From Candidatus Obscuribacteraceae bacterium (GTDB taxonomy: Bacteria; Cyanobacteriota; Vampirovibrionia; Obscuribacterales; Obscuribacteraceae): 64,000 nt of DNA. Positions within the stretch are counted from its first letter, which is position 1, and each line of letters opens with the position of its first letter. The stretch lies in assembly GCA_044226015.1 (NCBI GenBank), contig JBGAHS010000001.1, positions 736,001 to 800,000 on the forward strand, read 5' to 3'. The position numbers and the translations under genes are program-made. The notes under the pieces were generated by a model that saw only the letters and a list, made by a program, of their open reading frames with translations, ran no database searches and was not told the DNA's origin. This document shows positions 1 through 64,000 of the stretch, piece by piece.

Positions 1-179
1 TGATTGCTGCATCTTCGCAGGAGGACCTGAAGAAGTCTTTTGAGGAATCAAAAGCTGATTGGCTTGAAACCTACGAGAGGGGTCTTAAGAGAGTTCGGGC
101 AAAAGAGCTTGCTCACTACCTTGGTGAGGCAGGGCTAGTAGCGCGTATTGCTAATCTCAATAATTTTGAGTGCTTGTGA
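1..179 (+). CDS. 3' end of a CDS entering from the left edge (hypothetical)
   Basis: Open frame from position 3 (IAASSQEDLKKSFEESKADWLETYERG...NNFECL) to TGA at 177-179, convergent with the next gene. Translated by hand; not in the ORF track. Confidence 0.55.
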   Translation, partial: IAASSQEDLKKSFEESKADWLETYERGLKRVRAKELAHYLGEAGLVARIANLNNFECL

Positions 180-204
180 AGTTTGAACTAGCTGACTTTG
201 CACA

Positions 205-1629
205 CTAACCGGCAGGAATCCAAATTACATCTTGGGTTGTATGTCCAACTTGTACTTGTTTGCTGAATTCCAGTGTGTTGGTGTCCAAAATTCCTACAGT
301 GTCTGTTTGTTGGCTGGTCACGATGAGATGTCCACCATCTGGTGTCAAACATATTGAATGGGGGAAATCAACATCGAGTGGCAATTTCACTTCGTTGATT
401 TTTTGCAAGTTGCTTGTGTCGTAGATAACAATGCTGTTGTCTCGCCCAAGAGCCACATAGAGTTTCTTGCCGTCAGCGCTGATCGCAACACCCGTTGGAG
501 AATTTCCAGTCTTGATATTGTTCAAGACAATACGTTTTGTCAGGTCAACGACAGAAACTGTGTTTGAATGGCGATTGCTTACGTAAGCAGTTTTTTCTGT
601 TGGATGAACTACCATACATGTTGGAACATCTCCCAGTTTTACTGCACCAACAACTCTCTGGTTGTAGGCTGCAATTATCGCTAGCTGCGAGGCTGTCACG
701 CTAAGTAGCGTGACAAAGGCACCGTCTGCGGTGACTGACATTCGCGCAGGACCAATAGGTACTTTTGTTTTCGCCAGAATTTTTCCGGTTTCTGTTTCGA
801 TGGCGGCAACTTCAGAGCTTCCGCTCAGGGAGACAAAAATCAAAGTGCCGTTTGGTAAAGTGACTATTCCTCGTGGTGCTGTATTTGGTGGCAGGTCTAC
901 CTGACCCAGGAAGCGTCTCGATATCGGGTCGAGCATCAAAATTCTATTTTTCGCCTGGTCAGTAACATAAATGCGTCCGTCGACGAAGCTCATGCTCGAT
1001 GGCGTTCCCTGCGTTGGAAACTCAGCTATCTTGCTGAAGTTCTTCGCATCCATGAGAATTATGCTGCCATCTCTTATTGAGACCATAGCGAACATTCCGT
1101 CGCCGCTATATTGCTGCTGCTGTACGTGTTCTTTTTTCTTGAACTCCGGTTTCATCAATGCCACGTCTTCCATAATAGGTACAGACGTGAGGTCGCCGCG
1201 CATTGGTTTCATCGAATAAGGTAAGACAAAACCCTGGGGCACAATCAAATCTTCTGGCAGCTTGCTCGTCAGAAGCTTTTTCTTGATTGCATCAGGCAGG
1301 GCGTCCGGCAACTTCAGGGTGACGCTGCTGTCTTTCTTCTCAGTGCGGATATGCGCCCAGCCATTTTCATAAATCAAAAGCACCGGGTCGTCAGAGTCTT
1401 TTGGCCATTTCAGTATGCCTTCTGCTTTGGTTCGCTTTGGAGGATTTGACCCCGGTATCAAAGGCAGCATGAAACTGTGATCTGGAAGTTCTACACTTCC
1501 ATCAAGCCTCTGAATGCCTGCTGGAAAAACGGTCTCTAGCGTCTTCTTTATGTCGGCGCTGAGGCGGGTCGCCATCGCGGGGCAGCTGAGAAGCGAGAGA
1601 ATCAGAATCAAGGCGCTAGCAAGGCGCAT
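205..1629 (-). CDS. Secreted YncE/YVTN-type beta-propeller repeat protein
   Basis: Signal-peptide-like MRLASALILILSLLSCPAMA (likely ATG at 1629; the ORF extends to 1701). Repeats such as AYVSNRHSNTVSVVDL, PTGVAISADGKKLYVA and IYVTDQAKNRILMLD. Last gene of the chaperone run. Confidence 0.8.
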   Translation of the reverse strand: MRLASALILILSLLSCPAMATRLSADIKKTLETVFPAGIQRLDGSVELPDHSFMLPLIPGSNPPKRTKAEGILKWPKDSDDPVLLIYENGWAHIRTEKKDSSVTLKLPDALPDAIKKKLLTSKLPEDLIVPQGFVLPYSMKPMRGDLTSVPIMEDVALMKPEFKKKEHVQQQQYSGDGMFAMVSIRDGSIILMDAKNFSKIAEFPTQGTPSSMSFVDGRIYVTDQAKNRILMLDPISRRFLGQVDLPPNTAPRGIVTLPNGTLIFVSLSGSSEVAAIETETGKILAKTKVPIGPARMSVTADGAFVTLLSVTASQLAIIAAYNQRVVGAVKLGDVPTCMVVHPTEKTAYVSNRHSNTVSVVDLTKRIVLNNIKTGNSPTGVAISADGKKLYVALGRDNSIVIYDTSNLQKINEVKLPLDVDFPHSICLTPDGGHLIVTSQQTDTVGILDTNTLEFSKQVQVGHTTQDVIWIPAG

Positions 1630-1712
1630 TCGCGAAGCACACGAAAATGAGTGAGGCTTCGAATGACTCAATTTAGACCCTGTTCGTTTGGCTTCCAACA
1701 CAATGCTCTCGC

Positions 1713-2942
1713 TTACTCACCGTTAGCGTGTTTGCCTTTGAATACTCCGGCTATTGCATCGAATATTGAATGATGCTCTTTCTGGTCTTTGTCTTTGTCC
1801 TTGTCTTTCGAGTTCTCAGGGCTTGGCTGAGGGCGCTCGCTTTCGGGCACTGTGAGTTGTTCGCCACGCAATTCAGCGAGTTTGCGGTACAACTCTTTTT
1901 CTTCGTCAGAGAGTTTTGATGGCGTTTCAATGACTAGAACTACTTGCTGGATGCCTCTTCTTTCAGGGTTACTCAGTTGCGGAACGCCTTCGCCTTTCAT
2001 GGTGAGGACTGTTCCGAAGTTCGTACCTGCGGGAATCTTGAGCAAGCGCTTACCGCCTACGGTGTCAACGAGCATGTCGCCACCGATGGCAGCCATAGAC
2101 ATGCTGATTGGTTGTTTCAATAAAATTGTGGTGCCTTCGCGCTGGAATTTTTCATGTGCGCGAACATTTAGAATTACATACAAGTCGCCGGTTGGAGCGC
2201 CGCGTTTGCCACTGTCGCCTTCTCCAGTTACTCGAATGCGAGAGCCATTGTCCACCCCTGCTGGAATTTTCAATTCCAGAGTGCGGTCTTTTCGTTGAAG
2301 TCCCTTTCCAGCGCAATCTCCGCAAGGTTTTTCAACTTTAACGCCTTCCCCTGCGCAATTTGGACAGGGGACGATTTGCGAGAAATGACCAATAAATGTT
2401 GATGTTGTCTGTCGGACTTGCCCGTGCCCGCCGCAGCCAGTACATGTTACGGGCTCGCATCCTGCTGCACCGCCAGAGCCCTTACAGGTTTCACAGGTGC
2501 GGAGGTGTTTGATGTGGATTTTTTTCTCTACGCCAAAGACTGCTTCAAGAAATTGAATTTCCATGTCATAGCGAAGATCTGAGCCCCTTTGTGGACCAGA
2601 ACGCCGTTGACCGCCGCCGCGCATGCCGCCGCTGAAGAAGTACTCGAATATTTCGCCAAGATCGGAGAATGCGCTCATGTCGAATTCTTGACCGAACCCG
2701 CCGCCTGCTCCTGCGCCGCCTCTCTTTAGCCCGTCTTCGCCATAACGGTCGTAGAGGGCTTTCTTGTTCTCGTCGGAGAGCACTTCATATGAAGCTACAA
2801 GTTGCTTAAACTTGGCTTCATCGCCTGTCTCCTGGTTATCTGGGTGAAGTTCAGCCGCTTTCTTTCTGAAGGCTTTTTTGATTTCTTCAGGTGTTGCGCT
2901 CTTCGAAACCCCGAGGATATCGTAATAGTCTCCGGTTGCCAT
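1713..2942 (-). CDS. dnaJ: Molecular chaperone DnaJ (class A)
   Basis: J-domain DYYDILGV...LHPD, G/F-rich linker, four CxxCxGxG motifs (CETCKGSG, CTGCGGHG, CPNCAGEG, CGDCAGKG) and C-terminal domain. ATG at 2942 (ORF to 2951). Confidence 0.95.
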   Translation of the reverse strand: MATGDYYDILGVSKSATPEEIKKAFRKKAAELHPDNQETGDEAKFKQLVASYEVLSDENKKALYDRYGEDGLKRGGAGAGGGFGQEFDMSAFSDLGEIFEYFFSGGMRGGGQRRSGPQRGSDLRYDMEIQFLEAVFGVEKKIHIKHLRTCETCKGSGGAAGCEPVTCTGCGGHGQVRQTTSTFIGHFSQIVPCPNCAGEGVKVEKPCGDCAGKGLQRKDRTLELKIPAGVDNGSRIRVTGEGDSGKRGAPTGDLYVILNVRAHEKFQREGTTILLKQPISMSMAAIGGDMLVDTVGGKRLLKIPAGTNFGTVLTMKGEGVPQLSNPERRGIQQVVLVIETPSKLSDEEKELYRKLAELRGEQLTVPESERPQPSPENSKDKDKDKDQKEHHSIFDAIAGVFKGKHANGE

Positions 2943-3038
2943 TTTGTTCACGTGATTCCTACTTAAAGTAAGGTGCAGTCTCCACTAACCTTTCAGTTTA
3001 GCTAGAAACTTCAGTTTTCACCAACAAGAATATTTAAG

Positions 3039-4808
3039 TTACTCGGCCGTATCAGCTGCCGCTGCTCTTCCACTGCTGTAGAGTACACGTCCAACTTCGA
3101 GCAGGGCAGCGTCAAGCTGATCTACCAACTGCTTCAAATCTGGCGCATCTCCGGCTTCGAGCGCTGCTTTCAAAACGTCTAAGTTGCGTTTTACCATGTC
3201 GAGGAAATCTTGATCGACGACTCCGCTGTACTTTGTTAAAGTTCTCTCGGCTTCGGCTACCAGTGTTTCTGCCTTCATCTTCGCAGCAATGGTTTCTTTC
3301 TGAATTCTGTCTTGTTCCGCGAATTCCGAAGCTTCCTGTTCCATTTTTTCAACGTCAGATCTGGACAGACCAGAACTTCTTCGAATGGTAACAGAATGTT
3401 TGTTGCCTGAAGCTGCGTCCTTTGCGCTTACGTGCACGATGCCGTCAGCGTCGATGTCGAATGTAACATCAATTTTCGGAACGCCGCGTGGTGCACGCGG
3501 AATGCCATCAAGAGTGAACTTCGCAAGAGACTTGTTGAATTTAGCGAGTTCACGTTCACCCTGCAAGCAGTGGACTTCGACGTGAGACTGACCGTCTTCT
3601 GTCGTTGTGAAAGACATGCTTCTGCTGGTAGGAACGGTGGTATTACGTTCGATAATTTTGGTGAACAAGCCGCCAGCCGTTTCAATTCCGAGTGAAAGCG
3701 GAGTAACGTCGAGAAGCAATATCTCTTGAGTTTCTCCGGTGAGAATTGAGGCTTGAATAGCGGCTCCTAAAGCGACCGCTTCATCAGGGTTTACTGATTT
3801 GACTGGGTCTTTCTGGAAGAAACGCTTAATCGCGTCCTGTACTGCCGGAATTCTTGTTGAACCGCCAACCAGCAACACATGCTCGATTTGCTCGGCGCTG
3901 AGTCCGGAGTCAGCAATTGCTTGTTGAACCGGTTCCATCGTACCCTCTACCAGGTGCGCGCTCAGTTCATTGAACTTCGCCCGTGTTAGAGCAGCCTGGA
4001 AGTGTTTTGGTCCGCTTGCGTCTGCCGTCAGGAATGGCAAATGGATTTCGCTAACCATGGCTGAGGACAACTCAATTTTTGATTTTTCCGCAGTTTCCTT
4101 AAGTCTTTGAATAGCCATAAGGTCATTTGAAATGTCGATATCGTTTGCTTTTTGAAACTCAAGCTTCATCCAGTCGATGATAGCCTGGTCGAAGTCGTCT
4201 CCGCCCAATCTGTTGTTTCCAGCGGTTGCTTTAACTTCGAAAACACCTTCAGTAATATCGAGAATGCTTACGTCAAACGTGCCACCACCAAGGTCATAAA
4301 CAAGAATTGTGCCATTTTGCTCGAGCTTATCCAGACCATAGGCAAGTGATGATGCCGTAGGCTCGTTAATGATACGCAGAACATCGAGCCCGGCTATTTG
4401 TCCGGCGTCTCTGGTTGCTTGTCGCTGCGAGTCATTGAAATAAGCTGGAACTGTAATAACCGCTTTAGTAATTGTTTCGCCGATGTAAGCTTCCGCATCA
4501 ACCTTCAGTTTCTGCAAAATCATTGCGGAAATTTGCTCAGGTGTGTATGCGTTGCCGTCAATAGTAATACGATAGTTGGTGCCCATTTCTCGCTTGATTG
4601 AGAGAATGGTTCTTCCCGGATTTGTCACAGCCTGACGTTTTGCCAGGTGACCAACTATGCGCTCTCCCGTTCGCGTGAAACCCACTACGGATGGTGTCGT
4701 TCTCGAACCTTCCGCATTTGGAATAACTTCTGGCTTTCCGCCTTCCATCACCGCTACGCAAGAATATGTAGTACCAAGGTCAATTCCAATTACTTTTTCA
4801 GTGGTCAT
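3039..4808 (-). CDS. dnaK: Molecular chaperone DnaK (Hsp70)
   Basis: [43 protein letters not shown] and [11 protein letters not shown] motifs; lies between grpE and dnaJ. Confidence 0.97.
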
Positions 4809-4832
4809 TTGACGCCCTTCTGCTCGTGAGCT

Positions 4833-5777
4833 TTATGTGATGTCGTCCATGTCGCCTAAATCGAATATGCGAGAGCCTTCTTCTGTTTCCCCGGCAAGGG
4901 ATTTTTGAGCTGCTTTCGCCAATTCGTCGTCGTTTTTCGTGCTTTTAGATTCCGTAGAGCTGCTGGATGCTGTGGTGCTTTCGCTGGAAGCTGAGCTTGA
5001 ATTGCTCTGCTCTGCGCTCTTTGTCTGCTCTGGGGCAGCAGCGGGAGCTGGCTCTTGTACCGGAGCTGGTGCCGGAGCCGGAGCTTCTTTTTGAAGCGCT
5101 TCAACTGGTGGCATGTCCATCTTGGTATTAAGTGCAACGTTGACCAGCGCAGGCCGAATTACTCTTTCTCCCAACATGTAGCCACCGCGCAGTTCATGCA
5201 TGATGGTTTGGTCTGGAAGTGTTTCGGATTCAATTTGCTGAACCGGTTCGTGATAACGAGGGTCAAACAAAACACCACCGCTGGTATTAAGTCTCTTCAA
5301 TCCAGCTTGCTCCAAACACTGCATAATGCGTGTTGAAATCAACTGGAAGCTCTCTAGAAGCTTCTCTGTTGGAGTATCTTTGTTGAGATACATCTGAGCT
5401 CGATCGAGGTCGTCCAGCGCGGGAATAATCGCTTCGGCAGCTTTGCGAACGCCAGCATTCGCAAACTCTTCCTTGTCGCGTTCCATACGCCTGCGGAAAT
5501 TATCGAAATCTGCCGCCAGACGCTTGTACAAGTTTTCAAATTCAGTTGCTTTTTGTTCGAGCATTGCAACCTGTTGTTCAAGCTCTTTTACTCGGCGAGA
5601 ATCGGTTCCCCCTTCCGATGAAGAAGAACCTGCAGATTCATCTCCTGCATACATGGCTCTGAAAAATGCTTTGGCAGCATCCATTCGTGTGCCTTTTTCC
5701 TCTTCACTTTTCTCGTCTTTGTTTTCGTCGTCGTCTGGCATCGTAGCCCCGTTTCCTCCTAATTCGACCATGCCCAT
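4833..5777 (-). CDS. grpE: Nucleotide exchange factor GrpE with low-complexity N- and C-terminal extensions
   Basis: RLAADFDNFRRR, FDPRYHEPV and GYMLGERVIRPALVNV motifs; first gene of grpE-dnaK-dnaJ. Confidence 0.93.
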   Translation of the reverse strand: MGMVELGGNGATMPDDDENKDEKSEEEKGTRMDAAKAFFRAMYAGDESAGSSSSEGGTDSRRVKELEQQVAMLEQKATEFENLYKRLAADFDNFRRRMERDKEEFANAGVRKAAEAIIPALDDLDRAQMYLNKDTPTEKLLESFQLISTRIMQCLEQAGLKRLNTSGGVLFDPRYHEPVQQIESETLPDQTIMHELRGGYMLGERVIRPALVNVALNTKMDMPPVEALQKEAPAPAPAPVQEPAPAAAPEQTKSAEQSNSSSASSESTTASSSSTESKSTKNDDELAKAAQKSLAGETEEGSRIFDLGDMDDIT

Positions 5778-6039
5778 TGCCTAGCGGTTGTTACCAGCTA
5801 AGTTAGAGCATATAAGGATAACCATAGAAGATCTCTTGGCAACGCCAGATAAACCTCAAGGGAAATCCCCACATTACTAATTTTATGCTAGTCGCTAACA
5901 AAGCTCATTAGCTTTGGCTTTTTCCAACAAAGTTAGTAATATTAAATGCGATCAAACTCGTGTCACCTTGGCAATCGACCAGGGAATCTTCACTTTTGGG
6001 ATGGAAAAAATGTTTGCAACAAAGCAAGAAAAGACTGGC

Positions 6040-7098
6040 ATGTACTACGATTTGAACGCCAGATTGGTTGTCTATGCGCCAAATGCGCTCGGTAAAGACA
6101 GCTCTAAGACCGCTGAAGGTGTGCTGCGCTACGCCCAGAACCCGGTTGTGGCAGTAATCGACGCCAGCAAAGCTGGCAAGTCGATCAAAGACGTGACTGG
6201 TATTCCCTGCGACGCCCCAATAGTTTCCAGTCTAGATGAGGCTCTGAAGCTGAAGCCTGATGCTTTGCTACTCGGCACTGCATGGTCTGGTGGCGCGCTG
6301 CCTGACGAATGGAAGCCCGACCTGCTGAAAGCTATCGATAACGGACTCGACATAGTTAATGGCTTGCACGACTTCCTGGCGGACGACCCGCAACTTGCAG
6401 AAGCCGCAAAGAAGAAGAATGTTCGTTTGATTGATGTGCGTCGACCCCCAGAGAAGCTTCCTGTTGGAACCCGTGCAGCTGCTGCCAGCAAGGCTTTTGT
6501 TGTGTTGACAGTGGGAAGCGACTGCTCTGTTGGTAAGATGACCACCTCTCTTGAAATCGCCAAGGTCGCTAGAGCTCGCAGTAAGTCCGCCGGATTTGTT
6601 GCAACGGGTCAAACCGGAATAATGATTTGCGGAACTGGCATAGCGATTGACCGTGTTATTGGCGATTTTATGTCTGGCGCAGTTGAGCAACTCGTGTTGG
6701 ATGCTGCTAAGGACAATGAATACGTTCTCGTTGAGGGACAGGGATCGATTGTGCACCCTAGCTTTTCGGGAGTTACCCTTGCCTTGATGCATGGTTCCTG
6801 CCCACAGGGGTTGATTCTCTGTCATAACGCAAGACGTAGCCAAATCAAAGGTCTTGAGCCAATCGATCTCTTGCCTTTGAAAGAACTGGTTTCGATTTAC
6901 GAGCGTATGTGTTCTTATCTGCGTCCCACTAAAGTTCTTGGTGTTGCGTTTAATACCTTTGGTATGTCAGACAAAGAAGCAGAAGATGCAATCAATAAGG
7001 CTCAAAATGAGCTTGGGTTACCTGTTTGCGACCCTGTAAGGCAAGGCGCAGAAGTGTTGTTTGATGCAATTCAAAACTACAAGGAGTCGATGAAGTGA
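6040..7098 (+). CDS. DUF1611 family protein (DgcN-like D-glutamate N-acetyltransferase)
   Basis: KTAEGVLRY, NGLHDFL, TVGSDCSVGKMTT, FVATGQTG and VEGQGSIVHP are DUF1611 motifs. Likely ATG at 6040 (ORF from 5914). The stop overlaps the next start (GTGA). Confidence 0.85.
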   Translation: MYYDLNARLVVYAPNALGKDSSKTAEGVLRYAQNPVVAVIDASKAGKSIKDVTGIPCDAPIVSSLDEALKLKPDALLLGTAWSGGALPDEWKPDLLKAIDNGLDIVNGLHDFLADDPQLAEAAKKKNVRLIDVRRPPEKLPVGTRAAAASKAFVVLTVGSDCSVGKMTTSLEIAKVARARSKSAGFVATGQTGIMICGTGIAIDRVIGDFMSGAVEQLVLDAAKDNEYVLVEGQGSIVHPSFSGVTLALMHGSCPQGLILCHNARRSQIKGLEPIDLLPLKELVSIYERMCSYLRPTKVLGVAFNTFGMSDKEAEDAINKAQNELGLPVCDPVRQGAEVLFDAIQNYKESMK

Positions 7099-8153
7099 GC
7101 ACTGTAGAGAGCAAGGCGAAGTTGTCATTCTCATTCGAAGTTCTGAACCTCAGAACCAAGCATCCATTTGGAATCTCCTATGGAAGCTCTTCTGACAGCC
7201 ATAATGTACTGGTGAAAATGAACTACGGTGATGTTGAAGGGCTCGGTGAAGCATCTCCGGCGTCTTACCATTCTGAGTCCATCCCCACAGTTATGGCGGT
7301 TCTTGAGGACTTGCAGAAGCGCGATATTCTTGGTGACGATCCATTTGCAATTCAGGAAGTTTGCAGAAGGATGGATAAGGCGATTGCAGGAAATTATGCT
7401 GCGAAGTCAGCCATTGAAATGGCCATGCAAGATATCAGCGGGAAATTACTGGGCAAGCCACTTTTTCAGATACTTGGTTTAAGTGGTTTGGCTGCGCCGA
7501 TTACCGATTTCACCATCGGCATTGATAATCTCGAAATGGTTGAACGTAAGACAAAAGAAGCTGTCGATGCCGGTTTCAAGGTACTTAAGGTTAAACAGGG
7601 AACAAACTACGACAGAGACATCATCAAATGTATTCGCAAACACGCGCCAAATATACCGTTGCGTGTAGATGCAAATGGAGCCTGGACGCCGAAACAGGCA
7701 GTCGAGATGTCCAAGTTCTTAGCCGATAACGATGTTCAGTTCATTGAGCAGCCGGTGCCGAAGTTTGCTCATCTCGAAGAATGGCGATATGTGAAAGAAC
7801 ATGGAGCTTTGCCGATTTTTGCCGATGAAAGCTGCTGCCGTGCCGTTGATGCTGCCAGGCTGGCTAATGTGGTTGATGGGGTTGTTGTTAAACTCGCGAA
7901 GACCGGCGGTATTTCAGAGGCTCTGCGCCTGATTCACACAGCTAGAGCGCACAATCTCAAAATTATGTTCGGCTGCATGATCGAATCTTCCATTGGAATA
8001 AGCGCTGCTGCTCATCTGGCTTCGCTCGTGGATTATCTGGACCTCGATGGCGCAATGTTGCTTGATAACGACCCTTATGAAGGCGCTGTTTACCGTGATG
8101 GATTGATGGTTCCATCAGATAAACCTGGGTTGGGAGTCACTTTGCGCAGATAG
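7095..8153 (+). CDS. Enolase-superfamily dipeptide epimerase (L-Ala-D/L-Glu epimerase / DgcA-like racemase)
   Basis: GLGEA, KVK, RVDANGAW, IEQP, IFADES, VKLAKTGG, GCMIES and YLDLDG motifs of the muconate-lactonizing-enzyme subgroup. Confidence 0.9.
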   Translation: MSTVESKAKLSFSFEVLNLRTKHPFGISYGSSSDSHNVLVKMNYGDVEGLGEASPASYHSESIPTVMAVLEDLQKRDILGDDPFAIQEVCRRMDKAIAGNYAAKSAIEMAMQDISGKLLGKPLFQILGLSGLAAPITDFTIGIDNLEMVERKTKEAVDAGFKVLKVKQGTNYDRDIIKCIRKHAPNIPLRVDANGAWTPKQAVEMSKFLADNDVQFIEQPVPKFAHLEEWRYVKEHGALPIFADESCCRAVDAARLANVVDGVVVKLAKTGGISEALRLIHTARAHNLKIMFGCMIESSIGISAAAHLASLVDYLDLDGAMLLDNDPYEGAVYRDGLMVPSDKPGLGVTLRR

Positions 8154-8303
8154 GCAAATAAATCGAGCAAGGGAGCGCACTTTGCGGCTGCGCTTAGTGC
8201 TCAACACTTCGACGCACATGGAGTTTGTCTTGAAGACCTGGTTCTTAAAGCCAGGTCTTTTTGCTCTGCGGATTCAGGCGAGTCCAGGACGCAAATCCCC
8301 TTG

Positions 8304-8560
8304 GCGAATCCAGTCCGCGAATCCACGCGAATCCAGTCCGCGAACGCGAATCCAGTCCGCGAATCCACGCGAATCCAGTCCGCGAATCCACGCGAATCCA
8401 GTCCGCGAATCCAGTCGCGAATCCACGCGAATCCATCCGCGAATCCAGTCGCGAATCCAGTCGCGAATCCACGCGAATCCAGTCCGCGAATCCAGTCCGC
8501 GAATCCAGTCCGCCAATCCAGTCCGCGAATCCACGCGAATCCAACCGCGAATCCACGCGA
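8304..8560. repeat. Intergenic tandem array of 22 variable-length units with core GCGAATCCA (mostly 10, 12 or 13 bp)
   Basis: Parsed directly: units GCGAATCCAGTCC, GCGAATCCAC, GCGAATCCAGTC and single variants, contiguous from 8304 to 8556, between two convergent stop codons. Confidence 0.95.
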
Positions 8561-8587
8561 GTCTCAGCTCGAATTACAAGCGGAGCT

Positions 8588-10132
8588 TTACGAAAAGTCA
8601 GTGCTGAAAACGTCTTGCGGCTGAATCCACTCGGACGCCACGAGCGTATCAAGCAGTGGAATCGAGTTTTCTCTCATTTCTTGCATCGCTAATTCAAACT
8701 GGGCAACTGTGAGTTTGCCTGCTGACACTAGCTTCTGAGCAAAGAAGATTGAGTCGAGTTCTTCTTTTGAGAGCAACCCTTTATCTACCAGATAATGACC
8801 AATTTCGCGTTCGTCCTTAGAGTCCTTGTGCTTTTCAATCGCTTCTGAAAGCTCTCCAATTCTTATCAATGTAGAGAACTTCAGCATTTCCTTCAACGGC
8901 ATCATCTTTTGCTTTGCAGCCGTTTCCGCACTTGGTCCGCTGCCGTCGGCAGGGCCGAAGAGCACAAGGTCATATTGAAGACGAGCATTTGGAAACTTCA
9001 GAACGTCATGAGCGAGGCACAGAGCTGCGACCAGCTCTTGGAATTGCCACTCATCCATTGTTTTATTCGCAAGTTTCTTGTTGAGCTTACGAATCTTCCT
9101 CAGGAACGACTTGTGAAGTTCTTCAAACGAAGCTGTGGATGGGATGGCAAGTATTTCATAGAAAGTATATTGCTCAAGCTTTTCGCGCAATTCATCAGCG
9201 GTTAGCTGACGCTTTGGTTTCGGCTTTGGCGCTGGAGCTGGCGGCGGGGCTACTCCTCCCGATGATGGTTCTGCTTTTGTGCTTCTATCGCTGAAAAGCA
9301 TGTCCACAGTCGAGCTGGGTTGGCTGCCCGCAGCCGGTGCACCTGTTGCGTTTGCCCCCGGTGTCTCAACCTGTCCAACAACTGATTCGAATGAGTCTGC
9401 CAGCTTCTGCTGTTTCTTTCTCTCTTCTGCTCTGGCTTTTGCGAACGCCAGTGTGTCGCCTGCAGACCAGCCACCAGCAAGGGCTTTCGGTGCGTTTGGT
9501 TTATCTAAAAGCTTATTAGGCGAAGCTTCTGCCGCTTCATCCAATTTAAGCAAAACACTTGCCGTTGCAGTTGAGCGGTCTTTCTGGCGAGCTTCTGCTT
9601 TAGCCATCATTTCGCTCAGCTGTCCCATTTTTTCGTTTGCTTGCAACATGCCATCCATGTCGCCCGCCTCAAGGCACTTCTGCATTCTTGAAGCGAGTTC
9701 AGCAAGTTGCTTTTCTAAAACTGAAATTTCTGGAACGTCGTCATCAGCCGGTTTCGCTGCTTCCACCGGCTTCTCAGCTGGTTTTTCTGCCGGCACTTTT
9801 TCTTCAGGGCTTGTCGCAGGAGCTGCGGGCTGCACAATCTTGTGCTGACCTGTACCGCTTCCCGCGCCGTCGCCCGGCTGCACAATCTTGTGCTGGCCAG
9901 TGCCGCCTCCGATTGAACCTGTCTGCCGATTTGGCACATAAAATCTTGAGAACACCGTTGGCGGACCACCGGTCCACGCAGCCGTGAGAGCTGCAACCAA
10001 CTGGCACATCCTGTTGTGTGCTTGCATCAATCCAGCAAAATCTTTAGCCTCAACAGCGCGGCGAAATTCCTGCTCCGCCCTCTCGAGCCCTTGTTCGATA
10101 TTGCTTATCTGTTCCCTATCTGGTCCAGACAT
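8588..10132 (-). CDS. J-domain-like protein (no HPD) with C-terminal MshEN/GSPII-N-like helical repeats
   Basis: FYEILAIPSTASFEELHKSF...AHDVLKFPNARLQYD resembles a J-domain. IGHYLVDKGLLSKEELDSIFFAQ resembles an MshEN repeat. Likely ATG at 10132 (ORF to 10189). Confidence 0.65.
   Translation of the reverse strand: MSGPDREQISNIEQGLERAEQEFRRAVEAKDFAGLMQAHNRMCQLVAALTAAWTGGPPTVFSRFYVPNRQTGSIGGGTGQHKIVQPGDGAGSGTGQHKIVQPAAPATSPEEKVPAEKPAEKPVEAAKPADDDVPEISVLEKQLAELASRMQKCLEAGDMDGMLQANEKMGQLSEMMAKAEARQKDRSTATASVLLKLDEAAEASPNKLLDKPNAPKALAGGWSAGDTLAFAKARAEERKKQQKLADSFESVVGQVETPGANATGAPAAGSQPSSTVDMLFSDRSTKAEPSSGGVAPPPAPAPKPKPKRQLTADELREKLEQYTFYEILAIPSTASFEELHKSFLRKIRKLNKKLANKTMDEWQFQELVAALCLAHDVLKFPNARLQYDLVLFGPADGSGPSAETAAKQKMMPLKEMLKFSTLIRIGELSEAIEKHKDSKDEREIGHYLVDKGLLSKEELDSIFFAQKLVSAGKLTVAQFELAMQEMRENSIPLLDTLVASEWIQPQDVFSTDFS
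9828..9906. repeat. Coding direct repeat with a 48-bp period (GTGQHKIVQP x2)
   Basis: GGCTGCACAATCTTGTGCTG occurs at 9828 and 9876. Confidence 0.85.
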
Positions 10133-10536
10133 CTGTGTCTCTACTTCCGCAACCTTTCCCCCGGTTAGGCGAAATTGAGTAATTTGCAACTGTCAAAAAG
10201 TACCTGCCAATAGCTAGCTACCGTTTCCCCCATGGAGATTATTCCTTTCTCCATAGGAATATAACTGTTTGGGAAAATTAATCTGTGCAAAGATCAAAAT
10301 CTTTACGCTCTTAACAAAACACTCTTTCTCAGTCAAGAAGCCCTCCAGCTTTCGCTTCTCGCTCAGACTAAATTTGACATAATTCAAGCGCTACTTGCAT
10401 TTTTCGAGTGTCTTTCAAGCTGATCTACGCTGGTATTGCCCATGGTGAGCGACTTCTTGATTTGCAATGAATTACTTTTGAGTTGTTTTTGAGCCATAGC
10501 AAAGCTCTATAATTGATTAGAACTTGAGGAAGTATT

Positions 10537-11190
10537 TTGGACGAAACCGCCGAATTAACGGTAAGAACCCGGCATAGCCAGGTGCAAGAATCGCTAGAAG
10601 CCTTTATCAGGGGGCTTCCGCGCGGTACGCATTTGACCGCTCCTGAGGTTTTCCGCCTGGCAAAAGAAAAGGGGCTAAAGGTAAGTCTTTCGACTGTTTA
10701 TAGAACTCTGAATAGTCTTTCCAGTCAGGGACAGGTTCAAGCACTCTCAGGTGAGCACGGTCGGCGTTATGAGGCTTCAGATGGTGAGCACGAACATGAC
10801 CACCTCATCTGCGTGAAGTGTGGCTTGACCATCGAGTTTGAGGATGACTTGATACGTGGGTTCGGCAAAAATGTTGCCGACAGAAAAGGTTATGAGTACA
10901 AACACTCACGATTTGATATTTTGGGAATTTGCCAGCAATGCCGTGTTCAAGGTGAAGATCATCAAATTGATGCTGCTATCTCAAGTATAGAGAAGGTTCT
11001 CATTGCTTGTGAAACGGCTACGCAAAAGCTTGAACAAGCGCTTGAACAGCTTCAACTGCGCAAGGAAAGCAAAGCAAAAGAACTCATTGAAGCTGCACTT
11101 CCTGTCTTGCAAGATTCGTGCCGTGATTTGGAAGATTGCCTGAATCCGGTCGAGACTGATGTAGATGACGAGCTTGACGAGGGCGAATAG
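10537..11190 (+). CDS. Fur-family transcriptional regulator with C-terminal helical extension
   Basis: HLTAPEV, SLSTVYRTL, HEHDHLICVKCG and GICQQC motifs. TTG start preceded by GAGGA; TATAAT at 10508-10513. Confidence 0.9.
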   Translation: MDETAELTVRTRHSQVQESLEAFIRGLPRGTHLTAPEVFRLAKEKGLKVSLSTVYRTLNSLSSQGQVQALSGEHGRRYEASDGEHEHDHLICVKCGLTIEFEDDLIRGFGKNVADRKGYEYKHSRFDILGICQQCRVQGEDHQIDAAISSIEKVLIACETATQKLEQALEQLQLRKESKAKELIEAALPVLQDSCRDLEDCLNPVETDVDDELDEGE

Positions 11191-11311
11191 CTCGCTTCCT
11201 CTGCTTGCTCTTATCTCCGGAAATTTGAGAAATCTGCAATGAGATTCCGCAAGATCAAATCGTGATTCCTTTTCGTGGATGGTGTCTTTCTTTAGTGCTT
11301 GCTTTGAACAA

Positions 11312-12382
11312 TCAGCTCTTTGAAGCGAGTGATTGTTCAATCAATCTCTTGCGTGACTCAGCCAGTTCCATCTCAGACTTCACGATAATTTCTTCCATAT
11401 AGGAATGTGGAACTCTGCGTTTGCGGTTTATTTCTGCGCGCTTTTGCAGCATCTTTGGCATAAGGCAGAGCGCATTCCATGTGCCGTGCAGCCAGGGAAT
11501 TACTTGACCTCCGCGAACTATCACCACGGCAAAATAGTATGCCTGCCAGTAAATAATTTGAGGCATGAACTTGAATAGCAGTGCCAGCGGAATATTCTTT
11601 ACTATGGTATTCCAATTGTTTTGTGCTGACAGTCGAACAACCAGTGGATGGTAGCCACTGCCTGTGGTGCCACAGCCGAGGTGGTACATGATAGCGCTTG
11701 GAACATAAAGGCATTTGTAGCCAGCGCTTTGTGCGCGCAAGCCTATGTCAACATCTTCGAGATAGGCGAAGTAATCGTCATCGAATAATCCTATATCGTC
11801 CAGCATCGAGCGACGATATACTGCTGCGCCACCACATGGACCGAGGATGTAGCGCTGTTCGTTGAATTGTCCAAAATCTTTCTCGCGATGCCCGATTCTT
11901 CCAGGCAAACCTCCGCGACGGTAGCCATCACCTGCTCCATCCAGCAGAGCATGGTCATCGTACGCAAGCATCTTGCAGCCTGTCGAGCCAATCTCGGGAT
12001 GTTCTTTCAAGACGCGAATCATTTCGCTAATCCATTTTTCATCAACTACAGTGTCGTTATTCAGCAGCGCGACGTATTCACCATCACAAGCGCGAATGCC
12101 AGCATTTACTGCCGGGGCGAATCCTGTGTTGACAGGAAATTTAACGAGACGCACTTGGGGGTAGTTCTCTTCCAGAAACTCAACAGAACCATCTTTAGAG
12201 CCATTATCGACAATGACTACTTCAACTTGTGGATAATTGCTCGCCAACAATGAGTCGAGGCAGCCTTTGAGGAATTTCTTGCCATTCCAATTTGGGATGA
12301 TTACACTGACCAATCCCTTTTTCACGGCTGAATTACTTTCTGCACCGGGTTGAGGTTCTTTGACTTGCATCTGAATATTCAT
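11312..12382 (-). CDS. Glycosyltransferase family 2
   Basis: VSVIIPNWNG, IVDNGSKDGS, ALLNNDT, GLFDDDYFAYLEDVDIGLR motifs. Confidence 0.92.
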   Translation of the reverse strand: MNIQMQVKEPQPGAESNSAVKKGLVSVIIPNWNGKKFLKGCLDSLLASNYPQVEVVIVDNGSKDGSVEFLEENYPQVRLVKFPVNTGFAPAVNAGIRACDGEYVALLNNDTVVDEKWISEMIRVLKEHPEIGSTGCKMLAYDDHALLDGAGDGYRRGGLPGRIGHREKDFGQFNEQRYILGPCGGAAVYRRSMLDDIGLFDDDYFAYLEDVDIGLRAQSAGYKCLYVPSAIMYHLGCGTTGSGYHPLVVRLSAQNNWNTIVKNIPLALLFKFMPQIIYWQAYYFAVVIVRGGQVIPWLHGTWNALCLMPKMLQKRAEINRKRRVPHSYMEEIIVKSEMELAESRKRLIEQSLASKS

Positions 12383-12602
12383 GTCTCTGCAGGTTGTCGG
12401 GAGCGCTTAGGAGAGCATGTTATCCTAAGCCATATGTAAACATAATTATGGCTGGCTAACGTAAGTATCCAAAGTTCCAGTCCCGACTAACCCCCGGCGT
12501 CCTTTAAGCCTCCAAAATTGGCACTTTTGGGTCTTGCGTCTTGAAATTTCATGCTATTCTGAGCCGAAACATTATTTCTGTAGAGCTTGGAGATAACTAA
12601 GC

Positions 12603-13952
12603 TTGTCGAATTTCCGACGCCGCGTACTTCTCATTACCCTTGAGCCGATTTCAAAAAAAATGGCGGGGCCGGCTATTCGCTGCGTAGAAATTGGAAAACA
12701 ACTTGCGACTGAGCATGAGGTCACTGTCTTTTCACCTCAGGCAACAGATTTCAAAGACTCGTCAGAAGTTTGCGCCAACCCCAACTTCAAGCTTTTTTGC
12801 AAAGCTGGAAAGTCGCAGCTCTATCGCCTGGCGCAAAATCAAGACATCATTTTTGTCCAAGCCAATGTGCTCAAGCCTTACCCTGGCTTGACTGAACTCG
12901 GCAAGTACCTGGTGGTCGACCTTTATGATCCCTTCCTGCTGGCGGTTTTGGCTCAGTTCGAGGTTGACAGCGCCAGCGCGAATGCAAGTTATCGCCTCAT
13001 GCATCAAGTCTTGAAAAAGCACATGGTCAATGCTGATTTTTCTGTTTGCGCTTCTGAGAAGCAATTAGATTATTGGTTTGGGCGCTTTTGTGCAATTGGT
13101 CGGCTTACTCCTGAGATGTATGGCTTTGACCGCAGTTTCCGTAAGTTGATTGACGTAGTACCATTTGGTTTGCCGGACAGCGAACCAAAGCGCACCGAGG
13201 GCGGTATCAAAGGTAAAGTCGCCGGAATAGAGAAAGATGATTTCTTATTGCTCTGGGGCGGCGGAATTTGGGAATGGTTTGACCCTCTTACAATTATCAG
13301 TGCAGTGGCGAAACTTGCAGATCGCTATCCTAAACTGAAACTTTACTTCATGGGGTACCAGTCACCAAACCCGCAAGTTGGTCTGATGCAAATGGCTGTG
13401 AAAGCCAGAGAACTTGCCGAATCAAGCGGAGTTTTGAACAAGAATGTATTCTTTTCTGATTCATGGACTGCGTATGATGAACGAGTGAACTGCTTGCTAG
13501 ATGCAGATGTCGCAGTGTCGGCACATTTTGATTTGCCTGAAACCCGCTTCTCTTTCCGCACAAGAATATTGGACTATCTCTGGGCTGGCTTGCCGATCAT
13601 CACCACAACGGGCGATCAGTTGGCAGATCAAATTGATAGAACTGGGGCGGGGCTGGCTGTTTCTTATCAGGATGTGGACCAATTTGCCAATGCAATTGAG
13701 GCTCTCATGACAGACAGTGAAAAATTGCAGCGTTGTGCTGCAGCTTCGAAGAAACTCTCAGAGTCCTATAAGTGGAGCAAGGCTGTTCAGCCACTTCTCA
13801 ATTTCTGCAATGACCCATATCATTCGCCCGCATATCGGAAAATCAAAATGCCAAATCTACTTGAGCGTGCGCAAGCTGTGTACGAACGTGGTGGCAAAGA
13901 CTTGATTGTGCGCCGTTCCCGCGAGCTCTTGAAAGACGTTCTCAAAGGCTAA
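12603..13952 (+). CDS. Glycosyltransferase, GT-B fold (family 4-like)
   Basis: MAGPAIR N-terminus, VVDLYDP, LWGGGIWEWFDP, SFRTRILDYLWAGLPII and C-terminal YKWSKAV motifs. Confidence 0.8.
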   Translation: MSNFRRRVLLITLEPISKKMAGPAIRCVEIGKQLATEHEVTVFSPQATDFKDSSEVCANPNFKLFCKAGKSQLYRLAQNQDIIFVQANVLKPYPGLTELGKYLVVDLYDPFLLAVLAQFEVDSASANASYRLMHQVLKKHMVNADFSVCASEKQLDYWFGRFCAIGRLTPEMYGFDRSFRKLIDVVPFGLPDSEPKRTEGGIKGKVAGIEKDDFLLLWGGGIWEWFDPLTIISAVAKLADRYPKLKLYFMGYQSPNPQVGLMQMAVKARELAESSGVLNKNVFFSDSWTAYDERVNCLLDADVAVSAHFDLPETRFSFRTRILDYLWAGLPIITTTGDQLADQIDRTGAGLAVSYQDVDQFANAIEALMTDSEKLQRCAAASKKLSESYKWSKAVQPLLNFCNDPYHSPAYRKIKMPNLLERAQAVYERGGKDLIVRRSRELLKDVLKG

Positions 13953-14139
13953 TTTCTGTTTGTTGTCCAAATAATTTTCGACTGCTCAGTAGAAAGCCAG
14001 TCGGTTTCCTGTTTTCGCACCACAAGTTTGCCCGCAATTCCCTTCATCACAGATCGAAAGCGCTGAAAATCCCTCTCCGAGCCTGACGAGGACGATGATG
14101 CCGACACCTAATACAATAAAAAAGACTCCCGCTTACGAA

Positions 14140-14400
14140 ATGCCGGTATAGCAAATGTACTGATGAAAGAAGCTGGCGCTGTCGAGGTTCTTGAGTTTGT
14201 TCGCAGACTTACTTTCTCAATCTTGATCAGCAATGCAGATATGCATTTGAAAAATTGGTCTCTCTTATACCAGGATCCTCAAAAACCAATTCTCTCTCCA
14301 GCTTATGATTTTGTCTCAACTATAGGGTATGTGGATGATTTTGATCTTGGCTTAAGTCTTGCAAAAGAAAAGGACATGCGCAAAATCGACAAATCACACT
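14140..14400 (+). pseudogene. HipA-family kinase toxin, C-terminal fragment
   Basis: EFVRRLTFSILISNADMHLKNWSLLY...LSPAYDFVST matches the HipA catalytic NxDxHxKN and LSPAYD motifs. The N-terminal lobe is missing and the frame runs into unrelated sequence. Confidence 0.8.
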
Positions 14401-14495
14401 GTAATAGTATTTTGTTCGAGACCGCTGCTTCATCCTGGTGCAGTTATGCATGGACAGGCTTGCCGATGCCACGAGAGGCGCTTGTGTTCTTGCAG

Positions 14496-16908
14496 TGGCA
14501 CTGGGCAGCTCAATCTCGCTACAGCATTCGGCTACGACGACATTGGAAATGCGACGAGCGTAACGGATCCGAACGAAAATACCACGAGCTTTGATTTTGA
14601 TAACGAGCGCAGAATGATTCAGCAGACGGATCCCTCACCGTTTGGCTTTGTTACTAACTGGAATTACGATGAAAACGGGTGGAGAATCGCCTTAGAAAAG
14701 CAGACTGGTGATGAGGCAAATCCATTTCAAACATGGCAATGGATCTACCAGGAAAATGGCTCGGTAAAATCGACAATTGACCCAGCGAACAATGCCACCA
14801 CTTTTGAATACAACACAAATAACTGGTTAACAAAACGAACTGATGCTGAGAATCGAGTCTGGTCCTACAGCTACGATGAACTAGGCAGAATCAGCACCGT
14901 GACCGACCCGCTTTTGCAGATTTCTGAGACTCGGACTTACACAGAAAATGGTTTGCTTGCCTCGCTCACAGACGCAAACTTCAACACGACAAGCTATGAG
15001 TTTGACGGTTTCGACCGGCTGGACAAAAGAATCTATCCAGATGGCACGTTCGAACAGAATTCTGTTTATGACGAAAATGGGAATGTGCTCACCTATGTCA
15101 CGCGTGCTGGCAGCGATAGCGACCCACCGAGTCCTGGCGACATAATCGTGAGTACCTTTGACCCGCTCAACCGGCTGGATACGAAGCAGTCAGGAACATT
15201 GGCATTGCAGACCATGACCTATGATTTGGCAGGTAGATTGTTGAATATCAACACGCCGACCGACCCTGATGACCCTACCAGTGGTGACTACGGCTACGAT
15301 TACGATTCGGCAGGAAGGCTGATAGAGCAGACCATGCCCGATGCTAAGGCTGTCGGTTACGAACTGGACGACAACGGCAATAGGACGAAGCTAATTTATC
15401 CAGATGGATATTATGCATCTTATTTTTACGATGAGTTGAATCGGCTTACGGACATCAAGCTCAACGGAAGCAGCACGGCAGCTGTCCATTTTGATTACGA
15501 TGATCTCTCCAGGCGAACTCTAGTTACCTATGAGAATGGCTGCACATGCGACTATGCCTACGCAATTAATGATGATTTGACTGCACTGAATCAAGAGTTC
15601 ACCGGAAGCGCTGTGAATTATGGTTACAGTTACAACAAAGTGCACCAGGCGATTGCCATGTCTTGCAGTAACAAGGCTTTCGTTTGGACTCCAGTTGCAT
15701 CTGCCACCACGGTGTATTCCGCTGCGAACAACCTTAATCAGTACCCCTCAGTTGCGGGCACCGGATATTCTTACAACAAAAATGGCTGCTTGACGGGAGG
15801 TCCATTCTCAGCAGCTTTTGATGTGCTCAATCGGATGACTCAAGTCGTGCTTGGTGGAACGACTAACGACTACATTCTTGACCCGATGAATAGGCAGGCT
15901 CGCAAAACAAGCAACTCTGCTGAGACTAATTTCCTATATGACGGGCAGCAGATGATTGCCGAATTTGATGACGGAGATGCGCTCGTAAACCGCTTCATCA
16001 GGGGTAATCGGGCAGACGAGATCTTCATCAAGATTTCTGGCTCTACCAAGACTTACCTGCACCATGATAGGCTGAGATCTGTGATTGCTTGCACGGATGA
16101 CACTGGAGCTGTCTTGAACCGGTACAAATATGGACCATTTGGAGAGACGGCAAACCTTACAGGAACGCCGTTTGGCTATACTGGGCAACGCTACGATTCT
16201 GAAGTGGGATTGTACAATTACAAGGCTCGGATTTACTCACCAGCGATTGGTCGGTTCTTTCAGCCAGATCCGATAGGCACTACTGGTGGTATTAACCTTT
16301 ATGCTTATACAGGAAATGATGCTTTGAATTTGACTGATTCTACAGGATTGGCGGCGGGGTTCGGTGGGGACTATCGGGACGATTCTTCACCTATCGCTCT
16401 TACTATTGTTCAAATGCCCTCCTTATTGGCCGGAACCTTGACAGAAGAGCAAATACTGACCGTTCTGCTTGCATCTCTGCTACCTAGCAACGCCAGGAAG
16501 GTAAATCGCCATTTGACGGAGCGGCAGCAAGCTGAAGAAATCATGGCTTATGCCAGGTTAGAGATTCAGAACGCAACAATGAGAGGCGAACGATTAAACA
16601 CGGTTGGTTACCTGGGAGGAGAGTTAAATAATGCATTGATAGAGTTTGGATTGACACAGTGTGAAGCATGTAACGGCCAAGCTGATACTATTGGCAGCAG
16701 GTTGATTGACAAATACATAAATTCCTTCGACCCCAATTTCAAGGACTGGATAGTAAATACTCGAATGCTACCAATCATTAATGCTCATAGCTGGACTGAA
16801 GTGGTGAATACGAAATCTGGTGCAATCATAACTGTAGATCCATGGGCTGGCACTTTTGAGTATGATCCATTTCCAATGCGGAATATACCAATATGGGATA
16901 AGAAATGA
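14496..16908 (+). pseudogene. Rhs cassette 1: N-truncated YD-repeat core plus C-terminal tip with a Cys-His-Asp pattern
   Basis: YD repeats and core end FGYTGQRYD...GRFFQPDPIG...NLYAY...DSTGL. Homology to cassette 3 starts abruptly at about 14496 (offset 5760). The ORF-track TTG at 14359 lies inside the HipA remnant. Confidence 0.8.
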
Positions 16909-16924
16909 TCTATGAGGATGAGTC

Positions 16925-17413
16925 GTGCAAAATCGTAACCAAAACAACTGCAAGCAGCTTAGATTTGGTCCTGTAGTGTGGCTGATTCTATTGGGACTAG
17001 GTGCATATGTTCATTTCTCTCCATTCAACGATAGACCAGATGGCCAAACCTTGATTAAGCGTTCACAAGTCCTTAACCAAATGAGGGATTGGCAGCTTGC
17101 AGCTATAGAATATTCCGAATCCCACGATGGCTTGTTTCCAAAATCAGCAATGGATCTTAGGGGCTATTTTCATAAGCCAGAGCCAATAAATCCTTTCACA
17201 AAAGAGCCACAATGGCCAACAGACGGACGCATCAAATCTTTATCGGAGGCAAGAGAACGGACCGGTGAGTTTGTTGGAATTGGCGTAGTCGAATACAGTG
17301 TCATTCTTGATAGCAAAGGTCGTCCAACAAGTTTTGGAATACGCGGCGGAGATAAGGATGGAAAAGTACTCCTGGGACCTGCCGGAAAAACTACTTTTGT
17401 ATTTTCGAACTAA
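16925..17413 (+). CDS. Membrane-anchored protein directly after Rhs tip 1 (candidate immunity; pseudopilin-like globular motif)
   Basis: Starts 16 bp after the Rhs stop. One hydrophobic segment (VVWLILLGLGAYV) followed by NQMRDWQLAAIEYSESHDGLFP...INPFT. Confidence 0.6.
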   Translation: MQNRNQNNCKQLRFGPVVWLILLGLGAYVHFSPFNDRPDGQTLIKRSQVLNQMRDWQLAAIEYSESHDGLFPKSAMDLRGYFHKPEPINPFTKEPQWPTDGRIKSLSEARERTGEFVGIGVVEYSVILDSKGRPTSFGIRGGDKDGKVLLGPAGKTTFVFSN

Positions 17414-17420
17414 TAACTAA

Positions 17421-18965
17421 TTGGTGGGCGAAAAATACAATATCAACACGCCGACCGATCCTGATGACCCTACCAGTGGTGACTATGGCTACGATTATGA
17501 TTCGGCAGGAAGGCTGATAGAGCTGAGCATGCCCGATGCTAAGGCTGTCGGTTACGAACTGGACGACAACGGCAATAGGACGAAGCTAATTTATCCAGAT
17601 GGATATTATGCATCTTATTTTTACGATGAGTTGAATCGGCTTACGGACATCAAGCTCAACGGAAGCAGCACGGCAGCTGTCCATTTTGATTACGATGATC
17701 TCTCCAGGCGAACTCTAGTTACCTATGAGAATGGCTGCACATGCGACTATGCCTACGCAATTAATGATGATTTGACTGCACTGAATCAAGAGTTCACCGG
17801 AAGCGCTGTGAATTATGGTTACAGTTACAACAAAGTGCACCAGGCGATTGCCATGTCTTGCAGTAACAAGGCTTTCGTTTGGACTCCAGTTGCATCTGCC
17901 ACCACGGTGTATTCCGCTGCGAACAACCTTAATCAGTACCCCTCAGTTGCGGGCACCGGATATTCTTACAACAAAAATGGCTGCTTGACGGGAGGTCCAT
18001 TCTCAGCAGCTTTTGATGTGCTCAATCGGATGACTCAAGTCGTGCTTGGTGGAACGACTAACGACTACATTCTTGACCCGGTCGACAGGCAAGCTCGCAA
18101 AACAAGCAACACAGCCGAAACTAATTTCTCGTATGACGGGCAGCAGATGATTGCCGAATTTGATGACGGAGATGCGCTCGTAAGCCGCTTCATCAGAGGC
18201 AATCGGGCAGACGAGATCCTCATCAAAATTTCTGGCTCTACCAAGACTTACCTGCACCATGATAGGCTAGGATCAGTGATTGCTCAGACGGATGATTCAG
18301 GTGCTGTGTTAAATCGCTACAAGTATGGACCTTTCGGAGAAACGCCTAGCCTGACGGGGACGCCGTTCGGCTACACAGGGCAGCGCTATGATTCTGAAGT
18401 GGGTTTGTACAACTACAAGGCTAGGATATATTCACCTGCGATAGGAAGATTCCTGCAACCAGATCCGATTGGATTCAGTGCCGGTGATATGAATCTCTAT
18501 ACTTATGTTGGAAATGATGCTGTTAACATGATTGACTCAGCAGGACTGACGGTGGGTGCAGGAGGAAACTACAAAGCTCCGAGTTCGCCGATTGCCGGTG
18601 GAGGCTATCAACTTCCCATAGTTCCTCCTACGCCTCCACAAGACCAATCGGGACAGAATCAGGCTCAGCCGCAAAAGCCAGATCTAGTTGCTATGCGCGA
18701 TGAGGATTCGCGTGGTTATTATCAAAAACGAGACACCCCATACGGCCGAGCCGTTGATACAAACAATCAAGTTTACGGTTCAACCCCAGGACATCCAGGC
18801 AGATTCTACCAGTCACCAATAGCCCCAGGAGATCCCGGAAATACTTCTCCACCACCGCCTATTCGACCTGGAGCGACTCCGGATTACTGGGACTGGGGAA
18901 ATCCTTATTCAGACACCGATCAGCGAAGACAATACCGGTACAATCTACAGATTAGGTTCGCCTAA
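17421..18965 (+). pseudogene. Rhs cassette 2: truncated core plus Pro/Gln/Tyr-rich tip
   Basis: From 17439 nearly identical to 15244 onward (offset 2195). Core ends at DSAGL, followed by a unique ~138-aa tip. Confidence 0.8.
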
Positions 18966-18967
18966 GT

Positions 18968-19144
18968 TCAATTCGCAAGTGCGCGGGGCCCGTTCCAACG
19001 AGGATCGCACACATAGTCGCTCATAATGTAATGGCAGCTGCCAGCTAATAGATACTTGCTTTCAAAAATAGACCCAAAGCCCAAAAAACAAAAAAAAGCT
19101 ATCACGACAAATGGCCAGAACCGGACTATTTCTGAATGACGCAT
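18968..19144 (-). CDS. Small 58-aa membrane/secreted protein convergent with Rhs tip 2
   Basis: Hand translation: MRHSEIVRFWPFVVIAFFCFLGFGSIFESKYLLAGSCHYIMSDYVCDPRWNGPRALAN*. Hydrophobic N-terminus; stop lies 2 bp from the Rhs stop; below the ORF-track size cutoff. Confidence 0.45.
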   Translation of the reverse strand: MRHSEIVRFWPFVVIAFFCFLGFGSIFESKYLLAGSCHYIMSDYVCDPRWNGPRALAN

Positions 19145-19260
19145 CTTATCTCATCTCTTACATAAATAAGAGCATTATACAAAATTTTACCAGATGAGCA
19201 ATCGTAACTCTACGTCTTTATCGTCGATACCAAACGCCAGGTGATGCCCTTCTCTCGACT

Positions 19261-22200
19261 TTTGGCGAAACGCCGGATTTGACAGAGACGACGTTTGGCT
19301 ATGTCAATATGGATGGAACGATAACCTTCCAGAATCCGCAGAAACAAACATGGAATTTCAATACCGATGGAACGATCCACACTTACGTGGATCCAGCTGG
19401 AGTGACAGTCACCTGGACATATTCATCTGGCAAGCTCACTTCGGTTAGTAACGGACTGGGCCGAACCCTTACGCTAAGCTATACAGGCGACCGGCTGAGT
19501 TCTGTGACAGATGGCAATGATCGCTCAGTTTCTTTTGAGCTGGACCCCGACAAGAATCTAGTCGCTTTCACTGATACTGAAGACAACACGATAAGCTATC
19601 AGTATTCAGCACCGGGGCTCTTGTCTCAGATCTTCTTGCCTGCGAATCCGACTGTGGCGGTGATGACCAACACCTATGATTCATTGAATCGAGTGAAAAC
19701 GCAATCTGGTTCAAACACGGGCACCTCAGAATATTTCTTTGCTGGTTCGCGCTCGGAGGAAGTGGATCCCTTAGGCAACAGCCATGTGATGTACAACAAT
19801 GAGCTGGGGTCGGTAGTTCGTTCAATCAATGCTTTGGAGCAAGAGACGAGCTTTGAGTTTGATGGGCTGAACCGCCAGACTAAGGTGACCTTGCCTGAAG
19901 GCAACTACACGGAAATGACCTATGATGACAATAACAACGTTCTCACGATAACCAATGTCGCAAAGCCTGGCAGTGGGCTGAGTAACATTGTGCAGACAAT
20001 GGAGTACGACCCGGACTAGAATAAACAATCTTCTTACACAGATGGCAATGGAAACACAACGACATTCGAATATGACGAGACTCAAGGGACTCTGCTCACG
20101 ATAAGCAGACCTGAAGTAGACTCGGAAACTCCGATCGTGACTTTCACCTACAACGCTAGAGGGCAGGTTCTCACACGGACAGATGAAACTGGAATAGTCG
20201 ATAAATTTGAATATGATACTGCCACCGAAGTGCTGCAGAATTCAATTCATGACTTTGGCACTGGGCAGCTCAATCTCACTACAGCATTCGACTACGACGA
20301 CATTGGAAATGCGACGAGCGTAACGGATCCGAACGGAAATACCACGAGCTTTGATTTTGATAACGAGCGCAGAATGATTCAGCAGACGGATCCCTCACCG
20401 TTTGGCTTTGTCACTAACTGGAATTACGATGAAAATGGGTGGAGAATCGCCTTTGAAAAGCAGACCGGTGATGAGGCAAAGCCCTTTCAAACATGGCAAT
20501 GGATCTACCAGGAGAATGGCTCTGTAAAATCGACAATTGACCCAGCGAACAATGCCACCACTTTTGAATACAACACAAATAACTGGTTAACAAAACGAAC
20601 TGATGCTGAGAATCGAGTCTGGTCCTACGGCTACGATGAACTAGGCAGAATCAGCACCGTGACCGACCCGCTTTTGCAGGTTTCAGAAACACGCACCTAC
20701 ACAGAGAACGGCTTGCTTGCCTCGCTAACAGACGCAAACTCCAACACGACAAGCTATGAGTTTGACGGTTTCGACCGCCTGGACAAGAGAATCTATCCAG
20801 ATGGCACGTTCGAACAGAATTCTGTTTATGACGAAAATGGGAATGTGCTCACCTATGTCACGCGTGCTGGCAGTGTAGATATGTCGCCGAGCCCTGGCGA
20901 CATAATTGTGAGCACCTTTGACCCGCTCAACAGGCTGAGCACGAAGCAGCCGGGATTGCTAGCTCTGCAGACCATGACCTATGATTTGGCCGGTAGATTG
21001 TTGAATATCAACACGCCGACCGACCCTGATGACCCTACCAGTGGTGACTATGGCTACGATTATGATTCTGCAGGAAGGCTGATTGAGCAGAGCATGCCTG
21101 ATGCGAAGGCTGTCGCTTACGAACTGGACGACAACGGCAACAGGACGAAGCTGATTTATCCAGATGGATATTATGCATCTTATTTTTACGATGAGTTGAA
21201 TCGCCTTACGGACATCAAGCTCAACGGAAGCGGCGCGGCAGCTGTCCATTTTGACTACGATGATCTCTCCAGGCGAACTCTTGTCACTTATGAGAATGGC
21301 TGCACGTGCGACTATGCCTATGCAATCAATGATGATTTGACGGCACTGAATCAAGAGTTCACCGGAAGCGCTGTGAACTTCGCTTACAGCTACAACAAAG
21401 TGCACCAGGCGATTGCCATGTCTTGCAGCAACAAGGCTTTCGTTTGGACTCCAGGTGCATCTGCCACCACTGTGTATTCCGCTGCGAACAACCTCAATCA
21501 GTACCGCTCAGTTGCGGGCACCGGATATTCTTACAACAAAAATGGCTGCTTGACAGGCGGACCTTTCACTAGTGCCAGCTACGATGTTTTGAATCGAATG
21601 ACGCAAGTCACCGCAGGCAGTGTCACTAACGATTACATCTACGATCCGACCAACAGGCAAGCGCAAAAATCATCTAATGGTGTTGCGACTAGCTTCCTTT
21701 ACGACGGACAGCAAATGATTGAGGAATACGATAACGAAGGACTGCTTGCGAATCGCTACATTCGCGGCAACCGTCTCGACGAGATTTTTATCAAGATTTC
21801 TGGCTCTACCAAGACTTACCTGCACCATGATAGGCTAGGATCAGTGATTGCTCAGACTGATGATTCAGGTGCTGTCTTGAACCGGTACAAATACGGACCA
21901 TTCGGAGAGACGCCAAGCTTGACGGGAACGCCGTTTGGCTATACCGGGCAACGCTATGATTCTGAAGTGAACTTGTACAACTACAAGGCAAGGATGTATT
22001 CGCCCAGAATAGGCAGATTTCCTCAACCAGATCCCATTGGTACTGCTGGCGGTATTAATCTTTATGCGTACGTGAACAACGATGCTGTAAATTTAATGGA
22101 TTCGGAGGGGCTTTTAGCCGGGACCGGTGGAAACGACTCTCCACACGGATCCCCCATTGCGCCATACGGAAGAGACGCCCTATTGGCTTACGATGGAGCT

Positions 22201-22614
22201 TCTTCACAACCGGATAGAAATAACAATCGGTTACAGCCGTCCGTTCGCTATTCACCAAACTTTTCCAACAAGGGGACGGTGCCAAGATACTATGATTCCA
22301 ATGCTCCTGAAGGAAAAATCGATGTTGGTTCTGGCAACTGGTCAAGAGATGTGCGTGGACAAATCCTGTACCACACTGATCCACGTACCGGTGATATTGA
22401 CATTATTCAAGACAGGAGTGGTGCTGATAAGCGAAGAAATTATCAAGGACCACCGGCAATGGTGCCTTATGAACAACCGCTAGGACCACCACTTCCTAAG
22501 CAGCAACGATTCCTCATCGATCAACCTGTAATGAATCTCAATCCCTTTAGAGGAATTTCCACTGAGCAAAGTATTCCTTCAACAATCTACGGTCATATTA
22601 GAAATTGGGTATGA
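19261..22614 (+). pseudogene. Rhs cassette 3: longest Rhs core, split by an in-frame TAG at 20017-20019, with a unique tip
   Basis: ORFs 19279-20019 and 20137-22614 are in the same frame and the gap reads YDPD*NKQSSYTDGNGNTTTFEYDE without interruption. Core ends at DSEGL. Confidence 0.85.
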
Positions 22615-22648
22615 AGCAGCTTCAATAAACCTTAGTTGGCTTGGCTCA

Positions 22649-23116
22649 TTATTCAATTCGTTTTGGATACGAATCAGCATCTCCTACATAGCGATGGAAA
22701 TCCGATGAAGTCAGATTTTTTTTCCTCGGAATAAATTTGTCCGTTTTGTTAACTGCCTCTGTCCCGCAGAGACTGACTAACTGTTTTCGTATTGAGAATA
22801 GTCTGGAAAAATTGGAGGAGTCCCGATTCTCGTGCAAGGCTAGAATTCTTGACACCCAATCTTTTCGATCAGGGATATTTTCGATATCTGCAATAGAATT
22901 TAGAGAGGATTTGTAATCACTGTATATGGAGTATAGGAGGCGGACCTCTTCAGCTTGCTGAGGTTTGCTGCTCGTAAGTTGTCTCATCCCTTTACTTAAA
23001 ATCCGTAGCGATGGTTCCACATTGTCTTTGCCAGCACATGGTGAGAAAGATGCTCCATATATTGCTGTGTAAATCATCAGTTTATAGGCAAAACGCATAG
23101 AGTTATTCACTTTCAT
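22649..23116 (-). CDS. Hypothetical, possibly exported protein convergent with Rhs tip 3 (candidate immunity)
   Basis: 155-aa AT-rich ORF with purine-rich GGAGAAAAGAGG upstream of the ATG and a signal-like N-terminus. Confidence 0.6.
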   Translation of the reverse strand: MKVNNSMRFAYKLMIYTAIYGASFSPCAGKDNVEPSLRILSKGMRQLTSSKPQQAEEVRLLYSIYSDYKSSLNSIADIENIPDRKDWVSRILALHENRDSSNFSRLFSIRKQLVSLCGTEAVNKTDKFIPRKKNLTSSDFHRYVGDADSYPKRIE

Positions 23117-23372
23117 ACCTCTTTTCTCCAGTATATCCCTGAAACGTCCAGACCAATAGCGTTTATTCTCCGTAATTTTGCCCTTTTAAAGTATATTTTT
23201 TTGATTTATCTTCGTCTGATTTTATCCATTGGATGAGCACTGAATGCATGCTCTCGGCGAAAGTTTTGTCTCCCACCCCAGATGGACGTAAGCCATGTTC
23301 ATGCAGCTTGGAAGGCTAATGCGTGCATTTTTGCACAGTTTATTCCTGCTAATTCTCCTTTAGATTATTGAC

Positions 23373-23657
23373 ATGGGGATTGCAGGAATTGCTGAGAGGG
23401 TTGAACAAATGATTGAGAATGAAGCCGATTTGGCCAAAAATATTCAAACGCTTCGTGATACCTGCGGTGAATTTAAGCAGAGTGATGAAGCGTGCTTTAA
23501 AGCCATGAACGAAGTAATGGAGTTCATGAAAAAAGAAGGACCCCTGCAAACGCAAATCCGCGAAAGAGATCTTATCTCCGTCGACAAAAATTCGATCAGC
23601 TTTCCAACAACGCTTTACCCGGGCGGCACTCTATCGCGCGGCATTGAGAAGAAGTAA
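23373..23657 (+). CDS. Hypothetical protein (94 aa)
   Basis: ATG start and helical-looking sequence; its stop abuts the stop of the convergent TPR gene. Confidence 0.55.
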   Translation: MGIAGIAERVEQMIENEADLAKNIQTLRDTCGEFKQSDEACFKAMNEVMEFMKKEGPLQTQIRERDLISVDKNSISFPTTLYPGGTLSRGIEKK

Positions 23658-24869
23658 CTAAAAGTTTTTCTGCTTCTCAGTAGCTTTGTTTAACCACTCC
23701 TGGCAATCAGGAAATTTGTGTTCCATTGCATCGCACTTCATGCAGTCACCAAATTGTTTGATTGAATTTTTCAGAGAATCAAGCGCGAAATAATACCTGC
23801 CGAGCCAGAAATGAACTGCCGCATCATACGGGTTCTTCTCCAGTGCTTTGGCTAGATTGTTCAGGCAACCTGAATAGTCTTTGTCTTCGAAGTTGAGAAT
23901 TCCAAGATTCAGATAAGCGTCATAGCTTGATGGGTCGAGATCCAAAACCTTCTCCAACTCTTCTTTGCACTTTGTTTTGTCGCCTTTCTCTTTTGCGATC
24001 AAAGCAAGTTTGCAAAGCACAACAGGGTCTTTCGAATTCACCGCTAAAGCTTTCTTGTAAAAATCGACTGCTTTGTCCAGGTCTCCTGCGTCCTTTGAAA
24101 TATCGCCAACCCGCCAGAAGCAGTCTGTTCTTGCAGGGTCTTCTTTCAATACTTGTTCGAATTGTTGAATCGCTTCATCGTTTTTTTTCTCAAATTGCAA
24201 CACGCAAGCGAGGTTGAATCGCGCTTCAATAAATTTTGGTTTTAGCTCAAGCGCCTTTTTGTATTCGGTTTCAGCCTTCTCAAGGTCTTGCAATTGTTGC
24301 GAACAAAATGCAAGGTTGTTGTGCGCTTCAGCATAGTCGGGGTCTTTTTCTACGATTTGGTCGAGCAGTTCTGCTGCTTCTTTGTATTTGCCTAAACGTT
24401 GATAGCTGGCTGCGACCCAGTTTTCTATTGCCGTGTTGTTATTGCTCAGTTCGAGTGCCTTTTGAAAGGTTGCTAGCGCTTCCTGATACTTACTTTTTTT
24501 GAAAAGCTCAACGCCCTGATTGAGAAGTGTCGAGCAAGCTGGGTCGAGAGGTTTTGACTCAACTCGAGAGCCACCAGGGTGGCTGGGTGTTGGTCCTGTG
24601 CTTCCCGCGGTGCCGCTGGCTGACCCCGCAGCTCCTGCTGCTGACCCCGCAGCTCCTGCTGCTGCTCCTGCTGTTGACCCCGCAGCTACTCCTGCTGCTG
24701 TCGTGGAGCTTGCAGCTGCCGCCGGTTTAGCGGTGCCCGCTGCCGAAGCTGCTGGTTTTGTTCCAGCTGCCGCTGCTGCGTCTGCTGCATTCGCCTGCAG
24801 ATGGTTTGCCTGTGAGAGCAAAGAAATTACTGATGCTAACAATATCTTCTTACTATTGATTCGCTTCAT
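23658..24869 (-). CDS. Exported tetratricopeptide-repeat protein with Ala/Gly-rich linker
   Basis: Signal-like MKRINSKKILLASVISLL (ATG 24869; ORF to 24935), a 21-bp tandem coding repeat near 24619-24660, and about 8 TPRs (e.g. AEAHNNLAFCSQQLQDLEKAETEYKKALELKP). Confidence 0.85.
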   Translation of the reverse strand: MKRINSKKILLASVISLLSQANHLQANAADAAAAAGTKPAASAAGTAKPAAAASSTTAAGVAAGSTAGAAAGAAGSAAGAAGSASGTAGSTGPTPSHPGGSRVESKPLDPACSTLLNQGVELFKKSKYQEALATFQKALELSNNNTAIENWVAASYQRLGKYKEAAELLDQIVEKDPDYAEAHNNLAFCSQQLQDLEKAETEYKKALELKPKFIEARFNLACVLQFEKKNDEAIQQFEQVLKEDPARTDCFWRVGDISKDAGDLDKAVDFYKKALAVNSKDPVVLCKLALIAKEKGDKTKCKEELEKVLDLDPSSYDAYLNLGILNFEDKDYSGCLNNLAKALEKNPYDAAVHFWLGRYYFALDSLKNSIKQFGDCMKCDAMEHKFPDCQEWLNKATEKQKNF

Positions 24870-25135
24870 GCTTGTCTTTCTCTCCTCCGCGCTAACTGGT
24901 TCGCGCTTGCATTCGCTGACACAATTCGTTTGCAACGCGTTAATAAACAGACATTTCCAGCAAGCTGGATGTTCCTTTATTTAGTTTCCACAAAAGTACC
25001 CTTGGCATGCCACGGCAGTCACGGTATGTCGATTTATTAAGATGGGATCCCCTACGCTCGGAGGTTTAGGGTAGGCTTCATAAAATACAGAGCGCGACCC
25101 GAATTCGTCCGGGTCCGACGATCTTATCTAAGGCA

Positions 25136-26032
25136 ATGGATGCCCTGATTTTGAACCCACGAGAAGACGGAACATACAGCAGTCCTGCGCACCTGACTTC
25201 AGAAACTTGGGTGGATTTCGAATTGCGGGCGGCTTTGAGCTTGCTTCGAACGATGGAATCTGAGCTCAAGAAGCTAAAGTTGCGCCTCATCAAAGAACGT
25301 GTGCACAAGTCTCGGGTCTCGCTTCGTCGCTGGTACTCGATTTGGGGCTTTCTGGCTGAGGATGGTTGGGAAGAAAAGAAGTTCAAAAAGAAGGTGTTGA
25401 CGCCCCTGCGCGAGTTTTTGCGTGAGCTTGGGCAACTGCGAGACTGCGATGTCAACATGGAAACGAGCGAAAAGCTCGATTGCGATGTGGCTACGCTGGA
25501 AGAGTTTCAAGCAGAGCGGAAGGTTTTGAAGGCTCGAATAGAAAAGTCGCTAGCAGAGCTCGACCCGCCTAAGCTCTGTTCTCAGATAGAGAATTACCTC
25601 TTAGAAAAGGCTGAAGACCTTCGAGAACAGATGAATTTGTCTCCAAACGCTGACCATAGCGCCTTTTCGCATTTCGATGTCTATCTTGCCGCTCATGAAG
25701 AGGTCGTAAGGAAGCTGGTAGAGCGAGCTTCCACGCCTGAGTCATTGCACAAGCTGCGGCTGGCGATTAAAAAGTGGCGATACTTATTGACTGAATGTAT
25801 GGGCTTGACCAATCTTGAGCTGGTTAAAGCGCAGACTCTCCTGGGCGAAATTCATGATTTTGACCGGCTTGAGCCAACGCTTGAAATGCAAAACGACTCG
25901 TCAGGTGCACTTTTGCGATTGAGACTGCAACGAGACAGTCTGGTAAGAGAGTTTGAAGAGCTTAAAAACAGTCTTCCTTTCGGTTTGCGACCTGGAAACA
26001 TTTCCTATCCAGCAGCTCTGGAAAATCGCTAG
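25136..26032 (+). CDS. CHAD domain protein (polyphosphate-binding family)
   Basis: VHKSRVSLRRW, LGQLRDCDV, LHKLRLAIKKWRYLLTE and QTLLGEIHD are CHAD motifs. Confidence 0.85.
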   Translation: MDALILNPREDGTYSSPAHLTSETWVDFELRAALSLLRTMESELKKLKLRLIKERVHKSRVSLRRWYSIWGFLAEDGWEEKKFKKKVLTPLREFLRELGQLRDCDVNMETSEKLDCDVATLEEFQAERKVLKARIEKSLAELDPPKLCSQIENYLLEKAEDLREQMNLSPNADHSAFSHFDVYLAAHEEVVRKLVERASTPESLHKLRLAIKKWRYLLTECMGLTNLELVKAQTLLGEIHDFDRLEPTLEMQNDSSGALLRLRLQRDSLVREFEELKNSLPFGLRPGNISYPAALENR

Positions 26033-26217
26033 TTTTAGATGATTAATTTCAAATGTCCATATTTAGAACTAAGGCGCTCTGAGAACTTAGAATTGAGAAT
26101 GACAGATGTGGATATATACTTGATAGCATCTGTTTTTTAGCAAAACTGTGTTCTTGCCTGTCACGGCAAGAATTAAGTCTTCGGCTCAAAGAGTCGAGAC
26201 AGAGGTGAGAGGACACA

Positions 26218-27222
26218 ATGGCCATACGCAAGAAGGTGACAATTTTGGGATCTGGCGCTGCTGGACTGACTGCAGCCATTTATGCTGCAAGAGCTAGCCT
26301 TGAGCCCCTGGTCATTCAAGGCTTGCAGACTGGTGGTCAATTGACAATCACCACAGATGTCGAGAACTTCCCAGGTTTTCCTAACGGAATACTCGGACCA
26401 ACTCTGATGGAAGAGATGCTGAAGCAAGCGGAGCGTTTCGGCACGCAATTCATTTATGACAACGCTGAGTCGGTAGACCTTTCGCAGCGCCCCTTCGTGA
26501 TTAAGACAAGCGGCGAAGAGATTCACACTGACACACTCATCGTGTGCACTGGTGCCTCGGCAAAATGGCTCGGACTGGAGTCAGAGCAAAAGCTGATGGG
26601 GCATGGCGTTTCTGCCTGTGCTACCTGTGACGCTTTCTTCTTCAAAGAGAAGGAAGTGTTCGTCATTGGCGGCGGCGACACAGCGCTTGAAGAAGCTGTG
26701 TTTTTGACGCGATTTGCGTCGGTGGTAAACCTTGTTCACCGCCGTGATTCATTCCGCGCATCGAAGATTATGGCTGATCGCGCGCAGAATAATCCCAAAA
26801 TCAAATTCTTCCTCAACACAGTCGTAGAAGACATTCTTGATGTGAGCAAGGGCGAAGTTACGGCTATCAGATTGAAAAATTTGAATACGAACAAAGTAGA
26901 GGAATATCCTGCTGATGGTGTGTTTATCGCTATTGGGCACCATCCTAATTCCGATTTGTTCAAGGACCAGCTCAAGCTGAACGCCAATGGTTACATCGAG
27001 ACCGATGGCGTTAAGACCAGCGTGCCTGGTGTGTTCGCCGCTGGCGATGTTCAAGATGAAACTTACAAACAAGCTGTCACCGCTGCTGGTACCGGATGTG
27101 CTGCAGCGCTTGAGGCTCAATGGTATTTAGAGCGTCTGGAAGCTGGCGAAGGCACTCAAAAAAAAACTGAGTTGAGCGATACTGGTAGTCAGCAGAGAGC
27201 CGCAGCAGCAGTGCACGATTAA
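26218..27222 (+). CDS. trxB: Thioredoxin-disulfide reductase
   Basis: ILGSGAAGLTAAIY, GGQL, SACATCD, VIGGGDTA, VHRR and GVFAAGDVQD motifs. Confidence 0.95.
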   Translation: MAIRKKVTILGSGAAGLTAAIYAARASLEPLVIQGLQTGGQLTITTDVENFPGFPNGILGPTLMEEMLKQAERFGTQFIYDNAESVDLSQRPFVIKTSGEEIHTDTLIVCTGASAKWLGLESEQKLMGHGVSACATCDAFFFKEKEVFVIGGGDTALEEAVFLTRFASVVNLVHRRDSFRASKIMADRAQNNPKIKFFLNTVVEDILDVSKGEVTAIRLKNLNTNKVEEYPADGVFIAIGHHPNSDLFKDQLKLNANGYIETDGVKTSVPGVFAAGDVQDETYKQAVTAAGTGCAAALEAQWYLERLEAGEGTQKKTELSDTGSQQRAAAAVHD

Positions 27223-27237
27223 CGTGCTGGTGGGCTG

Positions 27238-27993
27238 ATGTCGTCAGAACTTCGAGTTGCGAATCCAGATTCGCGTGAGTCTAAGTACTCGCACGATGAA
27301 CGACGCCGCAATGAAATTTGTGCGCATCTCAGGGCGATAGCGGAGAGGCATCCGTGCTCAAGCCATCCTCTTTTTGATTATCTTGAAAAAAATGAACTGA
27401 GCAATCGGCAGGTTGCTGCTTTGTTGCGGAACTATGATGCACACGCTTCTGTGCTGCGAAGATTCCTCTTAAATGCTGCAGCGATTATGCCTGAGTTTGC
27501 GGTGCCATTTGTTCTCGAAAATGTGCGCAATGAATATGGAAACGGCGACTATTCCAAAAATCATCAGGACCAGCTTCGCGACCTGGTTTGGGCAAGTGGA
27601 ATTAGTCGTGATGAGTACTTCTCCTGTAAAATCGAAAAAGGTGTGTCCGATTTCTTGCGCGACGCCGCGAAGTTTTATTCGCCCCGTCGGCACAATCTCG
27701 GCGGCAAGTTCAAGCCTGCTGCTGTAGTTGCTGGAGCTATCTCGGCTACTGAAATTCTTGCTATTAAGGAATTTGCCTTCATTCAAAAACCGTTTTTTAA
27801 GCGCGGGCTAGAGCACCACATATGGTTTCATCATGTATTCATCGAGGCAGAACACACAGATGAATCACTCGAACTTGCACTGTGCTTCATGGATAGTGCC
27901 AACGGAATGAAGTCAGTTGAGCATGGACTGAACGGTGTCTTAGATGCCAATCTTCATTTGTATGATGGACTGCTTTCTTCTCTTGATTTCTAA
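27238..27993 (+). CDS. Heme-oxygenase-like diiron (iron-containing redox enzyme; PqqC/CADD-like) protein
   Basis: N-terminal HPLF, ENVRNE-x9-H, a mid-protein ATE and C-terminal WFHHVFIEAEH metal-ligand pattern. Confidence 0.72.
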   Translation: MSSELRVANPDSRESKYSHDERRRNEICAHLRAIAERHPCSSHPLFDYLEKNELSNRQVAALLRNYDAHASVLRRFLLNAAAIMPEFAVPFVLENVRNEYGNGDYSKNHQDQLRDLVWASGISRDEYFSCKIEKGVSDFLRDAAKFYSPRRHNLGGKFKPAAVVAGAISATEILAIKEFAFIQKPFFKRGLEHHIWFHHVFIEAEHTDESLELALCFMDSANGMKSVEHGLNGVLDANLHLYDGLLSSLDF

Positions 27994-28028
27994 ATCGACT
28001 ACAGCTTGTATAATGAACAAATCATTGG

Positions 28029-28658
28029 ATGCGAGGTTTCGAAATGGGCAACGGGGTAGTAAAGAGTTTCGTTCTGGTCGCTGCTTTGAGCATGATTGGC
28101 TCCTCGGCGTTCGCTGAAGATGCAGCAATGGCTAAGGGTATGGAGCTGGTAGCCAAGAAATCTTGGGCTGAAGCAATTACTTCATTTGATGAGTCGATTA
28201 AGGCTGATGCAAAAAATTCAGAAGCTTATCTTGAAAGAGCTCTCTGCAATTTCCACCTGGGCAATTACTCGAAGGTGGTCGAAGACTGTAAACAAGTTAC
28301 AGAGCACGATTCGGCGCATGCAGTTTCAAAAAGACAGGCTTACATGATGATGTCTGGCGCATTGAATGCTCAGAACAAGTTCGAGGAAGCTATCGCCAGC
28401 TGCAACAAGGCTCTGGAACTGTCACCAAAAAATTCACTCGTTTATGACGATCGCGGTTTTGCTTATTTGCGATTGAACAAGCTTGAAGAGGCCCTCAAAG
28501 ATAGCAATGACGCGATTAAATATGACCCCAAGCATGCCGGAAGTTATGAGCTTCGCGCTGCGGTCTACAAGGCTCTATCGCTTAGAGATTCGGCTAAGTA
28601 CAAAGAGCTGATGGACGGAAAAAATCCCAACGAAAAGCCCTGGGAAAAGAAAAAGTAA
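28029..28658 (+). CDS. Exported TPR protein
   Basis: Signal peptide (FVLVAALSMIGSSAFA) and TPR motifs (AYLERALCNFHLG, VYDDRGFAYLRL). Confidence 0.85.
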   Translation: MRGFEMGNGVVKSFVLVAALSMIGSSAFAEDAAMAKGMELVAKKSWAEAITSFDESIKADAKNSEAYLERALCNFHLGNYSKVVEDCKQVTEHDSAHAVSKRQAYMMMSGALNAQNKFEEAIASCNKALELSPKNSLVYDDRGFAYLRLNKLEEALKDSNDAIKYDPKHAGSYELRAAVYKALSLRDSAKYKELMDGKNPNEKPWEKKK

Positions 28659-28671
28659 GCACTCGTAATTT

Positions 28672-29853
28672 GTGAGCGCTTTAAGAACTGCAATGCTAGT
28701 ACGCCAGTTCTCTCCGCATGGAGGGCTGGAGTTGTACGCCCACAAAGTGGTCGAAGGGCTTCTAGAGCAAGGCTTGCAGGTTACTGTTGTTTGTCAGGAA
28801 AACAACAGCCAGTTTGAGCATCAAAATCTCAAATTTAAGTTGATGCCAGCAGAGAAAAAAGGAAGCAAATTTCAAAGGCTGACGCGGCTGTGCGGACTAA
28901 CAAACCAAGCCATCAAAGAACTGCGCACGAGTACAGATGTGCAGTTGGTGCATTCTCAACATTGCCCAAATGATGACTCAGATGTGGTTACCTTCCACAA
29001 TCACAGCACACAGCGGCTGAACGAAGTCGGCTTATGGTGGGAGGGGGCGCTCAACGATACGAAAAGGCGCTTTGTCAACGCGTATAAGATGCGAGATGAA
29101 CATGATGAGGCGCTTTTGCGTCGAGCCAACTGCTTGATTTTTCCTGCTGAAGTAATGAAGGCTGATTTTTATTCCGCGTTTCCTTTTCTTGCTGGTCCAC
29201 CGCCTAAACCGTATGTGGTGGCACCGCCTGGGGCGGCGATGCAGGAAGAGGCGCCGACGCTATCGGCTCTAAACTCTGCTGAATCGTCCGGTTTTCCTGC
29301 CAATGAACCGTTCTCATTCCTCTTTGTAGGCAGAGGATTTCGCAAGAAAGGATTAGACGTTTTGTTTAGCGCATGCAAATTGCTGAAAACAAAAACATCA
29401 CGTCCGTTCACTCTTTCCATTGCCGGGTTAGCTCAGAAAACTGCGGATACCTTTCGACTGAACCTTCTTGGACTCAACGGAATAGTCAACTATCTCGGCT
29501 TTCAAAAAGATATGAATTCCGTTTACGCCAGGTCTGCTGTCATTATTCTTCCCTCTCGCGTCGAGCCATTTGGAATGGCGCCTGTGCAGGCGATGCAGCA
29601 TGGGCTCGTTCCGATAGTGAGCAGGGTCTGTGGTGTTGCAGAAGTTCTGCACAATGATTTGGATGCACTCATTTTGCAAAATCACCTTGACGCAAATGAG
29701 TTAGCTGATTTGATGTTGAAGATTATGAGCGACCCTGCACTTTTGAAAAGGCTATCAGCGCAAGCCTTACAGACAGCTCGAAATCTAAGCTGGGCGCACA
29801 CTGTTGAGCAAACAATTAAGGCGTATGAGATTGCGCTGAGCTTAAAGAAATAG
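28672..29853 (+). CDS. Glycosyltransferase family 4 (WaaG/RfaG-like)
   Basis: FSPHGGLE, FLFVGRGFRKKGLD and PSRVEPFGMAPVQAM motifs. Confidence 0.88.
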   Translation: MSALRTAMLVRQFSPHGGLELYAHKVVEGLLEQGLQVTVVCQENNSQFEHQNLKFKLMPAEKKGSKFQRLTRLCGLTNQAIKELRTSTDVQLVHSQHCPNDDSDVVTFHNHSTQRLNEVGLWWEGALNDTKRRFVNAYKMRDEHDEALLRRANCLIFPAEVMKADFYSAFPFLAGPPPKPYVVAPPGAAMQEEAPTLSALNSAESSGFPANEPFSFLFVGRGFRKKGLDVLFSACKLLKTKTSRPFTLSIAGLAQKTADTFRLNLLGLNGIVNYLGFQKDMNSVYARSAVIILPSRVEPFGMAPVQAMQHGLVPIVSRVCGVAEVLHNDLDALILQNHLDANELADLMLKIMSDPALLKRLSAQALQTARNLSWAHTVEQTIKAYEIALSLKK

Positions 29854-29919
29854 AGTTAAAAGTCCTTGCCGGCAAAATTCGATGTACTTTAGTCAGGTGA
29901 ATAAATAGAGGAACGTTTT

Positions 29920-32064
29920 GTGTCAGAAAGCGATAAAAAGGGGCATTCTCCAGCGACGGCGAGAAAAGCAAACAAACTTGAACATGAAACGAGCACCTAT
30001 CTTTTGCAGCATGCATACAATCCGGTGCAGTGGTATCCGTGGGGACCTGAAGCGTTAGAACGATCTCGAGCGGAAGACAAACCAATCCTTCTATCTATTG
30101 GTTATTCTGCTTGTCACTGGTGTCATGTGATGGAGCACGAATCATTTGAAGACGAAAGCACTGCCGAAATCATGAACACCCACTTCGTCAACATCAAGGT
30201 TGATCGCGAAGAACGTCCTGATCTTGACGAAATTTACATGAAGTCGGTTCAGCTTTTGACTGGTCATGGCGGCTGGCCGATGACTGTGTTTCTGACACCA
30301 GATTTGAAACCATTTTACGCGGGCACCTATTTCCCTCCGCAAGATAAGCATGGAATGCCTTCCTTCAAGAGAATTATGCATGGTGTAATAAACGCCTGGG
30401 CATCTCAACGCTCTGACATTGAGGAGAGTTCTGCCGACATAACCCGGCACATAGATTTGCTTGATAAAACAGCAGCAAGTGACAAAGACTTGAATGATGA
30501 GCTTTTGCTGGCTGCTGTTCAACCTCTGCTCAGGGTTTTCGATAAGACCTGGGGCGGCTTCGGTTCAGCACCGAAGTTTCCGCACACAGCAAGTCTCAGT
30601 TTCGCCATGAGGCAAATGAAGCGGGGGCGGCGAGAACATGTTGCTCAGCATCACGAACTTAGCGAAATGATTGAGACCACTTTGAACCGCATGGCTTGGG
30701 GCGGAATACATGATCAGCTCGGCGGCGGCTTTGCGCGTTATTCGGTAGACCGAAAGTGGTTGATTCCTCACTTTGAAAAAATGCTCTACGACAACGCGCT
30801 TATTCCTAGAAATTTTCTTGATGGCTATCTGATTACGAATAATCATTATTGGTTGGATGTTGCAAGAGACACTCTAGACTTCGTTTTGCGCGAGCTGCTG
30901 ATGCCCGAAGGTGGCTTCTACTGCAGCCTTGATGCAGATAGCGAGGGTGAGGAAGGCAAATATTATGTTTGGAAGCCAGAGGAAATTCATGCCATTCTAG
31001 GTAAAGAAGAAGGCGAGTTTTTCTGCAAGGTTTTTGATGTTAGTGAGCGTGGAAATTTTGAACATGGTAGCAGTGCGCTGAACTTTCCCGAGGGGACGAA
31101 AGCCGCTATGGCTAAGGTCGGAATGGAAGATACTGAATTCTGGACTGTGCTTAATTCAATGAAGTACAAGGTTCTTGAAGCCAGAGAGAAAAGGGTACGA
31201 CCTGGTCGAGACGATAAGATGCTCACCAGCTGGAGCAGCTTGATGATTTCTTGCCTTGTAGAAGGCTACCGCGTAATTGGAGACAAGAAATATTTGGCAG
31301 CAGCTGTTAAAGCTGCCACATTTATTCTCGACAAGCTCTATCAGAATGGGCGGTTGTTGCGCACTTATGGGCGTGGTGTTGCCAAATTGAATGCATATTT
31401 GGAAGATTATGCCTACTTGATTCAAGCATTATTAGATCTGGCTTCATGCGAAGGCAGCGCCCGTTGGTTGTCTACTGCTATCAATTTGAACAATGTCGTT
31501 ATAGAGCATTTCTGGGATAAGGAAAATGTTGGGTTCTTTTTCACAAGCGATGACCATGAAGAACTGATCACTCGTACAAAGCACTTCTTTGATGGATCCA
31601 CACCTTCGGCGACTTCAGTGTCGGCGATGAATCTTTTGCGACTCTCTAGAATTACTGGTGACGAAGAGCTTTTGAATAAGTCTGTGGCTACAATGAAAGC
31701 CTATGCGGCGTACTTTCATAAGGCTCCCGATCAGTTCTCTAACCTGCTTTGCGCAGTCGACTCTTACGTAGCTAAGCCAGTCGAAATAGCAGTCGTTTTT
31801 GATGATGCCACCGCTTCTGGTGCCCATGAATTGCTGCTGGAGCTGCGCAGTTGGTACCTGCCAAACGCTGTGGTCCTGCTTGCAAATAAGTCAGCCGACA
31901 GCTATTCTGCGCTTACCGCGTTGACACCTTTGCTGGCAGACCGAGGGCTGCATGAAGGTAGAGCTAGCGTCTATATATGTGAAAATTTCGCATGCAAGCA
32001 ACCAATAACAGATAGAAATGAACTTCGTCACGCCATTACTGAATTACTTGCAAATCAACTTTAA
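29920..32064 (+). CDS. YyaL/DUF255 thioredoxin-domain and six-hairpin glycosidase-like protein
   Basis: [59 protein letters not shown] and RDDK motifs. Confidence 0.92.
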
Positions 32065-32150
32065 GGCGCTGGTCAACAAGGTGCAAAAACTTAGCTTGCT
32101 CAGTGTTAGTGATGTGGCGGTTCGTTTCGTAAGCCAGTAGCGGCATTCTT

Positions 32151-35100
32151 CTACAACATTGCGCCCACGTAAACTGGTGCTTGTGCTGTTCTTGGTTTGG
32201 CTGTGTAAGCTCCTCTTTTGCCACCGGTGACAGTGTGAATAGCAGCTGCAGTTTTTAGCAGGCTGTTAATGAGTTTTTGTTTCTCGGCAGATTTGGAATT
32301 CTTGATGCTTCCAAGATAGCTTGTGTTTTGTACAAACGAAATGATGGAAAAGTCAGAGACAGTGATGTGCGCTTTTTCACTGAGTTGATGACTCGAAACC
32401 TGGCGTCTCCCAATTCCATCTGCTGGGGTAATTTGCTCGCTGCTGGGTTTTGCGTTTGTGATGAGCAATTCTTGTCCTGGTGAGATTTGAAGCTTTCGTC
32501 CTGCAATTTCGACATGCACGTGGGTAGGCCCACTGCAAGCTTTTATTCTTACCGAATTGTCATTGGACTCGATGGCTACAAGCGCGCCCTTTTTGATTCG
32601 TATTTTGCCAAATGATCCGTCTAGTTCCATGTCATCATCGGGTTGCAGAAGTGCTGCTGTAACCCGAGCTTCCGTGGAGTAGGCTATCGGCTTGTAAGCA
32701 CTTACATTTACACGCAGCCCATCAAAGAAAACTGTAGGCGCTAATGGCACTGTATTTTTTACAGTGAAAACAATTGCCCCGCCATTTAGATTGAGCATCG
32801 ACTGATTTTGAACTTCGTCTACCAGGTCAATAGCCGTCAGCGCTTGCGCTGTATTACTTGTAATCAATTTCAGTGAACCAGTTCCGCCGTTATCATTTAT
32901 CAGAATCTCAGAGCTGGAACCACCGAGTTGGTTGGTTGATACGGTGCCTTTTGTGCCAAGAGCTGGGATTAAGTTCGAACTTGAAGAAGCTCCTGTGACA
33001 AATTCAACTCCACCGCCAATTGAGTCGGTCTTGCTGCTGCCATAGGCTCGTGCTGTTATGGTAGTAAAGCCAGGGTTTGATACTGCGCTATTATTGTCGT
33101 GAATCGTAGTTTTGGCAAGAATCTGGACATTACCACCATTCGACGTTATCGATACAGGGTTATCCATTTGTACATCTTTCGTAAACGATTTGATGGTGAT
33201 GTTACCTGTCGCGGAGAGTTGCGCTCCAGACGATAGCGTCACGGCTGCTACTGGTGACGTTGCCGTGCTGTTCCCTGCTGTAACCTCGATTGTACCTTGT
33301 CGTCCAAGCACATGTGCTTTTGTCAGAACGCCAGTTGATGGTGCTCCGGCAGCAAGAGTTCCTGCGCTGATGGTGTTGTCCAGAGTGACGCCCATTGGTC
33401 CCTTTATGACTAAGGCACCAGTGGCGGTGCTAAGTCCGCCGGTCGAGCCATACACTTGAACGATCGACGATTTCGATTCGAGCGACAGACCTTTACTGGC
33501 GCTAGCAAAGGAGTTCTCAATTCCCAATTGTTGGGTCGCAAGCACTCTGAAGCTTCCTTGACTCGAGCCGACCGTTGTATTGGTGTCGATGTCCACATAT
33601 CCATTGAGCGCTGAAATGGCTGAGTCGCCAGCACCACGGAATTGTGAATTTGTAATACTGACATTCTTCTGTGACGTGAGTGTTGCCTTTGCAGACGCTT
33701 GGGCTACTGTGCTATCAACATCTCCGGCTGAAAACTTTGAGCTAATGAGTCCAACCGGGCCGACAGAATCAATAAGCAGAGTCGTTTTTGACTTAACATC
33801 CGCCGCAAAAAAGTAAACAGGAGTGGGCACAGCACCGACAACGCTGCTGTTTGCCAATCCTTTAATTGAAACTGTTTCTCCGTGTATTCTTCCGACAATC
33901 GATGGGTCTGATCCAACACTCTGCCCATATTTGAATGTGAGGGCGACTGTGCGCTTGTTTGCAGCAAGAGGCAGCGCGTTTTCTGCCGCCTTGCCGAAGC
34001 TCAGCCCTAAGGGCAGTTCTTCAAAGTATAGGGGACGATTTCGTGCACCCGTACCGGCAGAGTTCGTGCTCAAATTCACGAAATTGATTGTTGGCAGTTT
34101 TCCGTTTGCAGGAAGCACCATTTTTGTATTGGCCAACGCGGCAGGAATGAGCCCGCCGAATGTTTGACTTGTGTATGTAAGAGCCGAGCCAGTCCCAAGC
34201 AAAACGAGCGCGTCAGTTTGAATGGTTCCAAGATTGGTCCAGGCAGCACCAGAGCCGGTAATGATCAACTGAGCCGCAGCGTTCGTCTTAATCGTGCCAT
34301 ACGCAGTGAGCGGTAGGCTCTTTGTTCCAACATTAATGAGCGCCCGCGCTCCATTGTCGGCGAAGTTTAGTGTCCCAGAGATATTTGAACTTGCTACTCC
34401 AGAGAGGTCAACCGTTGGTCTGGGACCAAGCACATTCATCTGAACTTTAGTTCCAAAAAATTCACTCTTGCCAAAAAAGGTGCTTGGTGAGCGCAAGTCG
34501 AATTTGGTAAAGGATGAACGCATATCACGCGCATCCACAGAAAAACTGTTGTCTACCGCATTGAAGTCAGTAGCGATTGATCCGTCAAGTTTGATTCCAA
34601 TCGATTGCGTTTGCTCATGTGTAACTTGATAGAGCGCAACTGCTGCTGCTGCGGGTACCTTGTTGCGAACACTGTTGGTTTGAATGTTTGCGGTGAAGCC
34701 TGGTGTTCCTGTTGCAATAGTTATTGGCACGTTGCTGCCGTGTACATTGACAGAGATTTCTGTTGATGGTGCCACTGAACTTGTATAGCGAATTTTGCCT
34801 TCAGTAATGGAGCCATTTTTTAGATAACCAGCTGTGCCATTAACCAGAGCTTCGCCTGCTGGTAGGCTAAGCGAACCAGAACTTGCTGAACCCTGGATTA
34901 TGAACAGTCCGCCCGGTAGTACATAATTGTTCTTCTCTGCTGAAACCAGATTGAAACTCGTCGGAAGGGGTTGCACAGCATAACTGTGAATAGTGATTTG
35001 ACCGAGGCTGCCGCTGCGAGTTTTGTCTGTGCCCGCAGTGCCAGGACTTGTGTCAACACTTGCCCCATTGCTTAGCTTCGCTGAAACGATTACGGTAGCA

Positions 35101-38100
35101 CCATTCAGATACGCGCTTCCACCGTCTCCGGTCTTACCGCCAGATATTGCAGCAGTGTTGCCTCCTTTTGCTTCGATAGTTCCATTAACGTAAATTTGAG
35201 CGGTCGCAAAATCATTCCCGGAGACGTTTACTGATCTGGTTGAATTGAGGAATATTGCGCCACCAGCGCCTCCCTTCGCCTCACTTCCAGGACTTGCTTT
35301 GCTGACACCTAAGGCGTCGCCACCATTAGCAATAAGGGTGCCGTTTACTTGAACTAATGAAGGAGATGCAAGTACGATGCTTCCGGCATCTCCACCGTTC
35401 ATAGAGGATGTTGCTGCAATATCGTTGCCACTGACGTCAATGCTCTTTGTAGTGACCTGGTCATCTATTGATAGGATTGATACATGTCCTGCACTGACGT
35501 TGCTTTTGCTTGCACTCTTTGCTGAAGCATTTATGTTTCCGGTTACGTCAGCACGACCATCAGTGTAAATCTCGATGTTGCCTGCGCTGCCATTCAGCCC
35601 ATTAGTGCTGATGGCTCCAACATTCACTGCAGCACCGGCACCAGCTCGCTCGGGGTAGGCGTCGAATCTTGCTGCGCTGCGATTGTATCCGTCTTGAAAG
35701 ACCATTGACCCGCCGACGATTTTTGATTCTGCACCGAGAACTCTAACGTTGCCACCTTCAGCGCCACTAGTTGTGATGGCGCCTACTTTTACTCCTCCTT
35801 GCCCGATGAGGAGAACGTCTCCGCCGCTTCCGTTGATTGAGCTGCCTTTTGCAGTGACGCTCTTGAGCATGATTATGCCCGGGTTGGTGCTACCCGCATG
35901 GGCGACGGCGACTACGTCGCCTGCTATAGCGCGCTCGCTTGTAGTTGTGCTGGAACTTGTGTCTATTGCAACTCCCGACAGAGCAATGGAGCCACCCGTT
36001 GCTGATGGACTGCTGAGCGTGTGGAGTACGCCATAGGTCGGCGTGGGACTTGCATTGCTCTGTCCGCTTTCCGTGAAGTTATAACCGGCAACAAGAGTGA
36101 CGTTGCCGCCTTGCCCTTTGCTGTTTGATAGGTTGATTGAAGTTACAGCAGCGCTTGCTGTGATATTGCCACTGGCCAGTATGCTCAGGTGGTGACCTGC
36201 TAGTACAATGTTGCTGGTCAGGTTCACATCACCAGATTTGTTGCTGATTGTTCCGACCCCATTGGGCGAGATAATTCGGATAGGATTGCCATTGAGCGTT
36301 CCTGCGCCTTGAAATCCTTTACCAAAGATCGTAACTTCATCTTGTCCTGATATGATCGAGCCTGAGCCAATGCTCACCGCCTGTTGATTGTCACCGTTAG
36401 AAATCAGGTTTAATGGTCCCAAGAAATCTTGATGTGTGTTATCAGCAAAGACAATTCCATTAGCATCAACAACGTTTCCGATTGCAGCCATTGTAGTGGT
36501 ACCGAAAGTGGTGCCATCGCCGGAAATAGTTAAGTCAGAACCAGAGACGCTGTAGACAGATGTGTTATTGCTGCTGATTTGTCCGTTGTTTGTCAGATCG
36601 TTTGTGAAAATTGTCGCTTGTCCACCCAGCGTGCCGACAGAAGCTTTATCATTAATCGTGACAGCACCGTTTTTTGCATTCAGGCTCAGCGATGACGACC
36701 CTGTCGTGGAACTGTCTATGGTGATATCACCGTTGCTCACTGTCATAGTTAGATCGGTGGCAGAAATAACATTCGTCGTTGTTATTCCATTGTCCGCAAG
36801 AATGTCTACAACTCCTCCATTCACTGCTCCTAAGTTTAGAGTTTGCCCTGTCTCTGAGCTGATGTAGGCATTGTTGCTTTCTGAAATACTTAGCAAATCG
36901 GTTTTGACCTTGATTCTTCCTGATGCATCAAGTCCAATGTTACCGTCAGTTGCGGCTAATTTTACGGTAGGAGATTCAAATGCGATGCCGCTAAATGCTG
37001 AGTATTCAATGTCGTGTCCGGCTGTAGCAGAAATGGTACCAGGTGAGCTTGTGACTGATCGAGCTCCAACCAGGATATTTTCGGCAGCATCAAGTTGAAT
37101 CGTGCTATTTGCACCTACGCTAACGGCGGTTCCTGATGCTCCGATCAGTGCGATGTCTTTGTAAGACTGTATGTCAACGGTAGAGCCATTTCCCGCTGTG
37201 AGATTGTTTAGTGTAATGGTTGATTTGTTCGACTGCGAAACGAAGTGAAACGTTTTGCCACTTCCAATAGAACTATTCAGAACTTCGATGTTAGCCAGCG
37301 GAATGTAATCTAATTCGCCGAGGACACCCATTTCTCCATCAGGGCGCTGAATCAGTTCAACATTTCCTGTGGTGCGTGCCTGCACTTTCGGAGTTGCGAC
37401 CCACATGCCCAGCTCTACATCGGTGACGCCTAGTATGGCGTTGGTCCATAGATTTCCCAGTCCGATATTTCCACTGCCCGATTCTAAAATCAGTTCAGAA
37501 CCAAACATGGCTATGATGCCATCTTGCCGGATGTTACCTGAACCGTTTGCGACCAGCTTAGTCGTGGCTGACGAGCCCTGTTCGTTGAAGCTTGCCATTG
37601 CTTTTCCGAAAAAGCTTACAAAGTAAATTTGTGGGTCATTACCCTTGAGAACAATATCGCCATTGTTCGTCGTTTGTACTTCTAAGTAATTTTGAATCTT
37701 ACTGCCGAGCACAGTGATATTTCCCTGCCCCTGTAACCAGGCGTTTTGCACGAATAGGGAAACTGATTTGTCTGCAGCAATTTTGACAGGAGACAATGCT
37801 GAGCCAACGTTTACACTGTTGCTGAATGTTGTTTGGCGTGCGTTAACAAGTCCGGTGACATTGAGGTCTGTACCCGCAGCTAATAACGCCTCGTCAGCAG
37901 TCACATTGTTAACCGTAAGCCCTGTTATTGCGCTGATAGAGACATCGTCGGCGAATACATTGTGAATAGATATGAGTCCTCCGGTCGATGTCACTTCAGC
38001 TGTTGGAGCATCAGTCGTAAGGTCCCCAATGATTGTGATGTTGCCATGTCCCTCTATGTTTACTTGCGGACTGCTCAGGAGGTTGAACTTGTCTAGTGGG

Positions 38101-39995
38101 GCTAAATCCTGAAAGGCTTGTCCGTTCGATTCATAGGTTACAGCACCGATAGTGATATCATCTCCTGCGTCTACGTGGATCGGCAAATAGCCCCCCGTCG
38201 CCTTGAGGGCGGTGGCGACAATAGAGTTATCTTGAAGTATGAGTCCACCAAGTCCGGTCGGAACATATTCGGGATAAAAGTAATTTCCTGTGGGTAGCCC
38301 ACCATTGTTGTCTACTAGAAGGGTAGAACTCAGTAACCCGTTCGAGAGCATCACAGGAGCTGCCGTGTATAGACGAATTGAGCCTTCTGGTCCAGCACCG
38401 CCAGTGGTGTCGACTGAGCCCAAGATAATCGCAGCAGATTGCGCAGATTTCTCCCCAGCAATTACCCAGAAATTACCATTGTTTCCGGAACCTTTGCCAC
38501 CGGTTGTAACTGAAGAGAGAAGTGGCAAGAGCACCGTGCCAGAAAAGATGCCCGAATTCACTCCGTCGCCACCAAAGGCAACAAGCTGAACGAATCCACC
38601 GTCCCCGTCAGAACCACTTGGAGATGTGTTCATTATTGCTAGTCCAGGGCCTGTTGATAGATCAATCTGTCCACCCTGTTTGGTGCCGCCATTTATCAAC
38701 ACCGAACCGTCGCCTTGAACCGTGAAATCGGCACCGGCAGCCATGAGGATTGTGCCGCCTGTCGTGGCACCGCCGGTGTCGATCACAACTGCGTTTCCTG
38801 GATTTAGCGGATCATCCCCAGTCAAGATATCTCCACCTGCGATAATCGCTAACGGATTTCCGTTGGTTGTGATTTCAACAGTGCCGCTTGTAAGTGTGAT
38901 ATTTCCAGTAGAAGCGATAATTGGGTCGCCGGTTAAGCAAACATTGCCTAAGTATAGAGAGGTGGAGTCCGCATACAGGTGAGCATTTTGTGCTTTCAGA
39001 TTCAGGGTGCCTGATACTTCGCCCACGTTGAGCAATAGCGACCCAGCGCTGTTGCTGATATTTAGTGTTTGGCTCAGCCAATCACCGCCATGCACGTCAA
39101 TTCTTAAATTGTCTGCGATTGGGTTTTGAATGTTGATTGAGCCTGCAAGGGCTTTTATTGTGCCAGAGCTTGCATTGACCTGGAGGTTGCTTGCAGAGCT
39201 GTTGGCAATATTGATATTGCCCATGGTGCTCTCGATGAATCCGGCGTTTGTTAGTTGTTGTGTGTTCAACACTATGTTCTGGCAGGCCTGCAACAATGGT
39301 GTAGAACTTGATGCTCCGGTTGGCAATGCATTGACGATGCTCACGCCTGCACTCGCGCTCAAGCTACCGGCACTGCTGATGGTGCCAGCATTTATTATGT
39401 TTGTGAGAGCGGTGAGATTAAGGTTAAGGTTGCTGATTGCGTTTGGATACCCAGTTAGACCTCCAGCCGGCAGCATTGTCGTTAAAAGGGCATTAGCGCT
39501 GTTAAAAATATTAGCAGCTGAAATATTCGCTGTATGAGTGGCCGGATTTGTAGAAACACCAAAGAATGTTCCGTTATTACTGAGGTTGCCCAGTAGGTTA
39601 AGAGTTCCAGCCGTGCGCGCAAAATCGTGAATTGCAGTGACGCCACCAGGAATTGCAAGCGATGAAATAGCATCTTGGGGAAGTTGGTGTGTTGCAAAAG
39701 ACCCGGAAACTGCACGCCCTGCGCCATCCAGCCCCAGGCTCTGGGCGCCACTATTCAAGACTTGGTGAAGTGCCGCGAATTCTGCAGGGGTGATGTAATC
39801 GCCGACATTTATCGTCTTAAGTACGCCGCCTACCTTCACGGTTACTGGTGAATTGATGATTGCATCTGTGACCTGCATCGATTTACCAGTACTGCCAAGA
39901 TCCATTCCTTGTGCAAGTGCCGAAGTGTCTAGAGTAAGTACGTTCAACGACAGGAATGCTAGTACAGCTCGATTCACCAAACTTAAGTTAGTCAC
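32151..39995 (-). CDS. Giant (2614 aa) secreted beta-helical, filamentous-hemagglutinin-like protein A
   Basis: Signal-like N-terminus and G/N/S/T-rich beta-strand repeats (GGxIxL.A, GNIxI). N- and C-terminal regions are homologous to the neighbouring giant protein. Confidence 0.8.
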   Translation of the reverse strand: MTNLSLVNRAVLAFLSLNVLTLDTSALAQGMDLGSTGKSMQVTDAIINSPVTVKVGGVLKTINVGDYITPAEFAALHQVLNSGAQSLGLDGAGRAVSGSFATHQLPQDAISSLAIPGGVTAIHDFARTAGTLNLLGNLSNNGTFFGVSTNPATHTANISAANIFNSANALLTTMLPAGGLTGYPNAISNLNLNLTALTNIINAGTISSAGSLSASAGVSIVNALPTGASSSTPLLQACQNIVLNTQQLTNAGFIESTMGNINIANSSASNLQVNASSGTIKALAGSINIQNPIADNLRIDVHGGDWLSQTLNISNSAGSLLLNVGEVSGTLNLKAQNAHLYADSTSLYLGNVCLTGDPIIASTGNITLTSGTVEITTNGNPLAIIAGGDILTGDDPLNPGNAVVIDTGGATTGGTILMAAGADFTVQGDGSVLINGGTKQGGQIDLSTGPGLAIMNTSPSGSDGDGGFVQLVAFGGDGVNSGIFSGTVLLPLLSSVTTGGKGSGNNGNFWVIAGEKSAQSAAIILGSVDTTGGAGPEGSIRLYTAAPVMLSNGLLSSTLLVDNNGGLPTGNYFYPEYVPTGLGGLILQDNSIVATALKATGGYLPIHVDAGDDITIGAVTYESNGQAFQDLAPLDKFNLLSSPQVNIEGHGNITIIGDLTTDAPTAEVTSTGGLISIHNVFADDVSISAITGLTVNNVTADEALLAAGTDLNVTGLVNARQTTFSNSVNVGSALSPVKIAADKSVSLFVQNAWLQGQGNITVLGSKIQNYLEVQTTNNGDIVLKGNDPQIYFVSFFGKAMASFNEQGSSATTKLVANGSGNIRQDGIIAMFGSELILESGSGNIGLGNLWTNAILGVTDVELGMWVATPKVQARTTGNVELIQRPDGEMGVLGELDYIPLANIEVLNSSIGSGKTFHFVSQSNKSTITLNNLTAGNGSTVDIQSYKDIALIGASGTAVSVGANSTIQLDAAENILVGARSVTSSPGTISATAGHDIEYSAFSGIAFESPTVKLAATDGNIGLDASGRIKVKTDLLSISESNNAYISSETGQTLNLGAVNGGVVDILADNGITTTNVISATDLTMTVSNGDITIDSSTTGSSSLSLNAKNGAVTINDKASVGTLGGQATIFTNDLTNNGQISSNNTSVYSVSGSDLTISGDGTTFGTTTMAAIGNVVDANGIVFADNTHQDFLGPLNLISNGDNQQAVSIGSGSIISGQDEVTIFGKGFQGAGTLNGNPIRIISPNGVGTISNKSGDVNLTSNIVLAGHHLSILASGNITASAAVTSINLSNSKGQGGNVTLVAGYNFTESGQSNASPTPTYGVLHTLSSPSATGGSIALSGVAIDTSSSTTTSERAIAGDVVAVAHAGSTNPGIIMLKSVTAKGSSINGSGGDVLLIGQGGVKVGAITTSGAEGGNVRVLGAESKIVGGSMVFQDGYNRSAARFDAYPERAGAGAAVNVGAISTNGLNGSAGNIEIYTDGRADVTGNINASAKSASKSNVSAGHVSILSIDDQVTTKSIDVSGNDIAATSSMNGGDAGSIVLASPSLVQVNGTLIANGGDALGVSKASPGSEAKGGAGGAIFLNSTRSVNVSGNDFATAQIYVNGTIEAKGGNTAAISGGKTGDGGSAYLNGATVIVSAKLSNGASVDTSPGTAGTDKTRSGSLGQITIHSYAVQPLPTSFNLVSAEKNNYVLPGGLFIIQGSASSGSLSLPAGEALVNGTAGYLKNGSITEGKIRYTSSVAPSTEISVNVHGSNVPITIATGTPGFTANIQTNSVRNKVPAAAAVALYQVTHEQTQSIGIKLDGSIATDFNAVDNSFSVDARDMRSSFTKFDLRSPSTFFGKSEFFGTKVQMNVLGPRPTVDLSGVASSNISGTLNFADNGARALINVGTKSLPLTAYGTIKTNAAAQLIITGSGAAWTNLGTIQTDALVLLGTGSALTYTSQTFGGLIPAALANTKMVLPANGKLPTINFVNLSTNSAGTGARNRPLYFEELPLGLSFGKAAENALPLAANKRTVALTFKYGQSVGSDPSIVGRIHGETVSIKGLANSSVVGAVPTPVYFFAADVKSKTTLLIDSVGPVGLISSKFSAGDVDSTVAQASAKATLTSQKNVSITNSQFRGAGDSAISALNGYVDIDTNTTVGSSQGSFRVLATQQLGIENSFASASKGLSLESKSSIVQVYGSTGGLSTATGALVIKGPMGVTLDNTISAGTLAAGAPSTGVLTKAHVLGRQGTIEVTAGNSTATSPVAAVTLSSGAQLSATGNITIKSFTKDVQMDNPVSITSNGGNVQILAKTTIHDNNSAVSNPGFTTITARAYGSSKTDSIGGGVEFVTGASSSSNLIPALGTKGTVSTNQLGGSSSEILINDNGGTGSLKLITSNTAQALTAIDLVDEVQNQSMLNLNGGAIVFTVKNTVPLAPTVFFDGLRVNVSAYKPIAYSTEARVTAALLQPDDDMELDGSFGKIRIKKGALVAIESNDNSVRIKACSGPTHVHVEIAGRKLQISPGQELLITNAKPSSEQITPADGIGRRQVSSHQLSEKAHITVSDFSIISFVQNTSYLGSIKNSKSAEKQKLINSLLKTAAAIHTVTGGKRGAYTAKPRTAQAPVYVGAML

Positions 39996-40211
39996 AGTTT
40001 TACCCTTATGATTTCAAAACAAAAAACGAGCCCCGACAAATGCGACTGCTTCATTGGTGCAAATTGAGAACATACCTACGGCATCGATTATGCCATAGCC
40101 GCGAGGCTTCAGTAATAACATAAAAGTGACTTTTGCTTATTAGTAAGGTAAGAAGAATTTCTTGAGCAAGCGAAAGCATATTAAAGCAGGAATTAGCGCC
40201 AGCAACAGGAT

Positions 40212-43200
40212 TCAATGCATGGCCATGTACATTTCAGTCTTAGTTACTTGTCGATATGGACCTTGCTTATTGTTACTCATTTGAAAAATCGAAGCGGCAT
40301 TTTTCAGGCATTTCATCATGAGTACTCTGTGGGCTGGCGCCTTTGAATTACGAAGTTGCGTAAGCCCGGACAGAGCCGACAAAATGGAAAATTCTGAGCT
40401 AAATATTGTCATTCTGTTATTGCTTTCTCGGCGAATATTGCGATGTGCAATGCAGTCGATCGCATTCACTTGAGAAAGCTCGAGTATTTGTCCAGCTGCG
40501 ACGGTAAGATGTTGGCCGATAGGGATGCAAATTTGTTGACCGCTGGCGTCGAATCTAACTTCTCCAAGATTGCGATCGTGCAAGTTGAATATCGACAATG
40601 CTCCAGAGTCTTGCAGCATTGTTAGCACTGCGGCTCCGGCTCTTATTCTTAGTTCACCAAATGCTGTGAGAACCGTCAAGTCTTTTGATGGATTGAACAA
40701 GGTCGCTCCATAATTCAGCTTAAGAAGACTTCTCTTGTTTGCTAAATCCTGCTCGGCTGCTTCATTAGCTGGGGTGATCATGTTAACTGTCAGCAATTTG
40801 CCTGGAGCCGTGAAGGTCGTGTTGCATACAATATTTCCAGCTAAGCTAGCAGCTTCAGATTTAGTTCCTGTGCTCAAAGTATAACTCTTGTTGATTGCTT
40901 CCTGGTTTGCGGTTGAAGGGGTCAAAAGTGACTGTGTCGTGTTCGTATGAGCTTCTATTGCTGAGGCTGAATCAGTAAATTCAATGTGGCTAACTTTTTC
41001 AGGCAGCATATATTCGGTACGCGTTTCAGATTTGTTTGTTACTGCTAGTGTTCTGTCATTGTTGATGAGTGCGTTTGCGCCTGGAGGATCTGCCGTGACA
41101 GTCACATTGTCACCAAATTGAATCGAGCCTGAACTTGCCGAATTGAAAATTATGTTTCGTCCCTTTGCGTTCAGCGTGATAGCTTGCACTTTTGCACCAG
41201 TAGCCAGCAATGCATTTGGATTTACTCCGCCAAAGACGACTCCTGGTGCAGTGTTGTTAACAGTAAAGTTGCCGTTGCTGCTGAGTGGGTTGCTTGGGGC
41301 TGTTGGCGGCTTGCCAATCGCGATTTTGATCACTCCATTTGTAATTGGTGATTTGAGATCAACCATGGTGTTTGTGCTTACACCATCTGCAAAAACTATT
41401 TTACCGCCCAGGTCAAGGGCGTTGATGAGTACACTTCCGCCAGTGACATTTAGATCAGCGTTTAGTGAGATTGCACCATTGCTGCCTGTTTCAAGCAAGG
41501 TGAGATTGTTAGTTCTCTTTGCTAAGTCGCCAGCTTGTCCCACGGTAATTGCTCCGTCAATGGAGAGCTGTCCAGTGTTGTTTGCTATTTTGAATGATTG
41601 TCCACTCTGCGAACCATTTACAGATAGTGCGCTGCTTCCAGAATTCAGCAGGTTGACAGAACCTTTGTCAGTCTTTGCACTTACGACATTAGCTGATATT
41701 TTGATAGCAGCTAGTTCGCTGCCGAGATTGCCAGTTTGCCCGGCTCCACCCAGATTCAAAATTGATGCTTGAAGCAAGCCGTTTCCTGAAGTACTCAGGG
41801 CACCACTACCAGAGTTGAGGGTAAGAGCTACAGTTGCTTGAAGCGGAGCCTTAACGACTATATTTCCATTGTTAGTCAAGACGAACTCAGCACTGATGCT
41901 TGTTTTGTCTGGCGATACATTAATTGTACCGGGCAGTATGTCGACGATGAAAGCACTTCCGCCATTCTGCTTGATGATCAAATTGGACGCATCTAGTAGT
42001 AGATCATTATTCGACCCTATTGCTCCAATGTCACCACTGCCGGTGCTGAGTAGTACAGTAGCCCCAATAACAGTTGCTGAACTAACACGACTGATATTTG
42101 TCGCTGAAATGTTTGTTTTTCCGCCGATTTTGCCAGTGTTAGCAGCAATTATCACGTTTCCGCTTGCTGTAATACTCACGACTGGGCTAGTGATGGCACC
42201 ATTTACCGTTATGTTGCCTGCACCACTGGTGATGTCGAATCCGTTACCAGAAAATGCGTTTGTATTTAGATTCCCAGTGCTGCCTACATTGTTGATGAAC
42301 ACGATTCCTTTAGTATCTATGGTCAAATTACTGGCATCGACCTGAATGCGTGCTTGCGCTGTACCGAAGTTTGCAGCGCTTATTAAAGCCGGGCTGACAG
42401 CGCTGGAGAGCGACACTGTTGGCGCGGTGATGGCAACACTGTTGTTGCTCTGAGTTAGAGTCGATGTTGATGAGATGTTAACGACGCTATCGGAAGAGAG
42501 CTTTCCAGCAATATTCGTGCTGCCGACATTTTGGATGCTGAGCCAGCTGTCATTGCTGGCATTGTCGGAAGAGGATGTGTTCAGTGTGAGCTTGCCCGTG
42601 TTTCTTATGTAAGCGCTGCCATTGGTGCTGACTACAGTTATTGCTTTTGCCTTAGTCAGGACGGGGCTTGCTCCGCTTCCAATGTTTCCGTTCTGGCTCA
42701 TGAGGGACAATGCAATGGTGGCAGCCAGAGTGTGCTTCGAATTTGTCGATGCAACTATGTTGCCGTTTGCCGAAATTTGAATGTTTGGGCTGCTTATACT
42801 TCCTGCAATGCTAATATCGGCGCTTGCATCGCTTGTAAGATCGAATTGAGTTCCTGCAGCGCTGTCAGAAATAGTTGCCGAGTTCTTCAAATTTAGGAAT
42901 ACAGCTGCTGCTGTTTTTGCCAAAACAGTGCCGCTGCCAATCTGTAGTCGAGATGTATTGCTACCGATATTTCCGTTCGTGCTGAGAAGGTTGATAGTCT
43001 TGCTTGCGCTTAGAGTGGCTGTTCCGCTCAGGTCAGTGATCTTGCCTGCACCAAAAGCAGTTAAAGTGATGTTGTCCGCGTTAATCGAATTGCCATTAAG
43101 GTTAATGCTGGCATTGTTGCCTTTTGTTTGCAGAAGCAGGTCCTTTACTGCTGTGATAGGCGTGGAGAGAGAAATGTCTCCTGGGTCGCTGACTGTTCCG

Positions 43201-46200
43201 GTAGTTTGCAGGCTGAAGGTTCCACCCGGCGAGCCCGAATTTAGAAGGACGATGTTGCCCGCATTGCTTATGAAAACACTGCCATTTCCCGAAGTGCTGG
43301 CAGATAGCGTCTGTGACGAGGTTGAAATTGGAATCTTGGCGCTACCGATATTTTCGTCTTCGCTAAGCAAAATTGCTGTGGAACTGAGGATTGTTCCTGT
43401 GACGCGCACGATGTCTGCAGACCCAAAACTCGTTTTGTTGCCTGTATTTGATGCTGTTAGTGAGCTGCTTCCTGTTCCGCTGGTGCCAATGTTTGCTTTG
43501 ATGGTGATGTCTCGAGGAATGTCAGGTAAGACCGTGGCATCGTTAAACGTATTGATGCTTACGTTTTGCGCTGTGATTGCACCGGCTATAATGAGCGGAC
43601 CGTTTGCATTTATGCTCACGTCTTTGACGCTCGATGCCTTGACCGTGAGTGCGTAGCCAAACAGCGTAGATACAGAATTGGCGTTTGGCGCCCATCCTAT
43701 ATATGCATCGCCGGCCGTGTTGAGAGCCAAATTTATTGCGCTGGTCTGAAGCGGCGAACTCTTTGAACCTAAATCACCCGTGCCAGTCTTCAGGGTGACG
43801 TTCAGTCCCTCGATGACTCCCGGAATTGGTCCGGGAGGGTCAATCGTAGTTATAGTTCCGGTGCCCGCTGCGTTCAGATTCACCTGTCCAGAACTGGTGC
43901 CGCCTAAGCGACTGGAAACGATGATATTCCCATCGTTTTGGGTTTGGATATCGATGACAGGTCCACTCTGGAGTAACTGTGCGACGGTAACATCTCCATC
44001 ATTCACAAGTTTGTATGTGCCAGAAAATGCGAGAGAATTGAGAACTTTCAGATTGCCCGAGTTGGTTGCAAACGCTGAAACTGGAGAAATCATTCCCAGT
44101 CCTTGTGCTGTTGTACGTATAGGTAGCGCTGCCGAACCAATGTTGCCTGTTGATGAGTTCAATGAAAGGAAGACGTCACCACCAAGAATTCTAAAAACAC
44201 CAGCGGTTTGAGAAATTGAAGCAGCTGCTATTTTTATGTTGTTTCCAGCCGAGCTGAGGCTTCCCACCTGTGCAGCCAGTACGATGTTCTTTGGAGTTTC
44301 AAGCTCTACTCGTGGGGAAATTATGCCTCCGCCTTTTGCAATCGTTATGTCGCCTGTATTGAATAACTTAAACAGGTCTCCACTTCCGGAGGCATCTACA
44401 GCCAGCGTGCCCGAATTGTTGATGTTGACCAATGCACCGTTAGTGGTGACCGACAGCTGGGATGTTGAAGTACTGACAGGGCTAGCCAGTGAACCAATGT
44501 CTCCAGAGGCAGCGTTCAGGATAATGCTTTTGCCAATTATTTTTCCGGCTGATTGGCTTATGTTGCCATTACCACTTACAGTTAACTGCACAGACGCTCC
44601 TGCTTTTCCGATGTTGGCTCCGAGGGAAATATTGGCAGTTGCTGAGCTTGTCTTTATGCTTACTTGGGGCGAACTTAGAGGACCTGTCGTAGTTATGCTG
44701 TTGAGTGAGTCAATTTCAAATTTACCAGAGGGGGCGTTTGACGTTCCGATGAAACTGTCGCTAGCAGACTTATTTGTCAGTTTGATTGCCCCAGTTCCTG
44801 AAGTCGAGGCGACCATTGTGCCACCAGAATTGACCGCATAGTTTAGTGTAATATTGCCAGCATTTGAGTTAAAGCTCACGTTGTTGCCAGTCACCGTACC
44901 GTTGTGCACCGCTCCCAGAAAACCTATGCCCGATGCGGTTCCTGTCGTGTTAAGCGTGACGTTGCCTGTCGAGCTTATGTCGTTGACAATCAATCCAAAC
45001 TCTGAGGCGACTTTCGAAGGTGTTGAGCCCGCCGTTAGCATTACATCACCAGATGCTTTTATATCGCTGAATAATGCAGTACCACCTGTTTTTGTCGTGA
45101 AGCTGCCTCCAACATCACTGTTTGCATTTATTTGGATTCCATTTTTTGAATAGGTTCCAGGAAGAAATGCGCCACTGGTGATTGCTCCATCAACGATGCT
45201 AACGCCTGTGCCAACCAGGGGTGTAGCGGCGTGCACTTCGGCGTTGCCGCTAGGCAGGCTGCCAGCTCCGTTGGCATTGATGCCACCAATTGTAATGGCA
45301 TTGGAGTTGCTTGAGCTACCGTTTGCGATAATCAATATGTTTCCGTTTTTGCCGGCAGCAGCTCCACTGGTGTCAATGCTAAGACTATTGGGCAAGTTGA
45401 TGCTGCCGGAATTGGTAGCGGAGCCCTTAAACGCGATGAGCTTAATATCTCCACCGGATGCCCCAGCAAATGTGCTCGCTGAACTCAACTGTGTCACATC
45501 CTTATTGTTAGTTACGTTGAGGTCAATCTTGCCTCCAGTTGTAGAGCCTCCGGTAATTTTAAGCGTAGTTGCTGCGTCCGCTTTGCCCGGATATGCTGAT
45601 GATGTTGCAGGGTCAATTAAAGTGAAGTTGGCTCCAGCTACAAGGGTAATCGCCCCTCCATTTGTTGTGCTCGAGCTGGTGTTGATAGTCAGGTTGTCAC
45701 CATTTGCGGTGATATCTCCTTTTGCAATAATTGCTAGCGATTCGCCTGAAAAATTGAATGGGCTTGTGAAATCTATGTTGCCGAATTGGTTGTAGAAGCT
45801 TGGGTCGCCACTTATGTTTAGCTCACCAAGATTGAGACTTGCTGTTTTCGTAGCTATATGAACTTCACCGGCATGAACGTTTACCACACCGGTTAAATCA
45901 TGTACGTTGATACCCGCGAGACCGTCTCCGGAATTAACGTTCAACGTATCGCAGAGTATATTACCGCCAGTCAATGAGAAGTCTGATTTAGCGTTGAACA
46001 AAGTATCGCGGATGTTTATCAACAAGGCTTGCAAGGTACCGTTAACATTGTTGATGGAAATGCTGCCGCTGTTCAATGATGAGATATTGATGTTACCAGT
46101 TGCTGCTGTGATTAAGTTGCTATTCGTGAGCGTATTGCTGATCACGTTCAGGTTATTACTAGCTTGCAGAACCCCAGTGTTTATAATTGAGTCCCCTGCT

Positions 46201-46841
46201 GTTAGCGTCAAATTTCCAGCACTTCGAATGACTCCCGCATTCATGATGTTATGTACGGCACTTAAATTGAGACTCAAATGCGGATTTATGATTAGTCCGT
46301 TGAGTAATGAAGCGGGCACCATTGTGGAAAGTAGGCCGCCAGTGTTGTTGAAGATATTCTGGGCAGCAACATTTGCCGTCACTGAGTGGGCATCATTTGA
46401 ATAAAAGAAAATGCGACCGGAATTGCTCAGCGTGCCACTGATATTCAAGCTGCTCTGCGCTATGTTTTGAAGTGCCGTGACGCCTCGTGGAACGACCAGT
46501 CCTTCCATGTTATTAGCAATGTTGTCAATTCGGAAGGTGCCACCGCGTGCGGTGCCGAGGGCGTTCAGCAACAAGGTCTGCGCACCGCCAGCTGACACCT
46601 GATTCAAAGCCAATTGTTCTGCGTCAGTTAGAAGGTCTCCCGGTGCTATAGCCTTTACACCAGTTCCAACTTTGATAGTGCCTGCTATTGCTGCCACATT
46701 ATCTCTAGTTCGAGATGAGAGGTCGGTAGTAGGGTCTGCCCAAGTGGGTGCAATGCTTGAGCTCAAGCAAAGTCCTAAGCCCGAAGACAGCACCCTTTCT
46801 CTGATTTTTGCTTCGCGAACTTTTTTGTTTCCAGGACGCAT
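40212..46841 (-). CDS. Giant (~2210 aa) secreted beta-helical, filamentous-hemagglutinin-like protein B
   Basis: Likely ATG at 46841 (MRPGNKK...GLCLSSSIAPTWA; ORF to 46892). Many GxIGS-x(2-4)-P-I/V-x-T repeats. Paralogue of protein A. Confidence 0.8.
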   Translation of the reverse strand: MRPGNKKVREAKIRERVLSSGLGLCLSSSIAPTWADPTTDLSSRTRDNVAAIAGTIKVGTGVKAIAPGDLLTDAEQLALNQVSAGGAQTLLLNALGTARGGTFRIDNIANNMEGLVVPRGVTALQNIAQSSLNISGTLSNSGRIFFYSNDAHSVTANVAAQNIFNNTGGLLSTMVPASLLNGLIINPHLSLNLSAVHNIMNAGVIRSAGNLTLTAGDSIINTGVLQASNNLNVISNTLTNSNLITAATGNINISSLNSGSISINNVNGTLQALLINIRDTLFNAKSDFSLTGGNILCDTLNVNSGDGLAGINVHDLTGVVNVHAGEVHIATKTASLNLGELNISGDPSFYNQFGNIDFTSPFNFSGESLAIIAKGDITANGDNLTINTSSSTTNGGAITLVAGANFTLIDPATSSAYPGKADAATTLKITGGSTTGGKIDLNVTNNKDVTQLSSASTFAGASGGDIKLIAFKGSATNSGSINLPNSLSIDTSGAAAGKNGNILIIANGSSSNSNAITIGGINANGAGSLPSGNAEVHAATPLVGTGVSIVDGAITSGAFLPGTYSKNGIQINANSDVGGSFTTKTGGTALFSDIKASGDVMLTAGSTPSKVASEFGLIVNDISSTGNVTLNTTGTASGIGFLGAVHNGTVTGNNVSFNSNAGNITLNYAVNSGGTMVASTSGTGAIKLTNKSASDSFIGTSNAPSGKFEIDSLNSITTTGPLSSPQVSIKTSSATANISLGANIGKAGASVQLTVSGNGNISQSAGKIIGKSIILNAASGDIGSLASPVSTSTSQLSVTTNGALVNINNSGTLAVDASGSGDLFKLFNTGDITIAKGGGIISPRVELETPKNIVLAAQVGSLSSAGNNIKIAAASISQTAGVFRILGGDVFLSLNSSTGNIGSAALPIRTTAQGLGMISPVSAFATNSGNLKVLNSLAFSGTYKLVNDGDVTVAQLLQSGPVIDIQTQNDGNIIVSSRLGGTSSGQVNLNAAGTGTITTIDPPGPIPGVIEGLNVTLKTGTGDLGSKSSPLQTSAINLALNTAGDAYIGWAPNANSVSTLFGYALTVKASSVKDVSINANGPLIIAGAITAQNVSINTFNDATVLPDIPRDITIKANIGTSGTGSSSLTASNTGNKTSFGSADIVRVTGTILSSTAILLSEDENIGSAKIPISTSSQTLSASTSGNGSVFISNAGNIVLLNSGSPGGTFSLQTTGTVSDPGDISLSTPITAVKDLLLQTKGNNASINLNGNSINADNITLTAFGAGKITDLSGTATLSASKTINLLSTNGNIGSNTSRLQIGSGTVLAKTAAAVFLNLKNSATISDSAAGTQFDLTSDASADISIAGSISSPNIQISANGNIVASTNSKHTLAATIALSLMSQNGNIGSGASPVLTKAKAITVVSTNGSAYIRNTGKLTLNTSSSDNASNDSWLSIQNVGSTNIAGKLSSDSVVNISSTSTLTQSNNSVAITAPTVSLSSAVSPALISAANFGTAQARIQVDASNLTIDTKGIVFINNVGSTGNLNTNAFSGNGFDITSGAGNITVNGAITSPVVSITASGNVIIAANTGKIGGKTNISATNISRVSSATVIGATVLLSTGSGDIGAIGSNNDLLLDASNLIIKQNGGSAFIVDILPGTINVSPDKTSISAEFVLTNNGNIVVKAPLQATVALTLNSGSGALSTSGNGLLQASILNLGGAGQTGNLGSELAAIKISANVVSAKTDKGSVNLLNSGSSALSVNGSQSGQSFKIANNTGQLSIDGAITVGQAGDLAKRTNNLTLLETGSNGAISLNADLNVTGGSVLINALDLGGKIVFADGVSTNTMVDLKSPITNGVIKIAIGKPPTAPSNPLSSNGNFTVNNTAPGVVFGGVNPNALLATGAKVQAITLNAKGRNIIFNSASSGSIQFGDNVTVTADPPGANALINNDRTLAVTNKSETRTEYMLPEKVSHIEFTDSASAIEAHTNTTQSLLTPSTANQEAINKSYTLSTGTKSEAASLAGNIVCNTTFTAPGKLLTVNMITPANEAAEQDLANKRSLLKLNYGATLFNPSKDLTVLTAFGELRIRAGAAVLTMLQDSGALSIFNLHDRNLGEVRFDASGQQICIPIGQHLTVAAGQILELSQVNAIDCIAHRNIRRESNNRMTIFSSEFSILSALSGLTQLRNSKAPAHRVLMMKCLKNAASIFQMSNNKQGPYRQVTKTEMYMAMH

Positions 46842-47031
46842 GATGTCACCAAAGGGGCAGGAGGATTGAGCCCTACAAAGCGTCATCCTCAATACCTACG
46901 AATTATAGTTGAGCTGTCATGAGCCCAACTGCAAAGGTGCTTATTGTTAATAAATTGCAGACTTTTCGTCTAAGGTGCCAGGCGAACTTCTGCAAAAGTA
47001 TGAATTCAGAAAGATGGGACAGGCTTCGTAA

Positions 47032-47316
47032 CTAAGCGTTTACTAGATCCTGCGTTTCATTTTGAACTACAGTTTTTGTCTCGGCGCTTACTTGTTTTAG
47101 AGGACCGCTGCGAACTCGTTCAAATTCGTTTTCGCAATTGTGGCAGCGATAGTAGGTGATGAAATTCTGTCTCTGACCTTCAGCTGCAGTGTTGACTGAC
47201 TCTAAATGCTCGAGCTTTTTCTTCTTGCAGACTGGGCATTTGCTCTTCAGCAAAATTGGAAAGAATGGTGTCAGCATAATGGCTAACAAAACGAGAATCA
47301 TGTAATTGTCTTTCAT
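47032..47316 (-). CDS. Small membrane-anchored zinc-ribbon protein
   Basis: Hydrophobic N-terminus, CPVC and CHNC; the start overlaps the upstream stop (ATGA). Confidence 0.7.
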   Translation of the reverse strand: MKDNYMILVLLAIMLTPFFPILLKSKCPVCKKKKLEHLESVNTAAEGQRQNFITYYRCHNCENEFERVRSGPLKQVSAETKTVVQNETQDLVNA

Positions 47317-49925
47317 TGTCCTTCACCTTTCGTTTTCGAGTTTCCTTCAGTGCTTTTGCTTGGTTCTGTTTTGGGTGCAGTTGCCCCCTGACTTTGTTCG
47401 GCTTTTGCCGAATCAGCCGGCGTTGTGCTGCCAGTCGCGGAGCTTGGCCCGCTAGTGCTAGAACTAGATGTTGCTGAATCTGGAGTGGTCGTTGTATTAG
47501 GCAGAGGATTCGGCATCGGCGAACTCACATCGCCAGTTCCAGTAGCCAGCGGATCTGGCATCAGTGTGCCAGGGTTAATCGATTGCGGACTCTGCTCAGC
47601 ATGATCAAGATCACTCAGAGGAAAGCTCGTTTCGATAGAAGCGTCTTCGTGCTTTGCGCGTTCCTCATATTTCTTAGCCTGGTCTTGCTTGGAAAAATGC
47701 TTGTACATTCGAGACATCATATACAGTGCTTTAGCGTTTTTCGGTGAGCGATCAAGCAGAGTCTGCAATTGGGTGCTCGCCTCTGTTTCGTCCTTATTGA
47801 GTATTGCTGCCTCTGCCATCATCAATCTGGAATCTTCGCAATCCATCGCGTCTACATACATTTTTCCGGCAAGCATAGCTTGTGGATACATGCCAACTTT
47901 GATCGCGCTTCTCACCATGTAGGGCAGGCATTCCGTCAATGAGGGGTCCATCCCCATTGCTTTGTCGAAGGTCTGTAATGCTTGCGAGTAGTTTTCTTGT
48001 TGGTATGCGGCAAGACCCACGATGTGGAATATTTTTGCGTCTCCCGCTAATTGCTCCGCGATTTTGCGAATCAATTCGTTTGCCTCGCTCTCTTTTTTAT
48101 CGACAACAAAGTACTCAAGCTTGGCCAGGCTACAGTCAGCTTGCACTGCTTTTGGAAGTTTCTGCTGCTTTGCAAACTCGATAGCGTCGTCAAATAATTT
48201 GCCTGCTTCCGCAAGTTTTCCCTGAGCCATAAGCACTTTGCCTTTTGCAAGGTTTGCTAACACATTCTTCGAGTCGAGCTTGTAAGCAAGTTCTGCCTCA
48301 GTCGCGGCAGCGGCCACGTCCTGTCTCTTTATATACTCTAAGGCAACGCTTGCATGTGCTATGGAACTCTCAGGGTTGAGGCTTATTGCAGATTGCCACA
48401 AGGTCATCGTTGATGACCACTGCCAATCGCGGTGAATGGTTAGTGCGCTGAGAGTCATTGAACCCACCAACAAAATGATTGCTGCGGCTTGTAGATTCTT
48501 TTCAGCGAATGCGCAGAGACCATAAGCTGCGAAAATCGCAACTCCGGTCAGGGGCAGATAGGCAACCCAATCTGCCACTGCATCCGGTTGTACGATGCAG
48601 AAATGTGGTAGAAAACCCGCTATGAAAAGTAGGGCGGCCAGTCCGAATATTGCCTGCCTGGTCTTGCTTGCAAGGAAGATTGCTAAGCCGATGAACAAGA
48701 GCAATGCAACGATTGCAAGCGGGTCGGAAGCTGTTTGAGCGATTGCAAATGGTGGGTCGATTGATAACCCAAGTGGAAGTACCAGGCATCTCAGATGGTA
48801 AAAGATGAGTGATTTAAACTGCGTCGCCACGTATGGAATTGTCGCTAATGTTGGAGTGAACAGGTTATTAGCTGTTGTTCGCTCAAGCCCAAGAAGGGGC
48901 AAGAAGGGCACTGCCAGTGCGCAAAATGCGGCACCTCCACTGAGGAAGGGGGCGTCCTTCATAGACTCTTGCCAATCTTTCAGTGGACCTTTGATGATCA
49001 ACAAAGTAAAGAAAGCCACCGCAGGTAATGCCATGCACTCAGGGTTGGAACCGATGGACATTGCTCCAGCCCATAGGGTTAGAACTACGAAGCAGAATTT
49101 TGCGATCGGTTGTCTTGTTAGAATTGCGACAAGAAAGAAATCTAAGCAAAGGAAGAAATTGTTCGTTCCTAAAAGCGATGACCGAGCTGAAAGATATGCT
49201 ACTGATTCGCTTGTGAGAGGGTGGCAGGCGAAAATCAGGGCACTTACTGTGGCTAGATAATGCGGTGTTATTCTGAGTCTTCCCTGATGGTGAAGGTGTC
49301 TGGCTACCGTGAGGACGAAAAGAAAGACGAACCCTGTCGTGACAGCATGCCAGAAAGCGTTGACTACGTGATACCAGGACATCTGTAGTCCGTATTCGCT
49401 GTGATCGCTGATAAACGATGACTTCAGCCAGGGCTGCGTCATGGGAGCGCCGCCTAACATGTCTGCCATTATGCGCTTTGCTGCTGCTTCAGCGAGCATC
49501 GGGTTGAGCATATACCGCAAGTTGAAGCGGTCATACAAAACCATTCCGCCGTTTATGCTGAATATGTGGTTGACCAGCCCAATGAAGACAACGGAGACCA
49601 TTGCAATGGATGAGAATTTCCAATCTGTTTTTGGACCGGCTGTGTCTCCCTTATTCCTGCGTCGGGTAGATGCGATCGTACTCCCTCTTTCGCTGTTGAC
49701 TTTCGGTGCTTGTGTCGAAATTGTGTTCTTAATTTTGTCCAGATCAAGCGGCCGCGATTTTTTTGCGCCGGACTCTTGCTGTTTTATTTTTTTTGCGGCA
49801 GGCGATTCAGTGGACTTTGGGCTGTTGTCATCTGAATCGGAATTCGGCTCGTCTTTCGACATTTCATGCTCCAAACTTGTCATGTAATTATCTACGATGC
49901 TTGAAAGCCTCTTACGAAAACCCAT
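47313..49925 (-). CDS. TMTC/DUF1736-like multi-pass membrane protein (GT-C O-mannosyltransferase-like) with TPRs
   Basis: WYHVVNAFWH, IFACHPLTSESVAYLSARS, LPLGLSIDP, AYLP and RDWQWSSTMTLW are followed by TPRs and a Ser/Thr/Pro-rich tail. Confidence 0.78.
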   Translation of the reverse strand: MGFRKRLSSIVDNYMTSLEHEMSKDEPNSDSDDNSPKSTESPAAKKIKQQESGAKKSRPLDLDKIKNTISTQAPKVNSERGSTIASTRRRNKGDTAGPKTDWKFSSIAMVSVVFIGLVNHIFSINGGMVLYDRFNLRYMLNPMLAEAAAKRIMADMLGGAPMTQPWLKSSFISDHSEYGLQMSWYHVVNAFWHAVTTGFVFLFVLTVARHLHHQGRLRITPHYLATVSALIFACHPLTSESVAYLSARSSLLGTNNFFLCLDFFLVAILTRQPIAKFCFVVLTLWAGAMSIGSNPECMALPAVAFFTLLIIKGPLKDWQESMKDAPFLSGGAAFCALAVPFLPLLGLERTTANNLFTPTLATIPYVATQFKSLIFYHLRCLVLPLGLSIDPPFAIAQTASDPLAIVALLLFIGLAIFLASKTRQAIFGLAALLFIAGFLPHFCIVQPDAVADWVAYLPLTGVAIFAAYGLCAFAEKNLQAAAIILLVGSMTLSALTIHRDWQWSSTMTLWQSAISLNPESSIAHASVALEYIKRQDVAAAATEAELAYKLDSKNVLANLAKGKVLMAQGKLAEAGKLFDDAIEFAKQQKLPKAVQADCSLAKLEYFVVDKKESEANELIRKIAEQLAGDAKIFHIVGLAAYQQENYSQALQTFDKAMGMDPSLTECLPYMVRSAIKVGMYPQAMLAGKMYVDAMDCEDSRLMMAEAAILNKDETEASTQLQTLLDRSPKNAKALYMMSRMYKHFSKQDQAKKYEERAKHEDASIETSFPLSDLDHAEQSPQSINPGTLMPDPLATGTGDVSSPMPNPLPNTTTTPDSATSSSSTSGPSSATGSTTPADSAKAEQSQGATAPKTEPSKSTEGNSKTKGEGQ

Positions 49926-50320
49926 TTAAGGGAGACTTGTCCTGTTCGGAATCGAAAAGTCTCTTGAGCCCAAAGTGCTTTTGTCACAAGCTATTCGGGA
50001 TATTGCTTCTCCCAAAGCTGTTGATGTCAAGTGGATTGTCTGTATCAAATCTTGTAGCAACGAGCCCGGCTCTTCGTGCCAAATGAATATTAATCGGAGT
50101 AAAGCAAAGAAAATTGATTGATGGCGGAACATATCATCCAAGCCCGTCGTCGACAATTTTCGTGTCGCTTATCATAGTTTGAATCTATTTGTGAGTTTGA
50201 ACGGTGCCACCATCTATGGAGCAAATCTCTTCTTGCTGATAGACCAAGATTGACGTAAACTACGGGGGAGGCTATGAGTTCATCCAGAGCTTCGCTCACC
50301 AGTAACAGGAAGGATATTGT

Positions 50321-50779
50321 ATGAAACTGCTAGATCGCTCAGCCACTGCACTATTACTAGCGGCTACCTGTCTAAATGTTGCGCCGGTACTTGCGGATAC
50401 GATCCAGGGCGGTGTAACCAGAACGAACATCTCTAATAAGACTTATCTTCAGAGACATCCTGTAGTGAAGCGCACCGCAATTGGTGCTGGAGTAGGAGCC
50501 GGTGCCGGCGCATTAACCGGTATGGTAACTGGCAAAGGCGCTCTTCGTGGTGCTGCAATAGGTGCAGCGACCGGTACTTCCGTCGGGCTTATTAAATCCA
50601 GCAAGACGATGAAAGCTCATCCCACAGCTACCAAAGTAGCTGAAGGCGCTGCTATAGGCTTGGGACTGGGGCTTGCAGCCAGCAGAGGACATAATACTGG
50701 CAAACGTGCCCTGACAGCTGGCGGCATCGGAGCTGCGGTTGGTCTTGGAGCTGGATTACTCTCAAAAGAGTTCCAATAA
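50321..50779 (+). CDS. Exported glycine-zipper protein
   Basis: Signal peptide followed by repeated GAGVGAGAGALTG, GAAIGAATG and GGIGAAVGLGAG; AGGAAGGA RBS. Confidence 0.75.
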   Translation: MKLLDRSATALLLAATCLNVAPVLADTIQGGVTRTNISNKTYLQRHPVVKRTAIGAGVGAGAGALTGMVTGKGALRGAAIGAATGTSVGLIKSSKTMKAHPTATKVAEGAAIGLGLGLAASRGHNTGKRALTAGGIGAAVGLGAGLLSKEFQ

Positions 50780-50794
50780 AAGTTAGAGGTTACT

Positions 50795-52201
50795 TTGAAA
50801 CGGGCTAAGCGTCACTTTAGATTGATTGGCTGGCCCGTTTTGATTTTGTTTGCAATTGGTTCAATCACATCGGCTGTGCTTATCTTTAAGCATCCGCCGT
50901 CTTTTTCTGCACCCGAGAAATATTGCGTCGATACTGAGGTCAGAAGATTACCAGGCGGGTTCAATGACAGAGATTGTTTCAATAGTAATTCTCCTGAATT
51001 GGTTCTTTCGGAAGGTATCCTCCTTTCCACCTTTCCTGCCCAAGGAATGCGGCACCCCGAGGCTCATCTGAACCATGCCTTTGAAGGAGAGTTCAATCTC
51101 TTTTCTCACCATGTTGCCAAAAACGAAGACTCTGAAGACGACCGCTGTCTTTATCTGGGCTACGTGATGGGCAATCGAACTAATCGCAAAATCAAAATTG
51201 AAATTCAGGCAGGTGCATCCTATTTAAGCCAACCAGATGCTCCATTTATTAGTTTGCCAGAAGTATGTCTTAATGATGACGGTAAGGTATTTGCTGGTCC
51301 TGGTGACAGGGTCGCTCTTGAGGTTTTGCGAGGGCAAAAGCCCGCGAATATACCGGAATCTATCGTTTTAGAAGCAGGGGAAACTCGTCTGGTTTTTACT
51401 TTGCCGGTGCCAGTCAGGCATCTCAAGCCTGCCTTAAACGGGCGCTCGACACTACTGAAGTTGAAGTCTAATGGTCCCGTTTATATCGCGGGTATAGCAA
51501 AATTTTCCAAGCGTGGCGAAGAAGGTGTCTCACCCTCTGCCGCTGAGTATTTGAGTCTGCTTACTGATGCTGATTTTGTTCGTCCGCGAGATGAAGCTCC
51601 GACTCCCCCAGCAGAAACTTCACGCATTAGATATGGGCGAGTTGCTGGTATTCAACATGGTACCAGGTGGTCCGGAGTAATCAGTGACAAGGGCTCATCG
51701 GACTTGAAAATTCCCGAAGCTGGTCAGAGTATTAGCTACCCAATAAGCACAGTGAGTGGTGGCACATTTGGTACCAATCAAGTGCAAAGTGCGGAACTGC
51801 CATTTCGCTATCCTGATACTGCTTATCAGGCTCATGGCAATTATGGCGTGGAATATGATTTCGAGCTTCCGTTGACGAATGAAAGCCAAGAAGAGCGAAG
51901 TGTGCAAGTCTTATTTCAATCGGCCTTGAAAAGCAATGAGAAAAGTCCTCAAGTCTGCTTTTATAATAATGCCGCTCCCCGTGCTTTTTTCCGAGGGTCC
52001 ATTAGAGTTCGCGACGGCAGTGAAAGCAAATTCTGGCATCTGGTGCAAAAGCAAGGTGCTGAGGGCGCAAAGATAGCCGAATTCAAAATGCCCCCAAATT
52101 CTAAGCACAAGATTGAAGTGAGCTTTATTTATCCTGCTGATGCAACACCGCCGCAAGAGCTTACGATTAAGTCGAATGTCGTGGAATCTGATTCCAATTA
52201 G
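50795..52201 (+). CDS. DUF3370 family protein
   Basis: FNSNSPELV..EGILLSTFP, SYLSQPDAPF, YGRVAG, AHGNYGVEY and YPADATPPQ motifs. Confidence 0.85.
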   Translation: MKRAKRHFRLIGWPVLILFAIGSITSAVLIFKHPPSFSAPEKYCVDTEVRRLPGGFNDRDCFNSNSPELVLSEGILLSTFPAQGMRHPEAHLNHAFEGEFNLFSHHVAKNEDSEDDRCLYLGYVMGNRTNRKIKIEIQAGASYLSQPDAPFISLPEVCLNDDGKVFAGPGDRVALEVLRGQKPANIPESIVLEAGETRLVFTLPVPVRHLKPALNGRSTLLKLKSNGPVYIAGIAKFSKRGEEGVSPSAAEYLSLLTDADFVRPRDEAPTPPAETSRIRYGRVAGIQHGTRWSGVISDKGSSDLKIPEAGQSISYPISTVSGGTFGTNQVQSAELPFRYPDTAYQAHGNYGVEYDFELPLTNESQEERSVQVLFQSALKSNEKSPQVCFYNNAAPRAFFRGSIRVRDGSESKFWHLVQKQGAEGAKIAEFKMPPNSKHKIEVSFIYPADATPPQELTIKSNVVESDSN

Positions 52202-52208
52202 GGCGGAG

Positions 52209-54125
52209 TTATAAATCTGGGCTCAATTCTTTCAAGTCTTTTTCCCTGCCAATTTTCACTGCGATTTCTCGCATGTCTTCAAGTATCATTCGCTCGGTAG
52301 AGAGGTCTGAATGATTCGTTTCGCGCAAATGTGATTTTATATACTCATAGTCCTCGCTAGCCTTCTCGGGCTGCTTCAAAGCTACCAGTATGACAGCCCG
52401 CACAACCCGGACATAAAGGTAGGAGGGGTCGTAGTCTTTATCGTAGTGATGGTAATTTGAAATAGCTTTATCAATGTGTGTAAGTGCCTTTTCTAAGTCG
52501 CCATATTTTAGTTCAGCTGAGGCCAGCGTCGTAAGGGCCGAGGTTCCCAGGTATGTGGCTAGATCTTTTCGTTCCTGGCTAATCTCGAAGCTTTCCGTTG
52601 CTGTTTTGATTGCGTTTTTGAAATCACCAGATTGAGCCTGTGCGCTAGCAAGAGCATTGAGTGTAATGACCCGTAAGCCACGTATTTCCATGCTGGAACT
52701 TGGTGTGGACTCTGTTAGCAATAGGGCTTCTTTTAAGGTTTCTTTAGCAGACTTCGCATCTTTTAGTGAATTTTGTGCACTTGCTTGCGAGCAAATCAGG
52801 GCAATGTACATAGTGCTTCTCTTGTCGTTATTTGCACGACAGAGGTCGATCGCTTTTTGAATATTCGTCAGGCTGGTTTCGTAATCAGCCTTTCTTGCGA
52901 AAAGGTCCGCTAAATATTTGTGAGCACTACAAATTTGCTGCCATTTGTTGGTGGTGTTGTTTCGTTTCATCCACGATTGTATTAGCGAGATAGCGTCATC
53001 TATTCGTCCCGCGTTTGCTAGTTTAGTTGCCTGATTGTTAGTAGCCTCCAGGCTCAACGGGCGCAGCGGAGTGCTCAGGGATACTTTCTGATTCGATTCA
53101 GTCACTACCTCGAGAGCGGCCATTCGCTGTTTGACGATGATGGCTGCACATACTCCAACCACTGTCATTCCAATTAGCATTGTCCACAAATAGAATGTAC
53201 CGAACAAATCCTTTCCTGTTTTTTGTTCGGGTGGCAGCGCGAAATGCATGCCAGATTTTGTCGATGCGTCGCGCAGGCGCACAAGCTCTTCACGCAATTG
53301 CGTCGCTGTTTCCGTTCTTTTATCGGGGTCTTCCTCTGTTGCTTTTGCGATTAGTGAGCTTAGTGGTTCGGTAACTTTACCGTCTATGGCAACAGACTCA
53401 AACAGAGATACGCCTAACGCATAAATATCCGCACGCGCGTCCGCCTCGCGTCCAAGATATTGTTCAGGGCTTATATATTTTCTGGTACCTAGAATTTCGC
53501 CTTGTTGGGTGAGTTTCTGATGAGCCGCATCATCTTCGAGATTTAATTTCGACATTCCGAAGTCAACTACTTTAACGTTTGAGTTGAGGTCACCACTATT
53601 TAGAATCAGTATGTTTCCGGGCTTTATGTCTCTGTGTATCACATTTCTGGAATGAGCATGTTCGAGTGCCGCTGCTACCTGACAGAAAATGCTAACTGCT
53701 CGTTCGGGGGTGAGGACCTTCTCTTTAGCTAGAACTTCGGCAAGGTCTTGCCCTTCCAGGTATTCCTGTGCCATGTAGGGCACACCCTGTGCAGTCACTG
53801 CAAATGAATAAACTTTGGCGATATTTTCCTGTTCGAGGTGTGCTACTGAAATTGCTTCGCGCCGAAATCGCTGCAAGTCTATCAACTCAGATGATTTTAG
53901 GATTTTTAGCGCTAATATTCGGTTTAGCTCTTTGTGTCTCGCTTTATAAACACGGCTCATTCCACCCATACCGATAAAATCGAGAATCTCGTATTTGTCA
54001 TCAAATATGGTGCCAATTCTGGAGTCTCTTTCGCTTAGCCTGACCCTGTCAAATGGGCATTCCTGTACATCATTCGCAAACTGACGGTGGCAAACGATGC
54101 AAATTTTTCCAGGTGAGGTCGACAT
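52209..54125 (-). CDS. Membrane Ser/Thr protein kinase with N-terminal Zn-ribbon and C-terminal TPRs
   Basis: GMGGMSRVY, ALK, HRDIKPGN, DFG and YISPE motifs, a TM segment and TPR-like repeats. The start overlaps the upstream stop (TGATG). Confidence 0.9.
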   Translation of the reverse strand: MSTSPGKICIVCHRQFANDVQECPFDRVRLSERDSRIGTIFDDKYEILDFIGMGGMSRVYKARHKELNRILALKILKSSELIDLQRFRREAISVAHLEQENIAKVYSFAVTAQGVPYMAQEYLEGQDLAEVLAKEKVLTPERAVSIFCQVAAALEHAHSRNVIHRDIKPGNILILNSGDLNSNVKVVDFGMSKLNLEDDAAHQKLTQQGEILGTRKYISPEQYLGREADARADIYALGVSLFESVAIDGKVTEPLSSLIAKATEEDPDKRTETATQLREELVRLRDASTKSGMHFALPPEQKTGKDLFGTFYLWTMLIGMTVVGVCAAIIVKQRMAALEVVTESNQKVSLSTPLRPLSLEATNNQATKLANAGRIDDAISLIQSWMKRNNTTNKWQQICSAHKYLADLFARKADYETSLTNIQKAIDLCRANNDKRSTMYIALICSQASAQNSLKDAKSAKETLKEALLLTESTPSSSMEIRGLRVITLNALASAQAQSGDFKNAIKTATESFEISQERKDLATYLGTSALTTLASAELKYGDLEKALTHIDKAISNYHHYDKDYDPSYLYVRVVRAVILVALKQPEKASEDYEYIKSHLRETNHSDLSTERMILEDMREIAVKIGREKDLKELSPDL

Positions 54126-56101
54126 CAGCTTCTATTCCATTCGTTTTGGCTGATGTTCTTCACCGAGCTAATCATCCAGCGCCCTTTTTTGCGAATGAGC
54201 TGAAATGCAAAATGACCAGTTCCACCTTTGCTGAAATATGCCATGTCCACCAGTGTTTTAGCACTGTCCTTTGACACTTTGATAACCTTGGTGGCATTTC
54301 CAGGAGCAATTTCTGAATCGGGGTTGTGATTTGATAATTTGAATCCGCGCTTGAATTCTTCAAAGTTGTTCTTTCTCAAACTCGAAGCCGGGTCAATGTT
54401 GTCGTAAGCTGCTTCCCATTGTCGTCGTCCTAATTGCCCGTAGTGTCGTCTCACCACGGAATCGGCATCTTTTACTATGGGGTCTACCACACCTGTGAAA
54501 TCGGCTGAGTCCAGCTCTAAACCGTTAATGCCCTGGTGATAAGTGAAGTTCCAGAGCGCTCCGTTCAAGAGCCCTTCAGGATTGCTGATTTTTACTGCTT
54601 CGTTATTATAAATTCCAAGCTTCAGCGTCTTGCCTTCTACGTTCAATTCGCATTCCGCATTATCACCATGGCGATCGTAATAATAGAGAACCCCATTCAC
54701 AGTGTGTTGTGGCGGGGCTTCCTTTTTTGATGGCATCAAAACTGCTGTTGCTGTGCAAATGAGGATAAGAGCTGCAGCAGCGAATCCCCAAAGTGCCATT
54801 CTGGCGCTATGACTTGTAATTCTGCTGATTTGAGAAACTTGTTCTTGTGATGAGTCCTTATCGGGACGAGCAGATTTTGTTTCCAAACCAGCGAACGTGT
54901 CAGCCTTGGGCGAGTCGGCTTGTTTCAACTCAGCATCTGACTCAATTGTTTTTTGTTTTGATTCAGAAATTACAACTGTGCTTTCGTCGGGTTTTTGTAC
55001 TTTTTTCTTTTGCTCAGCTTTGTTGCCGTTAGAAAGCACAGGCTTCTCCAGCTTTTGACTTGCGTCTGCAGCCCGGGTCTGAGGAGTTCCTTTTGATTGA
55101 CCCTGTCCGCCACCTTTATTCTCTAGCTGCAGAAATGCAGTCAATGCTGCGTTCAACTCACCCATTGATTGGAAGCGTTTCTGCGGGTCCTTTTCCAGGC
55201 AACGCATTACGATTGCTTCCATTTCTTTTCTTATGGTTTTGTTTTGCACCACATCTTTTAGTGCCGGCGGTTTCTCCTTTATTTGCATGCTGAGAACCTG
55301 CATTAGGTCCTCGGCTTCAAATGGAAGTTTGCCGGAGAGTGCTTCAAACATGCATACGCCAGCGGCATAAATGTCTGAACGCTGGTCAATTTTTAAGCCA
55401 CGAGATTGCTCGGGGCTCATGTAGTCCGGCGTGCCAAGGCATTCTCCTGTCCTGGTGATTTTTTCTTTTGAGTCGCCGCGAGCATTGAAAGCTTTTGCTA
55501 ATCCAAAATCCAGTACCTTGATATGCGGTCCGCGAGAGGTTGAACTTATGAAAATGTTCGTCGGCTTCAAGTCTCGGTGCAGAATTCCCATTCCGTGCGC
55601 ATGTTGCAGTGCATCACAAACTTGAGCAAAAATCTTGGCACATGCCCTTTCGTTGAGCTGCCCATTCAACTCAAGAAATTCCTGGAGACTGGCTCCCTCA
55701 AGATATTCCATCACCAGGTAAAGGTCACCGTTTTCGGTCACCCCAAAATCGTAAATCGTTATGATGTTTGGATGATTGAGCAGGCTTGCGCTCTTAGCCT
55801 CTTGCTCGAACCTCTTCCACATCGAAGGGTCGTAGGTCAAAACCTCGGCAATGCATTTAATTGCCACTGGGCGGTCTAATGCGACATGCTTTCCTCGATA
55901 GATAACACCCATGCCGCCGCGGGTGAGTACTTCTTGAACTTCATATTTCCCGGCGATTCGCGTGCCTACCATTCGGTCTGGGCGGCGGGAGATAAGTGGT
56001 CCGCCATCGTATGGGCAGACGGGGTGATCACCCGTAACCTCGCGCTGGCAGAGGACGCAAATCTGCGTCTTGCAAGGGGTTTCTTGTTCCGGGGTGGACA
56101 T
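54125..56101 (-). CDS. Membrane Ser/Thr protein kinase with N-terminal Zn-ribbon and extracytoplasmic domain
   Basis: GGMGVIY, VAIK, HPNI, HRDLKPTN, DFGLAK and GTPDYMSPEQ motifs; TM ALWGFAAAALILICTATAVLM. Likely ATG at 56101 (ORF to 56170). Confidence 0.92.
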   Translation of the reverse strand: MSTPEQETPCKTQICVLCQREVTGDHPVCPYDGGPLISRRPDRMVGTRIAGKYEVQEVLTRGGMGVIYRGKHVALDRPVAIKCIAEVLTYDPSMWKRFEQEAKSASLLNHPNIITIYDFGVTENGDLYLVMEYLEGASLQEFLELNGQLNERACAKIFAQVCDALQHAHGMGILHRDLKPTNIFISSTSRGPHIKVLDFGLAKAFNARGDSKEKITRTGECLGTPDYMSPEQSRGLKIDQRSDIYAAGVCMFEALSGKLPFEAEDLMQVLSMQIKEKPPALKDVVQNKTIRKEMEAIVMRCLEKDPQKRFQSMGELNAALTAFLQLENKGGGQGQSKGTPQTRAADASQKLEKPVLSNGNKAEQKKKVQKPDESTVVISESKQKTIESDAELKQADSPKADTFAGLETKSARPDKDSSQEQVSQISRITSHSARMALWGFAAAALILICTATAVLMPSKKEAPPQHTVNGVLYYYDRHGDNAECELNVEGKTLKLGIYNNEAVKISNPEGLLNGALWNFTYHQGINGLELDSADFTGVVDPIVKDADSVVRRHYGQLGRRQWEAAYDNIDPASSLRKNNFEEFKRGFKLSNHNPDSEIAPGNATKVIKVSKDSAKTLVDMAYFSKGGTGHFAFQLIRKKGRWMISSVKNISQNEWNRS

Positions 56102-56238
56102 AAATGCGTCAGGACTCCCATTTGGGGAGAATTTGTATGGATGTATTTTACCGCAATTAACTACTCCCAAGTCAGCTTACCCCCGGCAGCTCTTAATTAG
56201 CCGGATTCAGACCTTTGAAATCCAGCTATAGCGGTGTT

Positions 56239-59200
56239 TTATTTTTCGATATTTGAACCTGTTGAAGCCTGTTTTAACGGAAGCTTTACAATGAGTGCAT
56301 TCATTTCCTCTCTGTCTCTGTGGTATTCGAGGCTGCCTCCATGGGCGCTTATGACCCGATATGAGAGCACTGGGGAGAGTATCGAAAGGTGCAAAGAGCT
56401 AATTACAGAGTGATTTGCAGTTTTTCGTCTTAATAGATTGCTAATTAGATTGGCACTGGCTTGTCTATCAAATAGTCCGCTAATCTCCTCCTCTGTGAAT
56501 TGCTCCCCATTGTCTTTAATACACCAGAGCACATGTTCCGTCGTGTATTCAGCGCTCACTTGTACCGTTGCACCTGCAGGAAGCCTGGCTGCGCTGAGAG
56601 TTATGAGATTTGAAACTGCCTGAACTATTCGCTCAAACTCAAGAAAAAGAGTTATTTCATCTAAGGCTTCACGCAGGTCAATTTCAACCTCATACTGACG
56701 CGACTGGGCAATCTCACAGGACTTTTCCAGGCACTCTGCGGAAGATACTTCTGAGCGAACGAATGTCATTTTGCCAGACTCTATTTTTTCCAGGTCGAGC
56801 AGGTCGTTTATCAATTCAATCAATACTTCGCTCTGATAAATAATGTCTTCGAGCAGGGGTCTTGCATTCGCGCCGACGGGACCTGTGGCACCTTCATGAA
56901 TTAGCGCTGCTGTGCCAGTCATCGATGTTAAAGGGCTGCGAAGGTCATGGCTTACAACTGCAAGAAATTCTTCTTTCAATTGCTCTAGTTCTTTTCTTGC
57001 AGTGATATCATGTGCGATGCAATACAGGTAGTTTTGCTCACTTGTTCGGGAAAGAGAGACTAGCATGTATGCCATTTTTCCATCGCTGGAGCGGATCTTA
57101 ATCTCGCGATTCTCCGCTGAACTTAGCTCTGAACTCAAAAATCGAGTGAAGATATCGCTATCATCTTTTTCGACAAAATTGAAGATTGATTGATTTCTCA
57201 AATCATCTTTATTGCACGATAAAATATCTTCTGCTGCCGGGTTGGAACTGAGGAATCTTCCTTGATTGTCCAGTATGCAAATCAAATCTCTAGAATTGTC
57301 TAAAATTGCGCGTTCTTTCTTTCGCGCCGCAGCCAACTTTTCTGCTGTGTCGTGAAACGCCTTATCTAATTTTGATATTTCGTCGCTACCTTCTACCACC
57401 GGATTTAGCGGCAGCTCTCTTGCGACTCTAGATGCATTATCGGCTTGTATAGCAAGCCGTGAAGTGATATCTCTGCTGAAAAATCTTGCCAGAAACAATG
57501 ACAGCAAGAGATTGAAGAGTAATCCCGAGTTCAATGCTATTCCCTGCAGCTCGCGCAATTGATTTTGCTTTTGCGGGTTGATGAATTCGCGTCGCTCGGC
57601 TTCATCAATTAGTTTTCCTACTCTCTTGGAGATGCCCGTCGAAGTTGCCCAGAGTTCATACCTGTCTGGCTTATATCGCCCAATGTTGTTCTTCGTGTAA
57701 CCATTCTCTTCTAGAGCCCGTCGTGAGGCTTCGATGTGACTCACCATTCGGTCATGGAGTTTTTCGGCTGCCCCGAAAAGTTCTGCTTCTTTCGCGTCAT
57801 GCCTGACGAGTCTTTTCAATTTGTTGCCAGAGTCGATCAAGTGTTCATTTAGTTTGTCATACTCAAACCATTGCTTCTTCGTCTTAATATGTATCACTGT
57901 CACGCAGTTGGTGAAGTAGGCGTCGAGCAGCCTGTATGCGGTTTGTGCAATCTGTCTTTGTCTCGATTCCTCGACTCTGCTCTTTTGTGTTTGAATCAAT
58001 AGAGTAGTTATGCTCACCACGAAAATGAGTTCGAAAAGAATTGGAACCCCGATTAATAAAGCACCTTTTTGAAACAAGGACAGCTTTGAACCTGCTGACT
58101 TAGTCGTCTGCGATATGACAGGGAAAGCCTGGCTTCGCGCTGTTGCAGCTGATTCTGCCTTTGCTTTGACTATAAGCTTTTGTTGATTCTCCCAATTGGA
58201 AAAAATCGCTTCATTCTTTGGCAACGTAAATACGAATTCGCTGCCAACGCCCTCTTTGCTTTCTACATAGATTTTGCCACCGCTCGATTCAATTATGTCT
58301 TTGCAAATTGGCAGCCCAAGCCCGGTGCCAGCTTTTGCTTTGCCATCTCGCGCGTCAACTTGTTTGAACTTCTCGAATACGGACATTCTGTGTTCTTCTG
58401 GTATACCGCGACCTTTATCGAGCACGGACACTCGTATATATTCCTCTTCTTCCTCTCTGGCAATTAGAGTTACGCAGCTGTCTTGAGGAGAGAACTTGAT
58501 GGAGTTAGAACCCAGGTTTACTAGCACTTGAATAATCTTGTTAGGGTCAGCGTAGCAAGTCGTTGCATCGCATTCGATTTCGAACTTTATTTTTGACTTT
58601 TGAGCCATGCCTTCAAGGTCAGCGATTGCTCTTTCGAGAATTGGTTTAAGCGCAACTATTTGTCGGTTTGCAGATTGTTGTTCTGTTTCGGAGTCAGTTA
58701 ATTCAAGAAGCTCGTTTACCAGAGATAACAATCGTGCGCCGTTGCTTTTGATTGACTCTAGCCTGCTGATTGCTTTGCTACTCAGTTCGTTTTGCAGCGA
58801 CCCTACAAGGGTTTCCACATTTGAGGAAATTCTAAAAAGCGGTTCTCTCAAATCAGAACTCATCATCGAAATGAATGCGTGTTTGTTATGCTCAAGTTGT
58901 TTTCGCTCAGTTATGTCATGCACTACGCAGTAAAGTACATTCTCCTCTTCGGCAAAATAAATTGACCACAGCGTTTCTATCTTCTTTCCGCTGGGTCCAT
59001 AAACGCTACTTTCGATGTCTTGTTGTTCGTTTGTTTCTCGGGCTCGGCGAAATTTTGATAGAGCAGATTCTATTTCTTCCTTGTTCTCACCAAGAATTTG
59101 TGATACTGAATGTAGTAGCAGTTCGTCTTCTGCATATCCCCATACCCTGAGGCATGCTGGGTTGATCTTGCAGAACTTAAGGTCTGCATCAAGTACGCAG

Positions 59201-60051
59201 ATAACGTCGTTCGCACTTTCCAGGAGCAAGCGCTCTCTGTCCGCTGCATCTTTGAGGCTCTGATGCATTTTGTGAAAGGACTGGTCGAGTTGCGCTATTT
59301 CGTCGGCACCTCCAATCTGAGGCAACAACTCGTATCCCTCAGCAAGTCGAAGTGTATTGCTCATAATTGACTTGAGCCTGCTCGTGATGCTTGTGCGGTA
59401 GAAATATACGAGAGCAAGCCCAGCAAGAACATTCACTGTGAGTCCGACCGCAAGTATCTGGAATTGCAAATTTTGCAAGGTGGCGCTTCTTTTACGGCTA
59501 TCTTCAGCCATCTGTTCTTGCATTTGAGTGACTATAGACATGCGTTGCATAGTCACTTCTCGCTTTTGACCGAATTTGTCTTGTATTCTGTGTAAATCAG
59601 CCGCAATTCCGAAGAGGCTAGTTCCATGCCTAGCCGGTGCTATTACCTCATCTAGGATGGGTGAGAGATCGTCGATGCTTGTTATGAGTTGTTCGGCGGC
59701 TTGTTCAGCTTCTCGATTTCCTTGAGAACAGGCCCTGAGCGCCCTTTTTCTGTCCTCCATGCCTGTTCTGTCCTGGTCGAACAGTTTGATGAAAAACTGA
59801 GGGTCGCCCTGGTACGCTGCAAAAGCAGCAATGACAGCTTCGTTTGCTAATTGCATCAGCTTTGCCGAATGTGCTGATGCTTGCCTGAATCTATTCTCGC
59901 GAACGCTTTCTCTGTCAGACTCTGCTAGCAACAGGGCTAGTGAAACAATCAAGGTAATTTCAATTATTAGCGGGGCGGCGACAAGAATGAGCCCCTTGTG
60001 GAAAACTTGGAGCCCCATTGTTTTCTTAGGTATGTTGGCGACACTGCTCAT
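56239..60051 (-). CDS. Tandem double sensor histidine kinase: (TM-sensor-TM-HAMP-PAS-HisKA-HATPase) x2
   Basis: Two paralogous halves starting at LQVFHKGLILV and LSLFQKGALLI. Each has a HAMP motif (DEIAQLD/DEISKLD), a PAS domain (HDITERK/HDITARK) and a kinase core. Confidence 0.9.
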   Translation of the reverse strand: MSSVANIPKKTMGLQVFHKGLILVAAPLIIEITLIVSLALLLAESDRESVRENRFRQASAHSAKLMQLANEAVIAAFAAYQGDPQFFIKLFDQDRTGMEDRKRALRACSQGNREAEQAAEQLITSIDDLSPILDEVIAPARHGTSLFGIAADLHRIQDKFGQKREVTMQRMSIVTQMQEQMAEDSRKRSATLQNLQFQILAVGLTVNVLAGLALVYFYRTSITSRLKSIMSNTLRLAEGYELLPQIGGADEIAQLDQSFHKMHQSLKDAADRERLLLESANDVICVLDADLKFCKINPACLRVWGYAEDELLLHSVSQILGENKEEIESALSKFRRARETNEQQDIESSVYGPSGKKIETLWSIYFAEEENVLYCVVHDITERKQLEHNKHAFISMMSSDLREPLFRISSNVETLVGSLQNELSSKAISRLESIKSNGARLLSLVNELLELTDSETEQQSANRQIVALKPILERAIADLEGMAQKSKIKFEIECDATTCYADPNKIIQVLVNLGSNSIKFSPQDSCVTLIAREEEEEYIRVSVLDKGRGIPEEHRMSVFEKFKQVDARDGKAKAGTGLGLPICKDIIESSGGKIYVESKEGVGSEFVFTLPKNEAIFSNWENQQKLIVKAKAESAATARSQAFPVISQTTKSAGSKLSLFQKGALLIGVPILFELIFVVSITTLLIQTQKSRVEESRQRQIAQTAYRLLDAYFTNCVTVIHIKTKKQWFEYDKLNEHLIDSGNKLKRLVRHDAKEAELFGAAEKLHDRMVSHIEASRRALEENGYTKNNIGRYKPDRYELWATSTGISKRVGKLIDEAERREFINPQKQNQLRELQGIALNSGLLFNLLLSLFLARFFSRDITSRLAIQADNASRVARELPLNPVVEGSDEISKLDKAFHDTAEKLAAARKKERAILDNSRDLICILDNQGRFLSSNPAAEDILSCNKDDLRNQSIFNFVEKDDSDIFTRFLSSELSSAENREIKIRSSDGKMAYMLVSLSRTSEQNYLYCIAHDITARKELEQLKEEFLAVVSHDLRSPLTSMTGTAALIHEGATGPVGANARPLLEDIIYQSEVLIELINDLLDLEKIESGKMTFVRSEVSSAECLEKSCEIAQSRQYEVEIDLREALDEITLFLEFERIVQAVSNLITLSAARLPAGATVQVSAEYTTEHVLWCIKDNGEQFTEEEISGLFDRQASANLISNLLRRKTANHSVISSLHLSILSPVLSYRVISAHGGSLEYHRDREEMNALIVKLPLKQASTGSNIEK

Positions 60052-60068
60052 TGGTTTGAGCTTCCGCG

Positions 60069-60476
60069 TTATTTTAGATGAAGCGAGACCCCTACTAATT
60101 CAGGATACCCAGTTGTGACATCAAGTACTCGCTCAAACTTCCATTCTTTGCTGAAGTCGTGCACCACAATTTCGCATGTTGTGTAAACCAGATTGCCTGG
60201 CATCAAGTGCCCACCGAGTGTTTCACCGGTTGAGTTGGAAAACGAAGCATGAATATGCAAGCCAGATTTTCCAAGCGTGCCAGTGGCTGATACGATTTCG
60301 AGCGGACCCTTGATTGTGCTGGCTTCTGGCTGATCGGCAAAACGAAGACTTCCCGTTTTTAGCGAACCGACAAGACTGAGAACAACGCCTGCATCAATGT
60401 GCTGTTCGGCTACAAGCGCTTTCAGTTCGTTGTAAACGTCTTGGTCTGGTTTCAAGCGTTTTACTAGAATCGGCAT
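60069..60476 (-). CDS. PPC/DUF296 domain protein
   Basis: RLKPDQD, VGSL...LRFA, GPLEIVSATGTL, LHIH and GGHL motifs. Confidence 0.88.
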   Translation of the reverse strand: MPILVKRLKPDQDVYNELKALVAEQHIDAGVVLSLVGSLKTGSLRFADQPEASTIKGPLEIVSATGTLGKSGLHIHASFSNSTGETLGGHLMPGNLVYTTCEIVVHDFSKEWKFERVLDVTTGYPELVGVSLHLK

Positions 60477-60477
60477 G

Positions 60478-61851
60478 CTAAAACTTTGGCTTTCCTGTTT
60501 TCAGCCATTCTCTGAAAGACGGTGCTTCGGTACTGCTTTGTTCGCTGGAAGATTCTTTCTTAGCGAGAAACTCGGCAAGCATTCTGTTGTACTGGGAGAT
60601 GTCCGACTCGCTGAACTTGTGTGCTGGAGGCGTGACCGCTTTGTTGGGATCGATCGTATTGCCGCCTGCTGACTCGGTTGTTCCAGCTGTTGCCGATGTT
60701 TCAGTGCCAGTCTCGGCATTCATTTTTTCAATTTCTGGAATAACTGGTATTGAGAGAACCTGGCGCTCGCTGAGTTCCCGAATAGCCGGTCTGCTGGTGT
60801 TTACAGGAGGCTGTTCTGCGCTTCCAAGATTAACTGGTCTTTGTGAGGATTCTTTTGTATCAGTGCTTGTGGACGGATCAGCCTTCTCTTTCGCGTCTTT
60901 ATTTTCTTGCACCGTGGGCGATACCGACTGCATAATTAGTTCTTTCGCTCTGGCAAAATGTTGAGAATCTGGCGGCACTTGATTCAGAAACTCTGTGCCT
61001 TTCTGTACGTCGCCAGCCTCTAATGCCTTTTCTCCCAACCTGAAAGCAGCTTCGCTAAACAGTGTCTCCTGTTGTTTGAAGTCTTCGGTTTTTCCCTGTG
61101 AGCGCAGCTCATTGAGTTTGTCGTAGACACCCTGATAGTTGTTTTTTGTGGCGTCATCTTTGACTTTCTCAATGATGGCACTCGCTGATACTACTGCCTT
61201 AGCATTTTTCTTTGCATCAACGTCTTTGTACATTTTATAGCCAACGAAAGAAAAAATGAGTCCGAAACCAACGATCGCGATAACGACGGCATTATTGACG
61301 AGGACCATGCCTGAGCCACCACGGTGACCCAGATCATTTTCAATAGGCTTGTCTTTACCGAATAGTGGCGAATGTAATTTTGTTTCTTCCTGGCTTTCAG
61401 GCGCTGCACCGCATGTGGTGTCAACTGTTGCACATATTGCTGTCTCAGATTCGACAGCTTGAACAGAAGAGTTGCTCTCCAGATCTGCGCTCTTGCAGCA
61501 GTTCTGGCTTAACGCTGTTTCAGCTTTGCTTTCATCAAGTGCTTCATCGCTGACAGCTTCTGACAGGTCTAGCTGATAATTAGAAAAATCATAGGTTTCG
61601 TTCTGAAGGCTATTGACCCGATAATCAGCTGTGCCTGCAGCGCTGCTTGGGTCTTCTAGTGCCGGCCAGTCAAAGTCAGACATGCCTTGTCCCACAGCGC
61701 TTTGCGCTGACTCGGGGCGCTTCTGCGTCAAGCCACATTCCTGACAGAAAGTATCTTTAACCGCTACTTCTGAGCCACATCTACGGCAGACTAATGTAAC
61801 TGGCACCGTTGTTCTCCCGCAAAACCAAATCTCTACTGCGTTATCGCTCAT
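60478..61851 (-). CDS. Zn-ribbon, single-TM hypothetical protein
   Basis: CRRCG...FCQECG, an acidic linker, TM VVIAIVGFGLIFSFVGY and a TPR-like helix pair. The start is uncertain. Confidence 0.7.
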   Translation of the reverse strand: MSDNAVEIWFCGRTTVPVTLVCRRCGSEVAVKDTFCQECGLTQKRPESAQSAVGQGMSDFDWPALEDPSSAAGTADYRVNSLQNETYDFSNYQLDLSEAVSDEALDESKAETALSQNCCKSADLESNSSVQAVESETAICATVDTTCGAAPESQEETKLHSPLFGKDKPIENDLGHRGGSGMVLVNNAVVIAIVGFGLIFSFVGYKMYKDVDAKKNAKAVVSASAIIEKVKDDATKNNYQGVYDKLNELRSQGKTEDFKQQETLFSEAAFRLGEKALEAGDVQKGTEFLNQVPPDSQHFARAKELIMQSVSPTVQENKDAKEKADPSTSTDTKESSQRPVNLGSAEQPPVNTSRPAIRELSERQVLSIPVIPEIEKMNAETGTETSATAGTTESAGGNTIDPNKAVTPPAHKFSESDISQYNRMLAEFLAKKESSSEQSSTEAPSFREWLKTGKPKF

Positions 61852-62035
61852 AGCTTTTCGGCATCTTCGCCGCCAGCATGAGTCTAGAAGAGAATAGCGA
61901 ATTCCTTCCTGCTTGTCAGCCCATCTTTTTCTAACTCAGAGCGGGTTTTATTTGTTTACACGCCTTCCTGTAACACAAGGTTGTTCGGATGCTAAGATTT
62001 GAAGCGTCGCATAGATTTTGGACCAGGGAAACAGT

Positions 62036-62368
62036 ATGAACGAAGTAGATAAGGCTGAGCTTATTCAAGGGTTGAAGGCGTTTCTTATACCCACCTGTTT
62101 GTTTATTTCCTGTCTCCTGGGCGCTGCGGGCATCTTCCTCATTCGCGAAGGCTACGGAGTCGGATGGGGATTCATCGCTGCCACAGTCACGATCATGGTC
62201 GCCTCGTTCGCAGCTTTCATAAACTTCCAGAACAAGCTGCGTTATGAAGGGAAGATGGTTGACCCTTATGATGAGCTGATTCCTGAAGCCGAAGCGTCCG
62301 AACCATCTGCTCTTGAGCAAAGCAGCGAAGTTAAAGCTGAGCCTCGCCAGAGGGCCGAAGTTAATTAG
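62036..62368 (+). CDS. Small two-TM membrane protein
   Basis: Two hydrophobic helices and an acidic tail; likely ATG at 62036. Confidence 0.65.
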   Translation: MNEVDKAELIQGLKAFLIPTCLFISCLLGAAGIFLIREGYGVGWGFIAATVTIMVASFAAFINFQNKLRYEGKMVDPYDELIPEAEASEPSALEQSSEVKAEPRQRAEVN

Positions 62369-62399
62369 ATTTGCCCCAGTGTTTTGGCAAGCTTAGAGC

Positions 62400-62426
62400 T
62401 AATTCCACCATGCTGTGGTGGAATTA
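62400..62426. promoter_or_regulatory. Perfect 11-bp inverted repeat (hairpin or operator)
   Basis: TAATTCCACCA-TGCTG-TGGTGGAATTA, intergenic and upstream of the protease pair; no U-tract. Confidence 0.5.
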
Positions 62427-62490
62427 CCATTCTCGCCGCGATAGCCCACGCCTATGATGCTCGTACGGTTGGTTGCCGTGGGAGAGTCAT

Positions 62491-63699
62491 ATGGAAAATT
62501 CCAGGGATCAAATCCCTGTCTTAAAACCTGGGGAAAAGTTTGCGGAGCCAAACGAGCCTCAGTCTGAGTTAGAGCCTTCAGTTAGAAAATTGTACCTGGA
62601 TAGCCTGCCGAAGACTGTCCAGATTAGAGCAGACAACGCCACCGGAAGCGGTTTTTTCATGGACAAAGATGGAAGAATCGGAACGGCGGCTCACGTTATT
62701 CTTGGTTCAAGAGAGCAGTTTGCAATCACTAGCGATGGTACGAAGTACAAGTTGCAGATCGAAAAAATTGATGATCTGAACGACATCGCAATTATGAAGC
62801 CGCTTGGTTATAAATCGGGTTCCTACCCTGTAGCAGAGATGGGTGACTCGACTTCCATAAAAAAGGGAACTGAATTCTTTCCGATGGGGCATCCTCAGGG
62901 ACGACGCCCTGCGTATATCTCTCCAGGTGAATTTGGCTCCGAAATGAAGAATTCCCAGCTCTTGCTGGATTTCCATCAGATGACTCAAGAAGAGCTGGAC
63001 GAGCGAATCGGTGAAGCCATAACTCCGAAGGAAACGCCTTTCATGAAATCAGCTCTCGAGCGTGATCTATTGAATGGAGTTGTTCATATTCGTCCGGGTG
63101 ATTCGGGCGGACCAGCCTTTGATGCAAACGGCAAAGTAATTGGCATCAATGACATGATCACCTCGTTCGAGAACGGGTACTTTGTTCCGGTAGAGAAAAT
63201 TCGCGCTCTATATGAGCAGAAGAATACTGACTTTGAAATAAGCTATCATCGTTCGCCAACCGCCTGGGCAGAGTCATATCAAAATCAATGGACTCAGAAG
63301 CCGATTGCGGCAGCGACTGAAACTGCGACTTTTGCTGGAGCCGCTTATCTAGGTAGCAGGGTCATTGGAGCTTCGCCACGCATGGGAAGTCTTGCTGTTG
63401 GGCTGGGCGAAGGAATGATGCTCTACAGCGATGCGGGTCAACTCATGCGCAGCACCGACGGAAGAGACCAGCTCAAATATACTCTTGCAAGCGCAGCGGA
63501 TGCGTCTGGATTGTTAGGCAGTGCTGCATTTCTGACTCGAATGCGAACAGGCGGTGCAATTGGCATCGGAGTTGGCATACTCGGACGCATAGCGGCAGAT
63601 TTTATTCCGACTCGCATGGTTATGACAGATCTGGTACGTAAGTCAGACCCTACGATGCCGCCTTTTACACAAGACATTGAGAAAAATCTGGGACTTTAA
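62491..63699 (+). CDS. Trypsin-like (S1/HtrA-type, no PDZ) serine protease with hydrophobic Gly-rich C-terminal helices
   Basis: GSGF, TAAHV (His), DIAI (Asp) and PGDSGGP (Ser) motifs; ATG at 62491 after GGAGAG. Confidence 0.88.
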   Translation: MENSRDQIPVLKPGEKFAEPNEPQSELEPSVRKLYLDSLPKTVQIRADNATGSGFFMDKDGRIGTAAHVILGSREQFAITSDGTKYKLQIEKIDDLNDIAIMKPLGYKSGSYPVAEMGDSTSIKKGTEFFPMGHPQGRRPAYISPGEFGSEMKNSQLLLDFHQMTQEELDERIGEAITPKETPFMKSALERDLLNGVVHIRPGDSGGPAFDANGKVIGINDMITSFENGYFVPVEKIRALYEQKNTDFEISYHRSPTAWAESYQNQWTQKPIAAATETATFAGAAYLGSRVIGASPRMGSLAVGLGEGMMLYSDAGQLMRSTDGRDQLKYTLASAADASGLLGSAAFLTRMRTGGAIGIGVGILGRIAADFIPTRMVMTDLVRKSDPTMPPFTQDIEKNLGL

Positions 63700-63714
63700 T
63701 GCGGGTAATCAAAA

Positions 63715-64000
63715 GTGAGTGATTTAAATATTCCAGTGCTGAAACTTGAAGTTCCAATCGGTAATCCGAATGAACCGCAGCCAAAAGTCGATGAAGCTTC
63801 TAGTAAGCTGTATATGGACTCTCAGGATAGCGTCTTGAGAATACAAGCCGGCAACAAACATGCCAGTGGTTTTCTTATTGATGACAAACAGCACATAGTA
63901 AGCTCTGCACATAACATCATAGGCTCAAAAGAGCAGTTTGCTGTTGATCGTCAGGGCAACCGCTATAAGCTTGAAATCGAGAAACTCGACGACCTCGCTG
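63715..64000 (+). CDS. Second, paralogous trypsin-like serine protease (runs off the window)
   Basis: Hand translation from GTG: MSDLNIPVLK...PNEPQ...KLYMDS...ASGF...SSAHNIIGSKEQFAV...YKLEIEKLDDL, colinear with the N-terminus of the upstream protease. Confidence 0.85.
   Translation, partial: MSDLNIPVLKLEVPIGNPNEPQPKVDEASSKLYMDSQDSVLRIQAGNKHASGFLIDDKQHIVSSAHNIIGSKEQFAVDRQGNRYKLEIEKLDDLA

Follow-up and report, generated by a model that had tools for sequence, protein, structure and literature searches.

Complementary loss in the two modules of a tandem sensor histidine kinase from Obscuribacterales: a probable single-site pseudo-heterodimer

Sensor kinases are textbook homodimers, and the question raised here is how such an enzyme might operate when a single chain holds two modules, each of which lacks what the other keeps. 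The gene, P0001, lies on the reverse strand of the window, the whole stretch of 64,000 nucleotides that was analysed, with the following features.

56239..60051 (-): tandem double sensor histidine kinase (P0001), 1270 aa
59395..59997 (-): module 1 TM1, helical extracytoplasmic sensor and TM2, about residues 19-219, limits approximate
58900..59394 (-): module 1 HAMP and PAS, residues 220-384
58696..58899 (-): DHp1, His absent; keeps Arg440, the equivalent of VicK R256
58855..58857 (-): Ser399 (TCT) of module 1, replacing the phosphoacceptor His
58216..58554 (-): CA1, intact ATPase domain and predicted phosphate donor, residues 500-612
58075..58215 (-): linker back to the membrane, about 47 aa, poorly conserved (identity 0.18 among close orthologues)
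57472..58074 (-): module 2 TM3, helical sensor and TM4, about residues 660-860
56992..57471 (-): module 2 HAMP and PAS, residues 861-1020
56776..56991 (-): DHp2, H-box complete; keeps Lys1089, the equivalent of VicK R269
56947..56949 (-): His1035 (CAT) of module 2, predicted sole phosphoacceptor
56272..56646 (-): CA2, ATP-binding motifs gone, fold intact by prediction
54125..56170 (-): Ser/Thr kinase next downstream, 681 aa, given as context; syntenic within the genus and outside the proposed mechanism
52209..54125 (-): further Ser/Thr kinase, 638 aa, carrying TPRs; context
60069..60476 (-): PCC-domain gene upstream, 135 aa, separated from the kinase start by 17 bases; context, syntenic

The frame runs without an internal stop across all 1270 residues. 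Pfam recognises HATPase_c, HisKA and PAS twice each, as well as HAMP, which bears out the two full sensor-kinase modules of the preliminary description, and the succession of HisKA DHp and HATPase_c is that of class I kinases. Both modules follow a TM-sensor-TM-HAMP-PAS-DHp-CA layout; the module 1 ends are hydrophobic by sequence, and residues 60-219 are all-helical in the model. The same description had read Ser for His beside a textbook ATPase in module 1, and a kept His beside a degenerate ATPase in module 2, and these readings stand: Ser399 takes the acceptor position, ATPase 1 has complete N, G1, F and G2 boxes, His1035 is present, and ATPase 2 has lost G2 along with the second Asn of the N box and the second Gly of G1. 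Neither module unites the acceptor His with the ATP-binding motifs. Judged from sequence, each module alone would be a pseudokinase, and the kinase appears complete only as a pair. The CA2 residues that dock DHp are retained across the family.

An assembly artefact was ruled out, since the stretch is contained in one contig in 2/2 runs (0 and 2 letters differ, no gaps; either run is possibly the window's own source) and full-length relatives occur in 7/7 genomes of the genus. Annotation pipelines label such proteins merely 'PAS domain S-box protein'.

P0001 is a member of an expanded family, which public records name Ca. Obscuribacterales. Of 54 full-length homologues, P0001 included, every one has an intact ATPase 1 and keeps His2, and no more than 7 retain His1; ATPase 2 is present in 53, of which 5 have it intact; the joint loss of His1 and ATPase 2, whose conservation had been proposed as a check, is thus a family pattern. 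The position of Ser399 is occupied by Ser in 36/52 and by nine other residues in the remainder, which rules out Ser399 as an alternative acceptor. In the His module, the His and the acidic H+1 residue never vary (52/52).

The survey was then framed on 149 non-redundant two-module kinases, 119 of which show reciprocal loss, 86 in the order of P0001 and 33 as its mirror image. Another 24 are fully intact, and six keep both His residues and have lost only one ATPase. No protein has one whole module dead, and none is without any His or any ATPase (0/149 each), although a wholly dead module might be deleted and so go uncounted, in which case 0/149 means less than it seems to. The ATPase score has a bimodal distribution, with 172/298 modules at 10/10 and none at 8-9; one subfamily (n=24) has an only partly eroded ATPase 2, scored intact in 17/24 by a first, looser score. 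In 26/33 mirror-order proteins ATPase 1 is deleted outright, and the genome of P0001 also encodes a soluble DHp-DHp-CA protein. The same His/ATPase split recurs in eight adjacent two-gene pairs, and intact adjacent gene pairs are also present. Across 73 loci, reciprocal tandems and pairs are confined to records titled Obscuribacterales, with one intact tandem in a record titled Proteobacteria; in four unrelated two-transmitter proteins that we checked, both modules are intact.

Could such a pattern arise if redundant parts decayed neutrally once a tandem duplication had occurred, and the modules never paired? Redundancy was available, because intact tandems and intact adjacent gene pairs exist, and in a few copies the reading frame is split in two. 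Neutral decay predicts, however, that His and ATPase would frequently die in the same module, and this is seen in 0/125 non-intact tandems, of which 119 are reciprocal. Moreover, open frames are maintained across the genus, and the pattern repeats in both orders and in at least five origins; a single origin is rejected by the tree test (p-AU 7.6e-11), and well-supported branches force at least five changes. In the first module tree, degenerate module 1 sequences stood well apart from the intact ones related to them, probably as a long-branch effect, and smaller likelihood trees rejoined them. Neutral decay is already strongly disfavoured, and we consider it extremely improbable, in agreement with the earlier proposal that reciprocal loss reflects selection. 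The history would have run from tandem duplication through fusion (not always) to the loss of one ATPase and then of the His from the module that kept its ATPase.

Because the same split is found in more than 100 relatives from several separate lineages, the halves likely pair into one working site. We put the probability at about 0.75 that P0001 is an obligate pseudo-heterodimer with a single site, in which ATPase 1 serves His1035. Modules 1 and 2 would pair along sensor, HAMP, PAS and DHp into one four-helix bundle, probably within one chain; ATPase 1 would phosphorylate His1035 in trans, and the dead ATPase 2 would remain docked as a structural half. Such an arrangement would hard-wire the one-active/one-inactive asymmetry known from homodimeric kinases.

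The DHp helices also point towards such a pairing. In VicK (PMC3582566), R256 touches the active ATPase, and the His is flanked by R269 from the opposite monomer. The R256-equivalent goes with the module whose ATPase is live (52/52 vs 8/52; mirror form 23/25 vs 1/25) and the R269-equivalent tracks the His (52/52 vs 2/52; mirror form 18/22 vs 1/25), the R256 comparison being uninformative in the subfamily with a partly eroded ATPase 2 (3/24 vs 4/24). P0001 itself follows this partition: the R269-equivalent of DHp1 is gone (Asp453, just beyond the 58696..58899 span), as is its H+4 residue, and the R256-equivalent of DHp2 is gone (Val1076). The split of the two equivalents between the modules is that predicted for a trans-connected heterodimeric bundle, and on this residue pattern the kept elements would all meet at one site solely in such a heterodimer. 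The earlier claim that the two halves pair to give a single site, in which ATPase 1 would act on His 2, gains considerably from conservation, from the mirror and two-gene forms, from the several origins and from the trans-type partition, all of which support it at the level of sequence.

Alternatively, two chains might pair as 1/1 and 2/2 homodimers, with ATPase 1 phosphorylating a phosphotransferase-like module 2 dimer. Split kinases are known: CheA4 is reported to phosphorylate CheA3 (PMC6829392). Complex prediction of the module pairing gave 0.54, with 0.00 for the best control in a control set without homodimers; the score could also stem from family likeness. At least 76% of contacts are shared between runs, with partner pLDDT of at least 77. 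The mark applied was reached by 116/157 solved pairs and 2/215 mismatched pairs, and 18/157 solved pairs together with both mismatches lie at or below 0.60. The prediction weakly supports module pairing, and its score may stem from resemblance to kinase dimers of known structure. The single-chain AlphaFold model of P0001 (pTM 0.49) gives domain folds only and is silent on DHp1-DHp2 pairing, as are the Foldseek matches, which are single kinase chains; for the mirror form, domain folds were likewise obtained. Against the homodimers stand the helix-2 residues, since the His-less module retains those that dock the ATPase and the His module those that flank the His, which points to a shared bundle; in a 1/1 homodimer the docking residues of module 1 would face no His. 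We regard separate homodimers as quite unlikely.

The loop of the bundle tells a different story from its residues. In CpxA/EnvZ-type trans kinases, the handedness of the DHp loop puts the partner's ATPase at the His, as stated in the portion of the literature used. The DHp hairpin of P0001 equals HK853 in length and is 1-2 residues longer than those of WalK and VicK, and all three are cis-acting (PMC3582566 for VicK). Because the length is that of the cis-acting HK853, a trans geometry is not shown by the nearest solved relatives: on handedness, the residue partition says trans and the loop length is HK853-like.

The surroundings of the gene bear on the same point. As first described, there is no adjacent response regulator, and no receiver domain occurs within 57.8 kb of the gene; Pfam finds none inside P0001, which has one His only. 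The genome as a whole gives 133 receiver-domain matches. A receiver lies within 1.5 kb of 4/17 tandem loci, compared with 49/65 other kinases (p=1.3e-4), so the tandem kinase genes are mostly orphans. His1035 would hand its phosphate to an unlinked response regulator. The two Ser/Thr kinases said to come after the gene are indeed there. As a family trait they do not hold up: counted within two genes on motif-based gene calls, such neighbours occur at 3/17 tandem loci and 10/65 other kinases (p=1), and they are local synteny. A promoter/terminator scan of the locus fell below shuffled expectation and was uninformative.

Both the cis-like loop length and the orphan state would fit a cis-connected bundle that does not autophosphorylate and acts as a phosphatase, a phosphate sink or a DivL-like pseudokinase sensor, with nucleotide at ATPase 1 being regulatory only; in the part of the source used, DivL is a His-less pseudokinase with neither kinase nor phosphatase activity (PMC4211667). 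Yet the His and its acidic neighbour are invariant, no live ATPase is incomplete, in contrast to the weakly ATP-binding DivL, and if the bundle were wired in cis, the retained ATPase and its docking residues would surround a position occupied by ten different residues. Such a bundle seems improbable to us.

What the two sensors contribute can be stated more tentatively. In an AND gate, compatible with the single-site pseudo-heterodimer, each sensor would have its own ligand and both would be required to switch the site. Both sensors are kept, each unlike the other, and close orthologues conserve them to an equal degree (0.43 vs 0.42; 0.48 vs 0.55). Across the wider family, by contrast, conserved columns number 20 in sensor 2 and only 4 in sensor 1. 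Pfam has no match for sensor 1, sensor 2 or the sensors of two single-module relatives. In four-helix sensors a single ligand is often bound where the two monomers meet, and one asymmetric, composite site there is equally likely. FasBC, as far as the source section goes, needs the membrane part of only one partner (PMC12675982). We treat the AND gate as possible and rather doubtful. Equally speculative is the broader supposition that Obscuribacterales repeatedly turned homodimers into single-chain, single-site heterodimers with two unlike extracellular sensors that serve as hard-wired two-input gates or asymmetric receptors and work in trans despite a cis-like loop.

We found no earlier description of a fused natural complementary kinase in the literature; precedents by analogy, drawn from parts of their sources, are already known in the two-gene FasBC and the engineered EnvZ[AAB]. 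One lineage appears to have fixed the division into an ATPase half and a His half at least five times, as fusions in both orders, with an ATPase deleted, or as gene pairs. Intact and intermediate states persist, offering a natural series from homomer to obligate heteromer by complementary loss. These kinases may be locked in a one-site asymmetric state otherwise caught only in crystals, would allow a direct test of loop length as a predictor of cis versus trans phosphorylation, and could provide a ready scaffold whose two sensors are independently editable.

Compared with known systems, P0001 shares its module layout with the class I HisKA-HATPase_c kinases HK853, WalK/VicK and SrrB, its top matches in the PDB on sequence as well as on fold. 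These are homodimers with two sites, whereas P0001 has two unlike, incomplete modules in one chain; HK853, WalK and VicK act in cis, whereas the residue partition of P0001 indicates trans. The comparisons that follow hold for the parts of the respective accounts that were available. The sensor kinases FasB and FasC of Streptococcus pyogenes heterodimerise, FasC His246 being required and the FasC kinase domain dispensable; FasB is proposed to supply the ATPase, its own His is not excluded as a contributor, and heterodimeric sensor kinases are called rare (PMC12675982). The likeness, an ATPase from one unit and a His from the other, extends by sequence to 119/125 non-intact tandems and eight gene pairs. 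FasBC is nevertheless two genes in an operon with a regulator, whereas P0001 is a single fused orphan, which would work alike without being a member. Engineered EnvZ[AAB], a monomeric kinase with two DHp and one ATPase in one chain, is active in cells (PMC8971529). Its layout matches the natural mirror forms with deleted ATPase 1 and the soluble DHp-DHp-CA protein; it is artificial and soluble with identical DHp copies, whereas the natural forms have two membrane sensors and have diverged. Rhodobacter sphaeroides CheA3/CheA4 also place the His domain and the ATPase on separate units, in a class II (Hpt-type) chemotaxis kinase of two proteins and no shared DHp bundle. Two transmitters per chain, as here, occur in TodS/TmoS, fungal and amoebal dual HKs and myxobacterial TRT proteins. 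TodS needs both His residues and relays via an intervening receiver, while P0001 has complementary halves and is not a pair of His-bearing modules linked by a receiver. DivL shows weak ATP binding and no activity (PMC4211667). Module 1 is likewise His-less but has a complete ATPase 1, and P0001 as a whole departs from the DivL type, His1035 and the ATPase 1 motifs being present, by sequence, in 54/54. The phosphotransferases ChpT and Spo0B pair a His-bearing domain with a dead ATPase, which module 2 recalls, so that P0001 joins DivL-like and ChpT/Spo0B-like types in one gene.

The window spans G000:C11:736001-800000, G000 being the source genome, and its gene at 56239-60051 (reverse strand) encodes a 1270-aa product in which gene calling and Pfam recognise two consecutive HAMP-PAS-HisKA-HATPase modules, and the predicted structure places a helical sensor flanked by two hydrophobic helices ahead of each module. 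A single contig spans the stretch in two public sequencing runs, each of which could be where the window comes from. The preliminary description ascribed to module 1 a serine in place of the acceptor histidine together with a full ATPase, and to module 2 a kept H-box with losses in the N, G1 and G2 boxes of its ATPase. The codons and motifs agree: ATPase 1 is complete, and exactly the residues named are gone from ATPase 2.

58855-58857, reverse strand: TCT codon, Ser399, where the acceptor His of module 1 (His1) is expected
56947-56949, reverse strand: CAT codon, His1035, the acceptor His of module 2 (His2), present

Among 54 full-length homologues, counting the gene studied, ATPase 1 is intact and His2 present in every one, while His1 occurs in just 7/54 and an intact ATPase 2 in 5/53 (one homologue is truncated there); the joint loss, whose conservation had been proposed as a check, is kept in most homologues. 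Identity among 11 close orthologues is 0.64 for ATPase 1 versus 0.29 for ATPase 2, and 0.55 versus 0.70 for the corresponding helical His-site domains, DHp1 and DHp2; in five fully intact tandems both ATPases are alike (0.63 and 0.64). A full-length match is present in all seven other genomes of the genus, the best matches in the family's other genera span a single module only, and 12 genomes outside the family gave no match at E<=1e-60. Those homologues that bear names are from Ca. Obscuribacterales/Melainabacteria.

A pattern-blind survey of the source genome recovered 83 ORFs with a DHp or ATPase match, among them 16 two-module membrane kinases: 11 in the same order, three in mirror form (the module with His but a dead or deleted ATPase first), one intermediate and one intact. 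Source-genome kinases, database matches and loci were pooled, and the 170 proteins were reduced to 149 by removing those sharing more than half of their 12-mers. ATPases were scored on ten residues, a stricter test adopted after a first tally in which a looser seven-residue one had let through 17 members of a subfamily whose ATPase 2 is partly eroded; the score is bimodal over 298 modules (10 in 172, 8-9 in none, 0-7 in the others). The order of the gene studied, His-less/ATPase-live and then His/ATPase-dead, is found in 84/149, plus two with ATPase 2 cut off. Mirror forms have ATPase 1 either deleted (25, plus one partial) or degenerate (7); 24 proteins are intact in both modules, and six intermediates retain both His and one ATPase. 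No protein of the 149 lacks every His or every ATPase. Likewise, none keeps His and ATPase in the same module only, a zero that carries less weight because proteins in which one module had died completely may have shed it and escaped the tally. Reciprocal loss is the rule of the family, and neutral decay is an extremely improbable account of it.

Four mirror tandems of about 850 aa in the source genome have the first ATPase deleted (L001-L004; G000:C8:228042, C10:374995, C8:604429, C12:264098), and intact relatives of about 1000 aa as well as degenerate intermediates are on record. In the predicted structure of a mirror protein, no ATPase follows the DHp1 hairpin, which is joined to the next membrane helix by a disordered linker. 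One fully intact PAS tandem (L096) comes from a record titled 'Proteobacteria bacterium', which may reflect a wrong label or a transfer.

Trees were built on sensor, HAMP and DHp columns, excluding H-box and ATPase. In the likelihood tree (LG+G4, quick search, long-branch warnings; 55 of 393 rows, selected so that every type is represented), the His-only modules require eight changes, at least five of which are forced by branches with support of 95 or more. Their single grouping is rejected (p-AU 7.6e-11), the tested group being defined by the trait itself and chosen after two earlier trees. The gene studied falls with the other PAS tandems and their intact relatives in one clade (support 98-99), and the mirror family forms a separate clade with intact relatives of its own (100). 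The sister of one fused type is the His gene from a two-gene pair (98), so the forms are linked by fusion or fission; that all six intermediates lack one ATPase and keep both His suggests that the ATPase was lost first. We conclude that the reciprocal pattern is real, conserved and convergent.

The complementary split also occurs in eight adjacent gene pairs, in both orders and several genera (L010, G000:C8:205401-208467; L018, L075, L076, L077, L078, L095, L144), a count of chance encounters rather than of a systematic search. L077 and L095 are less clear-cut, since the live ATPase of the former and the dead ATPase of the latter each score 8/10; the L018 pair consists of sister genes (99). 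Intact adjacent pairs occur as well (L019, L072, L073). In L020 (G007:C50) and L021 (G002:C287), a tandem kinase is split in two frames within sensor 2 or the linker, which may reflect fission, frameshift or assembly error. A further source-genome protein, L011 (G000:C6:370708-375222; 1504 aa), has no predicted membrane helices and carries Pro/Glu-rich repeats in its N-terminal part; its C-terminal end (residues ~1190-1490) reads DHp(His)-short linker-DHp(no His)-intact ATPase, a layout repeated in one non-identical homologue, P0241.

Residues 60-1259 were modelled with a mean pLDDT of 83 and pTM of 0.49, and the fold of ATPase 2 is retained in the model. Complex prediction for the module 1 and module 2 cytoplasmic halves scored 0.54 against 0.00 for the best control (contact agreement at least 76%, partner pLDDT at least 77), graded by the tool as weak support; its mark is reached by 116/157 solved and 2/215 mismatched pairs, with 18 solved and both mismatched pairs at 0.60 or under. 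The score may stem from resemblance to solved kinase dimers.

For VicK, a cis kinase, E253, R256 and R259 of helix 2 are described as touching the active ATPase, and R269 from the other monomer as flanking His217 (PMC3582566); we infer that R256 and the ATPase it contacts belong to the same monomer. Mapped onto the family alignment, where kinship makes the counts descriptive, the R256-equivalent is found in the live-ATPase module versus the other in 52/52 versus 8/52 PAS tandems, 23/25 versus 1/25 and 7/7 versus 0/7 for the mirror types, and 5/5 versus 0/5 for a third type; a fourth is uninformative (3/24 versus 4/24). The R269-equivalent marks the His module instead: 52/52 versus 2/52 in PAS tandems, 18/22 versus 1/25 and 4/7 versus 1/7 for the mirror types, 5/5 versus 0/5 for the third type and 21/24 versus 4/24 for the fourth. 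Eight two-frame cases (seven pairs and one split tandem) have it in the His gene in all eight and in the ATPase gene in one. In the gene studied these residues are Arg440 and Lys1089. If helix 1 and helix 2 are connected in trans, a single site would bring together His, H+1 and H+4 with the two helix-2 residues and the live ATPase, and all lost elements would come together at the other, whereas cis wiring would set the kept ATPase opposite a variable residue. Against the trans reading counts the DHp loop, which has the HK853 length in 62/69 single-module relatives and both modules of the gene studied (WalK/VicK are 1-2 residues shorter); HK853, WalK and VicK are described as acting in cis, although loop handedness rather than length reportedly decides. 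Dead ATPase 2 retains the docking-side Arg in 52/52 and the F-box Phe in 46/50, consistent with a structural role; the inactive VicK ATPase is reported to rest on such contacts (PMC3582566).

The claim that no response regulator is adjacent holds over a wide range: the surroundings of the gene are free of receiver domains out to 57.8 kb. Tandem kinases of the source genome are mostly orphans, with a receiver within 1.5 kb for 4/17 versus 49/65 other kinases (p=1.3e-4) and 10/12 single-module paralogues. A Ser/Thr kinase lies downstream at the corresponding locus of genomes G004, G006 and G007 as well, and was not detected at that of G002; three of these four loci hold two tandem genes in a row. 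Among tandem paralogues, such a neighbour is not commoner than beside other kinases. The window's two Ser/Thr kinase genes (52209-56170, reverse strand) overlap stop to start at base 54125, and the Cys-x2-Cys...Cys-Pro-x-Asp motif with which both products start may be a zinc ribbon. Elsewhere in the window are a 2226-aa Gly/Ser/Thr/Asn repeat-rich protein (40212-46892, reverse strand), adhesin-like by eye and without a Pfam match at E<=0.01, and a trypsin-like peptidase gene (62473-63699, forward) followed by a similar-looking gene running past the edge (63715-64000, forward). An 8124-aa ORF (G000:C12:494476-518850) adjoins another tandem kinase.

We give a probability of about 75% to the whole reading that modules 1 and 2 would pair as one bundle, probably inside one chain, that ATPase 1 would phosphorylate His1035 in trans with ATPase 2 remaining docked, and that an unlinked regulator would take up the phosphate. 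Homodimeric kinases are described as having one site active at a time (PMC11371814), so that the second site would be dispensable once the halves differ. Phosphotransfer between two homodimers and a lack of autokinase activity are each very unlikely alternatives. An AND gate, as an addition to this reading, is doubtful; both sensors are kept, but a need for two ligands is hypothetical.

Full-text searches of the accessible, largely open literature, together with passages from a 2026 preprint that deals with atypical HisKA domains, gave no description of fused reciprocal tandems or of this tandem-kinase family. As far as the available texts go, TodS and dual kinases also have two modules per protein, but TodS, unlike the gene studied, depends on both His and a receiver, and CheA3/CheA4 is a split kinase of class II. 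By layout, L011 is a natural counterpart of EnvZ[AAB], described as an engineered protein with two DHp domains and one ATPase (PMC8971529). The nearest working precedent for the tandem kinase is FasBC, reported as a heterodimer in which FasC His246 is required and the FasC kinase domain dispensable (PMC12675982).
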